Assembly (NCBI GenBank): GCA_963697065.1
Contig: CAVOMQ010000001.1
Location: forward strand, 1,410,518-1,474,517
Source: an uncultured Gemmatimonadales bacterium
Lineage (GTDB): Bacteria > Gemmatimonadota > Gemmatimonadetes > Gemmatimonadales > GWC2-71-9
Length of the DNA stretch: 64,000 nucleotides
Direction: 5' to 3'
Shown here: piece after piece, positions 1 through 64,000 of the stretch
Layout: each line of letters opens with the position of its first letter
How positions within the stretch are numbered: the first letter of the stretch is position 1
Position numbers and translations under genes: made by a program
The notes under the pieces: generated by a model
What the model saw: only the letters and a program-made list of their open reading frames with translations
Databases searched by the model: none
What the model was told of the DNA's origin: nothing

Positions 1-862
1 TCGGCACCGCGAAGCCGTAGCCGGTGTAATACCCGGTCGACGATGCGATCGCCGAATTGATGCCGATCACCTCACCGCGGACGTTGACCAGCGGGCCGCC
101 GGAATTGCCGCGGTTGATCACCGCGTCGGTCTGGATGAAGTCCTGGATCTGCCGGTCGGAGGTGTTGAGCGACGGCAACCCGCGCCCCTTGGCGCTCACG
201 ATGCCCTGGGTCACCGAGAAGGTGAGGTCGCCACCCAGCGGATTGCCGATGGCCAGCACCCACTCGCCGACCTGCGTCCTGGCCGACGAACCGAGCGCCG
301 CCGGTGTGAGGTCGTGCGCGTCGATCTTGATCACGCCCACGTCGGTGAGCGGATCGGTACCGATCACCTTCGCGGTGTAGACCCGGCCGTCGAGCAGCGT
401 CACACTGATCCTGGTGGCGCCCTCGATGACGTGGTTGTTGGTCAGGATGTAGCCGTCAGGCGAAACGATGAATCCCGAGCCGCTCCCCTCTTCCATCGGC
501 GTCTGCATGTGGGGATTGGTCTGCTGCTGCTGTTGCCGCTGCTGCGGGAAGAACTGCTCGAATCCCGGCGGCAGCTGCATCTGCTGCATGTCCGAGAGCT
601 TGGCCGGCTGTTCGGCCACGATGTAGACCACCGAGGGGCGCACCGCCTTGACCACGGCGGCGAACGCGTCGCTCAGATTGGCCAGCGGTTCAGCGTCGGG
701 AATATTCGGGGCGTTGACCTTGATGATCGGCGGATGGCTGCTGAATCCCTGAGCGAATCCATTGCGTGGGAAATCGAGCAGCCCTGCGAAGAACAGCCCC
801 AGTACGAAGGCGAGCCCGACGAGGGCTCCGAACTTCAGCCAGTTTCGTGAATGCGTTGACAT
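1..862 (-). CDS. htrA: HtrA/DegP-family serine protease, C-terminal part cut by the window edge
   Basis: The minus-strand frame is open from ATG (cat at 860-862) to base 1. It is absent from the ORF track because it has no stop inside the window. My translation contains '[21 protein letters not shown]' (His region) and '[28 protein letters not shown]' (GNSGGP catalytic Ser motif). The N-terminal anchor is '[22 protein letters not shown]'. Confidence 0.85.
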
Positions 863-962
863 GTGTCCCAGGTCCGGGTGTCGGTTTCAGGCCGGTGTCG
901 GCCTCCATTGCAATAATAATGGATGCGGCAATCGGGTCGGAGGTCGCACAAGAACGAAAGGC

Positions 963-985
963 GCCCAGGGCCCATGGCCCTGGGC
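963..985 (-). terminator. GC-rich stem-loop just downstream of the dnaK stop; candidate intrinsic terminator
   Basis: Perfect 10-bp stem gcccagggcc / ggccctgggc with a 3-nt loop (cat), starting 6 nt after the dnaK stop (992-994). On the minus strand it is followed by GCCTTTCGTTCTTGTG, which is T-rich for this genome. Confidence 0.5.
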
Positions 986-991
986 CGCGCC

Positions 992-3174
<2,183 letters not shown>

Positions 3175-3591
3175 TTACGGTGTTTCCATCCCCTCTTTCT
3201 CCGCCGCTACCCGGAGCCGCTCGTCGAACGTGATGATCGCCCCCGTCGGTGGCGACCCGGCCCATTCCAACGCCGCCGAAAGCTGGAGCGCGTCGGCGGC
3301 CCGCAGGGCATGGATCCGGAGCAGCCGTGCGGCCTGGTCGCGGACGGCATCGGTCGGCTGAATCTCATACCACGCGCCCTGGAGCAGGGCGAGCGCTTCT
3401 CGCGCCGATTTGGCGTCTGGTTCGGCGAGGGTCCCGGCTCGCTGGGCCCGCATGATCGCCGAACTGCACTCGGTCGCTGTCCCCCACCAGACCACCAGCT
3501 CGTGGTCCTTTGCCAGCAGTTCGCGGGCGTGCGCCGTCGCCGGCTCGGCGACCAGGAGCGGCACGATCGCGGTGGCGTCCCAGAAGATCAT
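3175..3591 (-). CDS. vapC: PIN-domain toxin VapC
   Basis: 138 aa. The N-terminus 'MIFWDATAIVPLLV' carries the first PIN acidic residue, and the C-terminal part reads 'AIITFDERL'. A 4-nt start/stop overlap with the upstream antitoxin gene gives classic type II TA architecture. Confidence 0.85.
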   Translation of the reverse strand: MIFWDATAIVPLLVAEPATAHARELLAKDHELVVWWGTATECSSAIMRAQRAGTLAEPDAKSAREALALLQGAWYEIQPTDAVRDQAARLLRIHALRAADALQLSAALEWAGSPPTGAIITFDERLRVAAEKEGMETP

Positions 3592-3878
3592 CGCCCCTCG
3601 TTCCGGTCCTCGAGCAGCGAGGTCATCACGTGCCCGTCGCCATCTGCGGGAAGCGCCTGTGTCAGGAAATCCTTCGGCAGCGCATGGAGCGGCGGCTTCA
3701 TCTGCCCGTTCCGGATGAGCTGGTCGCGCCGGGCCGAGTCGTGCCGGGAGCCCCGGACGGCAATCACCTGTGCCACCGGGCGGCCGCGTTCCGTCACGAT
3801 GATCTCTTCGCCGGCCTTGACGGCCTCGAGGTAGGCAGAGAGGCGGGCCTTGAAGTCGGCGATGGGGGCAATTTTCAT
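3588..3878 (-). CDS. vapB: Phd/YefM-fold antitoxin paired with VapC
   Basis: 96 aa. The N-terminus 'MKIAPIADFKARLSAYLEAVKAGEEIIVTERGRPVAQVIAV' fits the prevent-host-death family pattern. The gene overlaps vapC by 4 nt. Confidence 0.8.
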   Translation of the reverse strand: MKIAPIADFKARLSAYLEAVKAGEEIIVTERGRPVAQVIAVRGSRHDSARRDQLIRNGQMKPPLHALPKDFLTQALPADGDGHVMTSLLEDRNEGR

Positions 3879-3882
3879 TGGC

Positions 3883-3914
3883 CTAGTTTAGTCATATAAA
3901 TATGACCTGTCTAG
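3883..3914 (-). promoter_or_regulatory. AT-rich imperfect palindrome upstream of vapB; likely TA promoter/operator
   Basis: The core GTCATAT-aa-ATATGAC (3891-3906) lies within the wider CTAGtttaGTCATATAAATATGACctgtCTAG. It ends 5-13 nt upstream of the vapB ATG (3878). It contains a TATAAAT/TATTTATA -10-like sequence and is a sharp AT-rich spike in a high-GC background. Confidence 0.45.
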
Positions 3915-3943
3915 TCTCGACTCGCCCAAGGCCCAAGGCCCAT

Positions 3944-4046
3944 GGCCCCGAATGCGGAACTCGGTGTGCGAGGGGAGTGAATTGCGGCGCCGGGGTCTTG
4001 ATCGGGATCATGGCGGTAGCGCATGCCGAGTCGAGCCTGCGGGGCC
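3944..4046 (+). repeat. ~103-bp TIR-bounded intergenic element, copy B; MITE/REP-like
   Basis: The ends ggccccgaatgcggaactcgg (3944-3964) and ccgagtcgagcctgcggggcc (4026-4046) are inverted repeats. They match the reverse complement of the copy A ends. Flanks are aaggcccatggcc (left) and gggccctgggcgc (right), the same half-motifs that form the dnaK terminator hairpin at 963-985. Confidence 0.6.
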
Positions 4047-4080
4047 AAGGGCTATGGGCCCTGGGCGCTCTTCCGCCGGT

Positions 4081-6819
4081 TCACCGTTGACCGAAATTCG
4101 TGATGACCCACACATCGGTAAGCGGCGTCGACACCACGGCGGTGCCTCGGCTACCGTCTGCCGAAAGCGAACATTGGCAGCCGTCGGGGAAGGGGAGCAG
4201 CTCGCCGCGCTTCTGGTCGCCACCAGTGATCGGCACGCGATAGATCGCCATCCGTTGATCGGATGCGTCGTTGCCGATCCACCAGAAGGTACCGGCGGTA
4301 GTCCACCACGCATCGCGGATGGTGTTGCTTCGGGCGATGGTAATGGGCGTGAACTTGCCGTCGAGGGTGACGCGCTCGATGGGAACATGGAGGTTCTGGT
4401 CGGCTCCCCAGGCGCGGCTCGGATCCGTCGGAACGATGAACAGCGCCAGCTCGCGGCCGTCGGGGGACGAGACCGCAAATGGTGTCGTGACCGAGTCCGG
4501 GAGAGCGATACGGCGGAAGATCCTGCCGGTGCCGTCGACGACGGTAATCGAATCGCCGTTCTTGTCGATCATGGCGACGCCGTCGGTGCCCGCCGCCACG
4601 ATCGCCGGGTTCCCCGGAAAATCACCGATGACGCTACTGGCGCCGGAGGCGACAGCGTACGACGTCAGGTGGGTACCATTGGCACCGTTGGGCGCCGCCA
4701 CGATGAAATGTCTGCCGTCGGACGTGAGCGTTCCGTCCGAGACCTGGCTCAGCGGCGGCGTGACGGCGTGGCTCCCGCCGCCGCCGAACGGCTCGGCGAA
4801 GTACTGCACCGCGGTGCCGGTGGCGGTCGCGGTGCGGGTGTCGTAGATGATTGTGGAACCGTCGGGGGTGATCACCGCCGAGAACATCGACGACGCGCTC
4901 CGCACCTTCCGGAGCGGCTGGGGGAATGCGCCGCTCCGTTGTGCCGCCAGGGTCCACAGCACCTGAGCCCCCGGCTGCGTCATCGTGTACGCCAGCATGG
5001 AGCCATCGGCCGAAAGGGAGAATTGGGGCGCATCACCACTTCCGCCGAGCGAGATGGTGTCGACAGCGCCAAGCCGGCCGGTCGACGGATTGACGGCGGC
5101 GTCGACCATGGCTGCTTCGCCGCCCGCAGTATGAATGCCGGCAAGGAGGTGCTTTCCGTCCCCCGACCATGCCACGTTGGCAATGTCCGATGGCTTGGTG
5201 GTGCTGTCGACGGCGTCTCCTTTGCGGTCGTAGAGGTAGACCAGGACGCGACCGGTGATCGTGGTCCAGACTGCCGCGATCCACTTGCCGGAGGGGGAAA
5301 CGGCCAGCTGCCCGATGCCCATGGTCGAGGGGTCCGGCGGCGGCCTGAGCGTGATACTGTCGGTTGGTTGCGTCCAGGGCGGCACGAATCGCCGCAAGTA
5401 TGCGGCGTTGCGGCCGGTGATCGGTCGGTTGGTCGCGAGCGCGGTGTCGCCGTCCGGCGTCATCGCCGCGACGCCGCCCAGCCCCACCAGTTGTCCACCG
5501 ACATGCGACATCGCGTAGGTCTGGCCGAGGTAACCGCGTGCCGGTGCGAATGCATTGACCAGCAACCACGCACCGTCGTGGCTCCACCCCAGCGGTTCGA
5601 TGTCGTCCATGCTGTCCACGAGCGTCTGCCGCGCGCCGGTCTGCCGGTCGAACAGTATGAGTTGCGTGTTGCAGCTGCCGTCGTCAGCGCATTCGCGCGA
5701 TCCGTAGACGACCTGCTTGCCATCGGGTGAAAGGAACGGATGACTCGCGTTGCCGGTGCTGGTGATCTGCACCCGTTGGAAGTTCTGCGGTTCGCCGCCG
5801 CCACCGGTGCGATGCCGCCAGACAGCCAAGGCGCCGGCCACGAGTGCCACGACGCCGAGCGCGAGCAACAGCCACATCCCCCGTGGTGTGCCGGCGGGTG
5901 CGACGCTGACCGGCGTCAACTGCGTCGGCGTCATGCCGCCGCTCGGCGTGGCGAGCGGCTCGAGTTGGGCCAGCAGTTCGCCAGCGCTCTGCCAGCGGTC
6001 GGCGGGGCGCTTCTCGAGACAGCGCATGATCACCGCTTCGAGCGCGGGGGGCACGGTGGCGCGACGTTTCGACAGCGGTTCGGGCGTTTCGGTGACCTGC
6101 GCGGCCAGCACCTGTTGCGGCGTGCCGCCGGTGAACGGCGGCCGGCCAGCGAGGAGTTCGTACGCCATGGCGCCGACGGCGTAGATGTCGGAGCGCTGAT
6201 CGACGTGAGGATCGGCGGCGGCCTGCTCCGGGGACATGTACGCCGGCGTGCCGACGGCCACGCCCAGTGTGGTGATCCCGCCGTGCGCCCCGCCGGGTGC
6301 GTCGGAGCGCCCTTCGGCGACGGCGCGGGCGACCCCGAAATCCGTCACCAGGGCATGCCGGCCGGAGAGCATCACATTGTCCGGCTTGATGTCGCGGTGC
6401 ACCACGCCGTGTTCGTGGGCCACCGCCAGCGCGTCGGAGATCTCGATCAGCAGGCGCACCGCTTCGCCGATGGGCAGTTCGCCTTCGCGGTCGAGGCGGT
6501 CGCGCAGCGACTGGCCCTTCACATACGGCATGACGTAATAGAGGAGGCCGCCGGCGTCGCCCGAGTCGAGCAGTGGCAGAATGTTGGGGTGTTGCAGCTG
6601 GGCCGCGATCTGGATCTCGCGGAGGAAGCGGGCGGCGCCCATTGACGCGGCGAGGTCCTCGCGCAGCACCTTGACGGCCACCTGCCGCTGGTGCTTGAGG
6701 TCCTCGGCAAGAAAGACGGTCGACATGCCGCCCTGGCCGAGCTCGCGCTCGATGCGGTAGCGATCGGCGAGCGCGGCGGAGAGGCGGGACAAGAGGGGCG
6801 AGTTGTCGGGCGAGGTCAC
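4081..6819 (-). CDS. Membrane Ser/Thr protein kinase with a C-terminal PD40/TolB-like beta-propeller
   Basis: 912 aa, intact. Hanks motifs: 'LGQGGMSTVFLAED', 'VAVKVL', 'HRDIKPDNVML', 'DFGVARA', 'GTPAYMSPEQ'. TM segment 'MWLLLALGVVALVAGALAVW'. The extracytoplasmic ~530 aa carry recurring 'SPDGK', 'SADGS', 'TPDGS', 'SSPDGR', 'SPSGKW' propeller repeats. Confidence 0.9.
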   Translation of the reverse strand: MTSPDNSPLLSRLSAALADRYRIERELGQGGMSTVFLAEDLKHQRQVAVKVLREDLAASMGAARFLREIQIAAQLQHPNILPLLDSGDAGGLLYYVMPYVKGQSLRDRLDREGELPIGEAVRLLIEISDALAVAHEHGVVHRDIKPDNVMLSGRHALVTDFGVARAVAEGRSDAPGGAHGGITTLGVAVGTPAYMSPEQAAADPHVDQRSDIYAVGAMAYELLAGRPPFTGGTPQQVLAAQVTETPEPLSKRRATVPPALEAVIMRCLEKRPADRWQSAGELLAQLEPLATPSGGMTPTQLTPVSVAPAGTPRGMWLLLALGVVALVAGALAVWRHRTGGGGEPQNFQRVQITSTGNASHPFLSPDGKQVVYGSRECADDGSCNTQLILFDRQTGARQTLVDSMDDIEPLGWSHDGAWLLVNAFAPARGYLGQTYAMSHVGGQLVGLGGVAAMTPDGDTALATNRPITGRNAAYLRRFVPPWTQPTDSITLRPPPDPSTMGIGQLAVSPSGKWIAAVWTTITGRVLVYLYDRKGDAVDSTTKPSDIANVAWSGDGKHLLAGIHTAGGEAAMVDAAVNPSTGRLGAVDTISLGGSGDAPQFSLSADGSMLAYTMTQPGAQVLWTLAAQRSGAFPQPLRKVRSASSMFSAVITPDGSTIIYDTRTATATGTAVQYFAEPFGGGGSHAVTPPLSQVSDGTLTSDGRHFIVAAPNGANGTHLTSYAVASGASSVIGDFPGNPAIVAAGTDGVAMIDKNGDSITVVDGTGRIFRRIALPDSVTTPFAVSSPDGRELALFIVPTDPSRAWGADQNLHVPIERVTLDGKFTPITIARSNTIRDAWWTTAGTFWWIGNDASDQRMAIYRVPITGGDQKRGELLPFPDGCQCSLSADGSRGTAVVSTPLTDVWVITNFGQR

Positions 6820-6891
6820 GAGTTGAATATCGCTCCGGTTCTGCGAACAGGCCAGAACGCGTGTGACGCGCGTCGTCGAGCGAGCATCGCT

Positions 6892-7992
6892 TCAGTCCCG
6901 GCGGAGCAGCCAGCGCCTCGTTGCCCCCGCCAGCCGTCGGACGTACCAGCGGCGCAGCGACGTGCTCAGCGCGTGGGCGGCTTCGGTGTCCCCGCGGGCG
7001 TTGGCGAGCGCGAGCGCCTCTTCGACGAAGCGGGCCTCGCTGGCGTCGGACGGCGTGACGCGGGCCACCAGCCCGAGGTCGTCGAGCGGCGGGAATGCAG
7101 GACTGGTGCGGTCGAGCAGGCGGAGGAGGGTCATGGTGCGGAGACATTTCTCGCACCGGCCGCAGTTGTAGCCCTGGTCCTGCCAGCACACGCGCAACAA
7201 CTCCGGCACGCCAGGCTCGTCGATGACGGCGGCGAGCTTCTCCCAGCGCTTCGCGTCCCGCCCATGATGGACGACGCGCACCGCGTCGCTCGACCAGAGC
7301 GGATCGGTCACCGGGTGCGACCCGTCGGGCCAGAGTTCCCGCCAGGTGTGCCCGGCGGCGATGAGGAGCGTGCCGGCGCCGAGGGCGTGGCCGATGGCGG
7401 CGAGGGCGGCGCCGAAATACATCGGCCAGCGCACGCCGAGGTCGTGCGCGACGAACCGGATGTTCGACTCCACTGCGAGCAGCGGAATGTCGCGACGCGC
7501 CAACCAGGCGCGATTGCGATCGCAGACTTCTTCCCACAGCGGGTTGTCGAGCTGCAGATCGATGCCGCGCACCACGACGGCGTGCGATACGGGACGGGGA
7601 GCGTGTGTCAGCGTGTAAAGGCCGTCGACGCCGCCGGAGAAGAACGACAGTACGGAGCCGGCCGGCGTTCCATCGGATGCCACGGTCGCCCGAACGGGAA
7701 CCGGAGCGAGCCGGTGATGGAACCGCGGACCCCAGAGACGAAACACTTCCTGCAGCTGCGCCATGCCGTCGAGCAGCGTGGCCGAAACCGGTAACGCTGC
7801 GTCGAGCTCGAGCGGTGTCCCCGTTGCCATGGCGAGAGGAAGTGCGGCGGCGGCGAACGGCTCGCCGCGGAGTCGCACCGGGACGTCTGCGGGAAGGCGG
7901 AACCAGAGGCGCTCACCGCCGATTCGTGCCGCCAGCTCCCGCCGTCCGTCGGCGAGGGTCAGCAGTTCCGGGTGGGACACGAAGGGCGGCAT
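6892..7992 (-). CDS. QueC-like PP-loop ATP-pyrophosphatase superfamily protein, paralog B (function unknown)
   Basis: 366 aa from ATG 7992; this is the C-terminal part of track ORF 6892..9114. PP-loop-like 'SFFSGGVDGLYT'. The C-terminal 'VCWQDQGYNCGRCEKCLRT' has C-x8-C-x2-C-x2-C spacing, as in the QueC Zn site. The ~110-aa N-terminal domain ('LWFRLPADVPV') has no motif I recognise. The start lies 1 nt after the paralog A stop (TAGcATG). Confidence 0.6.
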   Translation of the reverse strand: MPPFVSHPELLTLADGRRELAARIGGERLWFRLPADVPVRLRGEPFAAAALPLAMATGTPLELDAALPVSATLLDGMAQLQEVFRLWGPRFHHRLAPVPVRATVASDGTPAGSVLSFFSGGVDGLYTLTHAPRPVSHAVVVRGIDLQLDNPLWEEVCDRNRAWLARRDIPLLAVESNIRFVAHDLGVRWPMYFGAALAAIGHALGAGTLLIAAGHTWRELWPDGSHPVTDPLWSSDAVRVVHHGRDAKRWEKLAAVIDEPGVPELLRVCWQDQGYNCGRCEKCLRTMTLLRLLDRTSPAFPPLDDLGLVARVTPSDASEARFVEEALALANARGDTEAAHALSTSLRRWYVRRLAGATRRWLLRRD

Positions 7993-7993
7993 G

Positions 7994-9169
7994 CTACCAG
8001 TCCGGCGAGGGGCCCGCGCCCCACGAACGCAGGTCGCACACGGCGGGGTTCCACGGGTGTGCCGGCCGGCCCGCGCGCGGGCGCCGGACGAGATCGCGGA
8101 GGGCGCGACGGGCGCGCGCCCGCCGCACGGCGGATCGCAACGGGGCCGCCACGGTGCCCTTGCCGATCGACTCGGCGTAGAGCACGAGCTCGTCGGCGAA
8201 TTCGAGGTCGGTGCCGTCTCGCACAATGCGCGCATAGCGCTCGACCGGATTTCCGGCGGAGTCGACGAACGGCACCGCGTCGCACTCGAGGAGCGCCAGT
8301 GCGGCACGGGTCCGCAGACACTTGGCGCAGCGGCCGCAGTTCCGCAACGGATCGTTGAAGCAGACCCAGACGTGCCGCAGCAGCGCAGGCTGCGATGCCA
8401 GGGCCGCGATCTTCTCGGGCCGCGGGTGCGCCGAGCCGTGATGCACGATGGTGGTGGCCTCGGTGCTGAAGAGCGGATCGAGCACCGGATGGGTCCCGGA
8501 CGGATAGAGATAGGCATAACTGCTTGACGAGGCGATGAACGCCCGATCCGGCGCGAGCCAGTGTGACACCGCCTCGAGACAGCCGCCGTGAAGAATGCCG
8601 CGGGAGAGCCGGTGCCGGCGTCCGAGATCCATCCAGTTGGTTTCGATGGTGGTGACCGGGAGGCCGAGGTGTTGTGCGCCGTGGCCGAGGCGCTCGAGCG
8701 CGGCGCCGAGCTGTACCGGCGACATCTCGAAGTCGAAGCCGTTGATGAACAGCAGCCGTTCCAGCGCCTGCCGGTTGCCGCTGGCGGTGAAGAGGCCGTC
8801 GATGCCGCCGGAGAAGAATGCCAGTCCGCCGCGCCCAGCCGGGGGTGCGGAGGCGGCATTGGCCTGGACGGCGACGCGGTGCAACAGCGGATTCCAGCAG
8901 GTCCAGATGTCCTGGATGCGTTCGATTGCGCCGAGCAGCAACGGCGAGACCGGAGGCAGCGCCCGCAGGTCGAGAGCCGTCCCGAGGAACATGGCGGGGA
9001 CGAGCGCGATGGCGAGCCAGGGATCGCCGCGTTCGGCCACGTCGACGCCGACCGGAAAGCGGAACCAGATCGGGACGTCGCCCACGTCGGCGGAGACGCG
9101 CGTCCCGCCGGCATCCGCGTCGTGACGGACGTTGCGGACCGCGAGCGGCCGCGGTTCCGGGGACGTCAC
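7994..9169 (-). CDS. QueC-like PP-loop ATP-pyrophosphatase superfamily protein, paralog A (function unknown)
   Basis: ~391 aa from a putative GTG at 9169; this is the C-terminal part of track ORF 7994..10471. It is colinear with paralog B: 'IWFRFPVGVDV', 'AFFSGGIDGLFT', 'VCFNDPLRNCGRCAKCLRT'. The start codon is uncertain. Confidence 0.55.
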   Translation of the reverse strand: MTSPEPRPLAVRNVRHDADAGGTRVSADVGDVPIWFRFPVGVDVAERGDPWLAIALVPAMFLGTALDLRALPPVSPLLLGAIERIQDIWTCWNPLLHRVAVQANAASAPPAGRGGLAFFSGGIDGLFTASGNRQALERLLFINGFDFEMSPVQLGAALERLGHGAQHLGLPVTTIETNWMDLGRRHRLSRGILHGGCLEAVSHWLAPDRAFIASSSSYAYLYPSGTHPVLDPLFSTEATTIVHHGSAHPRPEKIAALASQPALLRHVWVCFNDPLRNCGRCAKCLRTRAALALLECDAVPFVDSAGNPVERYARIVRDGTDLEFADELVLYAESIGKGTVAAPLRSAVRRARARRALRDLVRRPRAGRPAHPWNPAVCDLRSWGAGPSPDW

Positions 9170-9282
9170 GACCTGCGCTCGTGGCGAGGCATGGGGTGCA
9201 ATCTGCCGGGAGAACCGGCGGGTTCCTAGCCCGGCCGCGGGATCAGGTCGGCGCGGTGGCCGCACCGCATCGCCCCGGTCGT

Positions 9283-9387
9283 TCAGCGCCGCCGCATCAC
9301 TATGACAATGAATACCATAGCGGCGACGACGCAGACGACGACGACGGCCCAGCGCAGCCATCGAGGGTACAGCGTCGCGGGGCGCAT
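9283..9387 (-). CDS. Candidate 34-aa single-TM micro-protein between PP2C and QueC-like A
   Basis: My translation is MRPATLYPRWLRWAVVVVCVVAAMVFIVIVMRRR*. The ATG lies 3 nt after the PP2C stop (TAGGACATG). It has a hydrophobic core flanked by Arg residues and GC-rich third codon positions. It is too short for the ORF track and has no clear SD. Confidence 0.3.
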   Translation of the reverse strand: MRPATLYPRWLRWAVVVVCVVAAMVFIVIVMRRR

Positions 9388-9390
9388 GTC

Positions 9391-10266
9391 CTATTCGGCG
9401 GGAACGACCCGTCCCACGATGATGCTGATGTTGTCGGTGCCGCCGTCGTCGAGGGCGTCCTGCAGCAGCTGCTCGCAGACCTGCCGGGCCGAGGTCATGT
9501 GGGCCAGGCGGTCGGCGATCTGCTCGTCCGGGACGTGCTTGGTGAGGCCGTCGCTGCAGAGCAGGTGGACGTTCATCCAGTCGGCCTTCAACCGGCTGAT
9601 GACCGGCATGGTGGACTGGCCGCCGATTGCGCTGGAGAGCACGTGGGCGAATTGGGAGCGCTGAGCGATGGCGCGGGTGAAGACCCCCTGATCGAGGAGA
9701 TCCTGGGCCATGGTCTGGTCGCGGGTGATCTGGGACAGCGCGCCTTCGCGATACAGGTAATAGCGTGAGTCGCCCACCTGGAGCAGATAGTACCAGGGCC
9801 AGACGCCCATCCAGAGGGTCAGTGTCGTGGCCATCTTGCCCGCCGGAAGCGATTCGGACTGGGCGCGTTCCAGGACCGCCTGGTGCGCCGTGAGCGCCGC
9901 CTGTTGCAGCGCGTCGATGAACTGCGACTCGCGCGCGTCGGCGCGGTAATAGCAATCCATGCTGCTGGTGACATACTGGGTGGCGGTCTGGAGGGCAACC
10001 GCGCTGGCCCGTTCGCCGCCTTCCCCGCCGCCGACGCCGTCGGCGATCATGGCGAGGAATGCCACCCGTTCGTCGGCGAAGGGGAGGCGTTCCTCGTCCG
10101 AGAGGCTGGTCTGCAGCAGCCGCATCGTCTTGTGGATCGACGCGAGAAGAAAGTGGTCCTGATTCTGCTTGCGGACCTTGCCAGCGTGCGAGAGGCCGAA
10201 GACGTCGATCTCGTCGTCGCGCGGTTTGCGATCGGTGGTGGGCAGCGAAGGCGTGTCGATGCTCAT
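9391..10266 (-). CDS. PP2C-family (PPM) Ser/Thr protein phosphatase
   Basis: 291 aa. Motifs: 'GLSHAGKVRKQNQDHF', 'MIADGVGGGEGGERAS', 'LLCSDGLTKHV', 'DDGGTDNISIIV'. The start overlaps the aminotransferase stop (ATGA). Confidence 0.85.
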   Translation of the reverse strand: MSIDTPSLPTTDRKPRDDEIDVFGLSHAGKVRKQNQDHFLLASIHKTMRLLQTSLSDEERLPFADERVAFLAMIADGVGGGEGGERASAVALQTATQYVTSSMDCYYRADARESQFIDALQQAALTAHQAVLERAQSESLPAGKMATTLTLWMGVWPWYYLLQVGDSRYYLYREGALSQITRDQTMAQDLLDQGVFTRAIAQRSQFAHVLSSAIGGQSTMPVISRLKADWMNVHLLCSDGLTKHVPDEQIADRLAHMTSARQVCEQLLQDALDDGGTDNISIIVGRVVPAE

Positions 10267-11474
10267 GCCGAAGCTCCGGCGGCGAGGGGTGTGGCGCGGA
10301 TCCGCTCGAGTGCCGCCACGGCGGCGCGGAGCGTCTCGGATCGCTTGCAGAACGCGAAGCGGACATAGCGCCGGCCGTCCGCGGACCCGGGACGGAAGAA
10401 ACTCGAACCCGGAACGGTCGCGACGCCGATGTCGGTGACCAGCCAGGTGGCGAAGGCCACGTCGTCAGCATCGCTCATGGCGGTGAAGTCGGCCAGGCAA
10501 TAATAGGCGCCATCGGGCACCGCGAAGCGGAAGCCGGCGCCCTCCAGGGCGCTGCTCAGCACGGCGCGGCGGTCGCGATATCCGTCTGCGAGCGTGGCGT
10601 AGTACTCGTCGCCGAAGCGATAGCCGATGGCGGCGGCTTCCTGCAGCGGGGCCGGTGCCCCGACGGTGAGGAAGTCGTGGACCTTGCGGATGGCGCCGGT
10701 GCGCTCCGGGGTCGCGATGGCGTAGCCGAGGCGCCAGCCGGTACAGGAAAACGTCTTGGAGAGCGACGAGATGGTGACGGTCCGCTCCCGCATACCCGGG
10801 AGCGTGGCGATCGGAACGTGCTCGCCGCGATAGACGATGTATTCGTAGGGTTCGTCGGTGATCACCAGCAGGTCGTTCGCGATGCACAGCTCCGCGATCG
10901 CTTCGAGCTCGGCGCGGGAGAAGACGTGCCCGGTGGGATTGTGGGGCGAGTTGAGCAGCAGCGCGCGGGTGCGCGGGCCGACGGCGCGGCGCAGCGCGTC
11001 GAGATCGACGTGCCAGTCGGGAGCGACGAGCGGCACCCACACCGGCACCGCCCCGGCGAGGATGGCATCGGGTCCGTAATTCTCGTAGAACGGCTCGAAG
11101 ATCAGGATTTCGTCGCCGGGGTCGAGCAACGCCAGCACGGTGGCCGCCGCGGCCTCGGTGGCCCCGCAGGTGACCGTGATCTCGCGTTCGGGGTCGACCT
11201 CGAGCTGGTACCGGCGATGATACTTGCCGGCGATCGCCTCGCGCAGCGATCGTGCCCCCCAGGTGATGGCGTACTGGTTGATGTCGTGCTCGATGGCGGC
11301 GCAGGCCGCTTCCTTCATCGCCGCCGGCATCGGGAAATCGGGAAACCCCTGGGCCAGGTTGATGGCGCCGTGGGCGTTGGCCAGGCGGGTCATGCCGCGA
11401 ATCACCGATTCGGTGAAGGTCGCGGTGCGGGCGGCGACGCGCTCAGGCCGGACAGTTCCGGGCGATCGGCTCAT
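10263..11474 (-). CDS. Class I/II PLP-dependent aminotransferase (YbdL / kynurenine-aminotransferase-like)
   Basis: 403 aa from ATG 11474; the track ORF extends to 11558. Motifs: 'QGFPDF', 'LLNSPHNPTGHVF', and 'SSLSKTFSCTGWRLGY' (the PLP-lysine motif). Confidence 0.9.
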   Translation of the reverse strand: MSRSPGTVRPERVAARTATFTESVIRGMTRLANAHGAINLAQGFPDFPMPAAMKEAACAAIEHDINQYAITWGARSLREAIAGKYHRRYQLEVDPEREITVTCGATEAAAATVLALLDPGDEILIFEPFYENYGPDAILAGAVPVWVPLVAPDWHVDLDALRRAVGPRTRALLLNSPHNPTGHVFSRAELEAIAELCIANDLLVITDEPYEYIVYRGEHVPIATLPGMRERTVTISSLSKTFSCTGWRLGYAIATPERTGAIRKVHDFLTVGAPAPLQEAAAIGYRFGDEYYATLADGYRDRRAVLSSALEGAGFRFAVPDGAYYCLADFTAMSDADDVAFATWLVTDIGVATVPGSSFFRPGSADGRRYVRFAFCKRSETLRAAVAALERIRATPLAAGASA

Positions 11475-11698
11475 GATGGCTGAATCTAACGCGCGAATGC
11501 GATCGCGGCGGTGCGCTGTTTGCGCCCGAAAGCGAACGCGGCAGGATCGGTTGTCCATGAAGAAGTCTTCATCGCACTTTCACTCCACCTTGGGGGATGC
11601 TCGATAAAGTACGTCGAAGCTGACCGTGAAGTGGGCCGGCCAGCGGTGCCGTGCCGTTTCAGAGCATGCACCGACGTTCACGAATCAGCCCTGTGATC

Positions 11699-11715
11699 GT
11701 ACCTGCTGGACGTAC
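11699..11715 (+). promoter_or_regulatory. Paired GTAC cores upstream of the Phd antitoxin gene (possible operator)
   Basis: cGTACctgctggacGTACg has GTAC at 11699-11702 and 11712-11715, 13 bp apart. It ends 6 nt before the AAGGAG RBS. YefM-type operators are known to carry paired GTAC cores. Confidence 0.3.
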
Positions 11716-11733
11716 GGAACAAGGAGCGGTTCG

Positions 11734-11946
11734 ATGCCCGTGCTTCGACCGTCGCAGGACGTCCGTCCGGTAACCGAATTCCGGGCGAAGGCGTCCGCCT
11801 TCCTCGATCAACTCCACCGGACCGGCCGTCCGGTCATGCTGACGCAGCATGGCCGCTGCGCCGCCGTGCTCCTCGACGTCGAAGCGTACGAAGATCTGCT
11901 CGACGAACTCACCCATTTGCGCGAACAGAACGGCGGTGGTGCATGA
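11734..11946 (+). CDS. Phd/YefM-family antitoxin with no cognate toxin gene adjacent
   Basis: 70 aa from ATG 11734, with AAGGAG 7 nt upstream. Sequence 'VRPVTEFRAKASAFLDQLHRTGRPVMLTQHGRCAAVLLDVEAYEDLLDEL'. The stop overlaps the korA ATG (ATGA). Confidence 0.8.
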   Translation: MPVLRPSQDVRPVTEFRAKASAFLDQLHRTGRPVMLTQHGRCAAVLLDVEAYEDLLDELTHLREQNGGGA

Positions 11947-13861
11947 CCGACGTGATCGGAGGGCTGGCCACGTTCGGTGCCGCCACCGACGTCACGGTGG
12001 TACGGTGCCCGGAACACACCATCGAGATCGTATCCGACGCCGGCGAGGGCGCGCAGAAGTGCGGCCAGATCTTCGGCGCGGTATCGGCCAAGATGGGCAA
12101 CGGCGTGTGGACCGTGGAGATCATTCCGGCCGAAATCCAGCCGCCGGCGCGCGTTCCCGAAGGCGCCAGCGGTTACCGGATCCGGATCGGGCTAGCGGGC
12201 CGGTCACCAATTGGGGCGACGCCACCAACCTGGCGGTGGCGTTCAACGAGCAGGTGCTGCTGGCGCGCCACCGGCTGGGCGCGCTGGCGCCGGACGCCAT
12301 GCTGTTCATCGAAGACAAGTGGGCGACCGACGATGACGCCGACATCCGGGCGGCCTGGGACGCGGCGATGGTCGAACTCGGGCAGCGCCGCTACCGGATC
12401 ATGCCGGTGCCGATGGAAGCCGAGTGCCTGACGATGGTGGACAATCCCCGCAAGGGGAAGAACATGTTCGCGCTCGGCATGCTCGCCTGGATCTACCGGC
12501 GCGACCTCGACCGCATTCGCGACCAGATCGCCTTCGCGTTCCGCAAGAAGAGCGAAACGGTGTTCGAGCAGAACGTCGCGCTTGTTGCAGCTGGGACACG
12601 ACTGGGCGGCAGGGCATCTCGACTTCCGCGTCGACGTCGCGCCCCACGCCGGCGGATGACCCGCAAGTCGTGATGAATGGCAACGAGGCGCTGGCGCTCG
12701 GCGCGATCGCGGTCGGGGATGGAACTGTGCGCGATGTATCCGATCACGCCCGCCACGTCGGTATCGCACTACCTCGGCGAAGTGTTCGAACGGTTCGGCG
12801 GGATCGTGCATCAGGCGGAGGACGAGATCGCCGCCGCGGGCGTGGCGATCGGCGCGTCGTACTGCGGGGAAGGTGGCGTTCACCGTGACGTCGGGGCCCG
12901 GGCTGGCGCTGAAGACCGAGTTTCTCGGGCTGGCGGCGATGATCGAAATGCCGCTGGTGCTGATCGACGTGCAGCGCGGCGGGCCGAGCACGGGGCTGCC
13001 GACCAAGGTGGAACAGTCGGATCTGCTGGCGGCGCTGTTCGGACAGCCGGGCGACGCGCCGCATGTCATCATGGCGCCGGCGACGATCGAAGAGTGCTTC
13101 CAGGTGATGATCACGGCGCGCCGGATCGCGGAGACGTTCCGCGACGGTCGTGATGGTGCTGTCGGACGCCAATCTGGCGACCGGAGTGACGCCGTTCCGC
13201 GCGACCGGCGCCCGACGCGCGGTGGCAGGCGGCGCCGCTCGACCTGGCACCGGTGCCGGATGGCGAGCGGCCCTACGAGTGGAATCCGCGAGACCGGACT
13301 GTCGCGCCGTTTCATCCCGGGCCAGGCCGGGCGGGATGCACACCGTCACCGGGCTGTCGCACGACGAGCGCAGCAAGGTGGCGTACAGCTCGGGCGTGCA
13401 TCAGCGCGGCGTCGGCGATGCGCAGCCGCAAGCTGGCCGTGCTGCAGAGCCTGCTGTTGCCGCCGGTCGTCTACGGTGAGCCGGAGGGCGATCTGCTGGT
13501 CGTGGGGTGGGGGAGCACGAAGGGCGCGATCGAAGAGGCGGTGGACCGGGCGCGGGCGCGACGGCGGGCGGGTGTCGTCGCTGCACCTCCGCTTCCTTTC
13601 GCCGCTCGAGCCCGGGCTCACGGCAATCTTCCGCCGGTTCAGGCAGGTGCTCACGGTGGAAATCAATTACAGCGACGACCCGGACGATCCGTTCATCACC
13701 GAGGAGAATCGCCGTCGCGGGCAGCTGAGCATGCTGCTGCGCAACGCCACGCTGGTGGACGTCGACTGCTGGACGCGTGTGCCGGGCGAGCCGCTGCGAG
13801 CCGGGCGACGATTCTCGGACGCCATCGCAGCGCGCATGGCCGCGGGAGGGTGCCGTCATGA
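11943..13861 (+). pseudogene. korA: 2-oxoglutarate/2-oxoacid:ferredoxin oxidoreductase alpha (gamma-alpha fused) subunit, frame broken at least 10 times
   Basis: Fragments across track ORFs 11943..12431, 11849..12673, 12424..12888, 12677..13153, 12873..13925, 13150..13479 and 13253..13861 read colinearly. They give 'IVSDAGEGAQKCGQIFG', 'VTNWGDATNLAVAFNEQ', 'VVMNGNEALALGAIAVG', 'MYPITPATSVSHYL', 'HQAEDEIAAAGVAIGASYCG', 'FTVTSGPGLALKTEFLGLA', 'DVQRGGPSTGLPTKVEQSDL', 'VVMVLSDANLA' and 'LLVVGWGSTKGAIEEAV'. Confidence 0.8.
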
Positions 13862-14817
13862 CGGCATCGTGCGGTCTGCTTCGCGCTGCTCGACGAGGAC
13901 GACGAAACGCCGACATACGAGTTGAGCGACTACGAGGGCGCGCGGGCGCGCTGGTGTCCCGGGTGCGGCGACCACTCGGTGCTCACCGCCGTGGAACGGC
14001 TGCTGGTGGCCGAGCAGCTCAAGCCGGAGCAGACGGTCTTCGTATCCGGCATCGGGTGTTCCAGCCGGTTTCCGCACTACCTCAAGCACCTACGGATTTC
14101 ACGGCATTCACGGCCGGGCATTCCCGATCGCCACCGGCATCCGGCTGCATCGACCCGATCTCAAGGTGTTCGTGGTGATGGGTGACGGCGACTGCACCTC
14201 GATCGGTGCCGGGCACTGGGTGCATGCGCTGCGGTACAACCCCGACATGGTGGCGCTGCTGCTGGACAACGCGATCTACGGGCTGACGAAGAAGCAGACG
14301 TCGCCCACGACGCCGCAGGGATTTCCCAGCAACACCCAGCCGTACGGCAGCTGGTTGCGCGCCGCTCAATCCGCTGTCAGGTGGCGCTCGGCGTGACCAA
14401 CGCCTCGTTCGTGGCGCAGACCGCCGAATGGGTGCCGTCGCACCTCTACGCGACGCTGCGCGCGGCCTACGCCCATCCGGGCCTGGGTTTCGTGCGGATC
14501 CTGCAGCGGTGCCCGATGTATTCGGGCGCCATCTACCAGGGCGCCGTGCAGGATCCAGCCCAGATCAACGCTGCTGGTGCACGACGACGGCGTGGTGGTG
14601 CCGGAGCTGGACCGGATCTACACGACCCAGGTGGCGCACGATCCCCATGACCTCGACGCGGCCCGGCGCCTGGCCGGACAGCACCGACCGGTTCAACTCG
14701 GCGTGTTCTTCCGCGACGTCCCGGCCGCGGTACGAGGAGATGCGGCGGGTGCCACCGCGTACCGCTGACGAGCGGCTGACGGCGCTCGAACAGGAGTTCG
14801 ACCGATATGCCGTCTGA
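13858..14817 (+). pseudogene. korB: 2-oxoacid:ferredoxin oxidoreductase beta (TPP-binding) subunit, frame broken at least 5 times
   Basis: Fragments in ORFs 13922..14185, 14166..14396, 14381..14650, 14577..14768 and 14428..14817 give 'WCPGCGDHSVLTAV', 'SGIGCSSRFPHYL', 'GFHGIHGRAFPIATG' (my translation), 'VVMGDGDCTSIGAGHWVHALRYNPDM', 'DNAIYGLTKKQTSPTTP' and the tail 'LTALEQEFDRYAV'. The ATG at 13858 overlaps the korA stop (ATGA). Confidence 0.8.
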
Positions 14818-15797
14818 TCGATCCGCGTCGCGCTGGGCGCTGGCCGCGCTGGCCAAGCCGATAGCGGAGTTCCGCGCGGTGCGTGCAGGGCGCGCTGACG
14901 CAGCGCGAACGCCTTCCTCGACGACCAGGCGGGCCATGGCGAACGCACCGGCAATGTCGCGCCGGCGCCGAGCTGGGCCCGTTCGCGGCGAGGCGCCTGA
15001 CGCCGCGGAACGCTTCGCTGCGCTCTTTCCCACAGCCGCCAGGCCGACCCGGCGGAGCTGGCAGCGCTGCGATCGCGCGGTGGCGACGCTGCAGGCTGTG
15101 TGCGCCCGGGGCGACGCGCTGTTCGTGGTCGACGTGCCGCCCGGCGGCCGGATGGCCGCGATGGTGGAACGCCGCGCTGGCGCGGCCGGCCGGGCGTTCG
15201 GCGCGGTGATGCTCGCCGAACGCGATGCGCGGACCGGGCCGGTGACGGCCGGCCGAGCACGAATCGTTGCTGTCTCGCGACGTGGAGTTTCCGGTGTGGA
15301 CCAACGACGGAGCGCCGCATCGCTCCGCCGCTGCGTGGTCGCGGTGGACGGGTCCGAGGTTCACGCCGGCGCGCTGGCGGAATTCGCCGACGGCCGCGAG
15401 AAGCTCGTGCTGGTGGTGCGCGGCGCGAGCGCGCCGGCGCCGCTGGCGCGGTGCATCACGCCGGGCACGCTGGTGCTGCAGACCGACGACGGCCGCGGCC
15501 TCGACCGCGTGGCGGCGTTCGACGGTCCGGCCATCGCCGCCATCGTGCCCGAGGGCGCCGCCGACGTTCCTGCACGATCCCGACGCGGGCCGCGAATCGT
15601 GGCAGCGCCTGACGATCTGGAACGCTGGTGAACCGCGCCCAAGGGGCATTGGCGGCGAGCAGCGCGCTGGCAGATGGAAGAGGACCGCGCTGCTTGCCGA
15701 GCTGGCGCGCACGCCGTTCGCCGTTGCCGGGCCGCGCCGGTCCGGCGCCCGGCGAGTCGGCGCGGCCGACGCCGTGGACCGCATTGCGCGTGGCTGA
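14807..15797 (+). pseudogene. Hypothetical protein between korB and rnfB, frame broken several times
   Basis: High third-position GC can be followed on the plus strand only by hopping between ORFs 14807..15631, 14883..15209 and 15267..15797. Pieces: 'ALFVVDVPPGGRMAAMVERRAG', 'RDVEFPVWTNDGAP', 'VVAVDGSEVHAGALAEFADGREKLVLVVRGASAP', 'FLHDPDAGRESWQRLTIWNAGE'. I recognise no family. The minus-strand ORFs here are R/A/P-rich shadows. Confidence 0.4.
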
Positions 15798-15832
15798 GTC
15801 GGGCAGTCCGGACTGAGGGGAGCACGCTGACG

Positions 15833-16678
15833 ATGACTCCTCCACGCCATCCTGGTGCTCGGCGGCATCGGGCTGGTCTTCGCGCTCTTCCTCGCGCTGG
15901 CCAACGCGGCTCTGGGTGTGGGAGGATCCGCGCATCGACGTGGTGGCGTCGATGCTGCCCAACGCCAACTGCGGCGCCTGCGGGCATCCGGGCTGCCGCG
16001 CGTTTGCCGAGGGCGCGGTGGCGGGAACGATCATCGCCGTCGGAGTGCACCGTGGCGAGCGACGATCGTGCACCAGCACGATCGCCGGGTTCCTGGGCGT
16101 CGACGCCGGCACCGCGGTGCGCAAGGTGGCGCGGCTGGCTGTGCGCCGGCGGCATGCGACGTGGCGGTGACCGCGCGCCGAATACCGGGGCTTGCCGACG
16201 TGCGCGCCGCGGCCGCGGTGGCGGGCGGCGGCAAGGGCTGCGCCTGGGGGTGCCTCGGACTCGGCGATTGCGAACGGTGGTGCACCTTCGACGCCATCCG
16301 GATGAGCGACACCGGGCTGCCGGTGGTCGACCTGGCGTTGTGTACGGCGTGCGGCGATTGTGTCGAGGCCTGCCCAAGGGGCTGTTCACGCTGCTGCCGC
16401 ACCGATCATCACCTGCTGGTGCAGTGCCGGAATCTGCGGTCGCGGCGACGACGCGCTGGCACAATGCCAGCGTGGCGTGCACGGCGTGCGGCAAGTGCGT
16501 GCTGGACGCGGCGCCGGGGCTGATCAGCGTCGCCAGCGGCGTGGCGGTCATCGATTACGACTCAACGCCCTGGCCGACGAGACGCGCGGTGGCGCGCTGT
16601 CCGACCGGCGCGATCGTGTGGCTCACCGGCGCCCAGTTCCAACCGGCGCAGTGCTGGCCGGGAGTGAGACGCGCATGA
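15833..16678 (+). pseudogene. rnfB: RnfB-type iron-sulfur subunit, frame broken many times
   Basis: Pieces in ORFs 15855..16523, 15916..16170 and 15674..16678 give 'ILVLGGIGLVFALFLALANA', 'EDPRIDVVASMLPNANCGACGHPGCRAFAEGAVAG', 'GGGKGCAWGCLGLGDCERWCTFDAI', 'LCTACGDCVEACPKGLF' and 'VACTACGKCVLDAAPG'. Confidence 0.75.
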
Positions 16679-19600
16679 AGCTCTGGAAGAAGGGAACGCA
16701 GCCGGCGACGCCGCTCGCGGCGCCGCCGTATCCCGGGCACGTTGCGTGCGCTCGACGGCAGCGCAGCGGTCGTGGCGATGGAGACGGCGGGCGGCGAGGC
16801 GGCCGGTGCCTATCCGATCACTCCATCGACGCAGATGGGCGAGGGGTGGGCCGCGGCGGTGGCGGACGGGCGGCGCAACGTGTTCGGGCGGCGGCTGCTC
16901 TTCTTCGAGCCCGAGGGAGAGCACGCCGCGGCGGCGGTCACCGCCGGCATGGCGATGTCGGGACTCCGGGCCACGAACTTCTCGAGCGGGCAGGGCATCG
17001 CCTACATGCACGAGTCGCTCTACGCGGCGGTGGGGAAGCGGCTCACGTACGTGCTCAACGTGGCGGCGCGCGCGATCACCAAGCAGGCGCTCAACGTTCA
17101 CGCCGGGCCACGACGATTATCACGCCGTCGACGACACCGGCTTCTTCCAGCTCTTCGCCAAGAACGTCCAGGAGGCCGCCGACCTCAACCTCATCGCGCA
17201 CCGGATCGCCGAGCTGTCGCTCAATCCGGGGATCTGCGCGCAGGACGGATTTCTCACCAGCCACGTCATCGAGACCATCCGGTTGCCGGAACCGGAGTTG
17301 ATCAGCCGCTACCTCGGCGATCCGTCGGACCGCATACCGTCGCCGACGCCGGCGCAGCGGCTGGTGTTCGGTGAGGAGCGGCGGCGCATTCCCGAGATGT
17401 TCGATCTCGACTATCCGGCGATGCTCGGCGTGGTGCAGAACCAGGACAGTTACGCGCAGGGCGTGGCGGCGCAGCGGCCGTTCTACTTCGACCACGTGGC
17501 CGCGCTGGCCGACCGGGCGTTCGAGGAGTTCGCCGGCGCTCACCGGCCGCCGGTACGCGCGCGCGGCCGGATACCGGATGGACGACGCGGAATGGGTGAT
17601 CGTGGGGCAGGGTTCGGTGGTGCCCAACGCCGAGGCGGTGGCGGATTACCTGCGCGACTCGCGCGGGCTCAAGGTCGGGCGTGTCTGAATCTCACCATGT
17701 TCCGCCCGTTTCCCGCCGACCTGGTGATCGGGATGCTGGCCGGCAAACGCGGCGTGGCGGTGCTGGAGCGCACCGATCAGCCGCTGGCGGTCGACCGCCG
17801 ATGCTGCGCGAGATCCGGGCGGCGATGTTGCAGGGCGTCGAGAACGGCAGGGCTCCGGCCAGTGGAACGGCGTCGCACGCGGGACTGCCGGCCGTTCGCG
17901 CCGAGCAGGTGCCGGACTGTCTATTCGGCGTGCTTCGGCCTCGGCAGCCGCGACCTGCAGCCGGAAGATCTCGTCGCGGCGGTCGACAACATGCTTCCCG
18001 GCGGTGCCGGCCGACGCCAGTTCTATCTCGGCATCGACTTCGTCCGTCGCGGCACGCGGCTACCCAAGTTGCAGATCTGGCAGGAACAGCTGCTCGACGA
18101 GTATCCCGGGCCTGGCGAATCTGTCGCTGCCGCGTGGCACGAGTGTGAACCTCTTGCCGGCGGGATCGACCGCGGTCCGCATCCATTCGGTCGGCGGGTG
18201 GGGCGCCATCACCATGGGAAAGAACCTGGCGATGACGTCGTTCGAGCTGTTCGGCATGGACATCAAGGCCAATCCGAAATACGGCTCGGAGAAGAAGGGC
18301 CAGCCGACGACGTTCTACGCCGTGCTGGCGCACGAACCGATCCGGCTCAACTGCGAGTTGAAACACGTCGACGTGGTGTTGTCGCCGGATCCCAACGTCT
18401 TCCGCCACAGCGATCCGCTGGACGGGCTCGCCGACGACGGCGTGTTCGTGATGCAGAGTGACCTCGATCCCGAGGCGTTCTGGGCCACGCTCCCTGCCCG
18501 GGCCCGCACCGCGATCCGCGCCCGGCGGATCAGGGTGCTACGTGCTGGATGCATTTGCCATTGCCCGCGAAGAGGCGAGCGACGCCGAACTGCGGTACCG
18601 GATGCAGGGCGCGGCGTTCCTGGGAGCGTTCTTTCGCACCGCGCCGCTGCTGGAGCGGGAAGGGGCGAGAGAAGACCGCCTCTTCGAGGGAATCCGCGGG
18701 CAGCTGACGAAGAAGTTCGGTCATCGCGGGGCGGCGGTGGTGGACGACAACCTGCGCGTCATCCGGCGTGGCTTTGACGGAAGTGCACGCGGTGCGCTGC
18801 GACGGAGACCGAGGGTGCCGACGCGCCGGGTGCGGTGCCGCACATTCCGGCCTTGCTCGACATGGCCGACGCCGAGCCGGGGGTGGGCAACGCCGGCCGC
18901 TTCTGGGAGCAGGTGTGCGCCGTCTGCGCGCTCGGGCAGGACGGGATTGCCGATCCGTTCGCCGCCATCAGCGCCATTCCGGCTGCCACCGGAGCGGTGC
19001 GCGACATGAGCGGTATCCGGATGGAAGTGCCGCGGTTCATCGCCGAGCGGTGCACCGGGTGCGCGCAGTGCTGGGTTCAATGTCCCGACTCCGCGATTCC
19101 GGGGCTGGTCAACAGCGTCGAGGATCTGTTGACGACGGCGGTGGCGGTGGCGGCGGTGGGCACGTCGCTCGATGCGGTGCGGCCGATTCTCAAGCCGTGG
19201 GGCCGCGAAGTCGCAGCGCCTGCTGGCGAAGGAGCCGGCGCTGTGTGTCCCGGAGGCGTTTGCCAGGGGGTATCAGGCGGCGGTGGCCAGGATGGAGTGG
19301 GACGCCGACCGTGCCGCGACTGTCGGCGCGGCGGCGGAGCTGGTGCAGGCGCGACTGGCCGAATTCCCGCTGGCCCGGACCAGGCCCTTCTTCGACGCCG
19401 TCGAAGGGCGGCAGAAGAGTGGCGGCGGACTGTTGTCGGTGACGGTCAATCCGGAAGCGTGCAAGGGGTGCAACCTCTGTGTGGCAGTGTGCCCCGACGG
19501 CGCGCTGGTGACGGTCAGGCAGGACGACGCGACGCTGGAGCGACTGCGCCGCAACTGGGCACTGTGGCAGCGGTTGCCGGACACCGACGACCGGTTCGTG

Positions 19601-21784
19601 AATATCTCCGAACGTGGACGAGGGCATCGGCGTGCTGTCGTCGCTGCTGCTCCAAAGGGAACCTACCGCTCGATGGTGGGCGGCGACGGGGCCTGCATGG
19701 GGTGCGGTGAGAAGACCGCGGTGCACCTGGTCGTGTCGGCGATCGACGCGGCGATGCAGCCGCGCGTGCGGCGCATGGTGGCGCAAGCTTGACGCGAGTT
19801 GATCAGGCACTCGACGGACAGGCGCGCGAACTGCTCTCGGCCGACGCCGACCTGAGGTGGCGCCACCGCCAGAACGGGCCGCTGGCGCTGCAATTGCCGC
19901 CGGCGAAGCGCGAGCGGCTGCGGGTGTTGAACGAGTCGCTCCACCAGTTGCGCGATATCGGTGGCGGTACGAAGCGGGCCCGAGCGGCAACGGTCGCGCC
20001 TCGCTCGGCATGGCCAACAGCACCGGCTGCTCGTCGGTGTGGGGCAGCACGTATCCGTACAATCCGTATCCGTTTCCCTGGGTGAACCATCTCTTCCAGG
20101 ATGCTCCTTCGATCGCCATCGGCATGTTCGAAGCGCAGATGCGCAAGATGGCCGATCAGTTCGTGGCGATCCGGCGCGCCGACCTGTTGCGCGACGGCGG
20201 CGTACGACGCCGGCGGTGCACGACGAGGAGCTCGGCAACCTCACGTGGGAGCAGTTCACCGACGATGAATTCGCGCTCTGTCCGCCGATCGTCGCGATGG
20301 GCGGCGACGGCGCGATGCTGGACATCGGATTCCAGAATCTGTCGCGGCTGCTGGCCAGCGGCAAACCGATCCGGGTGGTGGTGCTGGATACGCAGGTCTA
20401 CTCGAACACCGGGGGACAGGCGTGCACGTCGGGCTACACCGGACAGGTGGCCGACATGTCGGCGTGGGGGAAGGTGCAGCACGGCAAGACCGAAACGCGC
20501 AAGGAAGTGGCGTTGATCGCCATCGCCCACCGCGGGGTATACGTCCATCAGTCGTCGCAGGCGTCGGCGTCCCACTTGCTGGCGGGGGTGTTGAAGGGGT
20601 TGCACAAGCGGCGTCCGGTGCTGATCAACCTCTACACGCCATGTCCGGTGGAGCACGGCCTGGCGGACGACTGGTCGCAGCACGCGGCGCGCCTGGCGCT
20701 GGAAAGCCGTGCGTTTCCCTTCCTGACGTTCGATCCTGATCTCGGCGACACCTACGCCGATGCGCTGTAGCTGGAAGGGAACCCGGCGGTCGACGAGCTG
20801 TGGCCGGCGTACACGCTCCACTATCTCGACGGTACCGGCGCCGAGCAGTCGCTCGAAGTCCCGCTGACGATCGCCGATTGGGCCGCCACGGAAGCCCGCT
20901 TCAAGCACCACTTCACCGAGTTGCCGCCGGACGCCGCCGACGAGGCGCTGGTGCCGTTCCACGAATTCGTCGCGCTCGCCGCCACCGAGCGCGAGGGCCG
21001 GACCCCCTACATCAATGTCGTGCGCCAGGATCGGTCGCTGGGCCGGCTGCAGGTCTCGGTCGAGATCGTCCGGCTCGCCGAAGAACGGCTGCAATTCTGG
21101 TCGCAGCTGCGGCAACTGGCGGGACTCGAAATCGCGCCATCGGTGCGGGACGCGGTGGTGGGCGATGTCGGCGCGCAGCTGGCAGTGCGGGAGGCGGCGC
21201 TGCGCGCCGAATACGACACCAAGCTGGCGCAGCTCAAGGCGGAATACCCAGCGCAGATCGCACGGCGGCTGGCAGAGGGACTCTTGCGCCGGGCGGGAAG
21301 CTCGGCGGCGGTGGCCGACCTGCTGGCCTCGATGCCGGTGGCGGCCGGGGCGCGGTTGCCGGCACGAGCGCCGGCCAACACCGGCTCTGCCTCACCGCGC
21401 CAACCGGCGCCGAACATTGCGGCACCGGCAGTGCCGGTCGTGGCGGGCGTGGCCGAAGAGGTGGCCGATCCCTCGCTCGAACCGGTTGCGGCGATCACGA
21501 CCGCCGTCGCAGTGGCCGACGACGATGAAGCGGTGGTGCTCGAGGCCTACATCGAGTCGGCTCGCTGTACCACGTGCAACGAATGCACCAATCTCAGCAA
21601 GAAGATCTTCGCCTACAACGCCGACAAGCAGGCGTACGTGAAGGACGCGGCGGCGGGAACGTTCCAGCAGCTGGTGCTGGCCGCCGAGCGGTGCCCGGTG
21701 TCGATCATCCATCCCGGCACGCCGCTGAACCCGAAGGAAAAGGACGTGGAACGGTGGCTCAAACGTGCCACGAAGTTCAATTGA
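16675..21784 (+). pseudogene. Giant (~1700-codon) pyruvate/2-oxoacid:ferredoxin oxidoreductase fused to a C-terminal linker and ferredoxin domain; at least 17 frame switches plus one in-frame TAG
   Basis: Colinear PFOR pieces across about 15 track ORFs. They include 'LDGSAAVVAMETAGGEAAGAYPITPSTQMGE', 'FFEPEGEHAAAAVTAGMAMSGLRATNFSSGQG', 'GGWGAITMGKNLAMT' and 'KYGSEKKGQPTTFY'. The 2x[4Fe-4S] domain reads 'ERCTGCAQCWVQCPDSAIP' / 'NPEACKGCNLCVAVCPDGAL'. The TPP motif is 'GGDGAMLDIGFQNLSRLLASGKPIRVVVLDTQVYSNTGGQ'. A TAG at 20768-20770 interrupts 'DTYADAL*LEGNPAVDE' in the same frame. The C-terminus is 'CTTCNECTNL...AAERCPVSIIHPG'. The ATG at 16675 overlaps the rnfB stop. Confidence 0.85.
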
Positions 21785-21791
21785 GGCGGCG

Positions 21792-23120
21792 ATGACGTTC
21801 GCGAGCGGGTTCCGCCACGGCGTGCATCCGCCGGAAGAGAAGGAGTTGACGCATCACCTTCCGATCCGGCGGATGCCATACCCCGACGAAATCGTACTGC
21901 CGCTGCGCCAGCACGCCGGCAATCCGGCCAGGGTATGTGTGGCGGTCGGCGATCACGTCGAACGGGGTGATCCGGTCGGCACCGCCGACGGCTTCGTGTC
22001 GGTGCCGATCCATGCGTCGGCGGCGGGGACGGTGACCGGCATCGAATGGTGGCCCCATCCCGACGGGTCGATGGCCGAAGCGGTGCGCATCCGGGTGGAC
22101 CGTTACGCGACGCAGCTGCCCCGGCCGCGCATGGTGCCCCACTGGGAGGGGCTTTCGACGGAGCAGGTGGTCCGGGCGGTGCAGGATGCCGGCGTGGTGG
22201 GACTCGGTGGCGCGGCGTTCCCGACGCACGTCAAGCTGGCGCCGCCAAGCGATCACCACGTCGACACGCTGATCATCAACGGCGCCGAGTGCGAGCCGTA
22301 TCTGACGTCGGACCACCGCACGATGGCGGAGTATCCGCGACCGGGTGATGTTCGGCATCCGCATCATGATGCGCACCCTCGGCGTGACGCGGTGCGTGGT
22401 GGGCATCGAGCGGAACAAGCCGGACGCGATGGAAGCGATGCGCGCCGCGGCGCCGGCCGATCTCGACGTCACGATCCTGCCGCTCACGGTGAAGTATCCG
22501 CAGGGCGCCGAGAAGATGCTGATCAAGGCGGTCACCGGTGTCGAGGTTCCGTCCGGGAGACTGCCGGTCACCGTCGGCGTGGTGGTGCAGAATGTCGGTT
22601 CGGTGGCGGCGATCGCCGAGGTGTTCGAGACCGGCCTGCCGCTCATCGAACGGATCGTCACGGTCTCGGGCCACGGTCTGCGTCGGCCCGCGAACCTGAT
22701 CGTGCCGGTGGGTACGAGGCTGCGCGATCTGCTGGCATACTGTGACGGCGTGACGCCTGATGCCGCCGAAGTGGTGATCGGCGGCCCATGATGGGGCAGG
22801 CGCAATCCGATCTCGACGCCCCCGTGCTCAAGGGGACGACCGGCGTGGTGGTGCTCACGTCGCACGAGACGCGGCTGCCGCGCTCGTATCCCTGCATCCA
22901 TTGCGGACGCTGTCTGGAAGCGTGTCCGGTGTTCCTCAATCCGTCGCTGCTCGGCGATTTTGCGCGCGTCGGCCGGTATGACGACATGGTCGATCTGCAC
23001 CTGGCCGACTGCATGTTGTGCGGGTCGTGCGCCTACGTCTGCCCGTCCAACATCCCGCTGTCGCAGTTGTTCCAGGCGAGCAAGGTGGCGTTGCGCCGGG
23101 CGAAGGTGGCGGCGGCATGA
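21792..23120 (+). pseudogene. rnfC: RnfC (NADH-binding, 2x[4Fe-4S]) subunit, two frame switches
   Basis: ORFs 21765..22745, 22345..22791 and 22788..23120 give 'FRHGVHPPEEKELT', 'VVGLGGAAFPTHVKL', 'LIINGAECEPYLTSDHRTM', 'CIHCGRCLEACPVFL' and 'CMLCGSCAYVCPSNI'. Switches lie near ~22335 and ~22787. GAGG lies upstream of the ATG. Confidence 0.85.
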
Positions 23121-24123
23121 GTCGCGTGCTGCCGGCCGACCTGGTATCGTCACCGCGTCGCCGCACGTGCGGTCGCAGGATTCCACACCGCGGATCATGT
23201 GGACCGTCGTGGCGACCTGGTGCCGGTGGTGGCCGCGGCGGCGTGGTTCTTCGGCGTCGAGCGCCCTGCTGGTCATCGCGGCCTGCATGCTGGGCGCGGT
23301 GGCCACCGAACGGGCGTTCGGCAGCGGCGGCACACTGGCCGACGGCTCGGCGGCGATGACCGGGCTGCTGCTGGGGCTGTCGTTGCCGGCCGGGCTTCCG
23401 CTCTGGATGGCGGCGCTGGGTGGCGCGTTCGGCATCGGATTCGGCAAGGTGGTCTGGGGTGGGTTGGGGCAGAACGTGTTCAACCCGGCGTTGCTCGGCC
23501 GGGCGTTCCTGCAGGCCGCGTTTCCGGTGGCGATCACCACCTGGCCCGCCGTGGGCGGCCGCTTCTGGACGCTCCGCGGCGATCTCTTCGCGCTGCCGTT
23601 TCTCCATCCCGAGACCGACGCGATCACGTCGGCGACCCCGCTGGGGCTGCTCAAGTTCGAGGGAAAAGGAACCAGCCTGGCGCACCTGATCATCGGCAAC
23701 ACCGGTGGATCATTGGGTGAGACGGCGGCATTGCTGATCCTGGCCGGCGGGCTCTATCTCGCGTGGCGCCGCTATCTCGACTGGCGAATTCCCGCCGCGA
23801 TCCTGGTGACGGTCGCGGTGCTGAGCGGGGTCATTCACGGCGTCGATCCGCAGCGGCCGAGTGCGCTGTTCATGCTCTTCTCGGGCGGATTGATGCTGGC
23901 CGCCGTCTACATGGCCACCGATCCGGTGACCTCGCCCGTCACCAACACCGGCCGGTGGGTGTTCGGCGTCGGTGTGGGCGTGCTGGTGGTGATCATCCGT
24001 ATCTGGGGCGGGCTGCCCGAGGGCGTGATGTACGCCATCCTGTTCATGAACGCGTTGGTTCCGTTCATCAATCGCGCGACGCAGCCGCGGGTGTTCGGTA
24101 CGCGCCTGGGAGGTGCGGCGTGA
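23117..24123 (+). pseudogene. rnfD: RnfD membrane subunit; three frame switches in the first ~150 bp, intact afterwards
   Basis: The C-terminal 290 aa in ORF 22960..24123 contain 'FGKVVWGGLGQNVFNPALLGRAFL', the flavinylation-type motif 'DAITSATPLG', and 'YMATDPVTSP'. The N-terminus 'MSRVLPADLV / SSPHVRSQDSTPRIMWTVVAT / LVPVVAAAAWFFG' is spread over three frames. The last switch is near ~23265. Confidence 0.85.
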
Positions 24124-24797
24124 CGACCGTGGACCCGCACTGTCATACCGCGCCGCCAGCGGCGGCTCCGGGGAAAGCGACGCCCACCTGGCGGCTGTTG
24201 GTGACGCTGATGCTGGCCGGTGGCCTCTCGGGATGGCTGGTGGTGTCGGTGTACCGGATCACGCTGCCGGCGGTGCAGCGGTATGCCGCGCAGCAGATCA
24301 ATGGCGCGGTCCGGGAAGTCCTCGAACATCCGGCACGGTGGGACACGCTCTACCTGGTCAACAATGCGCTCACCAGGACGCCGCCGGCGGGCGTCAATCC
24401 GCGCGAACTGCCGGTGGCTTACCAGGGCTACGACGCCGCCGGACAGCCGCTCGGCGTGGCGGTGACCGCGGCCGAGCCGGGTTTCCAGGAGTTGCTGACG
24501 CTGATGATCGGATTCCGACCGGACAACGGCACGCTGCTCGGCTTCAAGGTGCTCGACGAGAAGGAGACACCCGGACTCGGCGACAAGATCGAACGCGATT
24601 CGTCGTTCCGGACGCAGTTCGCCGGCAAGTTGCCGCCGCTCGCGGGCGTGAAGGGCCATCCCGGCGGTACCGCGGGCGAGGTGCAGACGATCACCGGTGC
24701 GACGATCTCCTCGCGCGCGGTGATCCGGATCATCAATGACGCGGTGGCGAAATGGCGGCCGCTGGTACAGGCCTATCGCGCGAGGGGGACGCCGTGA
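24120..24797 (+). CDS. rnfG: RnfG FMN-binding subunit
   Basis: GTG at 24120 overlaps the rnfD stop (GTGA). TM segment 'WRLLVTLMLAGGLSGWLVVSV'. Motifs 'ETPGLGDKI' and the flavinylation motif 'ITGATISSRAV'. Confidence 0.8.
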   Translation: MTTVDPHCHTAPPAAAPGKATPTWRLLVTLMLAGGLSGWLVVSVYRITLPAVQRYAAQQINGAVREVLEHPARWDTLYLVNNALTRTPPAGVNPRELPVAYQGYDAAGQPLGVAVTAAEPGFQELLTLMIGFRPDNGTLLGFKVLDEKETPGLGDKIERDSSFRTQFAGKLPPLAGVKGHPGGTAGEVQTITGATISSRAVIRIINDAVAKWRPLVQAYRARGTP

Positions 24798-25507
24798 CGG
24801 CCATCGGGGTCGACTCCCCGCCGCTGTCGGTGCCGGTCGAGCCGCCGGTGCAGGCCGCGGTGCCAGTTCCGGGGGCGCCGCCGCCGGCCACCGTGCTGGC
24901 CGACATGTGGCGGGGGATCAGCCGCGAGAATCCGGTGCTGGTGCAATTCCTCGGGATGTGCCCCACGATGGCCGTGACCAACATGCTGGCCAACGGCGTC
25001 GCCATGGGTACGGCCACGACCTTCGTGCTCGTGGGCTCCGGGCTGTTCGTGTCGCTGTTCCGGAAGTACATCGCGCACGAAGTCCGGATCACCTCCTACA
25101 TCCTGATCATCGCGACCTTCGTGACGCTGGCGGACATGATCCTGGCGGCCACCTTCCCGTCGATCAGCAAGGCGCTGGGGCCGTTCATGCCGCTGATCGT
25201 GGCCAACTGCCTGTTGCTGGGCCGGGCCGAAGCGTTCGCGGCACGCGTCCCGGTGCGGCGCGCGGTGGCCGACGGACTGGGCATGGGCATGGGCTTCACG
25301 CTTTCACTGTCGATGCTGAGTGCACTGCGCGAACTGCTCGGCCGGGGCAGCCTGCTGGGGCATCCGGTGTTCGGCCCGCGGTTCGAGCCGTGGGTGTTCA
25401 TGGTGATGCCGCCGGGCGGCTTCTTCGCGCTGGGCGTGGCGCTGCTGGTACTGGCGTGGGTCACCGAACGGCGGCGCCACATGGCGCGGCAACGGGTGGC
25501 GGCATGA
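24794..25507 (+). CDS. rnfE: RnfE membrane subunit
   Basis: A probable GTG at 24794 overlaps the rnfG stop. Motifs: 'NPVLVQFLGMCPTMAVT', 'PLIVANCLLLGRAEAFA'. Confidence 0.85.
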   Translation: MTAIGVDSPPLSVPVEPPVQAAVPVPGAPPPATVLADMWRGISRENPVLVQFLGMCPTMAVTNMLANGVAMGTATTFVLVGSGLFVSLFRKYIAHEVRITSYILIIATFVTLADMILAATFPSISKALGPFMPLIVANCLLLGRAEAFAARVPVRRAVADGLGMGMGFTLSLSMLSALRELLGRGSLLGHPVFGPRFEPWVFMVMPPGGFFALGVALLVLAWVTERRRHMARQRVAA

Positions 25508-26082
25508 GCAATCTGGCGTGGATCTTCTTCTCGACGTTCCTGGTGAACAACTTCACGCTGGTGATGTTCCTGGGACTCTGTTCGTTCTTCGGCGTCACCG
25601 CCAAGATCGAAACCGCCTGGCGCCTGGGACTGGCCAATACTTTCGTGCTGCTGCTGACCGCGCTGTTCACCTGGTTCCTCAACACGTTCATCCTGGCGTC
25701 GGTGCCGTTCCTGCGGACCGTGGCGTTCATCGTGGTGATCGCGTCGGCGGTGCAGTTCGTCGAGATGGCGGTGAAGAAGTACTTCCCGGTGCTGTTCCGC
25801 CAACTGGGCATCTTCCTGCCGCTGATCACCACCAATTGTGCCATCCTCGGACTGGCGCTGTTCCAGACCAGCCGGCACTACACCCTGATCGAAGGCCTGG
25901 TCTTCGCCATTGGCGCGGGCCTCGGCCTGACGCTGGCATTGTCGCTCATGGCGTCGATCCGGGAACGGATCGAGGTGGCCGACGTGCCGCGGATCGCCCG
26001 GCGGATGGGACTGGTCCTGGTCATCGCGTCATCGTTGTCGATGGCCTTCATGGGCTTTGCGGGAATGGGGAGTGCGCCGTGA
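25504..26082 (+). CDS. rnfA: RnfA membrane subunit
   Basis: ATG at 25504 overlaps the rnfE stop (ATGA). Motifs: 'FSTFLVNNFTLVMFLGLCSFFGVT', 'FLPLITTNCAILGLAL'. Confidence 0.9.
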   Translation: MSNLAWIFFSTFLVNNFTLVMFLGLCSFFGVTAKIETAWRLGLANTFVLLLTALFTWFLNTFILASVPFLRTVAFIVVIASAVQFVEMAVKKYFPVLFRQLGIFLPLITTNCAILGLALFQTSRHYTLIEGLVFAIGAGLGLTLALSLMASIRERIEVADVPRIARRMGLVLVIASSLSMAFMGFAGMGSAP

Positions 26083-26222
26083 GACAGACGCTGATCGCCA
26101 TCGTGCTCGGCGCCGGACTGTTCACACTGTTCGGCCTGTTCGTCAATCGCGAGTGTACCGGGCACTGCAGCGGGTGCACCGGATCCTGCGCGCGCCGCCA
26201 GCCTGGAGCCGACGATGTCTGA
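26079..26222 (+). CDS. 47-aa single-TM protein with a C-terminal Cys cluster (NqrM-like / FeoB-associated-Cys-rich-like)
   Basis: VRQTLIAIVLGAGLFTLFGLFVNRECTGHCSGCTGSCARRQPGADDV. The GTG overlaps the rnfA stop (GTGA), and the 3' end overlaps the apbE start by 8 nt. It is the tail of track ORF 25518..26222. Confidence 0.5.
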   Translation: MRQTLIAIVLGAGLFTLFGLFVNRECTGHCSGCTGSCARRQPGADDV

Positions 26223-27210
26223 CCCGTCCGCGTTGTTCCGCCGTCCCACCAGGCGGGAGTTCCTGACTCTTGGCGCCGGTGTGTTCGTGGCGTTGTCGTG
26301 GCCGCTGAGTCTCCGCCGGCGCCTGTCGGTGGCGCGGCGGACCTACCCGCTGATGGGGACCATCGCCGAAGTGCAGGTGGCGCACGCCGATGATCGGATG
26401 GCCGAGGAAGCGATCGACGCGGCGATCGCGACGCTCCTGGGTGTGGAACGCATGATGACGCGGTTCGACACCGGGTCGGATATCGGGCGGGCCAACGGAC
26501 TTGCCGCGCGCGAAGGGGTGGTGGTCAGTGCGCCGACGGCGGTCGTGGTGGCTGCGGCGCTGCGGTGGTCGGCGGCCAGCGACGGCCGGTTCGATCCGGC
26601 GTTGGGCGCGGCCTCGGCGCTGTGGGACGTGCTGCACCGGCACCAGCCGCCACCGGAGCGGCAGGTGGACCGGCTGGCCTCGCGCGGATTCTGGCGCAAC
26701 GTCGATGTCGCGACGTTTCGCGGCAAGCCGGCGCTGCGCTTCACCGATCCCGACGTGCAGCTCGATCTGGGCGGCATCGCCAAGGGGTATGGCATCGATC
26801 GCGCCGTCGACACGTTGCGCCGGCGGGGGATTGCGCACGCGATTGTCACCGTTGGCGGCGATCTCTACGCCCTTGGCCATGCACCAGACGGCGCGCCGTG
26901 GAAGGTCGGCATTCGTTCGCCACACAACCTGAATGCGCTGGCGGCCACGCTCGAGGTCAGCGACCGCGCGGTCACGACCTCGGGCGACTACGAACGGTTC
27001 TTCCGGTGGCACGGCCATACCTATCACCACCTGATCGACCCGGCGACCGGTGCGCCGCGGGTCACGCCGTTCCACAGCGCCACGGTGCTCGGTCCCGATT
27101 GCATCAACGCCGACGCGGCGGCGACGACGTCGTTCGGTCTGCCGCATGAAGTCGCACGTCAGCTGGTCCGCCGGATCATCCACGATGCGGAGGTCATTCC
27201 TCTGGCCTGA
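26215..27210 (+). CDS. apbE: ApbE-family FAD:protein FMN transferase
   Basis: 331 aa. Tat-like 'RRPTRREFLTLGAGVF'. Motifs 'LDLGGIAKGYGIDRA', 'VTVGGDLYALG', 'TTSGDYERFF...YHHLIDPATG'. Confidence 0.9.
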   Translation: MSDPSALFRRPTRREFLTLGAGVFVALSWPLSLRRRLSVARRTYPLMGTIAEVQVAHADDRMAEEAIDAAIATLLGVERMMTRFDTGSDIGRANGLAAREGVVVSAPTAVVVAAALRWSAASDGRFDPALGAASALWDVLHRHQPPPERQVDRLASRGFWRNVDVATFRGKPALRFTDPDVQLDLGGIAKGYGIDRAVDTLRRRGIAHAIVTVGGDLYALGHAPDGAPWKVGIRSPHNLNALAATLEVSDRAVTTSGDYERFFRWHGHTYHHLIDPATGAPRVTPFHSATVLGPDCINADAAATTSFGLPHEVARQLVRRIIHDAEVIPLA

Positions 27211-27228
27211 ACGGAAAGCAGGGATACG

Positions 27229-27582
27229 ATGAAGAGCCATCAGATGTATTGCGGCGCGTGCGACCGCGAGGTGCGCGTGATGATCACGCCCGATCCGAGC
27301 GCGCAGGGTCAGGCACCGCTGCGCGATTCCGAGATCGTGTGTCTCGAAATCGGATCGCAGTGTACCGGCAACATGTGTCCGCTCGGAGCCGCCGAACCGA
27401 GTGCCATGGTGGGGCGGATCATTCGCAACGGGGTGCCGTTGAATACGCTGTCGACTGTGCTGGCAACCTGTCCGGCGTGCGGCAACGACGCGGAAATGGT
27501 GCTCTACGGTGAGGGACGGGCGGCGTGCTCGATCTGTGGAACGGCCGCCCGGTGGGTGCTCGACCACATCGAGTCGGCCTGA
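27229..27582 (+). CDS. Cys-rich hypothetical protein with zinc-ribbon-like CxxC pairs; last gene of the rnf-apbE string
   Basis: 117 aa, starting 18 nt after apbE. CxxC pairs: 'YCGACD', 'TCPACG', 'ACSICG', plus C38, C45 and C50. I recognise no family. Confidence 0.6.
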   Translation: MKSHQMYCGACDREVRVMITPDPSAQGQAPLRDSEIVCLEIGSQCTGNMCPLGAAEPSAMVGRIIRNGVPLNTLSTVLATCPACGNDAEMVLYGEGRAACSICGTAARWVLDHIESA

Positions 27583-27624
27583 TCGCGACGCGCCGAGCCG
27601 CCGTCCGGACTGGCGCTCCCGGCG

Positions 27625-28188
27625 TCAGCCAGCCGCGCGGAAGAGTTCGATCTGCGGTGGATGGAGCGGCAGTCCGCTGGTGACGAGCACGGTTTCCACC
27701 CAGCTGTCGCGTCTTTCCGGCGCCAGCTGGTGGCAGGTGACACCGAACACCTCCGCCAGGCGGTCGATGGTCGCGTCGATTTCCCGTTGAAAGGCGGCAC
27801 TCGTGTCGCGGGTGCCGTCGAACGACGGTGGCGAGATGATCGGCACCTTGAAGAGATAGTCGTAGCTCTCCACCCAATCGGCCACCAGGGCATCGTAGGC
27901 GGGATCGCGGCCGGCCTGGTGGACGAAGTAGGCGTAATTGTCCAGCACCGAGCGGTCGCAGATGACATCGCCGCCGGCGCGGGCCGTGGCGATCTCCTGC
28001 GCGATCTGCGTGTGCAGGATCCACGACTGGGCGTCCCGGGTCGTTTCGCGATTGATCGGCAACGGGCACGTGCGCGCCACCTCGGCGACCAGGTCGACGA
28101 CACGATCCTGGCGCTTGAGGCGCGCGGCAACGTCGTAGCAGAGCGTCGTCTTGCCGACTCCATGCGAACCGATGAACGCGATCTTCAT
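27625..28188 (-). CDS. P-loop NTPase (AAA_28 / NadR-kinase-like)
   Basis: 187 aa from ATG 28188; the track ORF is over-extended to 28617. Walker A 'FIGSHGVGKTTL' and Walker B-like 'VICDRSVLD'. Confidence 0.75.
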   Translation of the reverse strand: MKIAFIGSHGVGKTTLCYDVAARLKRQDRVVDLVAEVARTCPLPINRETTRDAQSWILHTQIAQEIATARAGGDVICDRSVLDNYAYFVHQAGRDPAYDALVADWVESYDYLFKVPIISPPSFDGTRDTSAAFQREIDATIDRLAEVFGVTCHQLAPERRDSWVETVLVTSGLPLHPPQIELFRAAG

Positions 28189-28304
28189 TGCGGCGGCACC
28201 ACCGAGCGAGATGTGTGTCCGGGGAGGTCCGCTAATGTACCGCGAAAATGGAATGTCCGCACCCGCGTGGAGAAGGGCCGCGCGACACGGTATGTTCCGC
28301 CGGC

Positions 28305-29450
28305 ATGCCACGCCGATGCTTCCGACTTCCGGCCCCGCAGTCGAATCGAGCCGCGCTGCTCGCGACATTGCTGAGCGCGGCATGTGGCGGCGCGCCCCGT
28401 CCGCCCGGACCGTCCGTGTCACCGCCTCCCGCCGGCTCGGAAACAGCGCCGAGACCAGCGCTGCGGACCGCGCCGCCCGACCCGCAGCGCTACCTCGCGA
28501 ACCGCCGTCGCTTTGCGCTGACGATCGACGGCCGCCTCGACGATCCGGCATGGCGGGACGCGCCGTGGAGTCGCGGATTCGCCGACATCGAGGGCCCGAT
28601 CCGGGGCAAGCCACCACTCACCACCCGGGTGCGGATGCTGTGGGACGACCGGTACTGGTACATTGGCGCGGAACTCGACGAGCCGGATCTGTGGGCCACG
28701 ATCCGCCAGCACGACGCGGTGATCTTTCACGACAACGATTTCGAGATCTTCACCGACCCGAGCGGCACCACCCACCGCTATTTCGAGATCGAATTGAACG
28801 CCCTCGCTGCCGAATGGGATCTGTTCCTTCCGAAACCGTATCGCGACGGCGGAAGCGCCGAGAACGGGTGGGAGATTCCCGGATTGAAGCTCGCCGTGGC
28901 GCTGCATGGCACGCTCGACGATTCGCGGGACCGCGACCACGGCTGGACGGTAGAGCTGGCGATCCCCTGGGCGGCGCTGGCCGATTCGGGCCGCAATGCC
29001 GTGCCACCCGTGCCCGGGACGCAGTGGCGAGTCGATTTTTCCCGCGTCGAGTGGGACCTCGATCGCGCTGGCGCCGGCTATGTCAAGCGCACCGACGCCA
29101 CCGGTCATCCCCTTGCGGAGCACAACTGGGTCTGGTCGCCGCAGGGCGCCGTCAACATGCACATGCCGGAAATGTGGGGCGTGGTACAGTTCGGCGGTGC
29201 CGGCTGGCACGCCGATCCGGCGGCGGATGCCGCGAAATGGGCGCTGCGCCGCGTCTACTACGCCGAGCGCGAGTGGCAGGACGCCCGGCACCGGTTCGCA
29301 TCGCTGGCTGATCTCGCGCTCCAGCGTCTCCCGGCCGGTGTTACTGTCACCGCCACCGATTCGACCTGGAGCGCGAGGCTGGCCGAGCCGAAGAGTGCCA
29401 GGGTATGGCATATCCGCGCCGACGGTCTGGTGTGGTCCACCACCCACTGA
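28305..29450 (+). CDS. Lipoprotein with a CBM9/DOMON-like carbohydrate-binding domain
   Basis: Lipobox 'LLATLLSAAC'. Motifs 'FALTIDGRLDDPAWRDAPW', 'MLWDDRYWYIGAELDEPD', 'HDNDFEIFTDP', 'YFEIELNALAAEWDLF'. Confidence 0.6.
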   Translation: MPRRCFRLPAPQSNRAALLATLLSAACGGAPRPPGPSVSPPPAGSETAPRPALRTAPPDPQRYLANRRRFALTIDGRLDDPAWRDAPWSRGFADIEGPIRGKPPLTTRVRMLWDDRYWYIGAELDEPDLWATIRQHDAVIFHDNDFEIFTDPSGTTHRYFEIELNALAAEWDLFLPKPYRDGGSAENGWEIPGLKLAVALHGTLDDSRDRDHGWTVELAIPWAALADSGRNAVPPVPGTQWRVDFSRVEWDLDRAGAGYVKRTDATGHPLAEHNWVWSPQGAVNMHMPEMWGVVQFGGAGWHADPAADAAKWALRRVYYAEREWQDARHRFASLADLALQRLPAGVTVTATDSTWSARLAEPKSARVWHIRADGLVWSTTH

Positions 29451-29460
29451 GGAGCACCGC

Positions 29461-30525
29461 ATGGAACGGCGCCGGTTCGTCGAAGTGATCGGGGGGTCCG
29501 CGGCGATGTTCGCGCTGGCGCCGCCACTCACCCGGCGCCGTGACGACTTTGCCGCGTGGACCTGGGTGCACGGCAACGGTGACAGCGACACGGTCTGGCG
29601 CGCGAAATTCCAGCGGCTGGCGGATGCGGGGATCACGGGGGTTCTGGTGGGCGGCGGCGATCTCGACATACTGACGGCAGCCGCGCACGGGGCCGGGCTG
29701 TCGTTCCACGCCTGGACCTGGATGCTCAATCGCAGCGGCGATGCCAGGGTCAAGGCCGAGCATCCGGAGTGGTTCGACGTGAGTCGCAACGGCGACTCCA
29801 GCCTGACCCATCCCCCCTATGTCGGCTACTACCAGTGGCTCTGCCCGACGCGCCCGGAGGTGCGCGCCTATCTCGACGCAATCGTCGACGAGGCGGCGGC
29901 CCACCCCGGCGTCGACGGCGTGCATCTCGACTACATCCGGCACCCCGACGTGATCCTGCCCAGGGGACTCTGGTCGAAGTACCACCTGGTGCAGGATCAC
30001 GAGATGCCGGAGTACGACTTCTGCTACTGCCAGGTGTGCCGCGACACGTTCAAGGCCCAGTACGGCACCGATCCCTTGCAACTCCCCGCGCCGAGCGCCG
30101 ACCAGGCGTGGCGGCAGTTCCGGTACGACTCGGTGACCGATCTGGTGAAAGGGCTGGCACGGCGGGCCCACGCCCGCGGCAAGGCGATTTCGGCCGCTGT
30201 CTTTCCGACGCCGATGATCGCCCGCACGCTGGTCCGTCAGGCGTGGGACACCTGGCCGCTGGATGTCGTCTTCCCGATGCTGTATCACTCGTTCTATGAG
30301 GAAGAGATTCCGTGGATCGGCCGCGGCGTGGCGCAAGGCGTGGCGGCGCTGCCGGCCAGTGAGCCGTTGTATGCCGGATTGTATCTGCCGTCGCTCGATC
30401 CCCGCGAGCTGGCCGCCGCGGTGCGCACCGCCCGGGACAATGGGGCCGCCGGCGTCTCGTGCTTCGACTCCGGCGGCCTCACCGACCAGCACCTGACCGC
30501 GTTGCGCGGCGCGCTGCGCGGTTAG
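29461..30525 (+). CDS. Tat-exported family-10-like glycosyl hydrolase (GHL10/DUF187-like)
   Basis: 354 aa from ATG 29461, with GAGGAG upstream. Signal 'MERRRFVEVIGGSAAMFALA'. Motifs 'GVDGVHLDYIRHP', 'CYCQVCRDTFK'. Confidence 0.55.
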   Translation: MERRRFVEVIGGSAAMFALAPPLTRRRDDFAAWTWVHGNGDSDTVWRAKFQRLADAGITGVLVGGGDLDILTAAAHGAGLSFHAWTWMLNRSGDARVKAEHPEWFDVSRNGDSSLTHPPYVGYYQWLCPTRPEVRAYLDAIVDEAAAHPGVDGVHLDYIRHPDVILPRGLWSKYHLVQDHEMPEYDFCYCQVCRDTFKAQYGTDPLQLPAPSADQAWRQFRYDSVTDLVKGLARRAHARGKAISAAVFPTPMIARTLVRQAWDTWPLDVVFPMLYHSFYEEEIPWIGRGVAQGVAALPASEPLYAGLYLPSLDPRELAAAVRTARDNGAAGVSCFDSGGLTDQHLTALRGALRG

Positions 30526-33500
30526 TTGCCGCCGCCCCGTCCGCCGCCCCGCCCGGCGGGGGCACCCAGTTCCTCGGTGCTGATGACGATCGCGCCGTGG
30601 CCCGCGGCCTGGAGTGCGCCATTTACCGGCGGGAGCAGCGTCGCGAGATCGCGTCGGAGCCGCAGCAGCTGGACGTCGAGTTTCGGCACCAGATCGTTCC
30701 ACACCTGATAGGCCTGCGGCGGCGGCCGGCGCGAGCCGCTCGAAATGAACCCGGCCAGGGCGCCGATCTGATTGTTGAGGCGGATCGGGTAATTGAGTGG
30801 ATCCTCGCTGGCGTGGTTCTGGCTCTGGTAGATCGAGTCCTCCACCGACGTCACGCTGTCCTGGAGGGTCCGGGCTGCCGCGGCGAACGCGCCGCCGGAC
30901 GCGGCCATCACCGGCCGCAGCGAATCAAGTTGGTAGATCAGATTGCGGATGGTGCGCACCGCGTTGTTGGCTGCCGAGACCGTGTCGCGAATGCGGAGCA
31001 GGAAATTGACCTGCTCGGTGATGTCGGCGTCGGTGGCGTCGGTACGTGGGTCCTTCTCGACGTGCGCGGTGCGCACCAGCGGTGCGCCGCCGTCGACTGT
31101 CATGCGGACGGTATACGCGCCCGGGCCGCCGACCGGCCCGTTCAGTCCGTCGCCGTCCCAGTACACCGCGCCCCGGAAGTTCGTGCCGTCAGGGTAACGC
31201 AGCGGGATGTCGAAGTGATTCAACCCGACCGAATCGGTGACGCGGGCCGGCCCGCCGCGCCCGCCCCGGCCGAATCCGCCACGTCCGCCGCCGCCGCGCC
31301 CGCCCCGGCCGCCGACCGCGCTGTCCGCGCTCGAGACCTTCTGCAAGGCGGTGCCATGCGGGTCGAGCAGTTCGAGCTGCACGGTGTTTCCCGGCTTGGC
31401 AAGCCAGTAGTCGACGGTGACAGCGCCGCTGCTCCGGTACGTGACACCGGGCTGATAGAGATACGCCGCGGCACCGCGGTTGACCTGGTCGGCCTGGCGC
31501 AGCGGCGCGATGCCTTCGAGCGCATAGAAGCCGCGGCCCATGGTGGCAATGACGATGTCGTCGTCGCGCAGCGCAATATCGTGAACCGCCACGGGCGGCA
31601 GGTTGAGTCTGAGGCTCTGCCAGTGCGCGCCGTCGTCGTAGGAGATGTACATGCTGCGCTCGGTGGCGGCATACAGCAGCCCCGGGCGGACCAGATCTTC
31701 GCGGATGGCACGCGTCGGCTGGTCAGGCGGGAGTCCGTTGACGATCTTCGTCCACGTGGCGCCGTAGTCGGTGGTCTTGTAGAGGTACGGCGCGTTATCG
31801 TCCATCTCGTAGCGGTTGGCCGCGAAATACATCGTCCCGGGCTGGAAATGCGACGGTTCGACGATCGAGATGCGCGTCCACTCCGGCAGGCCTTTCGGTG
31901 TGACGTTGGTCCATGACGGCCTGGCCGCGTTGGCGTTGCGCGACAGATAGATCAACCCGTCGTCGGAGCCGGTCCACACCAGCCCGGGCTTTACCGGCGA
32001 CTCCTGCACGGCGAAGATCGTTCCGTAATACTCGACGCTGGTCTGGTCCTTGGTGATCGGACCGCCCGACGCGCCCAGCGTGGCGGGATTGTGCCGGGTG
32101 AGATCGGGCGAGATGACGTGCCAGGTCTGGCCGAGGTCGTTCGACTTGAACAGCACGCTCGATCCGACGTAGAGCACTTTCGGATCGTTCGGCGAATTCA
32201 TGATCGGATAGGTCCACTGGAAGCGGTACTTCGAGTCGCTGGCGTCGTGCCCCATCGGATTGAGCGGCCAGGGGTCCAGGCGCTCCGACTGGCCGGTGCG
32301 CTTGTTGCGCATCTCGAGGACGCCGCTGTAGTTGCCACCGAACGTCACGTCGGGGTCGAGCGGGTCGGATGCGACATAGCCCGATTCACCGCCGGCACCG
32401 CCGTAGCGCGTGGTGAAGTCGTACGGACTGGCCGGCGCACCGCCACGTCCCCCGCGCCCGCCCCCGCCGCCCCCGCCGCCGAATCCGCGACCGCCGGCCG
32501 CCCGGATCGGGAAGCAATCGACACCGCCGTCCTGTTCGGCGCCGCAGACGTCGTAGGGGAACGCATCGGTGAGGTGGACGTGATAGTACTGGCCGGTGGG
32601 AATCTCCGCGCTCAGCCGCGTCTTGCCACCGTCGGTGCTGATGACCACGCCGGGATCGCCGGCCACCGCGATGCGCTGCGGATCGTTCGGCGCGACCCAG
32701 TACTGATGAGTGTCACCGTTGCCGAGTCCCGACTGAAACGTCTTGCCGCCGTCGTGCGAGACGTACCCGCCGACGTTGCCGGCGTAGAGCGTGTTGGTGT
32801 CCTTCGGGTCGGCCGTGACCCTGCTGAAATACCACGCCCGCTGGCGGAGATTGCGGTCACCGTTCATGAACTGCCAGGTGGCGCCGTCGTCGTCGGAGCG
32901 GAACAGCCCGCCGGAATCGGCTTCGATCAGGGCCCAGACGCGATGCGGATTCGCGGGCGAGATCGCGATCCCGACGTTGCCCCAGATTCCGGTGGGCAGC
33001 CCCGAGCGGCCGCGAAGGTCGGTCCAGTGGTCGCCGCCGTCGGTCGTCTTCCAGAGGCCGCTTCCCGCTCCGCCGCTGACCAGCAGCCACGGCTTCCGTC
33101 CCGCCTGCCAGAAGCCGGCGTAGAGCACATCCGGATTGGACGGATCCATCGCCAGGTCGGAAACGCCGGTCGAGTCGTTGACGAACAACACCTTTTCCCA
33201 GGTCTTGCCGCCGTCACGCGTGCGATAGACGCCGCGCTCGCTGTTCGGTCCGAAGACGTGCCCCAGCGCGCCGACATAGACGACGTCGGGATTGGTGGGA
33301 TCGACGATGACCCGCGAGATATACTCGGTGGCTTTGAGCCCCATGTAGCTCCACGTCTTGCCCGCGTCGATCGACTTCCACACGCCGTCACCGTACGAGA
33401 CGTTGCCGCGGATCGGCGTTTCGCCGCCGCCCGCCCAGACGATGTCGGGGTTGGCGGCGTCCACCGTCACTGCGCCGACGGTGCCGCCGAAATAGGCATC

Positions 33501-33773
33501 GGTCATCGGCTGCCAGGTGTGGCCACCGTCGGTGGTCTTCCAGACCCCGCCCCCGGTGGTGCCGACGTAATACTCGTCGGGACGCTGCGCCGAGCCCACC
33601 ACGGACGTCATGCGCCCGGTGTGGGCGGGGCCAAGCATCCGCCATTCCAATCCGCGCCACAACGTGGTGTCGACGGTACCGGAACTCGTTGCGGAGGTTG
33701 GTTGCTGCGCGAGGGCGATGGCGGGGACGAGCGACAGGACAGCGAGGCGATGCAGGACGGCAACGCGGGACAT
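30522..33773 (-). CDS. Secreted BNR/Asp-box (sortilin/VPS10-like) beta-propeller protein with RGG-rich inserts
   Basis: 1083 aa from ATG 33773, with a signal peptide. There are at least 10 Asp-boxes: 'TTDGGHTWQ', 'SIDAGKTWS', 'TRDGGKTWE', 'TTDGGDHWT', 'SDDDGATWQ', 'SHDGGKTFQ', 'SNDLGQTWH', 'TTDYGATWT', 'SYDDGAHWQ'. Three Gly/Arg tracts are present. Confidence 0.8.
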   Translation of the reverse strand: MSRVAVLHRLAVLSLVPAIALAQQPTSATSSGTVDTTLWRGLEWRMLGPAHTGRMTSVVGSAQRPDEYYVGTTGGGVWKTTDGGHTWQPMTDAYFGGTVGAVTVDAANPDIVWAGGGETPIRGNVSYGDGVWKSIDAGKTWSYMGLKATEYISRVIVDPTNPDVVYVGALGHVFGPNSERGVYRTRDGGKTWEKVLFVNDSTGVSDLAMDPSNPDVLYAGFWQAGRKPWLLVSGGAGSGLWKTTDGGDHWTDLRGRSGLPTGIWGNVGIAISPANPHRVWALIEADSGGLFRSDDDGATWQFMNGDRNLRQRAWYFSRVTADPKDTNTLYAGNVGGYVSHDGGKTFQSGLGNGDTHQYWVAPNDPQRIAVAGDPGVVISTDGGKTRLSAEIPTGQYYHVHLTDAFPYDVCGAEQDGGVDCFPIRAAGGRGFGGGGGGGGRGGRGGAPASPYDFTTRYGGAGGESGYVASDPLDPDVTFGGNYSGVLEMRNKRTGQSERLDPWPLNPMGHDASDSKYRFQWTYPIMNSPNDPKVLYVGSSVLFKSNDLGQTWHVISPDLTRHNPATLGASGGPITKDQTSVEYYGTIFAVQESPVKPGLVWTGSDDGLIYLSRNANAARPSWTNVTPKGLPEWTRISIVEPSHFQPGTMYFAANRYEMDDNAPYLYKTTDYGATWTKIVNGLPPDQPTRAIREDLVRPGLLYAATERSMYISYDDGAHWQSLRLNLPPVAVHDIALRDDDIVIATMGRGFYALEGIAPLRQADQVNRGAAAYLYQPGVTYRSSGAVTVDYWLAKPGNTVQLELLDPHGTALQKVSSADSAVGGRGGRGGGGRGGFGRGGRGGPARVTDSVGLNHFDIPLRYPDGTNFRGAVYWDGDGLNGPVGGPGAYTVRMTVDGGAPLVRTAHVEKDPRTDATDADITEQVNFLLRIRDTVSAANNAVRTIRNLIYQLDSLRPVMAASGGAFAAAARTLQDSVTSVEDSIYQSQNHASEDPLNYPIRLNNQIGALAGFISSGSRRPPPQAYQVWNDLVPKLDVQLLRLRRDLATLLPPVNGALQAAGHGAIVISTEELGAPAGRGGGRGGGN

Positions 33774-33831
33774 CAGCGGAACCTCAGGCGACAATGGCGG
33801 CGTGCGCTCGACGGGGGAGCACAATGTTACC

Positions 33832-35148
<1,317 letters not shown>

Positions 35149-36135
35149 TCAGCGGCCCTCGAGCCCGAAGAGACGCGCGGCGTTCCCGCCCAGGATCGCG
35201 GCCTTGTCCGCGGCCGGAATCGGCAACGAGGCAATCGACGCGTGCATCTGCGGGATGCTGCCGATCTGGTGCGGATAGTCGCTCCCCGCCAGCACCTGGC
35301 TGCTGCCGGCGAACGCGATGGCCAGCTGGAGCGCGTGCGGGTCGAAGTTCACCGTGTCGTAGTAGAACTGCCTGAGATAATGACTCGGCGGCATGGCAAT
35401 GTGCTGCCGGCACGACTCGAAGTTCTCGTAGCCACGGTCGAGGCGCTCGGCGAGATAGGGAATGGTGCCGCCGAGATGACCGAGCACCCAGCGGATGCCG
35501 GGGAAGCGCTCCGGCACGCCGGCAAAGACGAGGTGCGCGGCGGCGAGTGTGGTGTCGAAGAGAAAGCCGCACAGCGGCATCAACCAGTATTCCTGCATCG
35601 CCTCGACGCCCAGCGGGAACGTGGGGTGGATGTAGAACACGGCGTTCGCGTCGCTGGCCCGCTGATAGAGGGGCCAGAACTGCTGGCCGGCGAGCGGATT
35701 GCCGTTGACATTGCCGAACAGCATGCACCCCTTGAAGCCGAGTTGCATGACGCGGTCGAATTCGGCTTCGGCGGCCGACGGGTCGTTGAGCGGCAGCGTG
35801 GCCAGCGCGGTGAAACGGTCGCCGCGTTCGCGCATGATGGCGGCGAACGCATCGTTGACCAGCCGTGCCAGCCGGACCGAGCGTTCCGGCGACTCCAGCA
35901 GGGTGCCGGGGCAGGTGAGCGAAATCACCTGCCGGTCCACCCCTTCCTGGTCGAGCACCTGTTGCCGGTACGCGATATCCCGATGGCCGCGGACGGCGAT
36001 GTTGATGTCGCCGGGCGAGTAGAGCACCGGATTGCCGTGCGGGTCGTCGCGGACGGTGAGCACACTGGCGTCCGAGCGCAACGCCTGGAGGAAGGCCGGC
36101 GGGTAGAAGTGGTTGTGCACGTCGATCACGGCCAT
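35149..36135 (-). CDS. Amidohydrolase-2 (ACMSD-like) family metal-dependent hydrolase/decarboxylase
   Basis: 328 aa. Motifs: 'IDVHNHFYP', 'FYIHPTFP', 'LAGSDYPH'. The stop abuts the fucosidase start with no spacer. Confidence 0.8.
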   Translation of the reverse strand: MAVIDVHNHFYPPAFLQALRSDASVLTVRDDPHGNPVLYSPGDINIAVRGHRDIAYRQQVLDQEGVDRQVISLTCPGTLLESPERSVRLARLVNDAFAAIMRERGDRFTALATLPLNDPSAAEAEFDRVMQLGFKGCMLFGNVNGNPLAGQQFWPLYQRASDANAVFYIHPTFPLGVEAMQEYWLMPLCGFLFDTTLAAAHLVFAGVPERFPGIRWVLGHLGGTIPYLAERLDRGYENFESCRQHIAMPPSHYLRQFYYDTVNFDPHALQLAIAFAGSSQVLAGSDYPHQIGSIPQMHASIASLPIPAADKAAILGGNAARLFGLEGR

Positions 36136-36247
36136 GGCGGGCGTTCTCTCGGCGGTCGGAGGCTCCGAAAGAGGCCGCGGAAGGGGGTGGCGGTCAAGTC
36201 ACCGGCGCGGCGAGGCGGGCGGGGCTCCGCCGGTATATTCCGGAACG

Positions 36248-37027
36248 ATGTTTCCGTACAAGGACGACAATCCGACCATCCTCACCCCGATCATGGTGGT
36301 GGCGCTGATTGCGGCCAATCTCGCCATCTGGATCGTATTCCAGGGGATGGGGAGCGCCGAGCGCGTGGCGGCGTCGATCTGTGAACTCGGCCTGATCCCC
36401 GGGGACCTGCTGCACCGGCTCCCGATCGGATACACGTTCCCGGTTGGGGATGGGCTGTCCTGCGTGGTGCAGCCCGGCAACGCCTGGTACACCGTCATTT
36501 CGTCGATGTTCCTCCACGGCGGCTGGCTCCACATCCTCGGCAACATGTGGTTCCTGTGGGTGTTCGGCAACAACGTCGAGGACATCATGGGACACGGCCG
36601 CTTTCTGGTGTTCTATCTGGTGTGCGGCCTGGCGGCGGCCGCGGCCCAGATCGCGATCTCGCCCTCGAGCGCGGTGCCGATGGTGGGTGCCAGTGGCGCG
36701 ATCAGCGGCGTCATGGGGGCCTACGTGGTGCTCTATCCGCGGGTGCGGGTCCACTGCCTGGTCTGGCTGGTGATCTTCATCTTCCGGGTGACGGTGCCGG
36801 CGTGGCTGATGCTGGGCTACTGGTTCGCGCTGCAGGTCGTCGGCGCCAGCGTCGATCCGCTTGGCGGCGTGGCTGTTTGGGCACACATCGGCGGATTCCT
36901 CGCGGGGGCGATCCTCATCAGCATCTTCCGCGATCCGCGGCTGCAGGCACGCCGGGAACAGCTGCTGGCGGCGCGCGCCTGGCAGCAGCCGGTGACGGAC
37001 AGCGCCGGGGGAGGGACGTGGGCATGA
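36248..37027 (+). CDS. Rhomboid-family intramembrane serine protease
   Basis: 259 aa from ATG 36248. Motifs: 'FLHGGWLHILGNMWFLWVFG', 'GASGAISGVMGAY', 'HIGGFLAG'. Confidence 0.85.
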   Translation: MFPYKDDNPTILTPIMVVALIAANLAIWIVFQGMGSAERVAASICELGLIPGDLLHRLPIGYTFPVGDGLSCVVQPGNAWYTVISSMFLHGGWLHILGNMWFLWVFGNNVEDIMGHGRFLVFYLVCGLAAAAAQIAISPSSAVPMVGASGAISGVMGAYVVLYPRVRVHCLVWLVIFIFRVTVPAWLMLGYWFALQVVGASVDPLGGVAVWAHIGGFLAGAILISIFRDPRLQARREQLLAARAWQQPVTDSAGGGTWA

Positions 37028-38068
37028 CGACGGTAGACACCCGGGCGACACGGTCCCGCGGCGCCGGAACAACCTATCCCGCCCGCGAAACGCCGCCGGC
37101 GGGCGCGCTGCCGCGCAACCCCGGCATGCCGCTCGATCTTGGCTGGGTGCGCGAGGTGCGGGTCAATCGCAGTGCGGTGGAGCGGCGCGCGGCCACGATC
37201 CCGGCCCGCCGGTCGGTCAAGAGCGCGTGGCAGGCCGGGTGGTTGCTGCGCGCCGTGTCGCTGATCGATCTCACCACCCTGCAGGGCGACGATACCGCGG
37301 GGCGAGTCCGGCGGCTCTGCGCCAAGGCCCGCCAACCGGTTCGCGCGGATCTGCTTGACGCGATGGGGATGCGTGACGTGCCGTTGCACGTCGCTGCGGT
37401 GTGCGTCTATCACGCCTTCGTGCGGACCGCAGTCGAAGCCCTTGCCGGCAGCGGCATTCCGGTGGCGGCAGTCTCGGCGGGATTCCCGGCCGGGCTCTCG
37501 CCGTTCGAGACGCGGGTCGCCGAAGTCCACGCGTCGGTGGCCGACGGTGCGCGCGAGATCGATATCGTGGTGACGCGGGCCCACGTCCTCACCGGCAACT
37601 GGCCGGCGCTGTATCAGGAAGTGCGCGCCTTCCGCGACGCCTGCGGCGACGCGCACCTCAAGGCGATCCTCGGCACCGGCGACCTCGGCACGCTGCGCGA
37701 AGTGGCGCGCGCATCGTTGGTGGCGATGATGGCGGGCGCGGATTTCGTCAAGACCAGCACCGGCAAGGAGAGCGTCAACGCCACGCTGCCGGTGGGGATC
37801 GTGATGTCGCGCGCGGTGCGCGACTACCACCAGCGCACCGGCTACTGGGTGGGCTTCAAGCCGGCCGGCGGCATCCGCAGCGCCAAGCAGGCGCTCGGCG
37901 TGGCTCGCCATGATCAAGGAAGAGCTGGGTGATCGCTGGTTGCGTCCCGATCTGTTCCGCTTCGGCGCCAGCTCGATGCTGACCGACATCGAGCGCCAGC
38001 TGGAACATCACGTCACCGGCTTCTACTCCGCCGGCCACCGGCACCCGTTGCCGAAAGGGAGCCACTGA
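37024..38068 (+). pseudogene. deoC: Deoxyribose-phosphate aldolase (long form), one frame switch near the 3' end
   Basis: The ATG at 37024 overlaps the rhomboid stop. Motifs 'IDLTTLQGDDT', 'DFVKTSTGK' (Schiff-base Lys), 'GFKPAGGIR'. The frame switches near ~37898 (AKQALG|WLAMIKEELGDRWLRPDLFRFGASS) and the stop is TGA at 38066-38068. Confidence 0.8.
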
Positions 38069-38092
38069 GCGATCCGCGCTCGTTCGGATCAC

Positions 38093-39541
38093 GTGACGCG
38101 TCACGAATCGATGGCCTGGGGGCCCGCACCGGAGTCGGCGGCCGTCGCCAACGAGTGGCTCGACCGCCGCCAGCGGCGCTTCGGGCACTATATCGACGGC
38201 CATTGGACCACTCCGGGCGAGACGTTCGCCGTGTTCAACCCGGCGACGGGCGCCGAACTGGCGCAGGTGACCGAGGGGAGCGAAGACGACGTCGACGCCG
38301 CGGTGACCGCGGCGCGCCGGGCGCTACCGGCGTGGCGGGCGCTGGGCGGCCACGGGCGGGCGCGGTGGCTCTACGCCATCGCCCGCGGTGTGCAGCGGAA
38401 TTCGCGGCTGTTCGCCGTGATCGAAAGCCTCGACAACGGCAAGCCGATCCGCGAGTCGCGCGACATCGACATCCCGCTGGTGGCGCGCCATTTCTATCAT
38501 CACGCCGGTTGGGCGCAATTGCTCGACCGCGAATTCCCGGGGATGGAAGCGGTCGGCGTCGTGGGGCAGGTGATTCCCTGGAACTTCCCGCTGCTGATGC
38601 TGGCGTGGAAGATCGCGCCGGCCCTTGCGGCCGGGAACACGGTGGTGCTCAAGCCGGCCGAATACACGCCGCTCACCGCGCTCTGCTTTGCCGACATGCT
38701 CGAGGACATCGGGCTGCCGGCGGGCGTGGTGAACATCATCACCGGCGACGGGCGCACCGGCGCGGCGCTGGTCGACGCATCCCGACGTCGACAAGGTGGC
38801 CTTCACCGGCTCGACCGACGTGGGACGCGCCATTCGCGTCGGCCACCGCGGGCAGCGGCAAGAAGCTCACGCTCGAACTCGGCGGCAAGTCGCCGTTTGT
38901 GGTGTTCGACGACGCCGATCTCGATTCGGTGGTCGAAGGCGTGGTCGACGCCATCTGGTTCAACCAGGGGCAGGTCTGCTGCGCCGGGTCGCGCATCCTG
39001 GTGGCGGAAAGCGTCGCCGAGCGGCTCGTCGCGAAGCTCCGCGCGCGCATGGAGAAGCTGCGCGTCGGCTCGCCGCTCGACAAGGCGGTCGACATCGGCG
39101 CGATCGTCGCCCCGGTGCAGCTTGCAGCGCATCGAGGAGCTGGTGAAGCAGGGGATTGACCGAGGGCGCCACCTGCTGGCAGCCTTCGTGGAGCGTGCCG
39201 AAGGACGGCCTGTTCTATCCGCCGACGCTCTTTACCGATGTGGCGCCGGCGCCACCGTCGCGCAGGTGGAGATCTTCGGCCCGGTGGTGGTGCTGATGAC
39301 GTTCCGCACGCCCGGACGAAGCGGTCGAACTCGCCAACAACACCCGCTACGGACTGGCCGCCAGTGTCTGGAGCGAGAACCTGAACACCGCGCTCGACAT
39401 CGCGCCGCGAATCAAGGCCGGCACCGTGTGGGTCAACTGCACCAACATGTTCGACGCCGCGTCGCGGGTTCGGCGGCTACCGCGAAAGCGGTTACGGGCG
39501 CGAGGGCGGTCGCGAAGGGATGTACGAGTACCTGCCGGCCG
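38093..39541 (+). pseudogene. Aldehyde dehydrogenase 1, frame broken at least 8 times; 3' boundary unresolved
   Basis: Pieces in ORFs 38093..40030, 38796..39146, 38155..39159 and 39520..40479 give 'VIPWNFPLLMLAWKIAPALAAGN', 'VAFTGSTDVGRAI', 'LELGGKSPFVVF', 'NQGQVCCAGSRILV' (catalytic Cys), 'EIFGPVVVLMTF' and 'GREGMYEYL'. No stop is visible at the expected end. Confidence 0.75.
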
Positions 39542-40479
39542 ATGCACGGCGTGGCGATCCGACCGCGTGCCGTCGGCGATGCCGAGCATCCGACGACGGC
39601 GTCTCGCGCCGGGAACGCGGAAGCGACCGACACGCCGCCGCATCGATCGCACGCCCAAGCTCTACATCGGCGGGAAGCAGCGGCGTCCCGACGGCGGCTA
39701 CGCGCTGGCCGTCCATGGATGCACGTGGCGAACGCGTGTCGCCGAAGTCGGGACGTGGCAATCGCAAGGACATCCGCGAACGCCGTCGAGGCGGCGCACG
39801 CGCGCGCATGGCTGGCACGCCGCCACGGCACATCTGCGTGCCCAGGTGCTCTACTATGTCGCCGAGAACCTGGCGGCGCGCCGCGACGAGTTCGTCGGGC
39901 AACTCAACGCGCCTTACCGGCGAGGACGGCGGCCGCGAGATCGACGCCGCCATTCGGCGGTGTTTCTCGTATGCCGCGTGGGCCGACAAGTACGACGGCG
40001 CGGTGCATCACACGCCGCTGCGCAACGTGACGCTGGCGATGCCCGAGCCCGTGGGCGTGATCGGCATCGCCGCACCGGACGAGGCGCCGCTTCTCGGCTT
40101 CCTCTCGTTGGTGCTTCCCGCGATCGCGATGGGTAACCGCACGGTGGTGATCCCGTCACCGCGCCATCCGCTGCTGGCTACGGACCTGTACCAGGTGTTC
40201 GATACCTCCGACCTCCCCGGCGGCGTGGTGAACATCGTCACCGGTTATCGGCGGGAATTGTTGGCTCCGCTCGCCGGTCACGACGACGTCGACGCCGTCT
40301 GGGTTTTCGGCGATCATGCCGAAGCCGCAGAGGCAGAGAAACTGTCCGCGGGCAACATGAAGCGGACCTGGACCGAATGGACGGTGCGCGACTGGCTCGA
40401 TCCGCGGGAAGGAGAAGGCCCGGAGTTCCTGCGTCACGCCACCCAGGTGAAGAACATCTGGGTGCCGTACGGCGCCTGA
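39542..40479 (+). pseudogene. Aldehyde dehydrogenase 2 (deoC-linked ALDH paralog); frame broken several times before ~39950, intact afterwards; start uncertain
   Basis: Motifs: 'DRTPKLYIGGKQRRPDGGY', 'GNRKDIR.AVEAAH', 'AHLRAQVLYYVAENL', then continuous 'YAAWADKYDGAVHHTPLRNVTLAMPEPVGVIGI...GGVVNIVTG...VKNIWVPYGA'. Confidence 0.7.
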
Positions 40480-40655
40480 GGCCTGAGGCGTACGGCGTGA
40501 GGTCTGAGGCGCGAGTCTCAGGACCTTTCGCCCTCCTCCGGTGCCCTGTGCATCGCCGTCCTCCCGACACGTCCCCGGAGAGTAACCCGTCGCGGTCGAG
40601 GCAGGCCGCGGCGTGACCGGAGCCGGCGCAGAACGATCAAGTGGCTCCGGATACA

Positions 40656-40690
40656 GCGAACGCCCTGCCAGCAGTTGGCGGGGCGTTCGC
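40656..40690. terminator. 14-bp-stem hairpin between convergent genes (ALDH2 and DUF6496); candidate bidirectional terminator
   Basis: gcgaacgccctgcc-agcagtt-ggcggggcgttcgc forms a 14-bp stem with one G-U/mismatch position and a 7-nt loop. It lies 22 nt beyond the DUF6496 stop. There is no clear U-tract. Confidence 0.45.
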
Positions 40691-40712
40691 ACATCCCGAC
40701 GGTCGTGGAACG

Positions 40713-40913
40713 TCAACTCTTCTTCTTCGGCACCTTGGCGCCCTTGCTGCGCGCTTCCGAGAGTCCGATCGCAATGGCCTGCCGGCGGCTGGTCACCTTG
40801 CCGCCGGTGCCGCTGCGGAGCGTTCCCTCTTCATAACGCTTGACGGCGCTTTCGACGCTCTTCGACGCCGCCTCGCCGTACTTGCGGCTGCTGCTGGTCT
40901 TCTTCTTCGGCAT
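40713..40913 (-). CDS. Small basic DUF6496-like protein
   Basis: 66 aa from ATG 40913: 'MPKKKTSSSRKYGEAASKSVESAVKRYEEGTLRSGTGGKVTSRRQAIAIGLSEARSKGAKVPKKKS'. Confidence 0.65.
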   Translation of the reverse strand: MPKKKTSSSRKYGEAASKSVESAVKRYEEGTLRSGTGGKVTSRRQAIAIGLSEARSKGAKVPKKKS

Positions 40914-40976
40914 CGTCCCCTCCGCGTGTTGTGTTGTGTGGAACCGGCCGGCGCGAGACCGGACCAATCCCCGGTA

Positions 40977-42587
40977 TCAGCGCGCCTTGACGGTTCGCCG
41001 CCTGGCCGTCGCGGCTCGCGGTCTCGATCGCGACGCCGCCGGGAGGACGCCGGCCTCGATCACCACTTCGCGGTCCAGCTCCTCAGCCAGTACGTCGCTC
41101 TTGCGTTCCGCTCCCCACACTTCCAGCGAAACGTCGGTCTGCCGGAGCCGCGGAAAGACTCGGATGACGCACCTCGCCTTGGTGACGACGCACGCGACAC
41201 GGTCCACGGTGGCGGTGTGGCCGCGGTCCAGGCCGTCGGCAACGCGGAGCAGGCCGCTCACCCGCCGGACCACCGCCTGATCAGCCGCCGCCAGTCGCTC
41301 GAATTCCGGATCCTTGCGGCTCGGGCCCCGCTTGCGGTGATAACGCGAAACCACCGCCACCAGTGTTCTCGCCCGGGCACTGAGTCCCAGCCGCTCGGCG
41401 TGCATGATCAGCTGATAGCTGTGTTTGTGATGCTTGCGGTACGACACGAGCTGGCCGACGTCGTGCAGCAGGGACGCCGCTTCGAGAATCCACCGCTCCT
41501 CGGCGGTGCAGTGTAGCGGCGCGCTGAGCTGCGCATACAGCGACAACGCCAGCAGGCGCACCTGCTCCACGTGGCGCCGGTCGCCCCGGCACCTATCGAC
41601 GAACTCGCGGATGAGCCGCAGCGGGTCAGGAGCGCGCGGCACATGGTCGGCGCCGACCATCTCGAGCAGCAGCCCTTCACGGAGACCGAACGCGCTCACC
41701 GTCAGCTCGCGGCCGTCGAGCATCTGCAGCAGTTCGGCGGTGACGGCGAGGCCGGCCAGGATGATATCGGCCCGCTGCGGGTTGAGGCCCGGCACGCGGG
41801 AACGCTCTTCCGGCGTCTTGGTGCTCAGCCATTCCAGCAGCGCCTCGACTTCCGCGGTGCGCACCGGGGTGCCGTGCACCGCGTCGCCAAGGTGGCCGCG
41901 GCGGGCGGCGGCCATGCGGCCCAGATTGGTGAAGGTGCCGCCGGAGCCGATCAGGGTGGCCTGGCGCCAATCGCGCCACCGCACCGCCTTGCGGAGGATG
42001 GGGCGCACGGCACGGCGGAGCGCCGCCACTTCACGGCGCGCATCGCGGCGGCCGGTGACGTATTGCTCGGTCAGGCGGACCGCGCCCAGCGGCAGCGAGG
42101 TGGTCGTCTCGACCAGCCCGTCGACGGCGCCGACCAGCTCGAGCGAACCCCCGCCGATGTCGGCCACCAGTGTGCGGGCGTTGTCCAGCCGGAAATGGTG
42201 CGCCACCGAGCGCCACGAAAGCTGCGCTTCGCGCGTCTCGTCGATGATCTCGAGGGGGATGTCCAGCTCGCGCCGGATGCGCTCGGCAAAGGCGGGTCCG
42301 TTGCGGGCCTCGCGCATCGCGGACGTGGCCACGGCTGCGAGACGCGTCACGCCGCGCCGCGCCGCCACTTCCTTCATCCGCTTGAGCGCGGCATAGGCGC
42401 GGCCCATCGCGGCGATGTTGAGGGCGTGGCTGGCGTCGACGCCGGTGCCGAGCCGCGGCTGGTCCTTGACTTCGTCGATGACGTCGAGCCCCGTTGCGGG
42501 GTCGTAGTCGGCCACCAGGAGGCGGATCGAATTCGATCCGACGTCGATGGCGCCGAGCCGCTCGCGGGGAGGAGCGGCGTCGGTCAT
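40977..42587 (-). CDS. ppx: Exopolyphosphatase / guanosine pentaphosphate phosphohydrolase
   Basis: 536 aa from ATG 42587; the track ORF is over-extended by 163 codons. Motifs: 'IDVGSNSIRLLV', 'ADIGGGSLELV', and HD region 'LLHDVGQLVSYRKHHKHSY'. The start overlaps the phoU stop. Confidence 0.85.
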   Translation of the reverse strand: MTDAAPPRERLGAIDVGSNSIRLLVADYDPATGLDVIDEVKDQPRLGTGVDASHALNIAAMGRAYAALKRMKEVAARRGVTRLAAVATSAMREARNGPAFAERIRRELDIPLEIIDETREAQLSWRSVAHHFRLDNARTLVADIGGGSLELVGAVDGLVETTTSLPLGAVRLTEQYVTGRRDARREVAALRRAVRPILRKAVRWRDWRQATLIGSGGTFTNLGRMAAARRGHLGDAVHGTPVRTAEVEALLEWLSTKTPEERSRVPGLNPQRADIILAGLAVTAELLQMLDGRELTVSAFGLREGLLLEMVGADHVPRAPDPLRLIREFVDRCRGDRRHVEQVRLLALSLYAQLSAPLHCTAEERWILEAASLLHDVGQLVSYRKHHKHSYQLIMHAERLGLSARARTLVAVVSRYHRKRGPSRKDPEFERLAAADQAVVRRVSGLLRVADGLDRGHTATVDRVACVVTKARCVIRVFPRLRQTDVSLEVWGAERKSDVLAEELDREVVIEAGVLPAASRSRPRAATARRRTVKAR

Positions 42588-43273
42588 GTCATCGATTCGC
42601 CGCTGTCCTCGGCGTGGTGCTTGATGGATTTGCCCTCCACCAGGAAGACGACGTCCTCGCCGATGTTGGTGGCGAGATCGGCTACCCGTTCGAGATTCCG
42701 TGACACCAGGAAGAGTTCCATGCCCGCGCTGATGACGTGCGGGTCTTCCATCATGTGCGTCAACAGAATCCGGAAGACCGACCGATGCAAGGCATCGACC
42801 TTGTCGTCGCGGCGGCAGACCTCGCGGCCGGCGCTGGCGTCGCCCCGGATGAAGGCCTCCAATGCGTCGGAGAGCATCCCCCGGGCGAGCCGCGCCATCT
42901 GCACGATTTCCGGCTCCGGGGTGATCGGCCGGGTGTGGGAAAGCCGCTCGGCCGACTGGGCGATGTTGACCGCGTGGTCGCCTACGCGCTCGAGGTCGTT
43001 GGCGATCTTGAGCGCCGAGGTGAGCATCCGGAGATCGCGCGCCATCGGCTGCTGCAGGGCCAGCAGGTCGACGCACTGCCGCTCGATCTCCACTTCCAGG
43101 GCGTCGATGCTGCGGTCGCCCGAGATGACGGCGCGCGCCTTGTCGACATCGCGCTCCAGCAGTGCCTCGACCGCCAGTTCGAGCGCGGCCTCGGCCTCGC
43201 CCGACATGGTGAGCAGCCGGACCTTCACCTGGCTCAGATCTTCGTGGAAATGCCGGTGGGTATCGACGCTCAT
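42584..43273 (-). CDS. phoU: Phosphate-signalling regulator PhoU
   Basis: 229 aa from ATG 43273. Two PhoU repeats: '[13 protein letters not shown]' and '[16 protein letters not shown]'. The start overlaps the pstB stop. Confidence 0.9.
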
Positions 43274-44130
43274 CCGAATCTCCCGGTGATGTACGCCTCG
43301 GTCCGTTCGTGCTTCGGGGCGGTGAAGATCTGGTCGGTGTCGCCGATTTCCACCAGCACGCCGCGGTCGAAGAACCCGGTCAGGTCCGAGATCCGCGCCG
43401 CCTGCTGCAGATTGTGGGTGACGATGACGATGGTGTAGTCCTTCTTCAGCTCGAAGATCAGCTCTTCCACCTTCTGGGTGGCGATCGGATCGAGCGCCGA
43501 GCACGGTTCGTCCATCAACAGGATGGACGGCTTGTTGCCGAGCGCGCGGGCGATGCAGAGCCGTTGCTGCTGGCCGCCGGACAAGCCCGTGGCTGGCGAG
43601 TCGAGCCGGTCCTTCACCTCATCCCACAACGCTGCCTGGCGAAGGCAGCGCTCCACCAGATCGGGCAGGTCGCGCCGCGGCGCCAGCGCGTTGAGCGCCG
43701 GCCCGTAGGCCACGTTGTCGAAGATCGTCTTCGGGAACGGATTAGGCCGTTGGAAGACCATTCCCACCCGTTGGCGATGCGCCACCAGGTCGATGCTCCG
43801 GTCGTAGACCGAGGTGCCCTCGACGACCAACCGCCCTTCGGCACGGCTGCCGGCGATGAGGTCGTTCATCCGGTTGATGGAGCGGAGGAAGGTGGACTTG
43901 CCGCATCCGGACGGGCCGATGATCGCCGTCACGGCGCGCTGCGGTACGTTGAACGACAGATCGTGCAGGATCTGCCGCTTGCCGTACCAGAACGAGAAGT
44001 CCACGACCTCGATGGCCGGCACGCTGTGATCCACCGGCCGGGCGGACCGGCGCTGTTCCAGCGTGGTCCGCGGAACGGGCGGGGCGGCCAGGGGGCCGCG
44101 GGCGGGGCGAGGAGGCATCACTGTGGTCAT
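43270..44130 (-). CDS. pstB: Phosphate ABC transporter ATPase, copy 1 (with a ~35-aa Pro/Arg-rich N-terminal extension)
   Basis: Motifs: '[20 protein letters not shown]', '[15 protein letters not shown]', '[12 protein letters not shown]'. Confidence 0.9.
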
Positions 44131-44894
44131 CCGAACCGTCCTGTAATGTAGGCTTCCGTCTGCTCGTTTTGCGGCGCGGTGAAGATCTGCCGCGTCAGGC
44201 CGTGTTCGATCATGGCGCCGAGGTAGAAGAAGCTGGTGGTATCCGAAACCCGGGCCGCCTGCTGCATGTTGTGGGTCACGATGACGATCGTGAACTCCCC
44301 CTTGAGTTCGAACAGCAGCTCCTCGATCCGTTGCGTCCCCTGCGGGTCGAGCGACGCGGTCGGCTCGTCGAAGAGGATCACCTCCGGCTCCGGCGCGATG
44401 GTCCGCGCCACGCAGAGCCGCTGCTGCTGGCCACCGGAGAGCGCCACGGCGCTGGTCTTGAGCCGGTCCTTGACCTCTTCCCAGAGGGCCGCACGGCGCA
44501 GCGAGCGCTCCACCACCTCGTCCATCTGGGCGCGGCGCATGCCGCCGTTGAGCACCAGGCCGGCGGCGACGTTGTCGTAGATCGACATCGTCGGAAACGG
44601 CGTCGGCTTCTGGAAGACCATGCCGATCCGCCGGCGCAGCCGGATGACGCTGACATCGGGCGCGTAGACGTCGACACCGTCGAGAAAGATCTTGCCGGTG
44701 ATCCAGCCCACCCCGCCGATCTCGTGCATCCGGTTCAGCGTGCGGAGGAACGTCGACTTGCCGCAGCCAGATGGGCCGATCAGCGCGTGGACCTGCAGCG
44801 GCGCGAAGTCGAGCGACACGTTCTTGACGGCCGTGAACTTGCCGTACATGGCGCTCAACTTTTCGGTACGGAGGCGCGGGGCGGCGTCAACCAC
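44127..44894 (-). CDS. pstB: Phosphate ABC transporter ATPase, copy 2
   Basis: Motifs: '[19 protein letters not shown]', '[15 protein letters not shown]', '[12 protein letters not shown]'. A 4-nt overlap links it to copy 1. Confidence 0.9.
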
Positions 44895-45735
44895 GCTCCA
44901 CCTCGAAGCGTTGCCGCGTCACCACCCGGGCGACGAGGCTCAGCACGAACACCACCAGGATCAGCACCAGGGCCGCCGCCCAGGCGTTGCGGTGCCACTC
45001 TTCATACGGGCCGTTCGCGTACAGGTAGACGGTCAGCGGCAGCGCCGCCATCGGGGCGTTCGGGTCGAGCGACATGAACTGGTTGCCGAGCGCGGTGAAG
45101 AGCAGCGGGGCGGTCTCGCCGGCGATGCGTGCCACCGCCAGCAAGGTCCCGGTTATGATGCCGGGCAGTGCCGTGCGGAGGATCACGTTCAGCGAGGTCC
45201 GCCAGCGGGGGTATCCCAGCGCCAGTGCCGCTTCGCGCAGCGAGTGCGGCACCAGCTTCATCAGCTCCTCGGTGGTCCGCATCACCATCGGCACCATCAG
45301 GATGGAGAGTGCCACCGCGCCGGCGTACGCCGAGAAGTGCTTCGCCGGTGCCACGACGGCGGTCCACGCAAAGACGCCGACGACGATCGATGGGGTGCCG
45401 TTGAGCACATCGGAGACGAAACGGGTGATCCACGCGAGGTAACTGGTCGGGTACTCGGCGCAGTACAGTCCGGCGCCGATCCCGATCGGAACGCCGATGA
45501 CACACGCCATCCCGACGATGATCAGCGTCCCGACGATGGAATTGAGCACGCCACCGCCGGTTTCACCCGGCGGAACCGGCATCTTCGTGAAGAATGCCAG
45601 CGAAAGACTCCCTGCGCCGCGCACCAGCAACGAGCCGAGAATGAACAGCAGCGGGGCGACGGCGAGGATGACCGCGACGATCATCCCGGCGACGGCGACG
45701 TTGCTCTTGAACCGCCGGAACTGGCGTCGGTTCAT
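44887..45735 (-). CDS. pstA: Phosphate ABC transporter permease PstA
   Basis: 282 aa, polytopic. EAA motif '[14 protein letters not shown]'. Confidence 0.9.
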
Positions 45736-46715
45736 ATCGCCTTGCTCCCGATGGCGGCGCCGCGCGCCACCCGCCAGATCAGCAGCCGCGCGCCGGCATT
45801 GACCAGCACCGTGACCACGAAGAGCACCAGCGCGACGTAGGTCAGCGCGGCATAGTGCATCGGCGTGGCCGCCTCGGAGAACTCGTTGGCGATCACCGCG
45901 GCCATGGTGTATCCCGGCGCGAAGAACGACGCCGACATGTCATGCCGGTTGCCGATCAGCATGGTAACCGCCATCGTCTCGCCCAGGGCGCGGCCCAGGC
46001 CGAGGATGATCGCGCCGATGATGCCGGAACGGGCATAGGGAACGATCGCCGTGCGGACCGCCTCCCAGCGCGTCGCACCAAGGGCCAATGCGGCCTCCCG
46101 TTGCGTCGACGGCACCGCCAGCAGCACCTCGCGCGACACCGACATGATGAACGGCATCACCATGATGGCGAGGATGACGCCCGCCGCCAGGACCGACGGA
46201 CCGTAAATGACTCCCTTGAAGAACGGCAGGAACCCCAGCACGTGGCGGAGAAATGGGAATGCCGTGCGCTGCAGCACCGGGATCAGGACGAAGATGCCCC
46301 AGAGACCATAGACCACGCTGGGGACCGCGGCCAGCAGTTCGATGATGGTGGCCACTGGCCGTCGGATGGCCATCGGGGCGAACTCGGTCAGGTAGACTGC
46401 CACGCCGAGCGAGAGCGGAACGGCGATCAGCAGCGCGAGAAACGACGTGATCAGCGTGCCGTAGATGAGCGGTGCCGCACCGAACACGCCGGCGATCGGA
46501 TCCCAGGTACTGGTCACGATGAAATGCAGGCCGAATTGCGCGATGGCCGGCCGGGCGCCGTGCACCAGGAAGACTACCAGCAACAGGATCAGCGCCGGGA
46601 TGCTCGCCGCCGCGACGGTCAGCAGCACGCGGAAGACCCGGTCGCCAAGAACGCGGCCAATGAGCGTGCCGTGCCGGGGATCCTCCTGCGGCAACTCGAG
46701 CGTTGAGCTGGTCAT
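45732..46715 (-). CDS. pstC: Phosphate ABC transporter permease PstC
   Basis: 327 aa, polytopic. EAA motif '[14 protein letters not shown]'. Confidence 0.9.
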   Translation of the reverse strand: MTSSTLELPQEDPRHGTLIGRVLGDRVFRVLLTVAAASIPALILLLVVFLVHGARPAIAQFGLHFIVTSTWDPIAGVFGAAPLIYGTLITSFLALLIAVPLSLGVAVYLTEFAPMAIRRPVATIIELLAAVPSVVYGLWGIFVLIPVLQRTAFPFLRHVLGFLPFFKGVIYGPSVLAAGVILAIMVMPFIMSVSREVLLAVPSTQREAALALGATRWEAVRTAIVPYARSGIIGAIILGLGRALGETMAVTMLIGNRHDMSASFFAPGYTMAAVIANEFSEAATPMHYAALTYVALVLFVVTVLVNAGARLLIWRVARGAAIGSKAI

Positions 46716-46751
46716 GTCCTGAGGAGCTTAGGTGCGCCCTGAAGGCTCGGC

Positions 46752-46778
46752 GTCACGGATGTGTAACGAATGAGTCAC
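46752..46778 (-). promoter_or_regulatory. Pho-box-like direct repeats (3 x GTKAC, exact 11-bp phasing) upstream of pstC
   Basis: The minus strand reads GTGACtcattcGTTACacatccGTGAC. On the plus strand this is gtcac at 46752, gtaac at 46763 and gtcac at 46774. The array lies 37-63 nt upstream of the pstC ATG, in the 140-bp pstS-pstC spacer. Confidence 0.55.
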
Positions 46779-46856
46779 GGGTGGCGCGATGAAACGGGAC
46801 AACCGACCCGGCCGCCGGTGCCCGGAGCAATCGCGCCGGGCCCGGGGCGGGGAATG

Positions 46857-47903
46857 CTACATGATCGGCTTGCCGTTCACGGTCAGGGTGTTCAGTCGCG
46901 TCTTGATCAGACTCACCACCTTGGCGGGCAGCGGCGCAAACTGCAGCGACGAGGCAATCTGGGCCGCCTGGGGGGTGATCATCCACGCCAGGAAGTTCTT
47001 CAGCGCCTTCGCCTTGGCCGGATCCGTCATGTCCTTGCGCACCAGCAGCCAGGTGAACGACGAAATCGGATAGACCTGCGCACCCGGCGCGTCGGTAATC
47101 GACACCCGGAAATCGGTGTTGGCCGGGAACTGTACGCCTGCCGCGGCATTTGACACGGTCTGTAGTGACGGGGTCACGAAGTTGCCGGCGGCGTTCTTGA
47201 CGTCGGCGAAGACGAGGTTGTTCGAGAGCGCGTAGATCAACTCGACGTAGCCGACGGCGCCGTCGACGCTCTTGACCTGCTGGGTGACGCCTTCACTGCC
47301 CTTGCCGCCGAGACCGGTCGGCCAGTTCGGCGAGGTGCCGAAACCCACCTTGCTCTTCCACTCCGGCGACACCTTGCTCAGGTAGTCGGCGAAGATGTAC
47401 GACGTGCCCGAGCCGTCCGACCGGTGCACCACGATGATGTCCTGGTTGGGAAGCTTGACGCCCGGGTTGAGCTTGGCGATCGCCGGATCGTTCCACTTGG
47501 TGATCTTGCCAAGGTAGATGTTGGCGATCGTCGGGCCGTCGAAGCGGAGCTTCTGACTCCCCAGGGCCGACACGTTCCACATCAACACCACGCCGCCAAG
47601 GACCGTCGGGATGTGCACCACGTTGCCCTGCGCCGCGGCGATCTGCTGGTCGTTCATCGGACCGTCGGTGGCGCCGAAGTCGACGGTGCCGGCGGTGAAC
47701 TGCAGGATGCCGCCGCCGGAGCCGATCGAATTGTAGTTGATCTCCACGCCGGTCTTCTGCTTGAACGCGTCCGCCCAGCGCAAGTACAGCGGGGCACCGA
47801 ATGTGCTGCCGGCGCCGGTCAGCTTCTGCGCCGGCAGGGCGGTGGTCGCTGCCCCCGCGAACGCCGCGGCGAGCAGCGCGGTCTGCGTGATCCTGCGAGT
47901 CAT
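46857..47903 (-). CDS. pstS: Phosphate-binding protein PstS
   Basis: 348 aa from ATG 47903, with GAGGAG upstream and a signal peptide. Motifs: 'GAGSTFGAPLY', 'HRSDGSGTSYIF'. Confidence 0.9.
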   Translation of the reverse strand: MTRRITQTALLAAAFAGAATTALPAQKLTGAGSTFGAPLYLRWADAFKQKTGVEINYNSIGSGGGILQFTAGTVDFGATDGPMNDQQIAAAQGNVVHIPTVLGGVVLMWNVSALGSQKLRFDGPTIANIYLGKITKWNDPAIAKLNPGVKLPNQDIIVVHRSDGSGTSYIFADYLSKVSPEWKSKVGFGTSPNWPTGLGGKGSEGVTQQVKSVDGAVGYVELIYALSNNLVFADVKNAAGNFVTPSLQTVSNAAAGVQFPANTDFRVSITDAPGAQVYPISSFTWLLVRKDMTDPAKAKALKNFLAWMITPQAAQIASSLQFAPLPAKVVSLIKTRLNTLTVNGKPIM

Positions 47904-47943
47904 CGGGTACGTCTCCTCTCGAGCATTAGCCGTGTTGGGGATG

Positions 47944-48984
47944 TCAGAACGTGAACTGGGTCTGGAAGAGCAGATTCTTGTTCTTGGAATCGAAGGCGTT
48001 GTTGCCGCCGCCCTGCAGCGATGCCAGGTCGACATCGAGCATCACGCGGAGATTCGCCGCGATGTTGTATGCCACACCGGCGATGATCCGCGACACCTTG
48101 TCATTCGTGGCCGCGGCATCGGTGTTGGGATCGTAGCTGTCATACCGGGCGACGAGCGCCGCCTTCGAATTGGGCAGGTTGTACACCCCGTACACCCCGA
48201 GCGCGGTCCGCGTCTGCGACGGCGTGGTGGCACCGGTCGAGTCCTGACCCGATCCATACTCCGCGGCCAGCGTCAATGCCTTGCTCTTGTACGACAGCTC
48301 GCCGATGAACCGGTTGCGCGAGCCGCCGCCGTTCTCCTTGCCGACCTGCCCGTAACCGCTCAGGCGCAGACCGCCGACGCGACCGCCCTGATCCGTCGAG
48401 GCCAGCCGGAACGACACCCGGCCTTCGATGTCCTTGCCCGGATCGCCCGGCGTGCCGCTGTACCCTTCTCCGTCGAACACGCCGACCTGCATGTTCACCG
48501 CGTCCTTGCTCCAGCTGCCGTCGGCGCCAAGACCGAAGTCCGACGACGGGAAGAAGCCGTTGCGGTCGAACAGCGTCGGCCCCTGCATGCGATAATCCCA
48601 GATCGCTTCTTCGAAGTCGATCCAGGGCGTGGTGAACAACCCCATCTTGTACGTGAGCGAACTGCCCTGGGGCGTCCAGCCGACGAACGCATACTTGAGC
48701 CGGATGGTGAGCTGGGTCGCCTTGGCGCTGCGGCCGTCGACATCGGTGGTGATGCGGGTCTGCACGCCGTTGGGCAGGGCGCCGAGCACGTTCACGTACG
48801 CGCGGGTCACGTCGAAATTGTTGTCGTTGCCGGGATTCGCCAGCGAAGAATCGGTCTTCAACCCGTACCCGAACTGGGTATAGCCGACGCCGTGAATCGA
48901 CACCTGGGCCCGTGCGCTGGTACCGCCCACGACGAGGCCGAAGGCCGCCGCGAGCATGACTCGTGACGCATTGCGAAAATGCAT
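47944..48984 (-). CDS. Outer-membrane beta-barrel porin (phosphate-selective OprO/P-like by context)
   Basis: 346 aa. Signal peptide 'MLAAAFGLVVGGTSARAQ', alternating amphipathic strands, and a C-terminal 'LLFQTQFTF'. It sits 40 nt upstream of pstS and directly downstream of a Pho-box-like array. Confidence 0.7.
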   Translation of the reverse strand: MHFRNASRVMLAAAFGLVVGGTSARAQVSIHGVGYTQFGYGLKTDSSLANPGNDNNFDVTRAYVNVLGALPNGVQTRITTDVDGRSAKATQLTIRLKYAFVGWTPQGSSLTYKMGLFTTPWIDFEEAIWDYRMQGPTLFDRNGFFPSSDFGLGADGSWSKDAVNMQVGVFDGEGYSGTPGDPGKDIEGRVSFRLASTDQGGRVGGLRLSGYGQVGKENGGGSRNRFIGELSYKSKALTLAAEYGSGQDSTGATTPSQTRTALGVYGVYNLPNSKAALVARYDSYDPNTDAAATNDKVSRIIAGVAYNIAANLRVMLDVDLASLQGGGNNAFDSKNKNLLFQTQFTF

Positions 48985-49086
48985 GGGACCTCCACCTGCT
49001 CCGAGGGAGAACTTCTTCCCGCGAGAGGACCGGGGAGGCAGGAGATCCGCGGCCGTCGCTGGGCGCAGGTAAAGGGCTTCCCGGGC

Positions 49087-49124
49087 ATCACGTCATCATG
49101 TCGGCGGCGTCACGGGTGGGTAAC
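49087..49124 (-). promoter_or_regulatory. Pho-box-like direct repeats (4 units, exact 11-bp phasing) upstream of porin-pstS
   Basis: The minus strand reads GTTACccacccGTGACgccgccGACATgatgacGTGAT. The units start at plus-strand positions 49120, 49109, 49098 and 49087. The array lies ~100 nt upstream of the porin ATG (48984) and 16 nt after the phoR stop. Confidence 0.6.
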
Positions 49125-49139
49125 GTTGCCCGGCGGGAC

Positions 49140-50465
49140 TCAGGAACCGGCGGCCACGTCCGGAAACCAGCAGCGGATCGTGGTGCCCTGCCGGGGTTCG
49201 CTCTCGGCGCTCACCCGCCCGCCGTGGGCCTCGACCATGTGGCGCACGATCGACAGCCCCAGCCCGGTTCCCCCTTCCGCGCGGGACCGCGCCGGATCGA
49301 CGCGGTAGAAGCGCTCGAAGATCCGCGGCAGGTGCCCGGCCGGAATGCCCGATCCGTCGTCGGCGACGCTTACGGTCACACCACCGTCGGTCCGCGCCGA
49401 ATGGACCACGACGTGGCCGCCGACCGGCACGTGGCGCAACGAGTTGTCGAACAGATTGCCGAAGATGTGGCGGATCGATTCCGGATCGGCCACGACGCTC
49501 GCCGCATCGGGCGCGATCTGCCGGTCGAGCGTCACCTGCCGTTCCGCTGCCCGGTCGGCCAGCGCGGCCCACGATTCGGCGGCGATCGCCGCGAGGTCCA
49601 CCGGTTCGGTCTTGGGCACCCAACGTCCCGATTCGACCCGCGACAGGTCGAGCAGGTCGTCGACCATGTGCTGCATGCGGTGGGCGTTGGCGAGAATGGT
49701 GGCCAGGAAGCGCGCCCGGGTGGCGTCGTCGATGGTGGGGTCGGCCAGCGTCTCGGCGTAGCCCGAAATCGACGTCAGCGGTGTCTTCAGTTCGTGCGAG
49801 ACGTTCGCCACGAAGTCGCGCCGCACCTGTTCCAGCCGCCGCATCGCCGTGAGGTCGTGAAGCACCACCACCGCACCGCTCCCGGGCAGCGGCCGCGCGT
49901 TGAGGGAGAGCACCTGGGTGTCGAGCTCCACTTCGCGGTCGCGCACCGGGTGACCCTCCAACACCTGGGCCACCGCCTCGCGCGCCGCCTTGCTGCGGAA
50001 CAGCACCGGAAGGTCGGGAAGCGGCCCGGTGTCGGGGTACCCCAACAAGCGGCGCGCGGCGGGGTTGGCGGTGACGATCCGCCCCTTGGCATCGGCCGCG
50101 ATGACACCTTCGACCATCGCGTCGACGATCGCGGTGCTTTCCGCCTTTTCGCGCTGCAGATCGCCGAAGCCGTCGGCGAGGTCGCGGTGCATCCGCCGCA
50201 GCGCCTGCACCAGCGTGTCGACTTCCGGGATTCCCGAGTGGGGAAAGCGCGGCGAAGCGCCAGCGGCGATGGCCCGGGCGGCCTGCGCCAGCGAAATGAG
50301 CGGGGCGGTGATCGCCACCCCTGCCGCCCACGCCAGCCCGATCGAGACGGCGAGCGCCAGCACCACGGCGCCGGCGGGGCTGTAGGGCCAGACCCACAGC
50401 AACACCAGCAACGTGATCGCGACAACGGTAAAGGTGCCGAGGACGAGCCTGGCGACGAATCTCAC
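49140..50465 (-). CDS. phoR: Phosphate-sensing histidine kinase PhoR
   Basis: 441 aa. It has two TM segments, HAMP and PAS domains, the H-box 'SHELKTPLTSISGY', and 'GGTGLGLSIVRH'. Confidence 0.85.
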   Translation of the reverse strand: MRFVARLVLGTFTVVAITLLVLLWVWPYSPAGAVVLALAVSIGLAWAAGVAITAPLISLAQAARAIAAGASPRFPHSGIPEVDTLVQALRRMHRDLADGFGDLQREKAESTAIVDAMVEGVIAADAKGRIVTANPAARRLLGYPDTGPLPDLPVLFRSKAAREAVAQVLEGHPVRDREVELDTQVLSLNARPLPGSGAVVVLHDLTAMRRLEQVRRDFVANVSHELKTPLTSISGYAETLADPTIDDATRARFLATILANAHRMQHMVDDLLDLSRVESGRWVPKTEPVDLAAIAAESWAALADRAAERQVTLDRQIAPDAASVVADPESIRHIFGNLFDNSLRHVPVGGHVVVHSARTDGGVTVSVADDGSGIPAGHLPRIFERFYRVDPARSRAEGGTGLGLSIVRHMVEAHGGRVSAESEPRQGTTIRCWFPDVAAGS

Positions 50466-51169
50466 GCCGGCCGGGAACTCCGGTCCATGGCGGCGAAACG
50501 GTAGCCGAAGCCGCGCACCGTTTCGATCATCGTGCCCAACACTCCCAGCTTGCTGCGCAGTCGCTGAACGTGCATGTCCACCGTTCGGGTCTGAATGTCC
50601 GGTTGCGCTTCCCAGACCGTCTCGAGGAGGTGCGGACGGGACTGTACCCGTCCGCGGCGCTCCACCAGGGTCACGAGGAGCTTGTACTCGGTGGCCGTCA
50701 GGTTCAACTCCTCGCCGTTCAACATGACCCGGTGGGCCGCCCGGTCGATGGCCAGCGGACCCACCACCAGGGTGGACCCGGCCGCGACGGCCGGTGCAGC
50801 CAGGCGCCGCAGAATGGCCTGCACCCGGAGCACCAGCTCGGCCGGCGAAAACGGCTTGGTGAGGTAATCGTCGGCCCCCAGGGTGAGCCCGCGGATCCGG
50901 TCCGGTTCGTCGCGCCGCGCCGTGAGCAGGATGACGCCGACGTCCCGGGTCTCCTCGCGCTTGCGCAGTTCGGCCAGCACGTCGTAGCCGCCCACTCCGG
51001 GGAGCATCAGGTCGAGCACCACCACGTCAGGCCGCTCCTCGCGAGCCGCCTTGAGCGCTTCCGGGCCGCTGCTCGCCGTGGACACGCGGTATCCCGCCTT
51101 CGCCAGGTGATAGGCGACCAGCGCGGTGATGTCAGCTTCGTCGTCCACGACCAGAACGCGATGGGTCAC
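50462..51169 (-). CDS. phoB: OmpR/PhoB-family response regulator
   Basis: 235 aa from a putative GTG at 51169. Motifs: 'RVLVVDDEADI', 'DVVVLDLMLPG', and the winged helix 'RTVDMHVQRLRSKL...IETVRGFGYRF'. A 4-nt overlap links it to phoR. Confidence 0.85.
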   Translation of the reverse strand: MTHRVLVVDDEADITALVAYHLAKAGYRVSTASSGPEALKAAREERPDVVVLDLMLPGVGGYDVLAELRKREETRDVGVILLTARRDEPDRIRGLTLGADDYLTKPFSPAELVLRVQAILRRLAAPAVAAGSTLVVGPLAIDRAAHRVMLNGEELNLTATEYKLLVTLVERRGRVQSRPHLLETVWEAQPDIQTRTVDMHVQRLRSKLGVLGTMIETVRGFGYRFAAMDRSSRPA

Positions 51170-51275
51170 ACCCGGCTCCGGAACCTGAGTAGGGGCGAAT
51201 CGAACTAGGCCCCCGCGTCCGTCGCAAGCGGCACGGCGTTGCTGGAATGATACTTGTGACGGGATATTTACTCGC

Positions 51276-51515
51276 GTGACAGACACTTTCCCCGTTTTCC
51301 TGAACGAGCAGCTGGTCCGGATGCCGGCCGGCGCCACCGTTTCCGACCTGGTTGCCCGGCACGCCCCGGAGCTGGCCGGCGACGTCGCCGCCGGCCGGGC
51401 GCTGGTGACCGACGCCCGCGGCCTGGGCGTGGCGGTTTCAACCCCGCTCGCCGCCGGCGCCGTGCTGCGCGTCTTCCGATCGGCCCGGACCGCTCCGGAC
51501 CCGGCCGATGGCTGA
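51276..51515 (+). CDS. Small (79-aa) hypothetical protein, possibly a ThiS/MoaD-like beta-grasp fold without a C-terminal GG
   Basis: GTG start. Third-position GC is strong throughout. Sequence 'FPVFLNEQLVRMPAGATVSDLV...TPLAAGAVLRVF'. The 3' end overlaps the add ATG by 8 nt. Confidence 0.5.
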   Translation: MTDTFPVFLNEQLVRMPAGATVSDLVARHAPELAGDVAAGRALVTDARGLGVAVSTPLAAGAVLRVFRSARTAPDPADG

Positions 51516-52527
51516 ACGCTTCCGCCGGCTTCCCAAGGCGGAACTCCACGTCCATCTCGACGGAGCGCTCCGTCCGGCCACCATGCTGGATCTGGCGCCG
51601 GCCGCCGGTGTCACGCTGCCGGCCGACACCGTCGAGGGACTCCGCCGCTGGATGCTCGTGTCCGACGCCCGCAACCTCGATGATTATCTGGCGCGGTTCG
51701 AGCCTACCATCGCCCTGCTGCAGGAACCCGACGCCATCGAACGCGTGGCCTACGAAATGGTCGCCGACGCCGCGGCCGACGGCCTGCGCTATCTCGAAGT
51801 GCGCTACTGCCCGCACCTCAGTACCCGGCGCGGCCTCTCGATGGACGATGCCGTCGCCGCCGAATGGCGCGGACTGGAACGGGGCCGGCTGGAGTTCGGC
51901 GTCATCTCGCGGATCATCAACTGTTCGCTCCGACACTACGAACCGGAACGCTCGGTCGCGATCGCCGAACACTCGGTACGGATGCAGGATCACGGCGTGG
52001 TGGCGTTCGACCTCGCGGGATCAGAAGCGACCCACCCCCCCGAGGTGCACCGCGAAGCGTTCGACATCGCCGCGCGTGGCGGACTCGGCATCACGGTGCA
52101 TGCCGGCGAGGCGGCGGGGTGGGAATCGATCTTCGAGGCGATCCACAGCTGCCACGCCAACCGCATCGGCCACGGCACCCGTCTGGGTGAAAATCCCGAG
52201 CTGCTGCGCTACGTTCGAGACCGGCGCATCTGCCTCGAGATCAACATCACCAGCAATGTCCAGACCCGGGCCGTGGCCCGTGCCGCCGACCATCCGGTTC
52301 GCCGCTATTACGACGCCGGCGTGGCACTGACTCTCTGCACCGATTCCTGGCTGATGAGCGGCGTGCGGCTCAGCGACGAGTACGCCATTGCCGAGCAGGC
52401 GCTCGGTTTTTCTACCGGCGAGCTGTACGACATGGCGCTGATGGCCTTCGAGTTCGCGTTTCTTCCCTGGCCGGAACGGGTCGGACTGATGACCCGGGCC
52501 CGCGAGGAGATGGCGGCCCTTCCCTGA
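51508..52527 (+). CDS. add: Adenosine deaminase
   Basis: 339 aa. Motifs: 'LPKAELHVHLDGA', 'ITVHAGE', 'ANRIGHG', 'LCTDS'. Confidence 0.9.
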   Translation: MAERFRRLPKAELHVHLDGALRPATMLDLAPAAGVTLPADTVEGLRRWMLVSDARNLDDYLARFEPTIALLQEPDAIERVAYEMVADAAADGLRYLEVRYCPHLSTRRGLSMDDAVAAEWRGLERGRLEFGVISRIINCSLRHYEPERSVAIAEHSVRMQDHGVVAFDLAGSEATHPPEVHREAFDIAARGGLGITVHAGEAAGWESIFEAIHSCHANRIGHGTRLGENPELLRYVRDRRICLEINITSNVQTRAVARAADHPVRRYYDAGVALTLCTDSWLMSGVRLSDEYAIAEQALGFSTGELYDMALMAFEFAFLPWPERVGLMTRAREEMAALP

Positions 52528-52558
52528 ACCGCGGCCCGTCCGCGGCGGAGCATGCGAC

Positions 52559-54007
52559 ATGAAATTCGGTTTCGGGCGGCGGTTCCTGTTCGGCTTCGTG
52601 GGGATGTTCGTGGCGGTCGCCGCCACCTGGTTCCTTCCCGGCGCCACCGGCCACGGCCTGCACGATCTGGTGGCGCAGGCCGCCCCGGTGCACGGCGCGC
52701 AGCAACCGTCCGCGACGCCGCCCGCCACGCCCGCCGTCCAGCAACCGGCCCCGCCACCGCCACCGCCGGTGGCCGCGCCGGTGTCGCTGCCGCAGCGCTT
52801 CACCGGTCTCATCGGCATCGCGCTCATCGTCCTGCTCGGCTACGCGCTGTCGCACCACCGCGAGGCGGTGAAATGGAAGATCGTGGCATGGGGACTCTCG
52901 CTGCAGCTGCTCTTCGCCATCTTCGTGCTGCGGATCCCCTTCGGGCAGCGCATGTTCAGCACGCTGGGTGCCGCCGTCACCGCGGCGCTGCACTATTCCT
53001 ATGCCGGTTCGGAATTCGTCTTCGGCGAGCTCGGGAAGGCCAATTCGTCGCTGGGGGTGATCTTCGCGTTCCAGGTGCTGCCGGCGATCATCTTCATCTC
53101 CGCGTTGTTCGCCATCCTCTACTATCTCGGCGTCATGCAGGTGGTGGTGCGCGGCTGTGCCGTGGTGATGAGCAAGCTGCTCGGAGCCAGCGGCGCCGAG
53201 AGTCTCAACGTGGGTGCGTCGATCTTCATGGGACAGACCGAAGCGCCACTGACCATCCGGCCGTTCCTTCCCACCATGACCTACTCGGAACTGATGACCG
53301 TCATGACGGCGGGCATGGCGCACGTGTCCGGGTCGATCATGGCGGCGTACATCGCCTTCGGGGTCGAGGCGCGGCACCTGCTGACCGCGGTGATCATGAC
53401 GGCGCCCGGGACGATCATGATGGCCAAGCTGCTCGAACCGGAGACCGAAGTCCCCGAGACGATGGGCAACGTGCACATCGAGATTCCCAAGACCGACGTC
53501 AACCTGGTCGATGCCGCCGCGCGCGGCACCGGGGACGGGCTGCACCTGATGCTGAACGTGATCGCGATGCTGATCTCGTTCATCGCGCTGATCGCGCTGA
53601 TCAACGGCGGCATGGGGTGGATCCACTCGTGGGCGCCGTTCTTCCCGCCGGACATGCAGACCGTGTTCTCGTGGGTGGGCCGCCCGGTGGCGTGGGTGCT
53701 GGGCGTGCCGTGGAAGGACAGCGGCGCAGTGGGCGGCCTGCTCGGTACCCGCGCGGTGCTCAACGAATTCATCGCCTTCTCGCAGCTCGGCCCGATGAAG
53801 GGGACGCTCGATCCGCGCTCGTTCACCATCGCGTCGTTCGCGCTGGCCGGCTTTGCCAACTTCTCGTCGGTGGGAATCCAGATCGGCGGCATCGGGGCGC
53901 TGGCCCCCAACCGCAAGAGCGATCTGGCCAGACTCGGCTTCCGCGCCATGCTCGCCGGCACGCTGGCCAATTTCCTCTCCGCGGCGATCGCCGGGATGCT
54001 GCTGTGA
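52559..54007 (+). CDS. nupC: NupC-family concentrative nucleoside transporter
   Basis: 482 aa, polytopic. Motifs: 'GSEFVFG', 'SIFMGQTEAPL', 'LNEFIAF', 'ALAGFANFSSVGIQIGG'. It has an unusual Pro/Ala-rich periplasmic N-terminal stretch. Confidence 0.85.
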   Translation: MKFGFGRRFLFGFVGMFVAVAATWFLPGATGHGLHDLVAQAAPVHGAQQPSATPPATPAVQQPAPPPPPPVAAPVSLPQRFTGLIGIALIVLLGYALSHHREAVKWKIVAWGLSLQLLFAIFVLRIPFGQRMFSTLGAAVTAALHYSYAGSEFVFGELGKANSSLGVIFAFQVLPAIIFISALFAILYYLGVMQVVVRGCAVVMSKLLGASGAESLNVGASIFMGQTEAPLTIRPFLPTMTYSELMTVMTAGMAHVSGSIMAAYIAFGVEARHLLTAVIMTAPGTIMMAKLLEPETEVPETMGNVHIEIPKTDVNLVDAAARGTGDGLHLMLNVIAMLISFIALIALINGGMGWIHSWAPFFPPDMQTVFSWVGRPVAWVLGVPWKDSGAVGGLLGTRAVLNEFIAFSQLGPMKGTLDPRSFTIASFALAGFANFSSVGIQIGGIGALAPNRKSDLARLGFRAMLAGTLANFLSAAIAGMLL

Positions 54008-54849
54008 CCACGGGGCAGGACGACGTGGTCGCCCGTGCCACCGACGCGGTGCGTCGCGCCATCGGGTCGCGCACACCGCGCGCCGGTATCGTGCTCGGTT
54101 CCGGCCTGGGCCGGCTCGCCGCGCGGGTCACCGATGCGGTGAAGATCGGCTACGGCGATATCCCCGGCTTTCACCTGCCGACGGTGCAGGGACACAAGGG
54201 CGAGCTGGTGGCCGGCATGCTCGGTGGCGTGCCGGTGATCACCCAGAGCGGGCGTTTCCACATGTACGAAGGCCATTCCGCCGCGACCGCCGCGCTGCCG
54301 GTGCGGGTCTTCGCGGCGCTCGGCGCGGGTACGCTGATCGTGACCAACGCCGCCGGCGGCATCCGCCGTTCGTTCCGTCCCGGCACCCTGATGCTGATCA
54401 GCGACCATCTCAACCTCACCGGCCGCAATCCGCTCGAAGGGCCGGTGCTCGAGGGCGAGACGCGCTTTCCGGACATGACCGAGGCGTATGACCGTGGCCT
54501 GCGCGAGCTGGCGCGCCGCACCGCGGTGACGCTCGACCTGGCCCTCGAGGAAGGCGTCTACGCGGCGCTGCTCGGCCCGACGTACGAGACACCGTCGGAA
54601 ATCCGGATGCTCGAACGGCTCGGCGCCGACGCGGTGGGAATGAGCACGGTGCCGGAAACGATCGTGGCGCGCGCGCGAGGCATGCGGGTGCTGGGGATTT
54701 CCACCATCACCAATCCGGCCGCCGGCATCAGCCCCACGCCGCTGCACCATGCCGAAGTGATGGAAGTCGCCGACCGCGTCGCCGGGCAATTGGCGGCGCT
54801 GGTCGAAGCGGTGGTGGCGGGTCTGGACTCGCCGCCGGGGACGCCGTGA
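54004..54849 (+). CDS. punA: Purine nucleoside phosphorylase (PunA type)
   Basis: GTG at 54004 overlaps the nupC stop (GTGA). Motifs: 'GIVLGSGLG', 'GHKGELVAG', 'GRFHMYEGH', 'VTNAAGG', 'GPTYETPSEIRM', 'GADAVGMSTVPE'. Confidence 0.85.
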   Translation: MTTGQDDVVARATDAVRRAIGSRTPRAGIVLGSGLGRLAARVTDAVKIGYGDIPGFHLPTVQGHKGELVAGMLGGVPVITQSGRFHMYEGHSAATAALPVRVFAALGAGTLIVTNAAGGIRRSFRPGTLMLISDHLNLTGRNPLEGPVLEGETRFPDMTEAYDRGLRELARRTAVTLDLALEEGVYAALLGPTYETPSEIRMLERLGADAVGMSTVPETIVARARGMRVLGISTITNPAAGISPTPLHHAEVMEVADRVAGQLAALVEAVVAGLDSPPGTP

Positions 54850-54867
54850 GCGGCGGCGCCTGCCCGG

Positions 54868-55674
54868 TCAGTGGTCGCGCGGTTCGACGCCGTGCCAGAG
54901 CGGGCCGTTGCCGCGCCCCAGCCCCGGGGCGGCGCGCATCGCCGCCTGCACGTAGCCGATGCCGGTGCGCACCGCCTCGTCGATGGTGCGGCGTTGCGCC
55001 AGGCCGGCCGTGATCGCGGCCGAGAGCGTGCAGCCGGTGCCATGCGTCGCGGCGGCGGCGACCCGCGTCCGCGTGAACCGTTCGGTCCCGTCCGGGGTCA
55101 CCAGCACGTCGACGAGGATGTCGCTGTCGAGATGCCCGCCCTTGACGAGCGCGGTGCGCGCGCCGCGTTCGAGCAGCACCGTGCCCGCTTCAGCCATCGC
55201 CTCGGGGTTCCGCACGACAAGACCGGTGAGGCGCTCGGCTTCGTCCAGATTCGGTGTGACGCACGCGGCGAGCGGCAGCAGGCGCTCGACGAGTGCCGCG
55301 ACACCGGCATCGGTCAACAGCGGCTCGCCGGTGCCCGACCGGATCACCGGGTCGAGCACCAGGTTCCGCCATCCCCACGCCCCGACGATTTCCGCCACGG
55401 TGTGCACCGCGTCGGCGGTGCCGAGCATGCCGATCTTGAACGCGTCGGGGGGGAGATCTTCGGCAAGGGCGTCGATCTGGGCGGCGATCACTTCGGTCGG
55501 GATCGGGTGCACCAGACGCACGCCGAGGGTGTTCTGCGCGGTGACGGCGGTGACCACCGAGGTGCCGAAGCAGCCGAAGGCGGCGAACGTCTTCAGGTCG
55601 GCCTGGATGCCGGCGCCCCCCCCCGAGTCCGAGCCGGCGATCGTGAGGGCGATCCGGCGCGCGCCATCGTTCAC
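54868..55674 (-). CDS. thiD: Hydroxymethylpyrimidine/phosphomethylpyrimidine kinase
   Basis: 268 aa from a putative GTG at 55674, with GGAGG 6 nt upstream. Motifs: 'ALTIAGSDSGGGAGIQADLKT', 'GTGCTLSAAI'. Confidence 0.85.
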   Translation of the reverse strand: MNDGARRIALTIAGSDSGGGAGIQADLKTFAAFGCFGTSVVTAVTAQNTLGVRLVHPIPTEVIAAQIDALAEDLPPDAFKIGMLGTADAVHTVAEIVGAWGWRNLVLDPVIRSGTGEPLLTDAGVAALVERLLPLAACVTPNLDEAERLTGLVVRNPEAMAEAGTVLLERGARTALVKGGHLDSDILVDVLVTPDGTERFTRTRVAAAATHGTGCTLSAAITAGLAQRRTIDEAVRTGIGYVQAAMRAAPGLGRGNGPLWHGVEPRDH

Positions 55675-55689
55675 CTCGCCTCCGATCCC

Positions 55690-56460
55690 ATGGCCTTGTT
55701 GAGCACCATCCGCGATCTGCACCGGCGCAAGGGCCGGGAACACCGCCAGCTGGCACTCGCTGAAGGGGTGCGGCTGGTGGAAGAAATGCTTCGCGCCGGC
55801 GTGAACTGCAAGGGCGGCGTGATTGCGCCGTCGCTTCGCGGCACGGCGCGCGGCGTGGCGCTCGAGGCAGCGCTCCGGGCCAGCGGCGCGCCGGTCGAGG
55901 AGGTGACCGATGCCGAACTGACGGCGGCGGCGGCGACGGAACACCCCCAGGGCGTGATCGCGGTCTACCGGCCGCGAGAATGGACGCTCGAGGCGATTCC
56001 GGTCGCACCGCGCCAGCCGGTGGTGCTGCTGGATGGGGTGCAGGATCCGGGGAACGTCGGCGCGATCGCCCGCACCGCGTTCGCGCTCGGCGCGACCGGG
56101 TTGATCGCGCTGCCGGGAACCGCCGACCTCACCAACCCCAAGACGGTGCGTGCCGCAATGGGAGCGCTGTTCCGGCTGCCGGCGCGGCACGCCGATGTCA
56201 CCGCGGTGCTCGCCTGGCTCGACGGCGCTGGCGTCACGCTCTGCGCGGCGACCGGCGATGCGCCAAATGGCGTTTTCAAGACGCCATTTGGCGCTTCGGA
56301 GATTCCCCTGGCCATCGCCTTCGGCAACGAGGGCGCCGGGCTCCACGCCGACCTGCTGGCCCGCGCCCGCCACCGGCTCACCATTCCGGTCCGGGCGGAC
56401 GCCGAGTCGCTCAACGTGGCGGCGGCGGCGGCGATCCTGCTGTTCGAGCTGACCCGATGA
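55690..56460 (+). CDS. SpoU/TrmH-family RNA 2'-O-methyltransferase
   Basis: 256 aa from ATG 55690. Motifs: 'LLDGVQDPGNVGAIARTA', 'AFGNEGAGL', 'ESLNVAAAAAILLFE'. Confidence 0.8.
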   Translation: MALLSTIRDLHRRKGREHRQLALAEGVRLVEEMLRAGVNCKGGVIAPSLRGTARGVALEAALRASGAPVEEVTDAELTAAAATEHPQGVIAVYRPREWTLEAIPVAPRQPVVLLDGVQDPGNVGAIARTAFALGATGLIALPGTADLTNPKTVRAAMGALFRLPARHADVTAVLAWLDGAGVTLCAATGDAPNGVFKTPFGASEIPLAIAFGNEGAGLHADLLARARHRLTIPVRADAESLNVAAAAAILLFELTR

Positions 56461-57248
56461 CGGAACCGGCGATGGCAGCCAACGCGCCCTGGCCCGTCGC
56501 GGTGCTCGCGGCCGTGCTTGGCCTGGTGCTTGGCTCGTTCCTCAACGTCTGCATCGTCCGCTGGCCAGCGCGCGAGTCGGTGGTCCGGCCGCGATCGCGT
56601 TGCCCGCAGTGCGGCAATCTCATCGCGTGGTATGACAACGTGCCGGTGGTGTCATGGCTGGTGCTGCGGGCGCGCTGCCGCCATTGCCAGCTGCCGATTC
56701 CGTGGCGATACCCGGCGGTGGAACTTGCCACCGGCATCATCTGGCTCGGGGCGGTGTGGCATTACGGCGTGGCGGTCGAGGCGCTGCGTGCGGCGGTCTT
56801 CGGCACCATCCTGCTCGGCATCGCGGTGAGCGACGCGCGGGAATACATCATCCCCGACGAGTTCTCGGTGGGTGGAACGGTCGTCGGCGTCGCGTTCGCG
56901 CTGTTCGGCGGCGCGTTGGCATGGCAGCAGGCGATCCTCGGCGCCGCGGTCGGATTCGCGCTGTTGTGGCTGGTGGCATGGGCCGGGTCGAAGCTGTTCG
57001 GCCAGGACGCCATGGGTGGTGGCGACATCAAGATGATGGCAATGATCGGCGCCTTCCTGGGGTGGCAGGGCGTGCTGTTGTCGCTCTTTCTGGGTGCCGC
57101 GCTCGGCACCGTGATCTTCCTGCCGTTCAAGCTGATGGGGCGCGACAAGCTGGTGCCGTTCGGGATCTTTCTCGCCCTCGGTGCGGCAGCCTGCTGGATC
57201 GCCGGTCCCGCCATTCTCGACTGGTACCGGGGCATGATCGTGGGGTGA
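56457..57248 (+). CDS. pilD: Prepilin peptidase (A24 family)
   Basis: ATG at 56457 overlaps the methyltransferase stop (ATGA). Motifs: 'CPQCGNLIAWYDNVPVVSW', 'CRHCQ', 'GGGDIKMMAMIGAFLG'. Confidence 0.85.
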   Translation: MTEPAMAANAPWPVAVLAAVLGLVLGSFLNVCIVRWPARESVVRPRSRCPQCGNLIAWYDNVPVVSWLVLRARCRHCQLPIPWRYPAVELATGIIWLGAVWHYGVAVEALRAAVFGTILLGIAVSDAREYIIPDEFSVGGTVVGVAFALFGGALAWQQAILGAAVGFALLWLVAWAGSKLFGQDAMGGGDIKMMAMIGAFLGWQGVLLSLFLGAALGTVIFLPFKLMGRDKLVPFGIFLALGAAACWIAGPAILDWYRGMIVG

Positions 57249-57304
57249 ACCGGCCCGCCCACTTGCGATCGCCCGACATTGGATTACGGTTTCGGTAATC
57301 CGGA

Positions 57305-59713
57305 GTGCCGATGGGTCGCCCGCCGTTCCGCTGCATCCTGGCCATGTTGCCACTGCTCGCCGTTCCCGCGGTGCGCGCGGTGGCGCAGCAGACGGTTGAC
57401 CCGGTCGTGCTCCTTGCCCCGCTCGCCGCCGTCACGTCGACCGACCAACTCACCGCCCAACGCTGTGCGTCGTTCACGGGCGACGATGCCCGGCTCTGCA
57501 CCGGCCTCGTCACCGAGCGCCGCAGCGAACTCTCGCGGCAGCGAAACGACGCGCTGCAGGCGCAGGATCTCCTCGAGCGGGCGGTGGTGGATCAGCCCGG
57601 ATCGCCGGTGGCCTGGTACGGATTGGGACTGGTCCGGCTGCAGCTGGCGCGCGATACCGTCTTCACCAAGGGCGGTGCGCTGATGCCGGTCGGTGTGAGC
57701 TACCTCGATGGTGCGGCCAACGCGTTCATCCGCGCGGTCCAGCTGGATGACACCTTTGCAATGGCGGTCGACGCGCTGGCCCGGACGCCGGAGCCACGCG
57801 AAGGATCGTCGGCGCTCAAGGACCGCGTGGCGCTGCTGCGGCGCGAGCGGCGACTGCTCTCTCCCGACGCCATGGCGGAAGCAGCGGTGCTCGAGCGCGA
57901 CGGCGGCGACCTCGATTCCGCGATTGCGCTGGAACATCGCGCGCTGGCCACGGGCCGGGTCGATAGCGGGGTGGTGTCGCTGGGTCTCGCGCGCGACCTG
58001 TACCGCACCGGGCATCCTGACGCCGGCCGCGAGGTGCTGTTCCGCGGCGCGGCGACGAATACCGCGGCGTCGCAGCAGGCGTATCGACAGGCGCTGGCCT
58101 GGGTCGCCACGCCGGAGGAGCTGGCGGCGTGGGACACGGTGCCGGCGGAGCGGCGATCGGCGTGGGTGACGTATTTCTGGTCCAGGCGCGACATCGAAGA
58201 AGGGCGGCCCGACGGCGCCCGGTTGATCGAACACTACCAGCGGCTCGAACACGCCATGCAGTACTTCCGGCTGTCGCTGCCGGAAACCGGACGCCAGACG
58301 TTTCACTCCGTCCTCCCGACCGGTGAGATGGAGGACGAAGACGATGCCCGCCGGTTCGCGCTGAAGTACGCCGAGTGCTTCCCCGACGAAGCCCGCCTGG
58401 CCTTCGATGCCGCGACGGTCGGCGCCGATGTGCCGTTCGACTACTACAAGCCGGTGCAGGACCTGGTCGACGACCGCGGCGCGGTCTGGATCCGGCAGGG
58501 CCCGCCGGATCACATGGCGAGCGGCATCAGCGGCATCGCGACCGAGGTCTGGGTGTACGACCGGCCGGATGGTCGGTTGGTGCTGCAGTTCCGGGAGAGC
58601 GACTTCCAGGGTTCGAACGGCGCGTCGACGCTGGTCCCCTCGCTGCTCTCCGAACCTCCGGAAGTGCGGAACCAGATCTGCAGCGTGTACCAGCCGCTCT
58701 GTCCGGTGTCGACGCGCAATGCGCCGGTTCACCTTGGGGCAAAGGACACATACGTCCCACATACGAAATGCGATGTCGACACCGCGAATCCGTTCACCGG
58801 CCGCGCGGCAGCACTCGGCGCCGCCGCCGACGTCCTCAATTCCGAAGTCCGCCTCGAAGGCGGGCGCCAGAGCAGTGCCGCGCTGGTTGTGGCGCGGGAC
58901 AACGGCCGTGCCGCGATCGATACCGCCACCCGAACCGATGCCTATCCCCGCACCTTCACGCATGCCGTGACGCCCGCGGTGCAGATATTCGCGCTCGACA
59001 GCGCCGGTGGTGTTTCGCCGCGGCTGGTGGTGGCCTACGCGATCCCGGGTGACCAGCTCAAGTCCACGTCGCTGCCGGAGGCCGGGCGCGTGATGTACTC
59101 GGTCGATCTCCGTCTCATGGCGGTGCGTGAGAGCGACGGCCAGCGGTTCGAGCTCCACTCGCCCCACGAGTTCCTTGCCGACAGTCAACTCGGCAAGAAC
59201 CAGTTCCTCACCGGCATGCTGGAGCTTCCCGTTCCCGGTGGTACCTACACCACCAGCGCCGTCGTCACGCAGGCCGACGGCCGGGGGGCAGTGGCGGAGT
59301 TGAGTGGCGTGCGGGTTCCGGCGCCGGGCGCGGCCCTGACGGTGAGTGATATCGTCCTCGGGCGCCAGGAGAGCCAGGTCCGCTGGTACTCCGGCACCGC
59401 GGCGGTCCCGCTCAATCCGCTCAATACCTTTGCCGTGGGCGGAAGTGCCGAGGTCTACGTGCAGCTGAGCGGCGCCCGGCCGGGAGTGACGTACCAGATG
59501 CGGTTCGCTGTCTACGACGCGGATGCCAAGCCGGGGAAGTCGGCGCGGCTCACCATTGCGGTGTCGCAGGCCGCGGACCATCCCTGGATGGAAGTGGCGC
59601 GTACGCTGGGGCTCAAGAACCTTCCGGCGGGTCGCTACCGGATGCAGCTCGATGTCTCAGGTGCTGGTTCCACCGCGACAGCATCGGCGCTGCTCACCAT
59701 CGAGAAGCAGTAG
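57305..59713 (+). CDS. Secreted TPR-like / GWxTD-domain protein
   Basis: 802 aa with a signal peptide 'ILAMLPLLAVPAVRAVAQQ'. The GWxTD-like core is 'VDDRGAVWIRQGPPDHM'. The start is either GTG 57305 or ATG 57311. Confidence 0.6.
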   Translation: MPMGRPPFRCILAMLPLLAVPAVRAVAQQTVDPVVLLAPLAAVTSTDQLTAQRCASFTGDDARLCTGLVTERRSELSRQRNDALQAQDLLERAVVDQPGSPVAWYGLGLVRLQLARDTVFTKGGALMPVGVSYLDGAANAFIRAVQLDDTFAMAVDALARTPEPREGSSALKDRVALLRRERRLLSPDAMAEAAVLERDGGDLDSAIALEHRALATGRVDSGVVSLGLARDLYRTGHPDAGREVLFRGAATNTAASQQAYRQALAWVATPEELAAWDTVPAERRSAWVTYFWSRRDIEEGRPDGARLIEHYQRLEHAMQYFRLSLPETGRQTFHSVLPTGEMEDEDDARRFALKYAECFPDEARLAFDAATVGADVPFDYYKPVQDLVDDRGAVWIRQGPPDHMASGISGIATEVWVYDRPDGRLVLQFRESDFQGSNGASTLVPSLLSEPPEVRNQICSVYQPLCPVSTRNAPVHLGAKDTYVPHTKCDVDTANPFTGRAAALGAAADVLNSEVRLEGGRQSSAALVVARDNGRAAIDTATRTDAYPRTFTHAVTPAVQIFALDSAGGVSPRLVVAYAIPGDQLKSTSLPEAGRVMYSVDLRLMAVRESDGQRFELHSPHEFLADSQLGKNQFLTGMLELPVPGGTYTTSAVVTQADGRGAVAELSGVRVPAPGAALTVSDIVLGRQESQVRWYSGTAAVPLNPLNTFAVGGSAEVYVQLSGARPGVTYQMRFAVYDADAKPGKSARLTIAVSQAADHPWMEVARTLGLKNLPAGRYRMQLDVSGAGSTATASALLTIEKQ

Positions 59714-59719
59714 CGGCCG

Positions 59720-61036
59720 TCACGGCGTCTTGACGACCTCGCCGCCTTTCATCACGAAATCCACCTTGTGCATCACCGAGATGTCATGCGTCGGGTCGCC
59801 CTCGACCGCGATCAGGTCGGCGAGCAGCCCCGGCTGGATCGACCCGCGGTCGGCCAGATGGAAGATGTCGGCGTTGCGCGACGTCGCCGAGAGCAGCGCC
59901 TGCGGCGCCGTCATGCCGTAGTCCACCATCAGGATCATCTCGCGGACGTTGTCGCCGTGCGGGAAGACGCCGACGTCGCCCCCCATGCCGATCTTCACCC
60001 CCGAGGCGAGTGCCAGCTTGAACATGGCGCGCTTGTTCTGCACGCTGCGCGGTTCGGGATCGGTGCCCTTGTTCCACCCGCCGTACTGGGCGATGGCGTC
60101 GGTGGCCGCGAGCGTCGGGATGAAACCGACGTTGTTCTGTTTCATCAGTGCGAACACCTCGGGCGTGCCGCCGTCACCGTGTTCGATCGTGGCCACGCCG
60201 GCATCCGCCGCCCGGCGCATCCCCTCGGTGGTGTTGGTGTGCACCGCGACGTAGTCACCGGCCTGGCCCGCGACTTCGACGGCTCGGCGGATCTCGTCTT
60301 CGGTGAAGGTGGGATGCGAGCCCGGGTGCGGTCCCCAGCTGTAGTCGCCGTAGAGCTTGATCCAGTCTGCGCCCTTGCCGATCTGCTCGCGCACCACGCT
60401 TTCCATCTCGTCGATGTTGCCGACTTCCTGGCCGCCAAGGGGGAGGTCCCACTCCGGGGCACCCTTCACGCCGTATGCACCCTTGGCCACGATGGCGCGC
60501 GTCACCACGATCATGCGCGGCCCGGGAATGATTCCCTGGTTGATGGCATCGCGGAGTCCCACGTCGGCGTACATCGCCCCTTCGGTGCCGAGGTCGCGCT
60601 CGGTGGTGAGGCCCGCCATCAGGGTGTTCCTCGCCGAGACGGTGGCCCGCGCGATCCGCAGCGCCAACGGTTCGTAGAGTACCTGATCGTTCCACGGCGT
60701 TTCGTTGTACGGATGCAGCAGCATGTGGCCGTGGCCTTCGATCATCCCCGGCAGCAGCGTCATGCCGGGGAGCTGGATGACGCGCGCGCCGGTGGGGACG
60801 GTGACGCTCGATGCCGGCCCGGCAGCCGCGATGCGGCCCCGATCCACCAGCACCACCCACCCGTCATGGAGCGACTCGTCGAGCGCCGTGAAGACGTGCG
60901 CCGGCTCGAGCAGGATGGGTGGTCCGGGCGGCCCGCCGCGCCCCCGGCCGCCGCCGCGCTGCGCGGCGCCCGGGGCGGGAAAGAGGAGCGGAAGCGCGAG
61001 CAGGGCGGTGGTGAATAATCCGTGGCGCCTGGGCAT
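59720..61036 (-). CDS. Secreted metal-dependent amidohydrolase (imidazolonepropionase / Xaa-Pro dipeptidase-like)
   Basis: 438 aa from ATG 61036, with a signal peptide followed by 'QRGGGRGRGGPPGPP'. Motifs: 'GMIEGHGHM', 'YVAVHT', 'TIEHG', 'GMGGDVG'. Confidence 0.8.
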   Translation of the reverse strand: MPRRHGLFTTALLALPLLFPAPGAAQRGGGRGRGGPPGPPILLEPAHVFTALDESLHDGWVVLVDRGRIAAAGPASSVTVPTGARVIQLPGMTLLPGMIEGHGHMLLHPYNETPWNDQVLYEPLALRIARATVSARNTLMAGLTTERDLGTEGAMYADVGLRDAINQGIIPGPRMIVVTRAIVAKGAYGVKGAPEWDLPLGGQEVGNIDEMESVVREQIGKGADWIKLYGDYSWGPHPGSHPTFTEDEIRRAVEVAGQAGDYVAVHTNTTEGMRRAADAGVATIEHGDGGTPEVFALMKQNNVGFIPTLAATDAIAQYGGWNKGTDPEPRSVQNKRAMFKLALASGVKIGMGGDVGVFPHGDNVREMILMVDYGMTAPQALLSATSRNADIFHLADRGSIQPGLLADLIAVEGDPTHDISVMHKVDFVMKGGEVVKTP

Positions 61037-61150
61037 CGAAGCGACCTCGCCGGCGGTGGTGCGGGGGTATGGTGTCGGGGGGGACTTCACTAAGCTATGG
61101 TCGCGGCGGCTGCCGGTGCAGTCCGCCGGTGCATTCGGCATGGGAGGGTG

Positions 61151-62362
61151 ATGGTGCGGCGTCTGCTGGTGCTGGGTTGGCTGGCTGGTCTGGTGGCGGC
61201 GTGCCGCGGCGCGCCGCGCGCGGTGGCGCAATCGGCCGACGAGCGGCAGGTGGCGGTGCTGATCGATTCGCTGATGCCGGCGGTGTCGGCGGCCACGGGC
61301 CTCAAGTTCAAGACCGTGCCGAAGTCGGCGGTGCGCACTCGCGACCAGATTCACGGCTATCTCATTGCCAAGATGAATCGGGAAATGCCGCCCGAGCGAC
61401 TCGACGGCGTGCGTGACGTCTTCCGGCTCCTCGGCATGCTGCCCGACAGCGTCGATCTGCGGCAGCTGTTCGTCGATCTCTACACCGAACAGATCGCCGG
61501 GTTCTTCGATCCCGACTCCACGACGCTCTTCACGCTCACCGGCGCCGACCCGGCGCAGCTCAGGCTGGTGCTGGCGCACGAGATGGTGCACGCGCTGCAG
61601 GACCAGTACACGCCGGTCGACTCGATTCTCCACGACACCACCGACGCCGACCGGCTCACCGCGGCGCAGGCGGTGCTGGAAGGGCAGGCCACGCTGGCCT
61701 CGCTGCAGGCGATGTTCCCCGCGGCCGACATGATCGGCAACGACGAGTTCTGGACCACGTTCAAGCAGCAGCTGCAGCAGCAACAGTTCACCGGAACGGT
61801 GTTCGGGCGCGCACCGATGGTGGTGCGCGAAAGTCTCACCTTTCCCTACCTGGCCGGGAGTGAATTCCTGCGCTGGTTCGACGTGACCTTCCCCGGACAG
61901 GAGCCGTTCGGCAGTCGCATGCCGCTCTCGACCGAGGAGGTGCTGCACCCGGCCCGGTACGCGCGCGGCGATGTGCCACTGGTGGTGCGCTTCACCGGCG
62001 ACACCGCGGGAGTGTTCTTCGAGGACACCTTCGGTGAGTACGACATCGACATCCTGCGGGCGACGCTGGCGGGGCGTACCACTGTCTCGTCGGACTCCGC
62101 CATCGGCTGGGGCGGCGACCGGATGCGGGTCTATCACAGCCCGGACGGGCCTGCGCTGGTGTGGGTGACGGTCTGGGACACGCCCGCCGACGCGGGGCCG
62201 TTCGCGACCCGGGTGGCCGGCCCGCTCGAGGCGCGCCCGCGACCCGGTTACCGGGTGCGGGTCGACTCGCTGCACCCGGTCGGCCGGCTGGCGACCAGGG
62301 TGGTGGTGGCGCCGGTGGGGTGGGCGGGGTGGGGGAAGGTGCCGGGGATAGTCGTGCGGTAG
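61151..62362 (+). CDS. Putative lipoprotein zinc metalloprotease (HExxH)
   Basis: 403 aa from ATG 61151, with GGGAGGG upstream. Lipobox-like 'LAGLVAAC'. Motif 'LVLAHEMVHALQD'. Confidence 0.55.
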   Translation: MVRRLLVLGWLAGLVAACRGAPRAVAQSADERQVAVLIDSLMPAVSAATGLKFKTVPKSAVRTRDQIHGYLIAKMNREMPPERLDGVRDVFRLLGMLPDSVDLRQLFVDLYTEQIAGFFDPDSTTLFTLTGADPAQLRLVLAHEMVHALQDQYTPVDSILHDTTDADRLTAAQAVLEGQATLASLQAMFPAADMIGNDEFWTTFKQQLQQQQFTGTVFGRAPMVVRESLTFPYLAGSEFLRWFDVTFPGQEPFGSRMPLSTEEVLHPARYARGDVPLVVRFTGDTAGVFFEDTFGEYDIDILRATLAGRTTVSSDSAIGWGGDRMRVYHSPDGPALVWVTVWDTPADAGPFATRVAGPLEARPRPGYRVRVDSLHPVGRLATRVVVAPVGWAGWGKVPGIVVR

Positions 62363-62426
62363 ATCGGTCGCCCGTCGACCCTCGGCCCTCGACCAATGAC
62401 TAACCCCCCACCCCCGGCTATCTTTA

Positions 62427-63773
62427 ATGGCTATGTTGGAAGAGCTGTCCTCCAAGCTGACCGACGCCCTGCGCCGGATCGGCGGCCGTGGCGTCCTCAG
62501 TGAGGGCGACGTCCGCGAGGGGTTGCGCGAGATCCGCCGCATCCTGCTCGAGGCCGATGTCTCCTTCGAACTGACCCGCGAGTTTCTCGAGCGGGTGCAG
62601 GCGGCGGCGGTGGGGCAGGACCTGCTCAAGTCGGTGCGACCGGGCCAGCAACTGGTCAAGATCGTCTACGACGAACTGGTCACGATGTTGGGCGAGCGGC
62701 AGGCGCCGCTGGCATTCGCGCCGGTGCCGCCCACCGTGATGTTGATCGTCGGGCTGCAGGGCTCGGGCAAGACGACCACGGCCGGCAAGCTCGCCCGGCG
62801 GCTCAAGGCGGAGCAGAAGGCGCCGTATCTCGTTGCCGCCGACGTGTACCGCCCCGCCGCGGTGGAGCAGTTGCGGACGTTGGGGGCCCAGGTCGGCGTC
62901 GAGGTGTACGGCGAGCCCGACCAGCGCGATGTGGTGGCGCTGGTGCGGCGCGGGTTGGAAGCGGCGAGCAAGGCGCGCGCCCGGACGGTGATCGTCGATA
63001 CGGCGGGCCGGTTGCAGATCGACGACGCGATGATGCAGGAGCTGGTGCGACTCAAGGCGGCGGTATCGCCCACGGAGATCCTGCTGGTCGCCGACGGCAT
63101 GACCGGGCAGGACGCGGTGCGCATCGCCCGCGGGTTTCACGACGCGCTCGGCATCACCGGCGTGGTGCTCACCAAGATGGACGGCGATGCCCGCGGCGGT
63201 GCGGCGCTGTCGATCTACGGCGTGACGCATGCGCCGATCAAGCTGATCGGCACCGGTGAAGGGCTCGATGCGCTGGAGCTGTTCTATCCGGACCGCCTGG
63301 CGGGACGGATCCTGCAGCAGGGCGACGTGCTCTCGCTGGTGGAGAAGGCGCAGGAGCAGGTCGACGAGGCCGAGGCGAAGCGGCTGGCCCGCAAGGCGGG
63401 GTCGAAGAAGGGACTCGATCTCGACGATTTCCTGGCCGCGATGCGGCAGATGCAGAAGCTGGGGCCGCTCAAGAACGTGCTCGGCATGTTGCCGGGGGTC
63501 AATCCGGCGATGCTCAAGGGGGCCAACCTCGACGAGCGCCGGATCAAGCATGTCGAGGCCATCGTGCTCTCGATGACCCGGCGTGAGCGGACCGACCCCG
63601 ACGTGATGAACGGGTCGCGGCGGGCGCGGGTGGCGCGCGGTTCGGGGCGCCCGGTGCAGGAAGTCAATCAGTTGCTGTCGCAGTTCAAGCAGATGCAGAA
63701 GTTCATGAAGGTCGCGGGCAAACCCGGCATGAAGCTGCCCTTCGGGGGCGGCGCGCCGTACCCCCCGCGCTGA
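62427..63773 (+). CDS. ffh: Signal recognition particle protein Ffh
   Basis: 448 aa. Motifs: 'GLQGSGKTTTAGKLA', 'DTAGRL', 'LTKMDGDARGGAALS', and a Met-rich M domain 'MRQMQKLGPLKNVLGMLPG'. Confidence 0.95.
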   Translation: MAMLEELSSKLTDALRRIGGRGVLSEGDVREGLREIRRILLEADVSFELTREFLERVQAAAVGQDLLKSVRPGQQLVKIVYDELVTMLGERQAPLAFAPVPPTVMLIVGLQGSGKTTTAGKLARRLKAEQKAPYLVAADVYRPAAVEQLRTLGAQVGVEVYGEPDQRDVVALVRRGLEAASKARARTVIVDTAGRLQIDDAMMQELVRLKAAVSPTEILLVADGMTGQDAVRIARGFHDALGITGVVLTKMDGDARGGAALSIYGVTHAPIKLIGTGEGLDALELFYPDRLAGRILQQGDVLSLVEKAQEQVDEAEAKRLARKAGSKKGLDLDDFLAAMRQMQKLGPLKNVLGMLPGVNPAMLKGANLDERRIKHVEAIVLSMTRRERTDPDVMNGSRRARVARGSGRPVQEVNQLLSQFKQMQKFMKVAGKPGMKLPFGGGAPYPPR

Positions 63774-63797
63774 ACCGGAGTCGGGAGAGAAGAGCCA

Positions 63798-64000
63798 ATG
63801 GCCGTACGGATTCGGTTGCGCCGCGAGGGGCGCAAGAGCGTTCCGATGTATCGCATCGTCGTCACCGATCGCGAAGCGCCGCGTGACGGGCGCTTCATCG
63901 AGGTGATCGGGTCCTATCGGCCGCGGTCGGTCAAGGATCCGGTGACGCTCGACCTCGACAAGGCGCGCCACTGGCTGTCGAAGGGTGCCACGCCGTCGGA
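63798..64000 (+). CDS. rpsP: 30S ribosomal protein S16, C-terminus cut by the window edge
   Basis: ATG at 63798 with GGGAGAGA upstream. My translation is '[42 protein letters not shown]'. It runs off the 3' edge. Confidence 0.9.

Follow-up and report, generated by a model that had tools for sequence, protein, structure and literature searches.

QueC, the 7-cyano-7-deazaguanine synthase (PF06508, TIGR00364; structures 3bl5 and 2pg3), uses ATP to adenylate a carboxylate and then amidates it, and this chemistry is the template for the mechanism we propose below. QueC-fold PP-loop proteins also serve outside queuosine synthesis, as QatC in Qat and Cap9 in type IV CBASS. The PP-loop superfamily further includes glycan amidotransferases, of the AsnB type found with EPS and O-antigen genes and of the WbuX/PseA type, which set an example for making amides on sugars at the expense of ATP; models are TIGR03108 for the XrtA/PEP-CTERM system amidotransferase and TIGR03573 for the WbuX/PseA-type N-acetyl-sugar amidotransferases. 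A further group, the TtuA/TtcA-type tRNA thiolases, combines a PP-loop with Cys-rich elements. Here we compare these systems with a gene pair, A and B, in a 64,000-nucleotide stretch of DNA from an uncultured Gemmatimonadales bacterium (hereafter the window).

The A/B pair and its fold

A and B are co-linear paralogs 1 nt apart on the minus strand, as the first-pass annotation had described them, with the following features.

7994-9169, minus: paralog A, 391 aa, GTG start; QueC-fold PP-loop protein, A clade
6892-7992, minus: paralog B, 366 aa; QueC-fold PP-loop protein, B clade
7990-7996, minus: A/B junction TAGcATG (stop, 1 nt, start), read as ...TGG TAG c ATG CCG...
9053-9067, minus: N-terminal WFRFP motif of A
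7891-7905, minus: N-terminal WFRLP motif of B
8795-8812, minus: PP-loop of A, FFSGGIDG (SGGIDG)
7621-7638, minus: PP-loop of B, FFSGGVDG (SGGVDG)
8318-8362, minus: Cys4 cluster of A, CFNDPLRNCGRCAKC, C-x7-C-x2-C-x2-C, presumed structural Zn site
7144-7188, minus: Cys4 cluster of B, CWQDQGYNCGRCEKC, C-x7-C-x2-C-x2-C, presumed structural Zn site

The two proteins share 34% identity over 332 residues (E 5e-51, pairwise comparison), a similarity we judge far beyond chance, and the 391-aa A gene is called identically in relatives. In A, a family-specific N-terminal domain of ~110 aa precedes the PP-loop domain, which is followed by the Cys4 knuckle and, at the C-terminus, by a helical tail. Each paralog carries both motifs earlier assigned to it, the N-terminal WFR[LF]P and the FFSGG[VI]DG PP-loop.

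Structure prediction bears out the QueC-like fold. Foldseek with the AF2 model of B (pLDDT 95, pTM 0.92) returned QueC 3bl5_A as the best PDB match (E 2e-3, prob 1.00, 200 columns). The PP-loop of the model follows strand E114-117 and runs into helix H122-130, at the position equal to that in QueC. The next PP-loop protein was TtuA, and TtuA/TtcA-type thiolases form the second-best structural group, although they match weakly (prob about 0.3-0.66, rmsd 12-16 Å), with no sequence match and no tRNA-related context for the A/B family. The N-terminal domain had no PDB match in Foldseek.

A and B nevertheless differ from QueC in several respects. Sequence similarity is confined to the PP-loop (hhalign prob 10.8%), and there is no significant QueC HMM match. 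At 366-391 aa they are longer than QueC (about 220-230 aa), the extra length being the N-terminal domain and the helical tail, and their PP-loops end in G or A, unlike that of QueC. Both have a C-terminal Cys4 knuckle in which CxxCxxC is followed by L-R (CGxCxACxLR in QueC, CGRCxKCLRT in A/B). The claim that the cysteine spacing is exactly that of QueC has to be corrected: the solved QueC sequences (2pg3, 3bl5) read C-x8-C-x2-C-x2-C, so with a first spacer of 7 rather than 8 residues the A/B spacing is near QueC's but not identical.

Several observations suggest that A and B work together. Start/stop coupling is kept down to 50-58% identity, either as a 1-nt gap (also in L083 and L085) or as a 4-nt overlap (L087, L088, L092), consistent with translational coupling. 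Natural fusions place two family domains in a single chain (P0121, P0122, P0171 and others). Given this conserved coupling and the many natural two-domain chains, a heteromeric A+B enzyme is plausible. Less favourable is the AF2 model of a natural fusion, whose pTM of 0.50 is too low to define how the halves pack. The A and B clades separate in an NJ tree, and among the loci examined their members occur only within paired (or multi-copy) loci. Some arrays and fusions retain one degenerate copy, as expected for obligate hetero-oligomers.

Neighbouring genes in the window and its relatives

The first-pass annotation had proposed a candidate module around a phosphorylation-controlled adenylating/amidating heterodimer. 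Spelled out, this reading has a PD40 Ser/Thr kinase and a PP2C phosphatase switching the pair and an aminotransferase providing a substrate, all five genes being one module. The neighbours that the annotation listed, given here as context only, are present.

4081-6819, minus: membrane Ser/Thr kinase, 912 aa, with a Pkinase domain, a single transmembrane stretch and a propeller of PD40 repeats; begins 72 nt past the end of B
9283-9387, minus: hydrophobic (transmembrane) micro-ORF, 34 aa
9391-10266, minus: PP2C phosphatase, 4-nt overlap with the aminotransferase
10263-11558, minus: aminotransferase, 4-nt overlap with PP2C

In favour of a module, the five genes are co-directional and closely spaced, and the order aminotransferase-PP2C...A-B...PD40 kinase is kept in relatives of 75-90% identity. 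The closest relatives argue against it, since even at 78-90% identity genes are interposed at both the PP2C-A and the B-kinase junction. In congeneric relatives (L082, L083) PP2C and A are held apart by the gene for a 630-aa multicopper oxidase, followed, with a GTGA overlap, by a conserved small ORF that is the counterpart of the 34-aa micro-ORF. Between B and the kinase lie one or two genes (MscS, MscS plus Pyr_excise, or HTH_3 plus an unknown). These junctions are thus indel hot spots rather than operon joints, and the adjacency seen in the window is genus-level synteny from which intervening genes are absent.

Wider sampling gives the same picture. PP2C and the aminotransferase were found near family genes in 0 of 80 homolog loci and are absent from all other five A/B-clade lineages examined; they are a separate conserved pair without a link to the A/B family. 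By kinase-domain tblastn only 6 of 80 genome loci contain a kinase, in most cases at a distance of kilobases; a looser jackhmmer set raises this to 11 loci, in one of which the kinase directly adjoins a family gene. Neither Pkinase nor PP2C ranks among the top neighbour families. Nonetheless, two of the six A/B-clade lineages have a Ser/Thr kinase adjoining the pair; in the second (L004, L006, L087, L088, L092) the kinase is divergently oriented and has a non-orthologous sensor domain, TPR instead of PD40. By a rough, post hoc estimate this exceeds chance expectation, because the roughly 120 annotated flanking genes and the whole 64-kb window showed no other kinase. The recurrence is a suggestive but weak hint of a link. 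We conclude that the PD40 kinase, PP2C and aminotransferase adjoin the pair only locally and are neither its conserved partners nor parts of a functional module, and we consider the phosphorylation-switched module unlikely. Of the first-pass proposal, the QueC-like fold, the conserved motifs and a plausible heteromer find support, the PP2C and aminotransferase linkage does not.

An uncurated family in polysaccharide loci

A and B are best explained as anciently duplicated paralogs whose family, made up of QueC-fold PP-loop ATP pyrophosphatases, is very large and has no curated model. A search with B found 499 homologs, and the family, present in bacteria and some archaea, comprises 9,357 clusters (50% identity) at E<=1e-3 and 4,148 at E<=1e-30. 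Both the PP-loop and the four cysteines are conserved family-wide, as the earlier proposal required: alignment A1 shows no variation at S119, G121 and D123 of B, nor at C269, C277, C280 and C283. Among 226 family sequences, the PP-loop reads SGGxDG in 123 and SGGxDS in 69, the Cys4 cluster is present in 218, and the first spacer between cysteines has 7 residues in 160, 9 in 37 and 8 in 11.

Neither Pfam, NCBIfam nor PADLOC has a significant model for the A/B family, and our literature search found no paper describing it. The only recurring Pfam model, DUF6395 (PF19932), matches the Cys-knuckle region in 16 of 20 members, always below the gathering score (15.6-22.4 bits versus 25) and over ~40 of 174 profile positions; this family is itself uncharacterised, and no paper in the literature search mentions it.

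Polysaccharide genes are the family's conserved partners. EPS-type genes lie within ±10 kb in 51 of 75 homolog loci and directly adjoin the family gene in 28, with assignments confirmed by Pfam and NCBIfam. Pyruvyl transferases (19 of 75 loci, 14 adjoining) and GT2 glycosyltransferases (26, 11 adjoining) are the most frequent immediate neighbours, alongside GT4 (28, 7 adjoining) and AsnB-like proteins (10, 5 adjoining, a set that also catches NAD synthase in L004 and L006). Further conserved partners are ATP-grasp ligases, FemAB-like GNATs and XrtA/PEP-CTERM EPS components. Cultured examples include Azospirillum brasilense plasmid p4, where a family member follows a pyruvyl transferase, and a Gemmobacter aquarius plasmid, where a pyruvyl transferase, family member, ATP-grasp and GNAT stand beside ManB, ManC and a BY-kinase. 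The same partners appear in fusions with family domains (FAM): FAM-FAM-GT2 (P0124), FAM-PyrT-FAM (P0128), FAM-FAM-PyrT (P0172) and GNAT-FAM (P0223, FemAB-like).

The A/B clade itself is more varied. A-B-AsnB operons occur in L085 and L091, GT4 adjoins the pair in L001 and a sugar-transfer ATP-grasp in L005; other contexts include kinase-TPR, Nramp/DtxR, multicopper oxidase, CsoR and PBP4. Two points tell against a glycan role for the pair itself: it is chiefly the distant SGGxDS clades that are linked to pyruvyl transferases, and no glycan gene lies within about 10 kb of the window's pair. The proposed neighbourhood check yielded polysaccharide-biosynthesis genes in place of a conserved kinase/phosphatase linkage, close to the outcome that the first-pass annotation had named as speaking against itself, save that the family itself is uncharacterised.

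Metal genes in these mixed contexts raise the possibility that the Gemmatimonadota A/B clade was recruited to metal homeostasis, for example to make or amidate a small metal-binding metabolite. A multicopper oxidase lies directly upstream of the pair in L082-L084 (and, on the Azospirillum plasmid, upstream of the adjoining pyruvyl transferase and family member), a CsoR-type repressor directly upstream in L085, Nramp with a DtxR-type repressor directly downstream in L007, L087, L088 and L092, and a TonB receptor in L006 and L088. However, each association is limited to one closely related lineage (Nramp, for instance, is 78-82% identical across its loci), the window lacks a multicopper oxidase, and metal genes, common in general, are not enriched across the 80 loci. 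We regard this role as quite improbable.

A nucleobase, nucleoside or tRNA substrate, with the pair acting either as a QueC/ExsB-like, divergent 7-deazapurine enzyme or as a TtuA-/LarE-like thiolase, would accord with the ranking of QueC and TtuA as best structural matches, with the resemblance of the Cys cluster to theirs, and with the UniRef label '7-cyano-7-deazaguanine synthase' on one member. Yet QueC HMMs do not match (best Pfam E 0.056, in 4 of 20 members; TIGR00364 none), queD, queE, queF and tgt families are missing among neighbours, and the only QueC Pfam matches there are AsnB-like proteins. Nucleic-acid substrates are also hard to square with the additional N-terminal domain and with family domains fused to glycosyl or pyruvyl transferases, and we give this reading very little credence.

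A defence role like that of QatC or Cap9 is the least credible of all. The A/B pair shares the QueC-type PP-loop fold with these two; some 3 kb from it there is a PhdYeFM/PIN toxin-antitoxin pair, and the kinase domain matches the PD-T4-6 and mad6 models, a generic kinase similarity. No PADLOC model matches A, B or PP2C at E<=1, which leaves a defence role without support. The usual partners (TatD, ATPase, TGT, CD-NTase) are absent from the window, as had been noted, and from the neighbour families. Family loci are glycan loci or stable core synteny with vertical distribution, not variable defence islands.

A proposed glycan-modifying chemistry

Overall, we favour, with somewhat better than even confidence, a coupled QueC-fold pair from a glycan-associated family that would carry out ATP-dependent adenylation/amidation, without a kinase/phosphatase module. 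Each protein combines the family-specific N-terminal domain (~110 aa) with a PP-loop domain that is Rossmann-like (SGGxD[G/S/A]), a QueC-type Cys4 knuckle, presumably zinc-binding, and the helical tail. A and B may form a heterodimer, by comparison with the QueC homodimer. The predicted substrate is a carboxylate borne by a sugar or glycan substituent, for example the carboxyl of a pyruvyl ketal or of a uronic acid, which the dimer would activate with ATP as the adenylate. On the model of QueC, NAD synthetase and asparagine synthetase, ammonia or an amine could then displace AMP, and an amide would result. Against this chemistry counts the ending of both PP-loops in G or A rather than the canonical S/T. 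Glycan amidotransferases share superfamily and locus type with the family, although A, B and 10 diverse members have no NCBIfam or Pfam match to them, and A/B lack a glutaminase domain and carry the QueC-type knuckle. A and B are probably a heterodimeric adenylating pair of QueC fold, representing an undescribed, glycan-associated family.

The locus and its two QueC-like paralogs

The genes of interest at this locus all lie on the minus strand, in a region of 65–72% G+C. GC3-based gene calling misses two of them, the paralogs A and B, because it over-extends open reading frames in 68% GC DNA, and the gene calls of relatives were used in its place.

Genes at the locus, in window coordinates
998-2901, minus: dnaK (HSP70), split over three frames, found as tblastn pieces
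3175-3878, minus: PhdYeFM antitoxin/PIN toxin pair, directly downstream of the kinase
4081-6819, minus: Ser/Thr kinase, 912 aa (Pkinase, E 7e-50; PD40, E 9e-11), with one transmembrane stretch
6892-7992, minus: paralog B, 366 aa, clean translation
7994-9169, minus: paralog A, 391 aa, GTG start, clean translation
9283-9387, minus: micro-ORF, 34 aa, hydrophobic/transmembrane
9391-10266, minus: PP2C phosphatase (PP2C_2, E 1.6e-11)
10263-11558, minus: aminotransferase (Aminotran_1_2, E 2e-61)

A and B are colinear and separated by a single nucleotide (...TGG TAG c ATG...), and they share 34% identity over 332 residues (E 5e-51). The first-pass annotation was thus right about their coordinates, their TAGcATG junction and their paralogy. 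Both translations also contain the motifs it had named, an N-terminal WFR[LF]P and, at residues ~117–125, FFSGG[VI]DG. It had further described a cysteine motif with exactly the spacing of the QueC zinc site. The four-cysteine cluster is present in both proteins (VC-x7-CGRCxKCLRT, residues ~268–287), but its first spacer is 7, whereas QueC has C-x8-C-x2-C-x2-C (structures 2pg3 and 3bl5). The flanking genes are as it described them: the aminotransferase and PP2C genes share 4 nt, the micro-ORF encodes a 34-aa transmembrane peptide, and the 912-aa PD40 kinase starts 72 nt past B. Scanning 6700–9500 for promoter and terminator consensus sequences was uninformative.

The dnaK pieces (2901-2563, 2585-2037 and 2119-998) are 91–94% identical to an intact 634-aa protein in the related locus L083. 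They occupy three frames and therefore imply two frameshifts, which are either assembly indel errors or signs of a pseudogene. The five main genes of the locus (A, B, PP2C, aminotransferase, kinase) are intact.

We modeled B with AlphaFold2 from a 20-sequence alignment (pLDDT 95, pTM 0.92). The best PDB match of the model in Foldseek is Bacillus subtilis QueC (3bl5_A; E 2e-3, probability 1.00), with 200 aligned columns, 14% identity and a TM-score of 0.54 on the target, which upholds the QueC-like fold originally claimed for the paralogs. TtuA-type PP-loop enzymes come next, at lower probability. SGGVDG follows strand E114–117 and leads into helix H122–130; this position between strand and helix, the invariant S, G and D, and the likeness to solved PP-loop enzymes place the protein in the PP-loop superfamily. 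The N-terminal domain had been called unrecognized, and indeed the first ~110 residues of the model have no Foldseek match in the PDB.

Sequence searches returned no significant Pfam, NCBIfam or PADLOC model for A or B, and nothing significant among PDB sequences (phmmer with single sequences, and profile search). Membership in QueC was rejected on several grounds. Neither protein matches the QueC models PF06508 and TIGR00364 (Pfam, NCBIfam), for which the best E-value was 0.056, in 4 of 20 family members, and when the family profile is compared with E. coli QueC in hhalign, the PP-loop alone aligns (probability 10.8%). QueC is a single domain of ~220–230 aa, whereas A (391 aa) and B (366 aa) have an extra N-terminal domain. 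The genomic context differs as well, in that queD, queE, queF and tgt, the usual company of QueC, are absent from the 25 commonest neighbor families of the A/B family.

Three other assignments were also rejected. DUF6395 (PF19932) has a gathering threshold of 25 bits, and the best family member scores 22.4; B scores 15.6, over the Cys motif, and A has no match. Models of N-acetyl-sugar amidotransferases (WbuX/PseA type) and of AsnB-type enzymes (NCBIfam/Pfam) match neither A, B nor 10 diverse family members. A role in defense, for which the first-pass annotation had named QatC and Cap9 as QueC-like examples and proposed a check for defense islands, fell away: no PADLOC family matched A, B or PP2C at E ≤ 1, and the partner genes (QatA/B/D, and CD-NTase with effector) are absent from the neighbor analyses of family loci. 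On the strength of the modeled fold, we regard A and B as QueC-like PP-loop proteins with a predicted Cys4 knuckle, outside the QueC family.

A large family in polysaccharide loci

Within the PP-loop superfamily, the family that contains A and B forms a new branch that has yet to be curated: its core is of the QueC type, its N-terminal domain is new, and its context is one of glycan genes. A word-indexed search returned 499 homologs, labeled ‘hypothetical’ bar one automatic ‘7-cyano-7-deazaguanine synthase’. In an exhaustive profile search, 1.84 billion cluster representatives yielded 9,357 clusters (50% identity) at E ≤ 1e-3, of which 4,148 pass E ≤ 1e-30. Bacterial carriers include Gemmatimonadota, Gammaproteobacteria, Alphaproteobacteria, Acidobacteriota, Planctomycetota, Actinomycetota, Chloroflexota, Verrucomicrobiota and Cyanobacteria, and archaeal ones include Bathyarchaeia. 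S119, G121, D123, C269, C277, C280 and C283 (B numbering) are invariant in the seed alignment A1. Among 226 sequences, the PP-loop reads SGGxDG in 123, SGGxDS in 69 and SGGxDA in 8, and 218 carry the Cys4 cluster. No NCBIfam model covers 10 diverse members. We found no literature description of the family, nor relevant work on DUF6395 or on QueC-like proteins in polysaccharide loci. Exact-sequence look-ups of the window’s PP2C and of the protein P0017 gave no match, and a metagenome scan with B alone, aimed at a larger A/B clade, yielded a single 2.3-kb contig.

To describe the surroundings of the family, we took 80 genomic loci of homologs with flanks of up to 10 kb, clustered the flanking ORFs de novo and annotated the clusters with Pfam and NCBIfam. 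Polysaccharide-type genes occur in 51 of 75 loci and are immediately adjacent in 28. Polysaccharide pyruvyl transferases (PF04230), present in 19 loci and adjacent in 14, and GT2 glycosyltransferases, present in 26 and adjacent in 11, are the most frequent direct neighbors. Next in rank come GT4, AsnB-type amidotransferases, ATP-grasp enzymes, polysaccharide deacetylases, ABC exporters and XrtA/PEP-CTERM EPS components, the last represented by the XrtA-associated tyrosine autokinase and a PaaK-like ligase. On Azospirillum brasilense plasmid p4, a ‘polysaccharide pyruvyl transferase family protein’ is followed by a family member; a Gemmobacter aquarius plasmid carries a pyruvyl transferase, a family member, an ATP-grasp enzyme and a GNAT beside ManB, ManC and a BY-kinase. 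Natural fusions of the family domain (FAM) make the link to glycan enzymes a physical one: FAM-FAM-GT2 (P0124), FAM-pyruvyl transferase-FAM (P0128), FAM-FAM-pyruvyl transferase (P0172) and FemAB-like GNAT-FAM (P0223).

The AsnB-like proteins are separate neighboring genes. Three QueC Pfam matches among the neighbors are most likely such proteins rather than true QueC genes; AsnB-like proteins match the QueC model weakly, and a motif scan of the neighbors found the SGGxDS loop in the AsnB-like ones only.

A and B behave as a coupled pair. They form distinct clades in a neighbor-joining tree. Among the loci examined, members of either clade come from Gemmatimonadota-type genomes, and only where the genes are paired or present in multiple copies. 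The 1-nt gap between A and B, or a 4-nt overlap, is retained in relatives down to 50–58% identity. Three or four alternating copies occur in L004, L007 and L092, and the middle copy of L005 (3689-4804) has no PP-loop. At least 12 cluster representatives hold two family domains in one chain, and in several of these (P0185, P0196, P0205, P0208 and P0225) the second half no longer has the PP-loop and/or the Cys cluster. The degeneration suggests pseudo-enzyme partners. Together, coupled pairing, alternating copies and degenerate halves make it reasonable to infer that A and B may form a heterodimer, one subunit of which would be able to become non-catalytic. The heterodimeric enzyme pair proposed at the outset is therefore plausible, given the coupled start and stop and the two-domain chains. 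In an AlphaFold2 model of the two-domain fusion P0122, both halves fold, with a pTM of only 0.50.

The kinase and phosphatase bracket

The first-pass annotation had tentatively read the locus as a phosphorylation-controlled module bracketed by phosphatase and kinase. For PP2C and the aminotransferase, this reading does not survive comparison. The window’s versions of both were found in 0 of 80 homolog loci (tblastn), and both are absent from L085, L087, L088, L091 and L092. The closest relatives (B 75–90% identical) keep the order aminotransferase-PP2C ... A-B ... kinase-PD40 - PhdYeFM/PIN - DnaK - HtrA, with other genes in the gaps: a 630-aa multicopper oxidase and a small ORF part PP2C from A in L082, L083 and L084, and between B and the kinase lie MscS (L082), MscS and Pyr_excise (L083), or HTH_3 and an unknown gene (L090). 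In blastn, one breakpoint coincides exactly with the stop of PP2C and the start of the micro-ORF, the other with the stop of B. The oxidase, MscS, Pyr_excise, HTH_3 and the other inserted genes occur nowhere in the window. The bracket owes its compactness to the absence of intervening genes at two variable junctions, and has arisen incidentally through local gene loss.

The micro-ORF peptide, LYPGWLRWAVVIVCLVAAMVFIVIVLRHR, is encoded in relatives by a small ORF of ~48 aa (L083 8592-8738, L082 ~8520-8660) that shares bases with the stop codon of the oxidase gene (GTGA). The window lacks precisely the oxidase gene, and here the micro-ORF begins 3 nt after the stop of PP2C. It seems to be a genuine gene for a small membrane protein, probably tied to the oxidase rather than to A/B.

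Several side observations concern the flanks. The 4-nt aminotransferase/PP2C overlap recurs in the 78%-identity relative (L083 4450-6611), and so unusual a coupled pair may form a separate unit. The PhdYeFM/PIN pair downstream of the kinase is kept in L082, L083 and L090. A CBM9-like gene (28518-29447, plus strand), 76% identical to one on the aminotransferase side of L083, and a 1100-aa Sortilin/BNR-type gene (30522-33824, minus strand) lie ~17–22 kb from the aminotransferase, so that what lies left of the aminotransferase has been rearranged in comparison with L083. The best coding frame changes often in the 12–19 kb stretch of the window.

For the proposed co-occurrence with the kinase, the picture is mixed. 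A Ser/Thr kinase adjoins the pair in 2 of 6 A/B-clade lineages, the window’s and lineage 2 (L004, L006, L087, L088, L092 and probably L007), whose order is NadE ... SnoaL - kinase-TPR <> A-B(-A'-B') - (TonB receptor) - Nramp - DtxR. Across all 80 loci, tblastn found the kinase domain in 6, mostly kilobases away; outside the A/B clade the matches are few and lie kilobases from the family gene. The two lineages’ kinases resemble each other (52%) in the kinase domain only; their sensors are non-orthologous (PD40 versus TPR). The other lineages have different company: A-B-AsnB in lineage 3, preceded in L085 by a CsoR-type repressor (8449-8715); an adjacent GT4 in L001 and L002; PtsP and PBP4 in L003; and a sugar-transfer ATP-grasp in L005. 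PP2C occurs in none of these lineages, lineage 2 included. With a kinase in 2 of 6 lineages, and no further one in the rest of the window or among ~120 annotated genes in the flanks, a lineage-specific link to the pair is possible, though we consider it improbable.

Metal-related genes recur around some pairs. In L082 (6634-8526), L083 (6703-8595) and L084 (264-2156), family genes are directly preceded by a multicopper oxidase gene in the same direction, and one likewise precedes a pyruvyl transferase-family pair on an Azospirillum brasilense plasmid (L093 5920-7443). It was not seen in the other ~85 loci, and a general linkage was rejected, the association being limited to the window’s sister genomes and the Azospirillum plasmid examined. 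Downstream of the pair, L004, L006, L007, L087, L088 and L092 carry genes from a set made up of Nramp with a DtxR-type repressor (L007, L087, L088 and L092) and a TonB receptor (L006 and L088), and the CsoR-type repressor of L085 is a further case. Such metal-homeostasis neighbors could reflect lineage synteny or hint at a metal-related role.

A proposed chemistry

PP-loop enzymes use ATP to adenylate a substrate oxygen with release of PPi, after which a nucleophile displaces AMP. QueC adenylates a carboxylate twice, making first an amide and then a nitrile. Because the family keeps company with carboxylate-making pyruvyl transferases and with amide-forming enzymes (AsnB, ATP-grasp, FemAB-like GNAT), amidation of a sugar carboxylate is the best reading. 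An A/B heterodimer would act on the carboxylate of a sugar or glycan substituent, adenylating it first and then amidating it. The data show the fold, motifs, family size, neighborhoods and fusions, and that PP2C and the aminotransferase are not conserved; we infer ATP use, zinc binding, heterodimer formation, substrate class and product alike. For the window’s own A and B, we lean slightly toward the glycan-carboxylate assignment, since its basis is 30–45% identity to glycan-linked members and a weak context within their own clade.

A bolder reading, which we hold to be doubtful, makes A/B-type proteins the core of an unrecognized, extremely widespread glycan-decoration chemistry that is kinase-wired in Gemmatimonadota. 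A QueC-like hetero- or pseudo-dimer would adenylate a carboxylate that is uronic or introduced by a pyruvyl transferase, and would convert it to an amide, or on to a nitrile as in QueC. The Gemmatimonadota activity would additionally be coupled to envelope-sensing Ser/Thr kinases. If true, such decoration would neutralize or re-functionalize acidic exopolysaccharides.

The interest that remains after loss of the phosphorylation module lies in a large unannotated family and its testable tie to polysaccharide pyruvylation. Its ~9,400 clusters have no Pfam or NCBIfam model, no solved structure and no paper that we could find, and the present result keeps the label ‘7-cyano-7-deazaguanine synthase’ from spreading to its genes in annotation. 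Cultured carriers include Azospirillum, Gemmobacter, Thalassotalea and Aliagarivorans; examples of their family genes are Azospirillum brasilense D3869_RS27265, beside the pyruvyl transferase D3869_RS27260, Gemmobacter aquarius HYN69_RS18430 and Thalassotalea litorea FE810_09960. The family is a concrete candidate for an unassigned ATP-dependent step in the decoration of exopolysaccharides, capsules or LPS.

What the first reader, a model, noticed from the sequence alone, without database searches (positions are those of the whole stretch)
11943..23270. An 11-kb block saturated with frame switches has razor-sharp boundaries next to >14 kb of intact genes
Seen in the sequence:
- korA, korB, the unknown gene, rnfB, the PFOR fusion, rnfC and the first 150 bp of rnfD can only be read by hopping between frames.
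- By eye the switch points include ~12190, 12600, 12715, 12870, 13145, 13250, 13290, 13335, 13405, 13555, 13900, 14095, 14365, 14570, 14735, 16735, 17105, 17535, 17685, 17795, 17900, 18110, 18535, 19205, 19612, 19655, 19790, 19975, 20200, 22335, 22787, 23150, 23215 and 23265.
- That is roughly one switch per 250-300 bp.
- From ~23270 to ~37890 (rnfD remainder through deoC) I see none. Upstream, the 2.7-kb kinase gene and its neighbours are also intact.
- Every fragment still encodes highly conserved motifs, and I see only one in-frame stop.

Inference: dozens of indels against about one nonsense change, with preserved protein-level sequence, fits localised indel-type sequence error better than evolutionary decay. 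An example would be an uncorrected long-read patch bridging a hard-to-assemble conserved region. The alternative is very recent inactivation of the ferredoxin-dependent module.

Four junctions I inspected look like single-base changes: dnaK gccGggc, dnaK acgCgcc, rnfC ccgCgac, and a missing base in rnfC ggcccatg.
Basis: partly seen in the sequence, partly recalled or inferred. Interest (0 to 1): 0.6.

Follow-up and report, generated by a model that had tools for sequence, protein, structure and literature searches.

The report
Assembly-error frameshift patch in rnf/PFOR operon
An 11-kb stretch of energy-metabolism genes looks shattered by 75 small insertions and deletions, but these are almost certainly leftover sequencing and assembly errors in a metagenome-derived genome, so the genes are most likely intact and ordinary.

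Summary
Between 12191 and 23260 the window has 75 indels that are not multiples of three (57 insertions, 18 deletions). They are measured against two same-genus genomes that keep korA-korB-unknown-rnfB-PFOR-rnfC-rnfD intact and differ from each other only by in-frame indels. rnfD after 23260, rnfG, rnfE and rnfA have none.

The genes do not look decayed:
- dN/dS equals that between the two intact relatives.
- There is one clean in-frame stop, against 10-39 expected under neutral decay.
- Insertions outnumber deletions 3:1 and avoid homopolymers.

The block is not unique. A frame-tracking scan finds about 28 such patches in this 3.18-Mb, 5-contig Gemmatimonadales genome (completeness 92.9%). 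They hit atpA, groEL and dnaK.

The block is really two patches, 12191-20210 and 22337-23260, separated by 2.1 kb of clean sequence.

Verdict: localised residual long-read consensus error, not biology.

The parts
12191..20210 (+). Patch A: 70 of the 75 window-specific non-3n indels. About 1 per 115 bp overall, and 14-16 per kb at 15-17 kb where GC is 73-75%.
   Evidence: Three-way DNA alignments with G005 and G008, parsed. Frameshift-aware protein alignment.
20211..22336 (+). Error-free 2.1-kb stretch inside the reported block (PFOR C-terminal third and rnfC N-terminal part). It contains the single in-frame TAG at 20768-20770.
22337..23260 (+). Patch B: 5 indels (+1 at 22337, -1 at 22787, +2 at 23145, -1 at 23216, +1 at 23260) in rnfC and the first 150 bp of rnfD.
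11943..13860 (+). korA-like 2-oxoacid:ferredoxin oxidoreductase alpha/gamma subunit. Read through 11 frameshifts. 81% aa identity to G005.
   Evidence: Pfam POR_N, POR and PFOR_II on the G005 orthologue.
13850..14817 (+). korB-like beta subunit (TPP-binding), about 8 frameshifts.
14807..15827 (+). Conserved 333-aa protein with no Pfam family, at least 10 frameshifts.
15819..16680 (+). rnfB (Fe-S subunit), about 14 frameshifts.
16675..21784 (+). Single-chain pyruvate:ferredoxin oxidoreductase with a C-terminal ferredoxin domain (about 1,690 aa). 17 frameshifts plus the TAG at 20768.
21792..23120 (+). rnfC, 2 frameshifts. The TGA stop overlaps the rnfD ATG.
23117..24123 (+). rnfD. Three indels in the first 150 bp, then clean.

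Best explanation
The frame switches are consensus errors of the assembly, not mutations in the organism.

The genome is a near-closed metagenome-assembled Gemmatimonadales genome of 5 contigs. Its base-level quality is high over most of its length. It also contains about 28 patches of 0.5-8 kb where residual long-read-type indel errors were never corrected. These are mostly 1-nt insertions outside homopolymers, at 0.5-1.5% per base. This 11-kb block is the largest, and is in fact two adjacent patches.

The korAB, rnfB, PFOR and rnfC genes are most likely intact and functional in the cell.

Shown:
- The indel tally and its spectrum.
- Unchanged selective constraint.
- Genome-wide recurrence, including housekeeping genes.

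Inferred:
- The cause is a failure of polishing or low-coverage long-read consensus in these patches.
- The platform is unknown. The insertion-dominated, non-homopolymer profile resembles PacBio CLR more than nanopore.
For: 1. The window has 75 non-3n indels. Over the same 11 kb, G005 and G008 differ from each other only by 3n indels in coding sequence.
2. G005, G008 and G021 (another genus) carry the same gene order intact.
3. Nei-Gojobori omega for window versus relatives is 0.13-0.28 (0.4 for the unknown gene). That equals G005 versus G008, and equals the clean part of rnfD.
4. One in-frame stop is seen. If the 75 indels were neutral mutations with 5-20 substitutions each, 10-39 stops are expected. 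P is at most 6e-4.
5. There are 57 insertions to 18 deletions (p = 7e-6). Of 50 one-base insertions, 34 are not adjacent to an identical base, which is less homopolymer context than random positions.
6. The genome-wide frame-HMM finds 460 stop-less same-strand frame switches and 28 clusters. The +1 direction is in excess: 104:42 in clusters and 189:103 in singles.
7. The clusters hit atpA/atpG, groEL, gcvP, ppsA and nuoF.
8. atpA aligned to G005 shows about 12 non-3n indels, 11 of them insertions.
9. dnaK in this window is split over 3 frames.
10. No second copy of kor, PFOR or rnf genes exists. rnfD (after its first 150 bp), rnfG, rnfE and rnfA directly downstream read without frameshifts.
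11. Completeness is only 92.9% for a 5-contig genome.
12. Literature: PacBio CLR errors are about 8% insertions and 3% deletions. Localised heterogeneity or low coverage can leave parts of metagenome assemblies unpolishable (10.1101/2021.08.23.457338).
Against:
- No independent assembly of the same population exists in the protein database (best other rnfD is 90% identical).
- None exists in JGI metagenome contigs either. The errors are therefore inferred, not seen.
- Why these particular stretches escaped correction is unexplained. There is no intragenomic repeat. GC alone does not predict patch location, since patch GC ranges 0.64-0.75. Equally conserved neighbours are clean.
- The TAG at 20768 lies in the clean gap, so it may be a real polymorphism or a separate substitution error.
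Confidence: 0.9

Rival explanations
1. This is still an artefact, but produced actively. Reads from co-occurring related strains or species were piled onto these stretches. A collapsed-haplotype consensus or a polisher then inserted extra bases at variant sites. On this view the patches were not simply left unpolished.
For: - Insertions dominate and lie outside homopolymers.
- Patch edges are sharp.
- Many patches fall in conserved housekeeping genes.
- Gemmatimonadales relatives with this operon are very common in metagenomes: 7,780 RnfD hits and 364 PFOR loci.
- The proovframe authors note that localised intra-population heterogeneity makes data unpolishable.
Against: - Equally conserved rnfD and rnfA are clean.
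- Patches also hit poorly conserved genes, such as the unknown gene at 57% identity and glycosyltransferase-like genes.
- No mosaic substitution pattern was detectable.
- This cannot be tested without reads.
Confidence: 0.25
2. Real, very recent inactivation of the ferredoxin-dependent module. The indels are in the DNA, and korAB, rnfB, PFOR and rnfC are pseudogenes.
For: - The frame breaks are unambiguous in the deposited sequence.
- One genuine-looking nonsense codon is present.
Against: - Omega is unchanged.
- One stop is seen against 10-39 expected.
- The insertion bias and lack of homopolymer context are opposite to what I recall of known bacterial indel spectra, namely deletion-biased and slippage at runs (own knowledge).
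- The same pattern in atpA, groEL and dnaK would be lethal or severely deleterious.
- There is no spare copy.
- rnfG, rnfE, rnfA and rnfD after its first 150 bp read without frameshifts.
Confidence: 0.03
3. Programmed recoding (ribosomal frameshifting or transcriptional slippage) restores the proteins.
For: None beyond the fact that the stitched frames encode conserved protein.
Against: - There are 75 sites with no shared slippery motif, in both directions, and with 2-, 4- and 16-nt events.
- Relatives encode the same proteins in one frame.
Confidence: 0.005

Closest known systems
Indel-induced artificial frameshifts and truncated gene calls in long-read (PacBio CLR or nanopore) genome and metagenome assemblies. 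This is the problem addressed by proovframe (10.1101/2021.08.23.457338) and discussed for nanopore MAGs in PMC9262707.
   Same: - Non-3n 1-2-nt indels break otherwise conserved genes.
- Protein sequence is recoverable by frame hopping.
- The effect is genome-wide and lowers the completeness estimate.
- Stretches with low coverage or heterogeneity stay uncorrected.
   Different: - The errors here are strongly clustered in patches with sharp edges on an otherwise clean background.
- They are insertion-dominated and not homopolymer-associated, unlike the classic nanopore, 454 or Ion Torrent homopolymer deletions.
Genuine pseudogene accumulation in reductive genome evolution (for example Mycobacterium leprae and recent host-restricted symbionts; own knowledge).
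   Same: Many frame-disrupted genes lie next to intact ones.
   Different: - Here there are almost no stop codons.
- There is no relaxation of dN/dS.
- The bias is towards insertion rather than deletion.
- Essential genes are hit.
- Damage comes in kb-scale patches that ignore gene boundaries.

Membership tests
Long-read assembly indel artefact | Non-3n indels relative to intact orthologues, while the orthologues themselves differ only in-frame. | tested here: met
   75 window-specific non-3n indels. G005 and G008 show only 3n gaps in coding sequence.
Long-read assembly indel artefact | Coding signal and selective constraint are unchanged across the breaks. | tested here: met
   Omega equals that of intact relatives and of the clean flank. 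GC3 stays 0.8-0.9 in the stitched frames.
Long-read assembly indel artefact | Recurs across the assembly, including indispensable single-copy genes. | tested here: met
   28 clusters. atpA, groEL and dnaK are hit.
Long-read assembly indel artefact | Indels are absent from accurate reads of the same sample. | not testable with these tools
No independent assembly of the population was found.
Long-read assembly indel artefact (nanopore, 454 or Ion Torrent homopolymer subtype) | Errors are concentrated in homopolymer runs and are mostly deletions. | tested here: not met
   34 of 50 one-base insertions lie in run length 1. Insertions to deletions are 57:18.
Genuine pseudogenes | Nonsense codons accumulate together with frameshifts. 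| tested here: not met
   One TAG is seen against 10-39 expected.
Genuine pseudogenes | Relaxed selection, with omega rising towards 1 on the affected lineage. | tested here: not met
Genuine pseudogenes | The affected genes are dispensable or redundant. | tested here: not met
   The only F1 alpha subunit, dnaK and groEL carry the same damage. No second kor, PFOR or rnf copy exists.
Programmed frameshifting | One or a few sites with a conserved slippery motif, shared by orthologues. | tested here: not met
   75 heterogeneous sites. Orthologues are in a single frame.

The most novel reading that the evidence does not exclude
The extra bases are really in the DNA. That would imply an unknown, patch-wise mutational process that is insertion-biased, independent of homopolymers and tends to create CpG. 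It would have struck kb-scale tracts, including housekeeping genes, so recently that no other decay has accumulated. One possible source is error-prone repair synthesis in a subpopulation that dominated the long-read library.
Probability: 0.02. Interest if true: 0.8.

Novelty: not a real feature. Interest (0 to 1): 0.07.

Why it matters
Practical consequences only.
- Automated annotation of this genome will call korAB, rnfB, PFOR, rnfC, atpA, groEL, dnaK and dozens of other genes pseudogenes or fragments.
- The organism would then be wrongly scored as lacking ferredoxin-dependent 2-oxoacid oxidation, the Rnf complex, and even ATP synthase.
- Other findings from this genome that rest on frame breaks should be read as artefacts until reads say otherwise.
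- The underlying locus, korAB-unknown-rnfB-PFOR/ferredoxin fusion-rnfCDGEA, is a conserved and intact operon in related Gemmatimonadales. It is better studied in those genomes.

Tried and rejected
- Independent assembly of the same population, attempt 1: a protein search with the clean RnfD part gave 90% identity as the best non-self hit, on a 3.7-kb JGI contig that starts only at rnfD.
- Intragenomic repeat or second copy as a cause of misassembly: none found.
- GC content as a predictor of patch location: patch GC is 0.64-0.75 against 0.68 for the genome, so it does not predict location. Within the block, density does rise with GC.
- Genome-wide count of internal in-frame stops by codon, to look for a TAG excess: confounded by same-frame neighbouring genes, so abandoned.
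- Test of the 'both alleles inserted at third codon positions' idea: considered and not run. Gap placement beside mismatches would bias it.
- Plain tblastn under-resolves the breaks, because high-GC off-frames stay open. It was replaced by a frameshift-aware DP alignment and DNA alignments.
Full report
**What the window is**
- The window is C1:1410518-1474517 of a 3.18-Mb, 5-contig, 68% GC genome.
- Its completeness estimate is 92.9%.
- Names attached to its closest protein relatives place it in Gemmatimonadales.

**Checking the observation**
- A third-position GC plot and a six-frame codon-usage Viterbi path trained on the genome's own long ORFs both change frame every few hundred bases from about 12.2 to 23.3 kb.
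- Both run in single frames afterwards.
- Same-genus genomes G005 and G008, and G021 from another genus, carry the same gene order as single intact ORFs: korA, korB, a 333-aa unknown, rnfB, a roughly 1,690-aa PFOR-ferredoxin fusion, rnfC and rnfD.
- Pfam on the G005 proteins confirms the names.
- A frameshift-aware protein-to-DNA alignment against the G005 proteins needs 64 frameshifts: korA 11, korB 8, unknown 10, rnfB 14, PFOR 17, rnfC 2 and rnfD 2.
- The same alignment needs none in rnfG, rnfE or rnfA.

**Nucleotide-level tally**
- I aligned the window with G005 and G008 DNA in seven overlapping segments and parsed the gaps.
- Between 12191 and 23260 the window has 75 private indels whose length is not a multiple of three.
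- 57 are insertions (50 of 1 nt, 5 of 2 nt, 2 of 4 nt). 18 are deletions (13 of 1 nt, 4 of 2 nt, 1 of 16 nt in the unknown/rnfB junction).
- Over the same 11 kb, G005 and G008 differ from each other only by 3-, 9-, 12- and 21-nt gaps within coding sequence.
- A 2,127-bp gap without any event (20210-22337) cannot be chance at the local rate. The block is therefore two patches: 12191-20210 and 22337-23260.
- The outer edges are real. P(no event in the following 14.6 kb at the block's rate) is about 1e-43.
- The upstream kinase, PP2C phosphatase and aminotransferase are intact.

**Are the genes decaying?**
- Nei-Gojobori omega between the window and either relative is 0.13-0.28 for korA, korB, rnfB, PFOR and rnfC, and 0.4 for the unknown gene.
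- These are the same values as between the two intact relatives, and as in the clean part of rnfD.
- Only one clean in-frame stop exists: TAG at 20768, where both relatives have TCG. It lies in the error-free gap.
- In these coding sequences 2.6% of random substitutions make a stop. If the 75 indels were neutral mutations accompanied by 5-20 substitutions each, 10-39 new stops are expected.
- P(at most 1 stop) is 6e-4 or less.
- The substitution-to-indel ratio used here is from my own knowledge of bacterial mutation spectra.

**Error spectrum**
- Insertions outnumber deletions 57:18 (p = 7e-6).
- 34 of 50 single-base insertions differ from both neighbours. That is less homopolymer context than random positions in the block.
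- The inserted base is G in 25 cases and C in 13. 17 of the 25 G insertions follow a C.
- Real bacterial 1-nt indels arise mainly by slippage in runs and are deletion-biased (own knowledge). This spectrum is the opposite.
- It resembles the insertion-dominated profile quoted for PacBio CLR, about 8% insertions against 3% deletions (10.1101/2021.08.23.457338).
- The platform cannot be established from sequence alone.

**The block is not unique**
- The frame-HMM finds 460 same-strand frame changes without a stop codon across the genome.
- 167 of them fall in 28 clusters of 4 or more within 1.2 kb.
- Both clustered and single events show the excess of the +1 (net insertion) direction: 104:42 and 189:103.
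- Stitched translations show the clusters hit ATP synthase alpha and gamma, GroEL, glycine-cleavage P protein, PEP synthase, NuoF, an RND pump, an M14 peptidase and others.
- I checked atpA (contig C5) directly against G005. It has about 12 non-3n indels, 11 of them insertions.
- In this window, dnaK (992-2890, minus strand) is split into three HSP70 fragments in three frames.
- An aldehyde-dehydrogenase pair at 38.8-39.9 kb has at least 6 switches.
- There is no second copy of any kor, PFOR or rnf gene.
- The block has no repeat elsewhere in the genome.
- An organism cannot plausibly carry a dozen frameshifts in its only F1 alpha subunit, so the pattern belongs to the assembly.

**Mechanism (inferred)**
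- The clean background with sharp-edged dirty patches fits an assembly whose consensus was corrected almost everywhere. The exceptions would be stretches where correction failed.
- Possible reasons are low or ambiguous coverage by the accurate data, gap filling with long-read consensus, or locally mixed populations. The proovframe authors note that such regions can be 'unpolishable'.
- I could not decide among these sub-mechanisms.
- Conservation alone does not set the edges, because rnfD and rnfA are as conserved and clean.
- GC does not predict patch location, although it modulates density within the block.

**What could not be done**
- No independent assembly of the same population exists in the protein collection (best non-self RnfD is 90% identical).
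- None exists in JGI metagenome contigs either.

**Earlier notes of this scan (leads, not evidence)**
- They independently report the dnaK and aldehyde-dehydrogenase islands and the TAG.
- For the M14 peptidase patch, another agent reached the same artefact conclusion.

**Verdict**
- Observation confirmed and sharpened.
- This is not a real biological feature.
- The residual possibility that the insertions are real is about 2-3%.

Noticed in passing
window 992-2890 (-): dnaK is readable only as three HSP70 fragments (profile positions 313-598, 116-270 and 1-101) in three frames. This is another small error island in the same window.
   Followed up: yes
window 38814-39912 (+): At least 6 stop-less frame switches in 1.1 kb, across what read as two adjacent aldehyde dehydrogenase genes (motifs read by eye, no Pfam run). 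This is a third error island.
   Followed up: partly
window 20768-20770: A single in-frame TAG in PFOR where G005 and G008 have TCG (Ser). It lies inside the 2.1-kb indel-free stretch. It is either a substitution error or a real polymorphism, independent of the indel patches.
   Followed up: partly
genome.fa C5:171086-172661 (-) and C1:2385682-2387230 (-): The only F1 ATP synthase alpha gene carries about 12 non-3n indels. groEL is split over three frames. Both are on other parts of the assembly and show the same insertion-biased signature.
   Followed up: yes
genome.fa C2:2-103 (-): The start of contig C2 encodes GroEL residues 2-34 (91% identical to the C1 copy). This looks like a second groEL cut by the contig end, or an unresolved contig overlap.
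   Followed up: no
L011 2187-3638 (-), L013 4548-5951 (-): In G005 and G008 a roughly 470-aa membrane transporter gene sits between rnfD and rnfG. By eye it looks NhaD/citrate-transporter-like; this was not tested. The window lacks it and goes straight from rnfD to rnfG.
   Followed up: no
window 21459-21497: A 39-nt in-frame insertion, private to the window, in the Ala/Pro-rich linker between the PFOR body and the C-terminal ferredoxin domain. G005 and G008 also differ here by 9-21-nt in-frame gaps, so this is natural length variation of the linker.
   Followed up: partly
window 12191-23260: Among single-base insertions, 17 of 25 inserted G follow a C and 6 of 13 inserted C precede a G. There is thus a tendency to create CpG, with strand asymmetry. 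Several G insertions in atpA, whose gene is on the opposite strand, also follow a C on the contig plus strand. This may be a platform or basecaller signature.
   Followed up: partly
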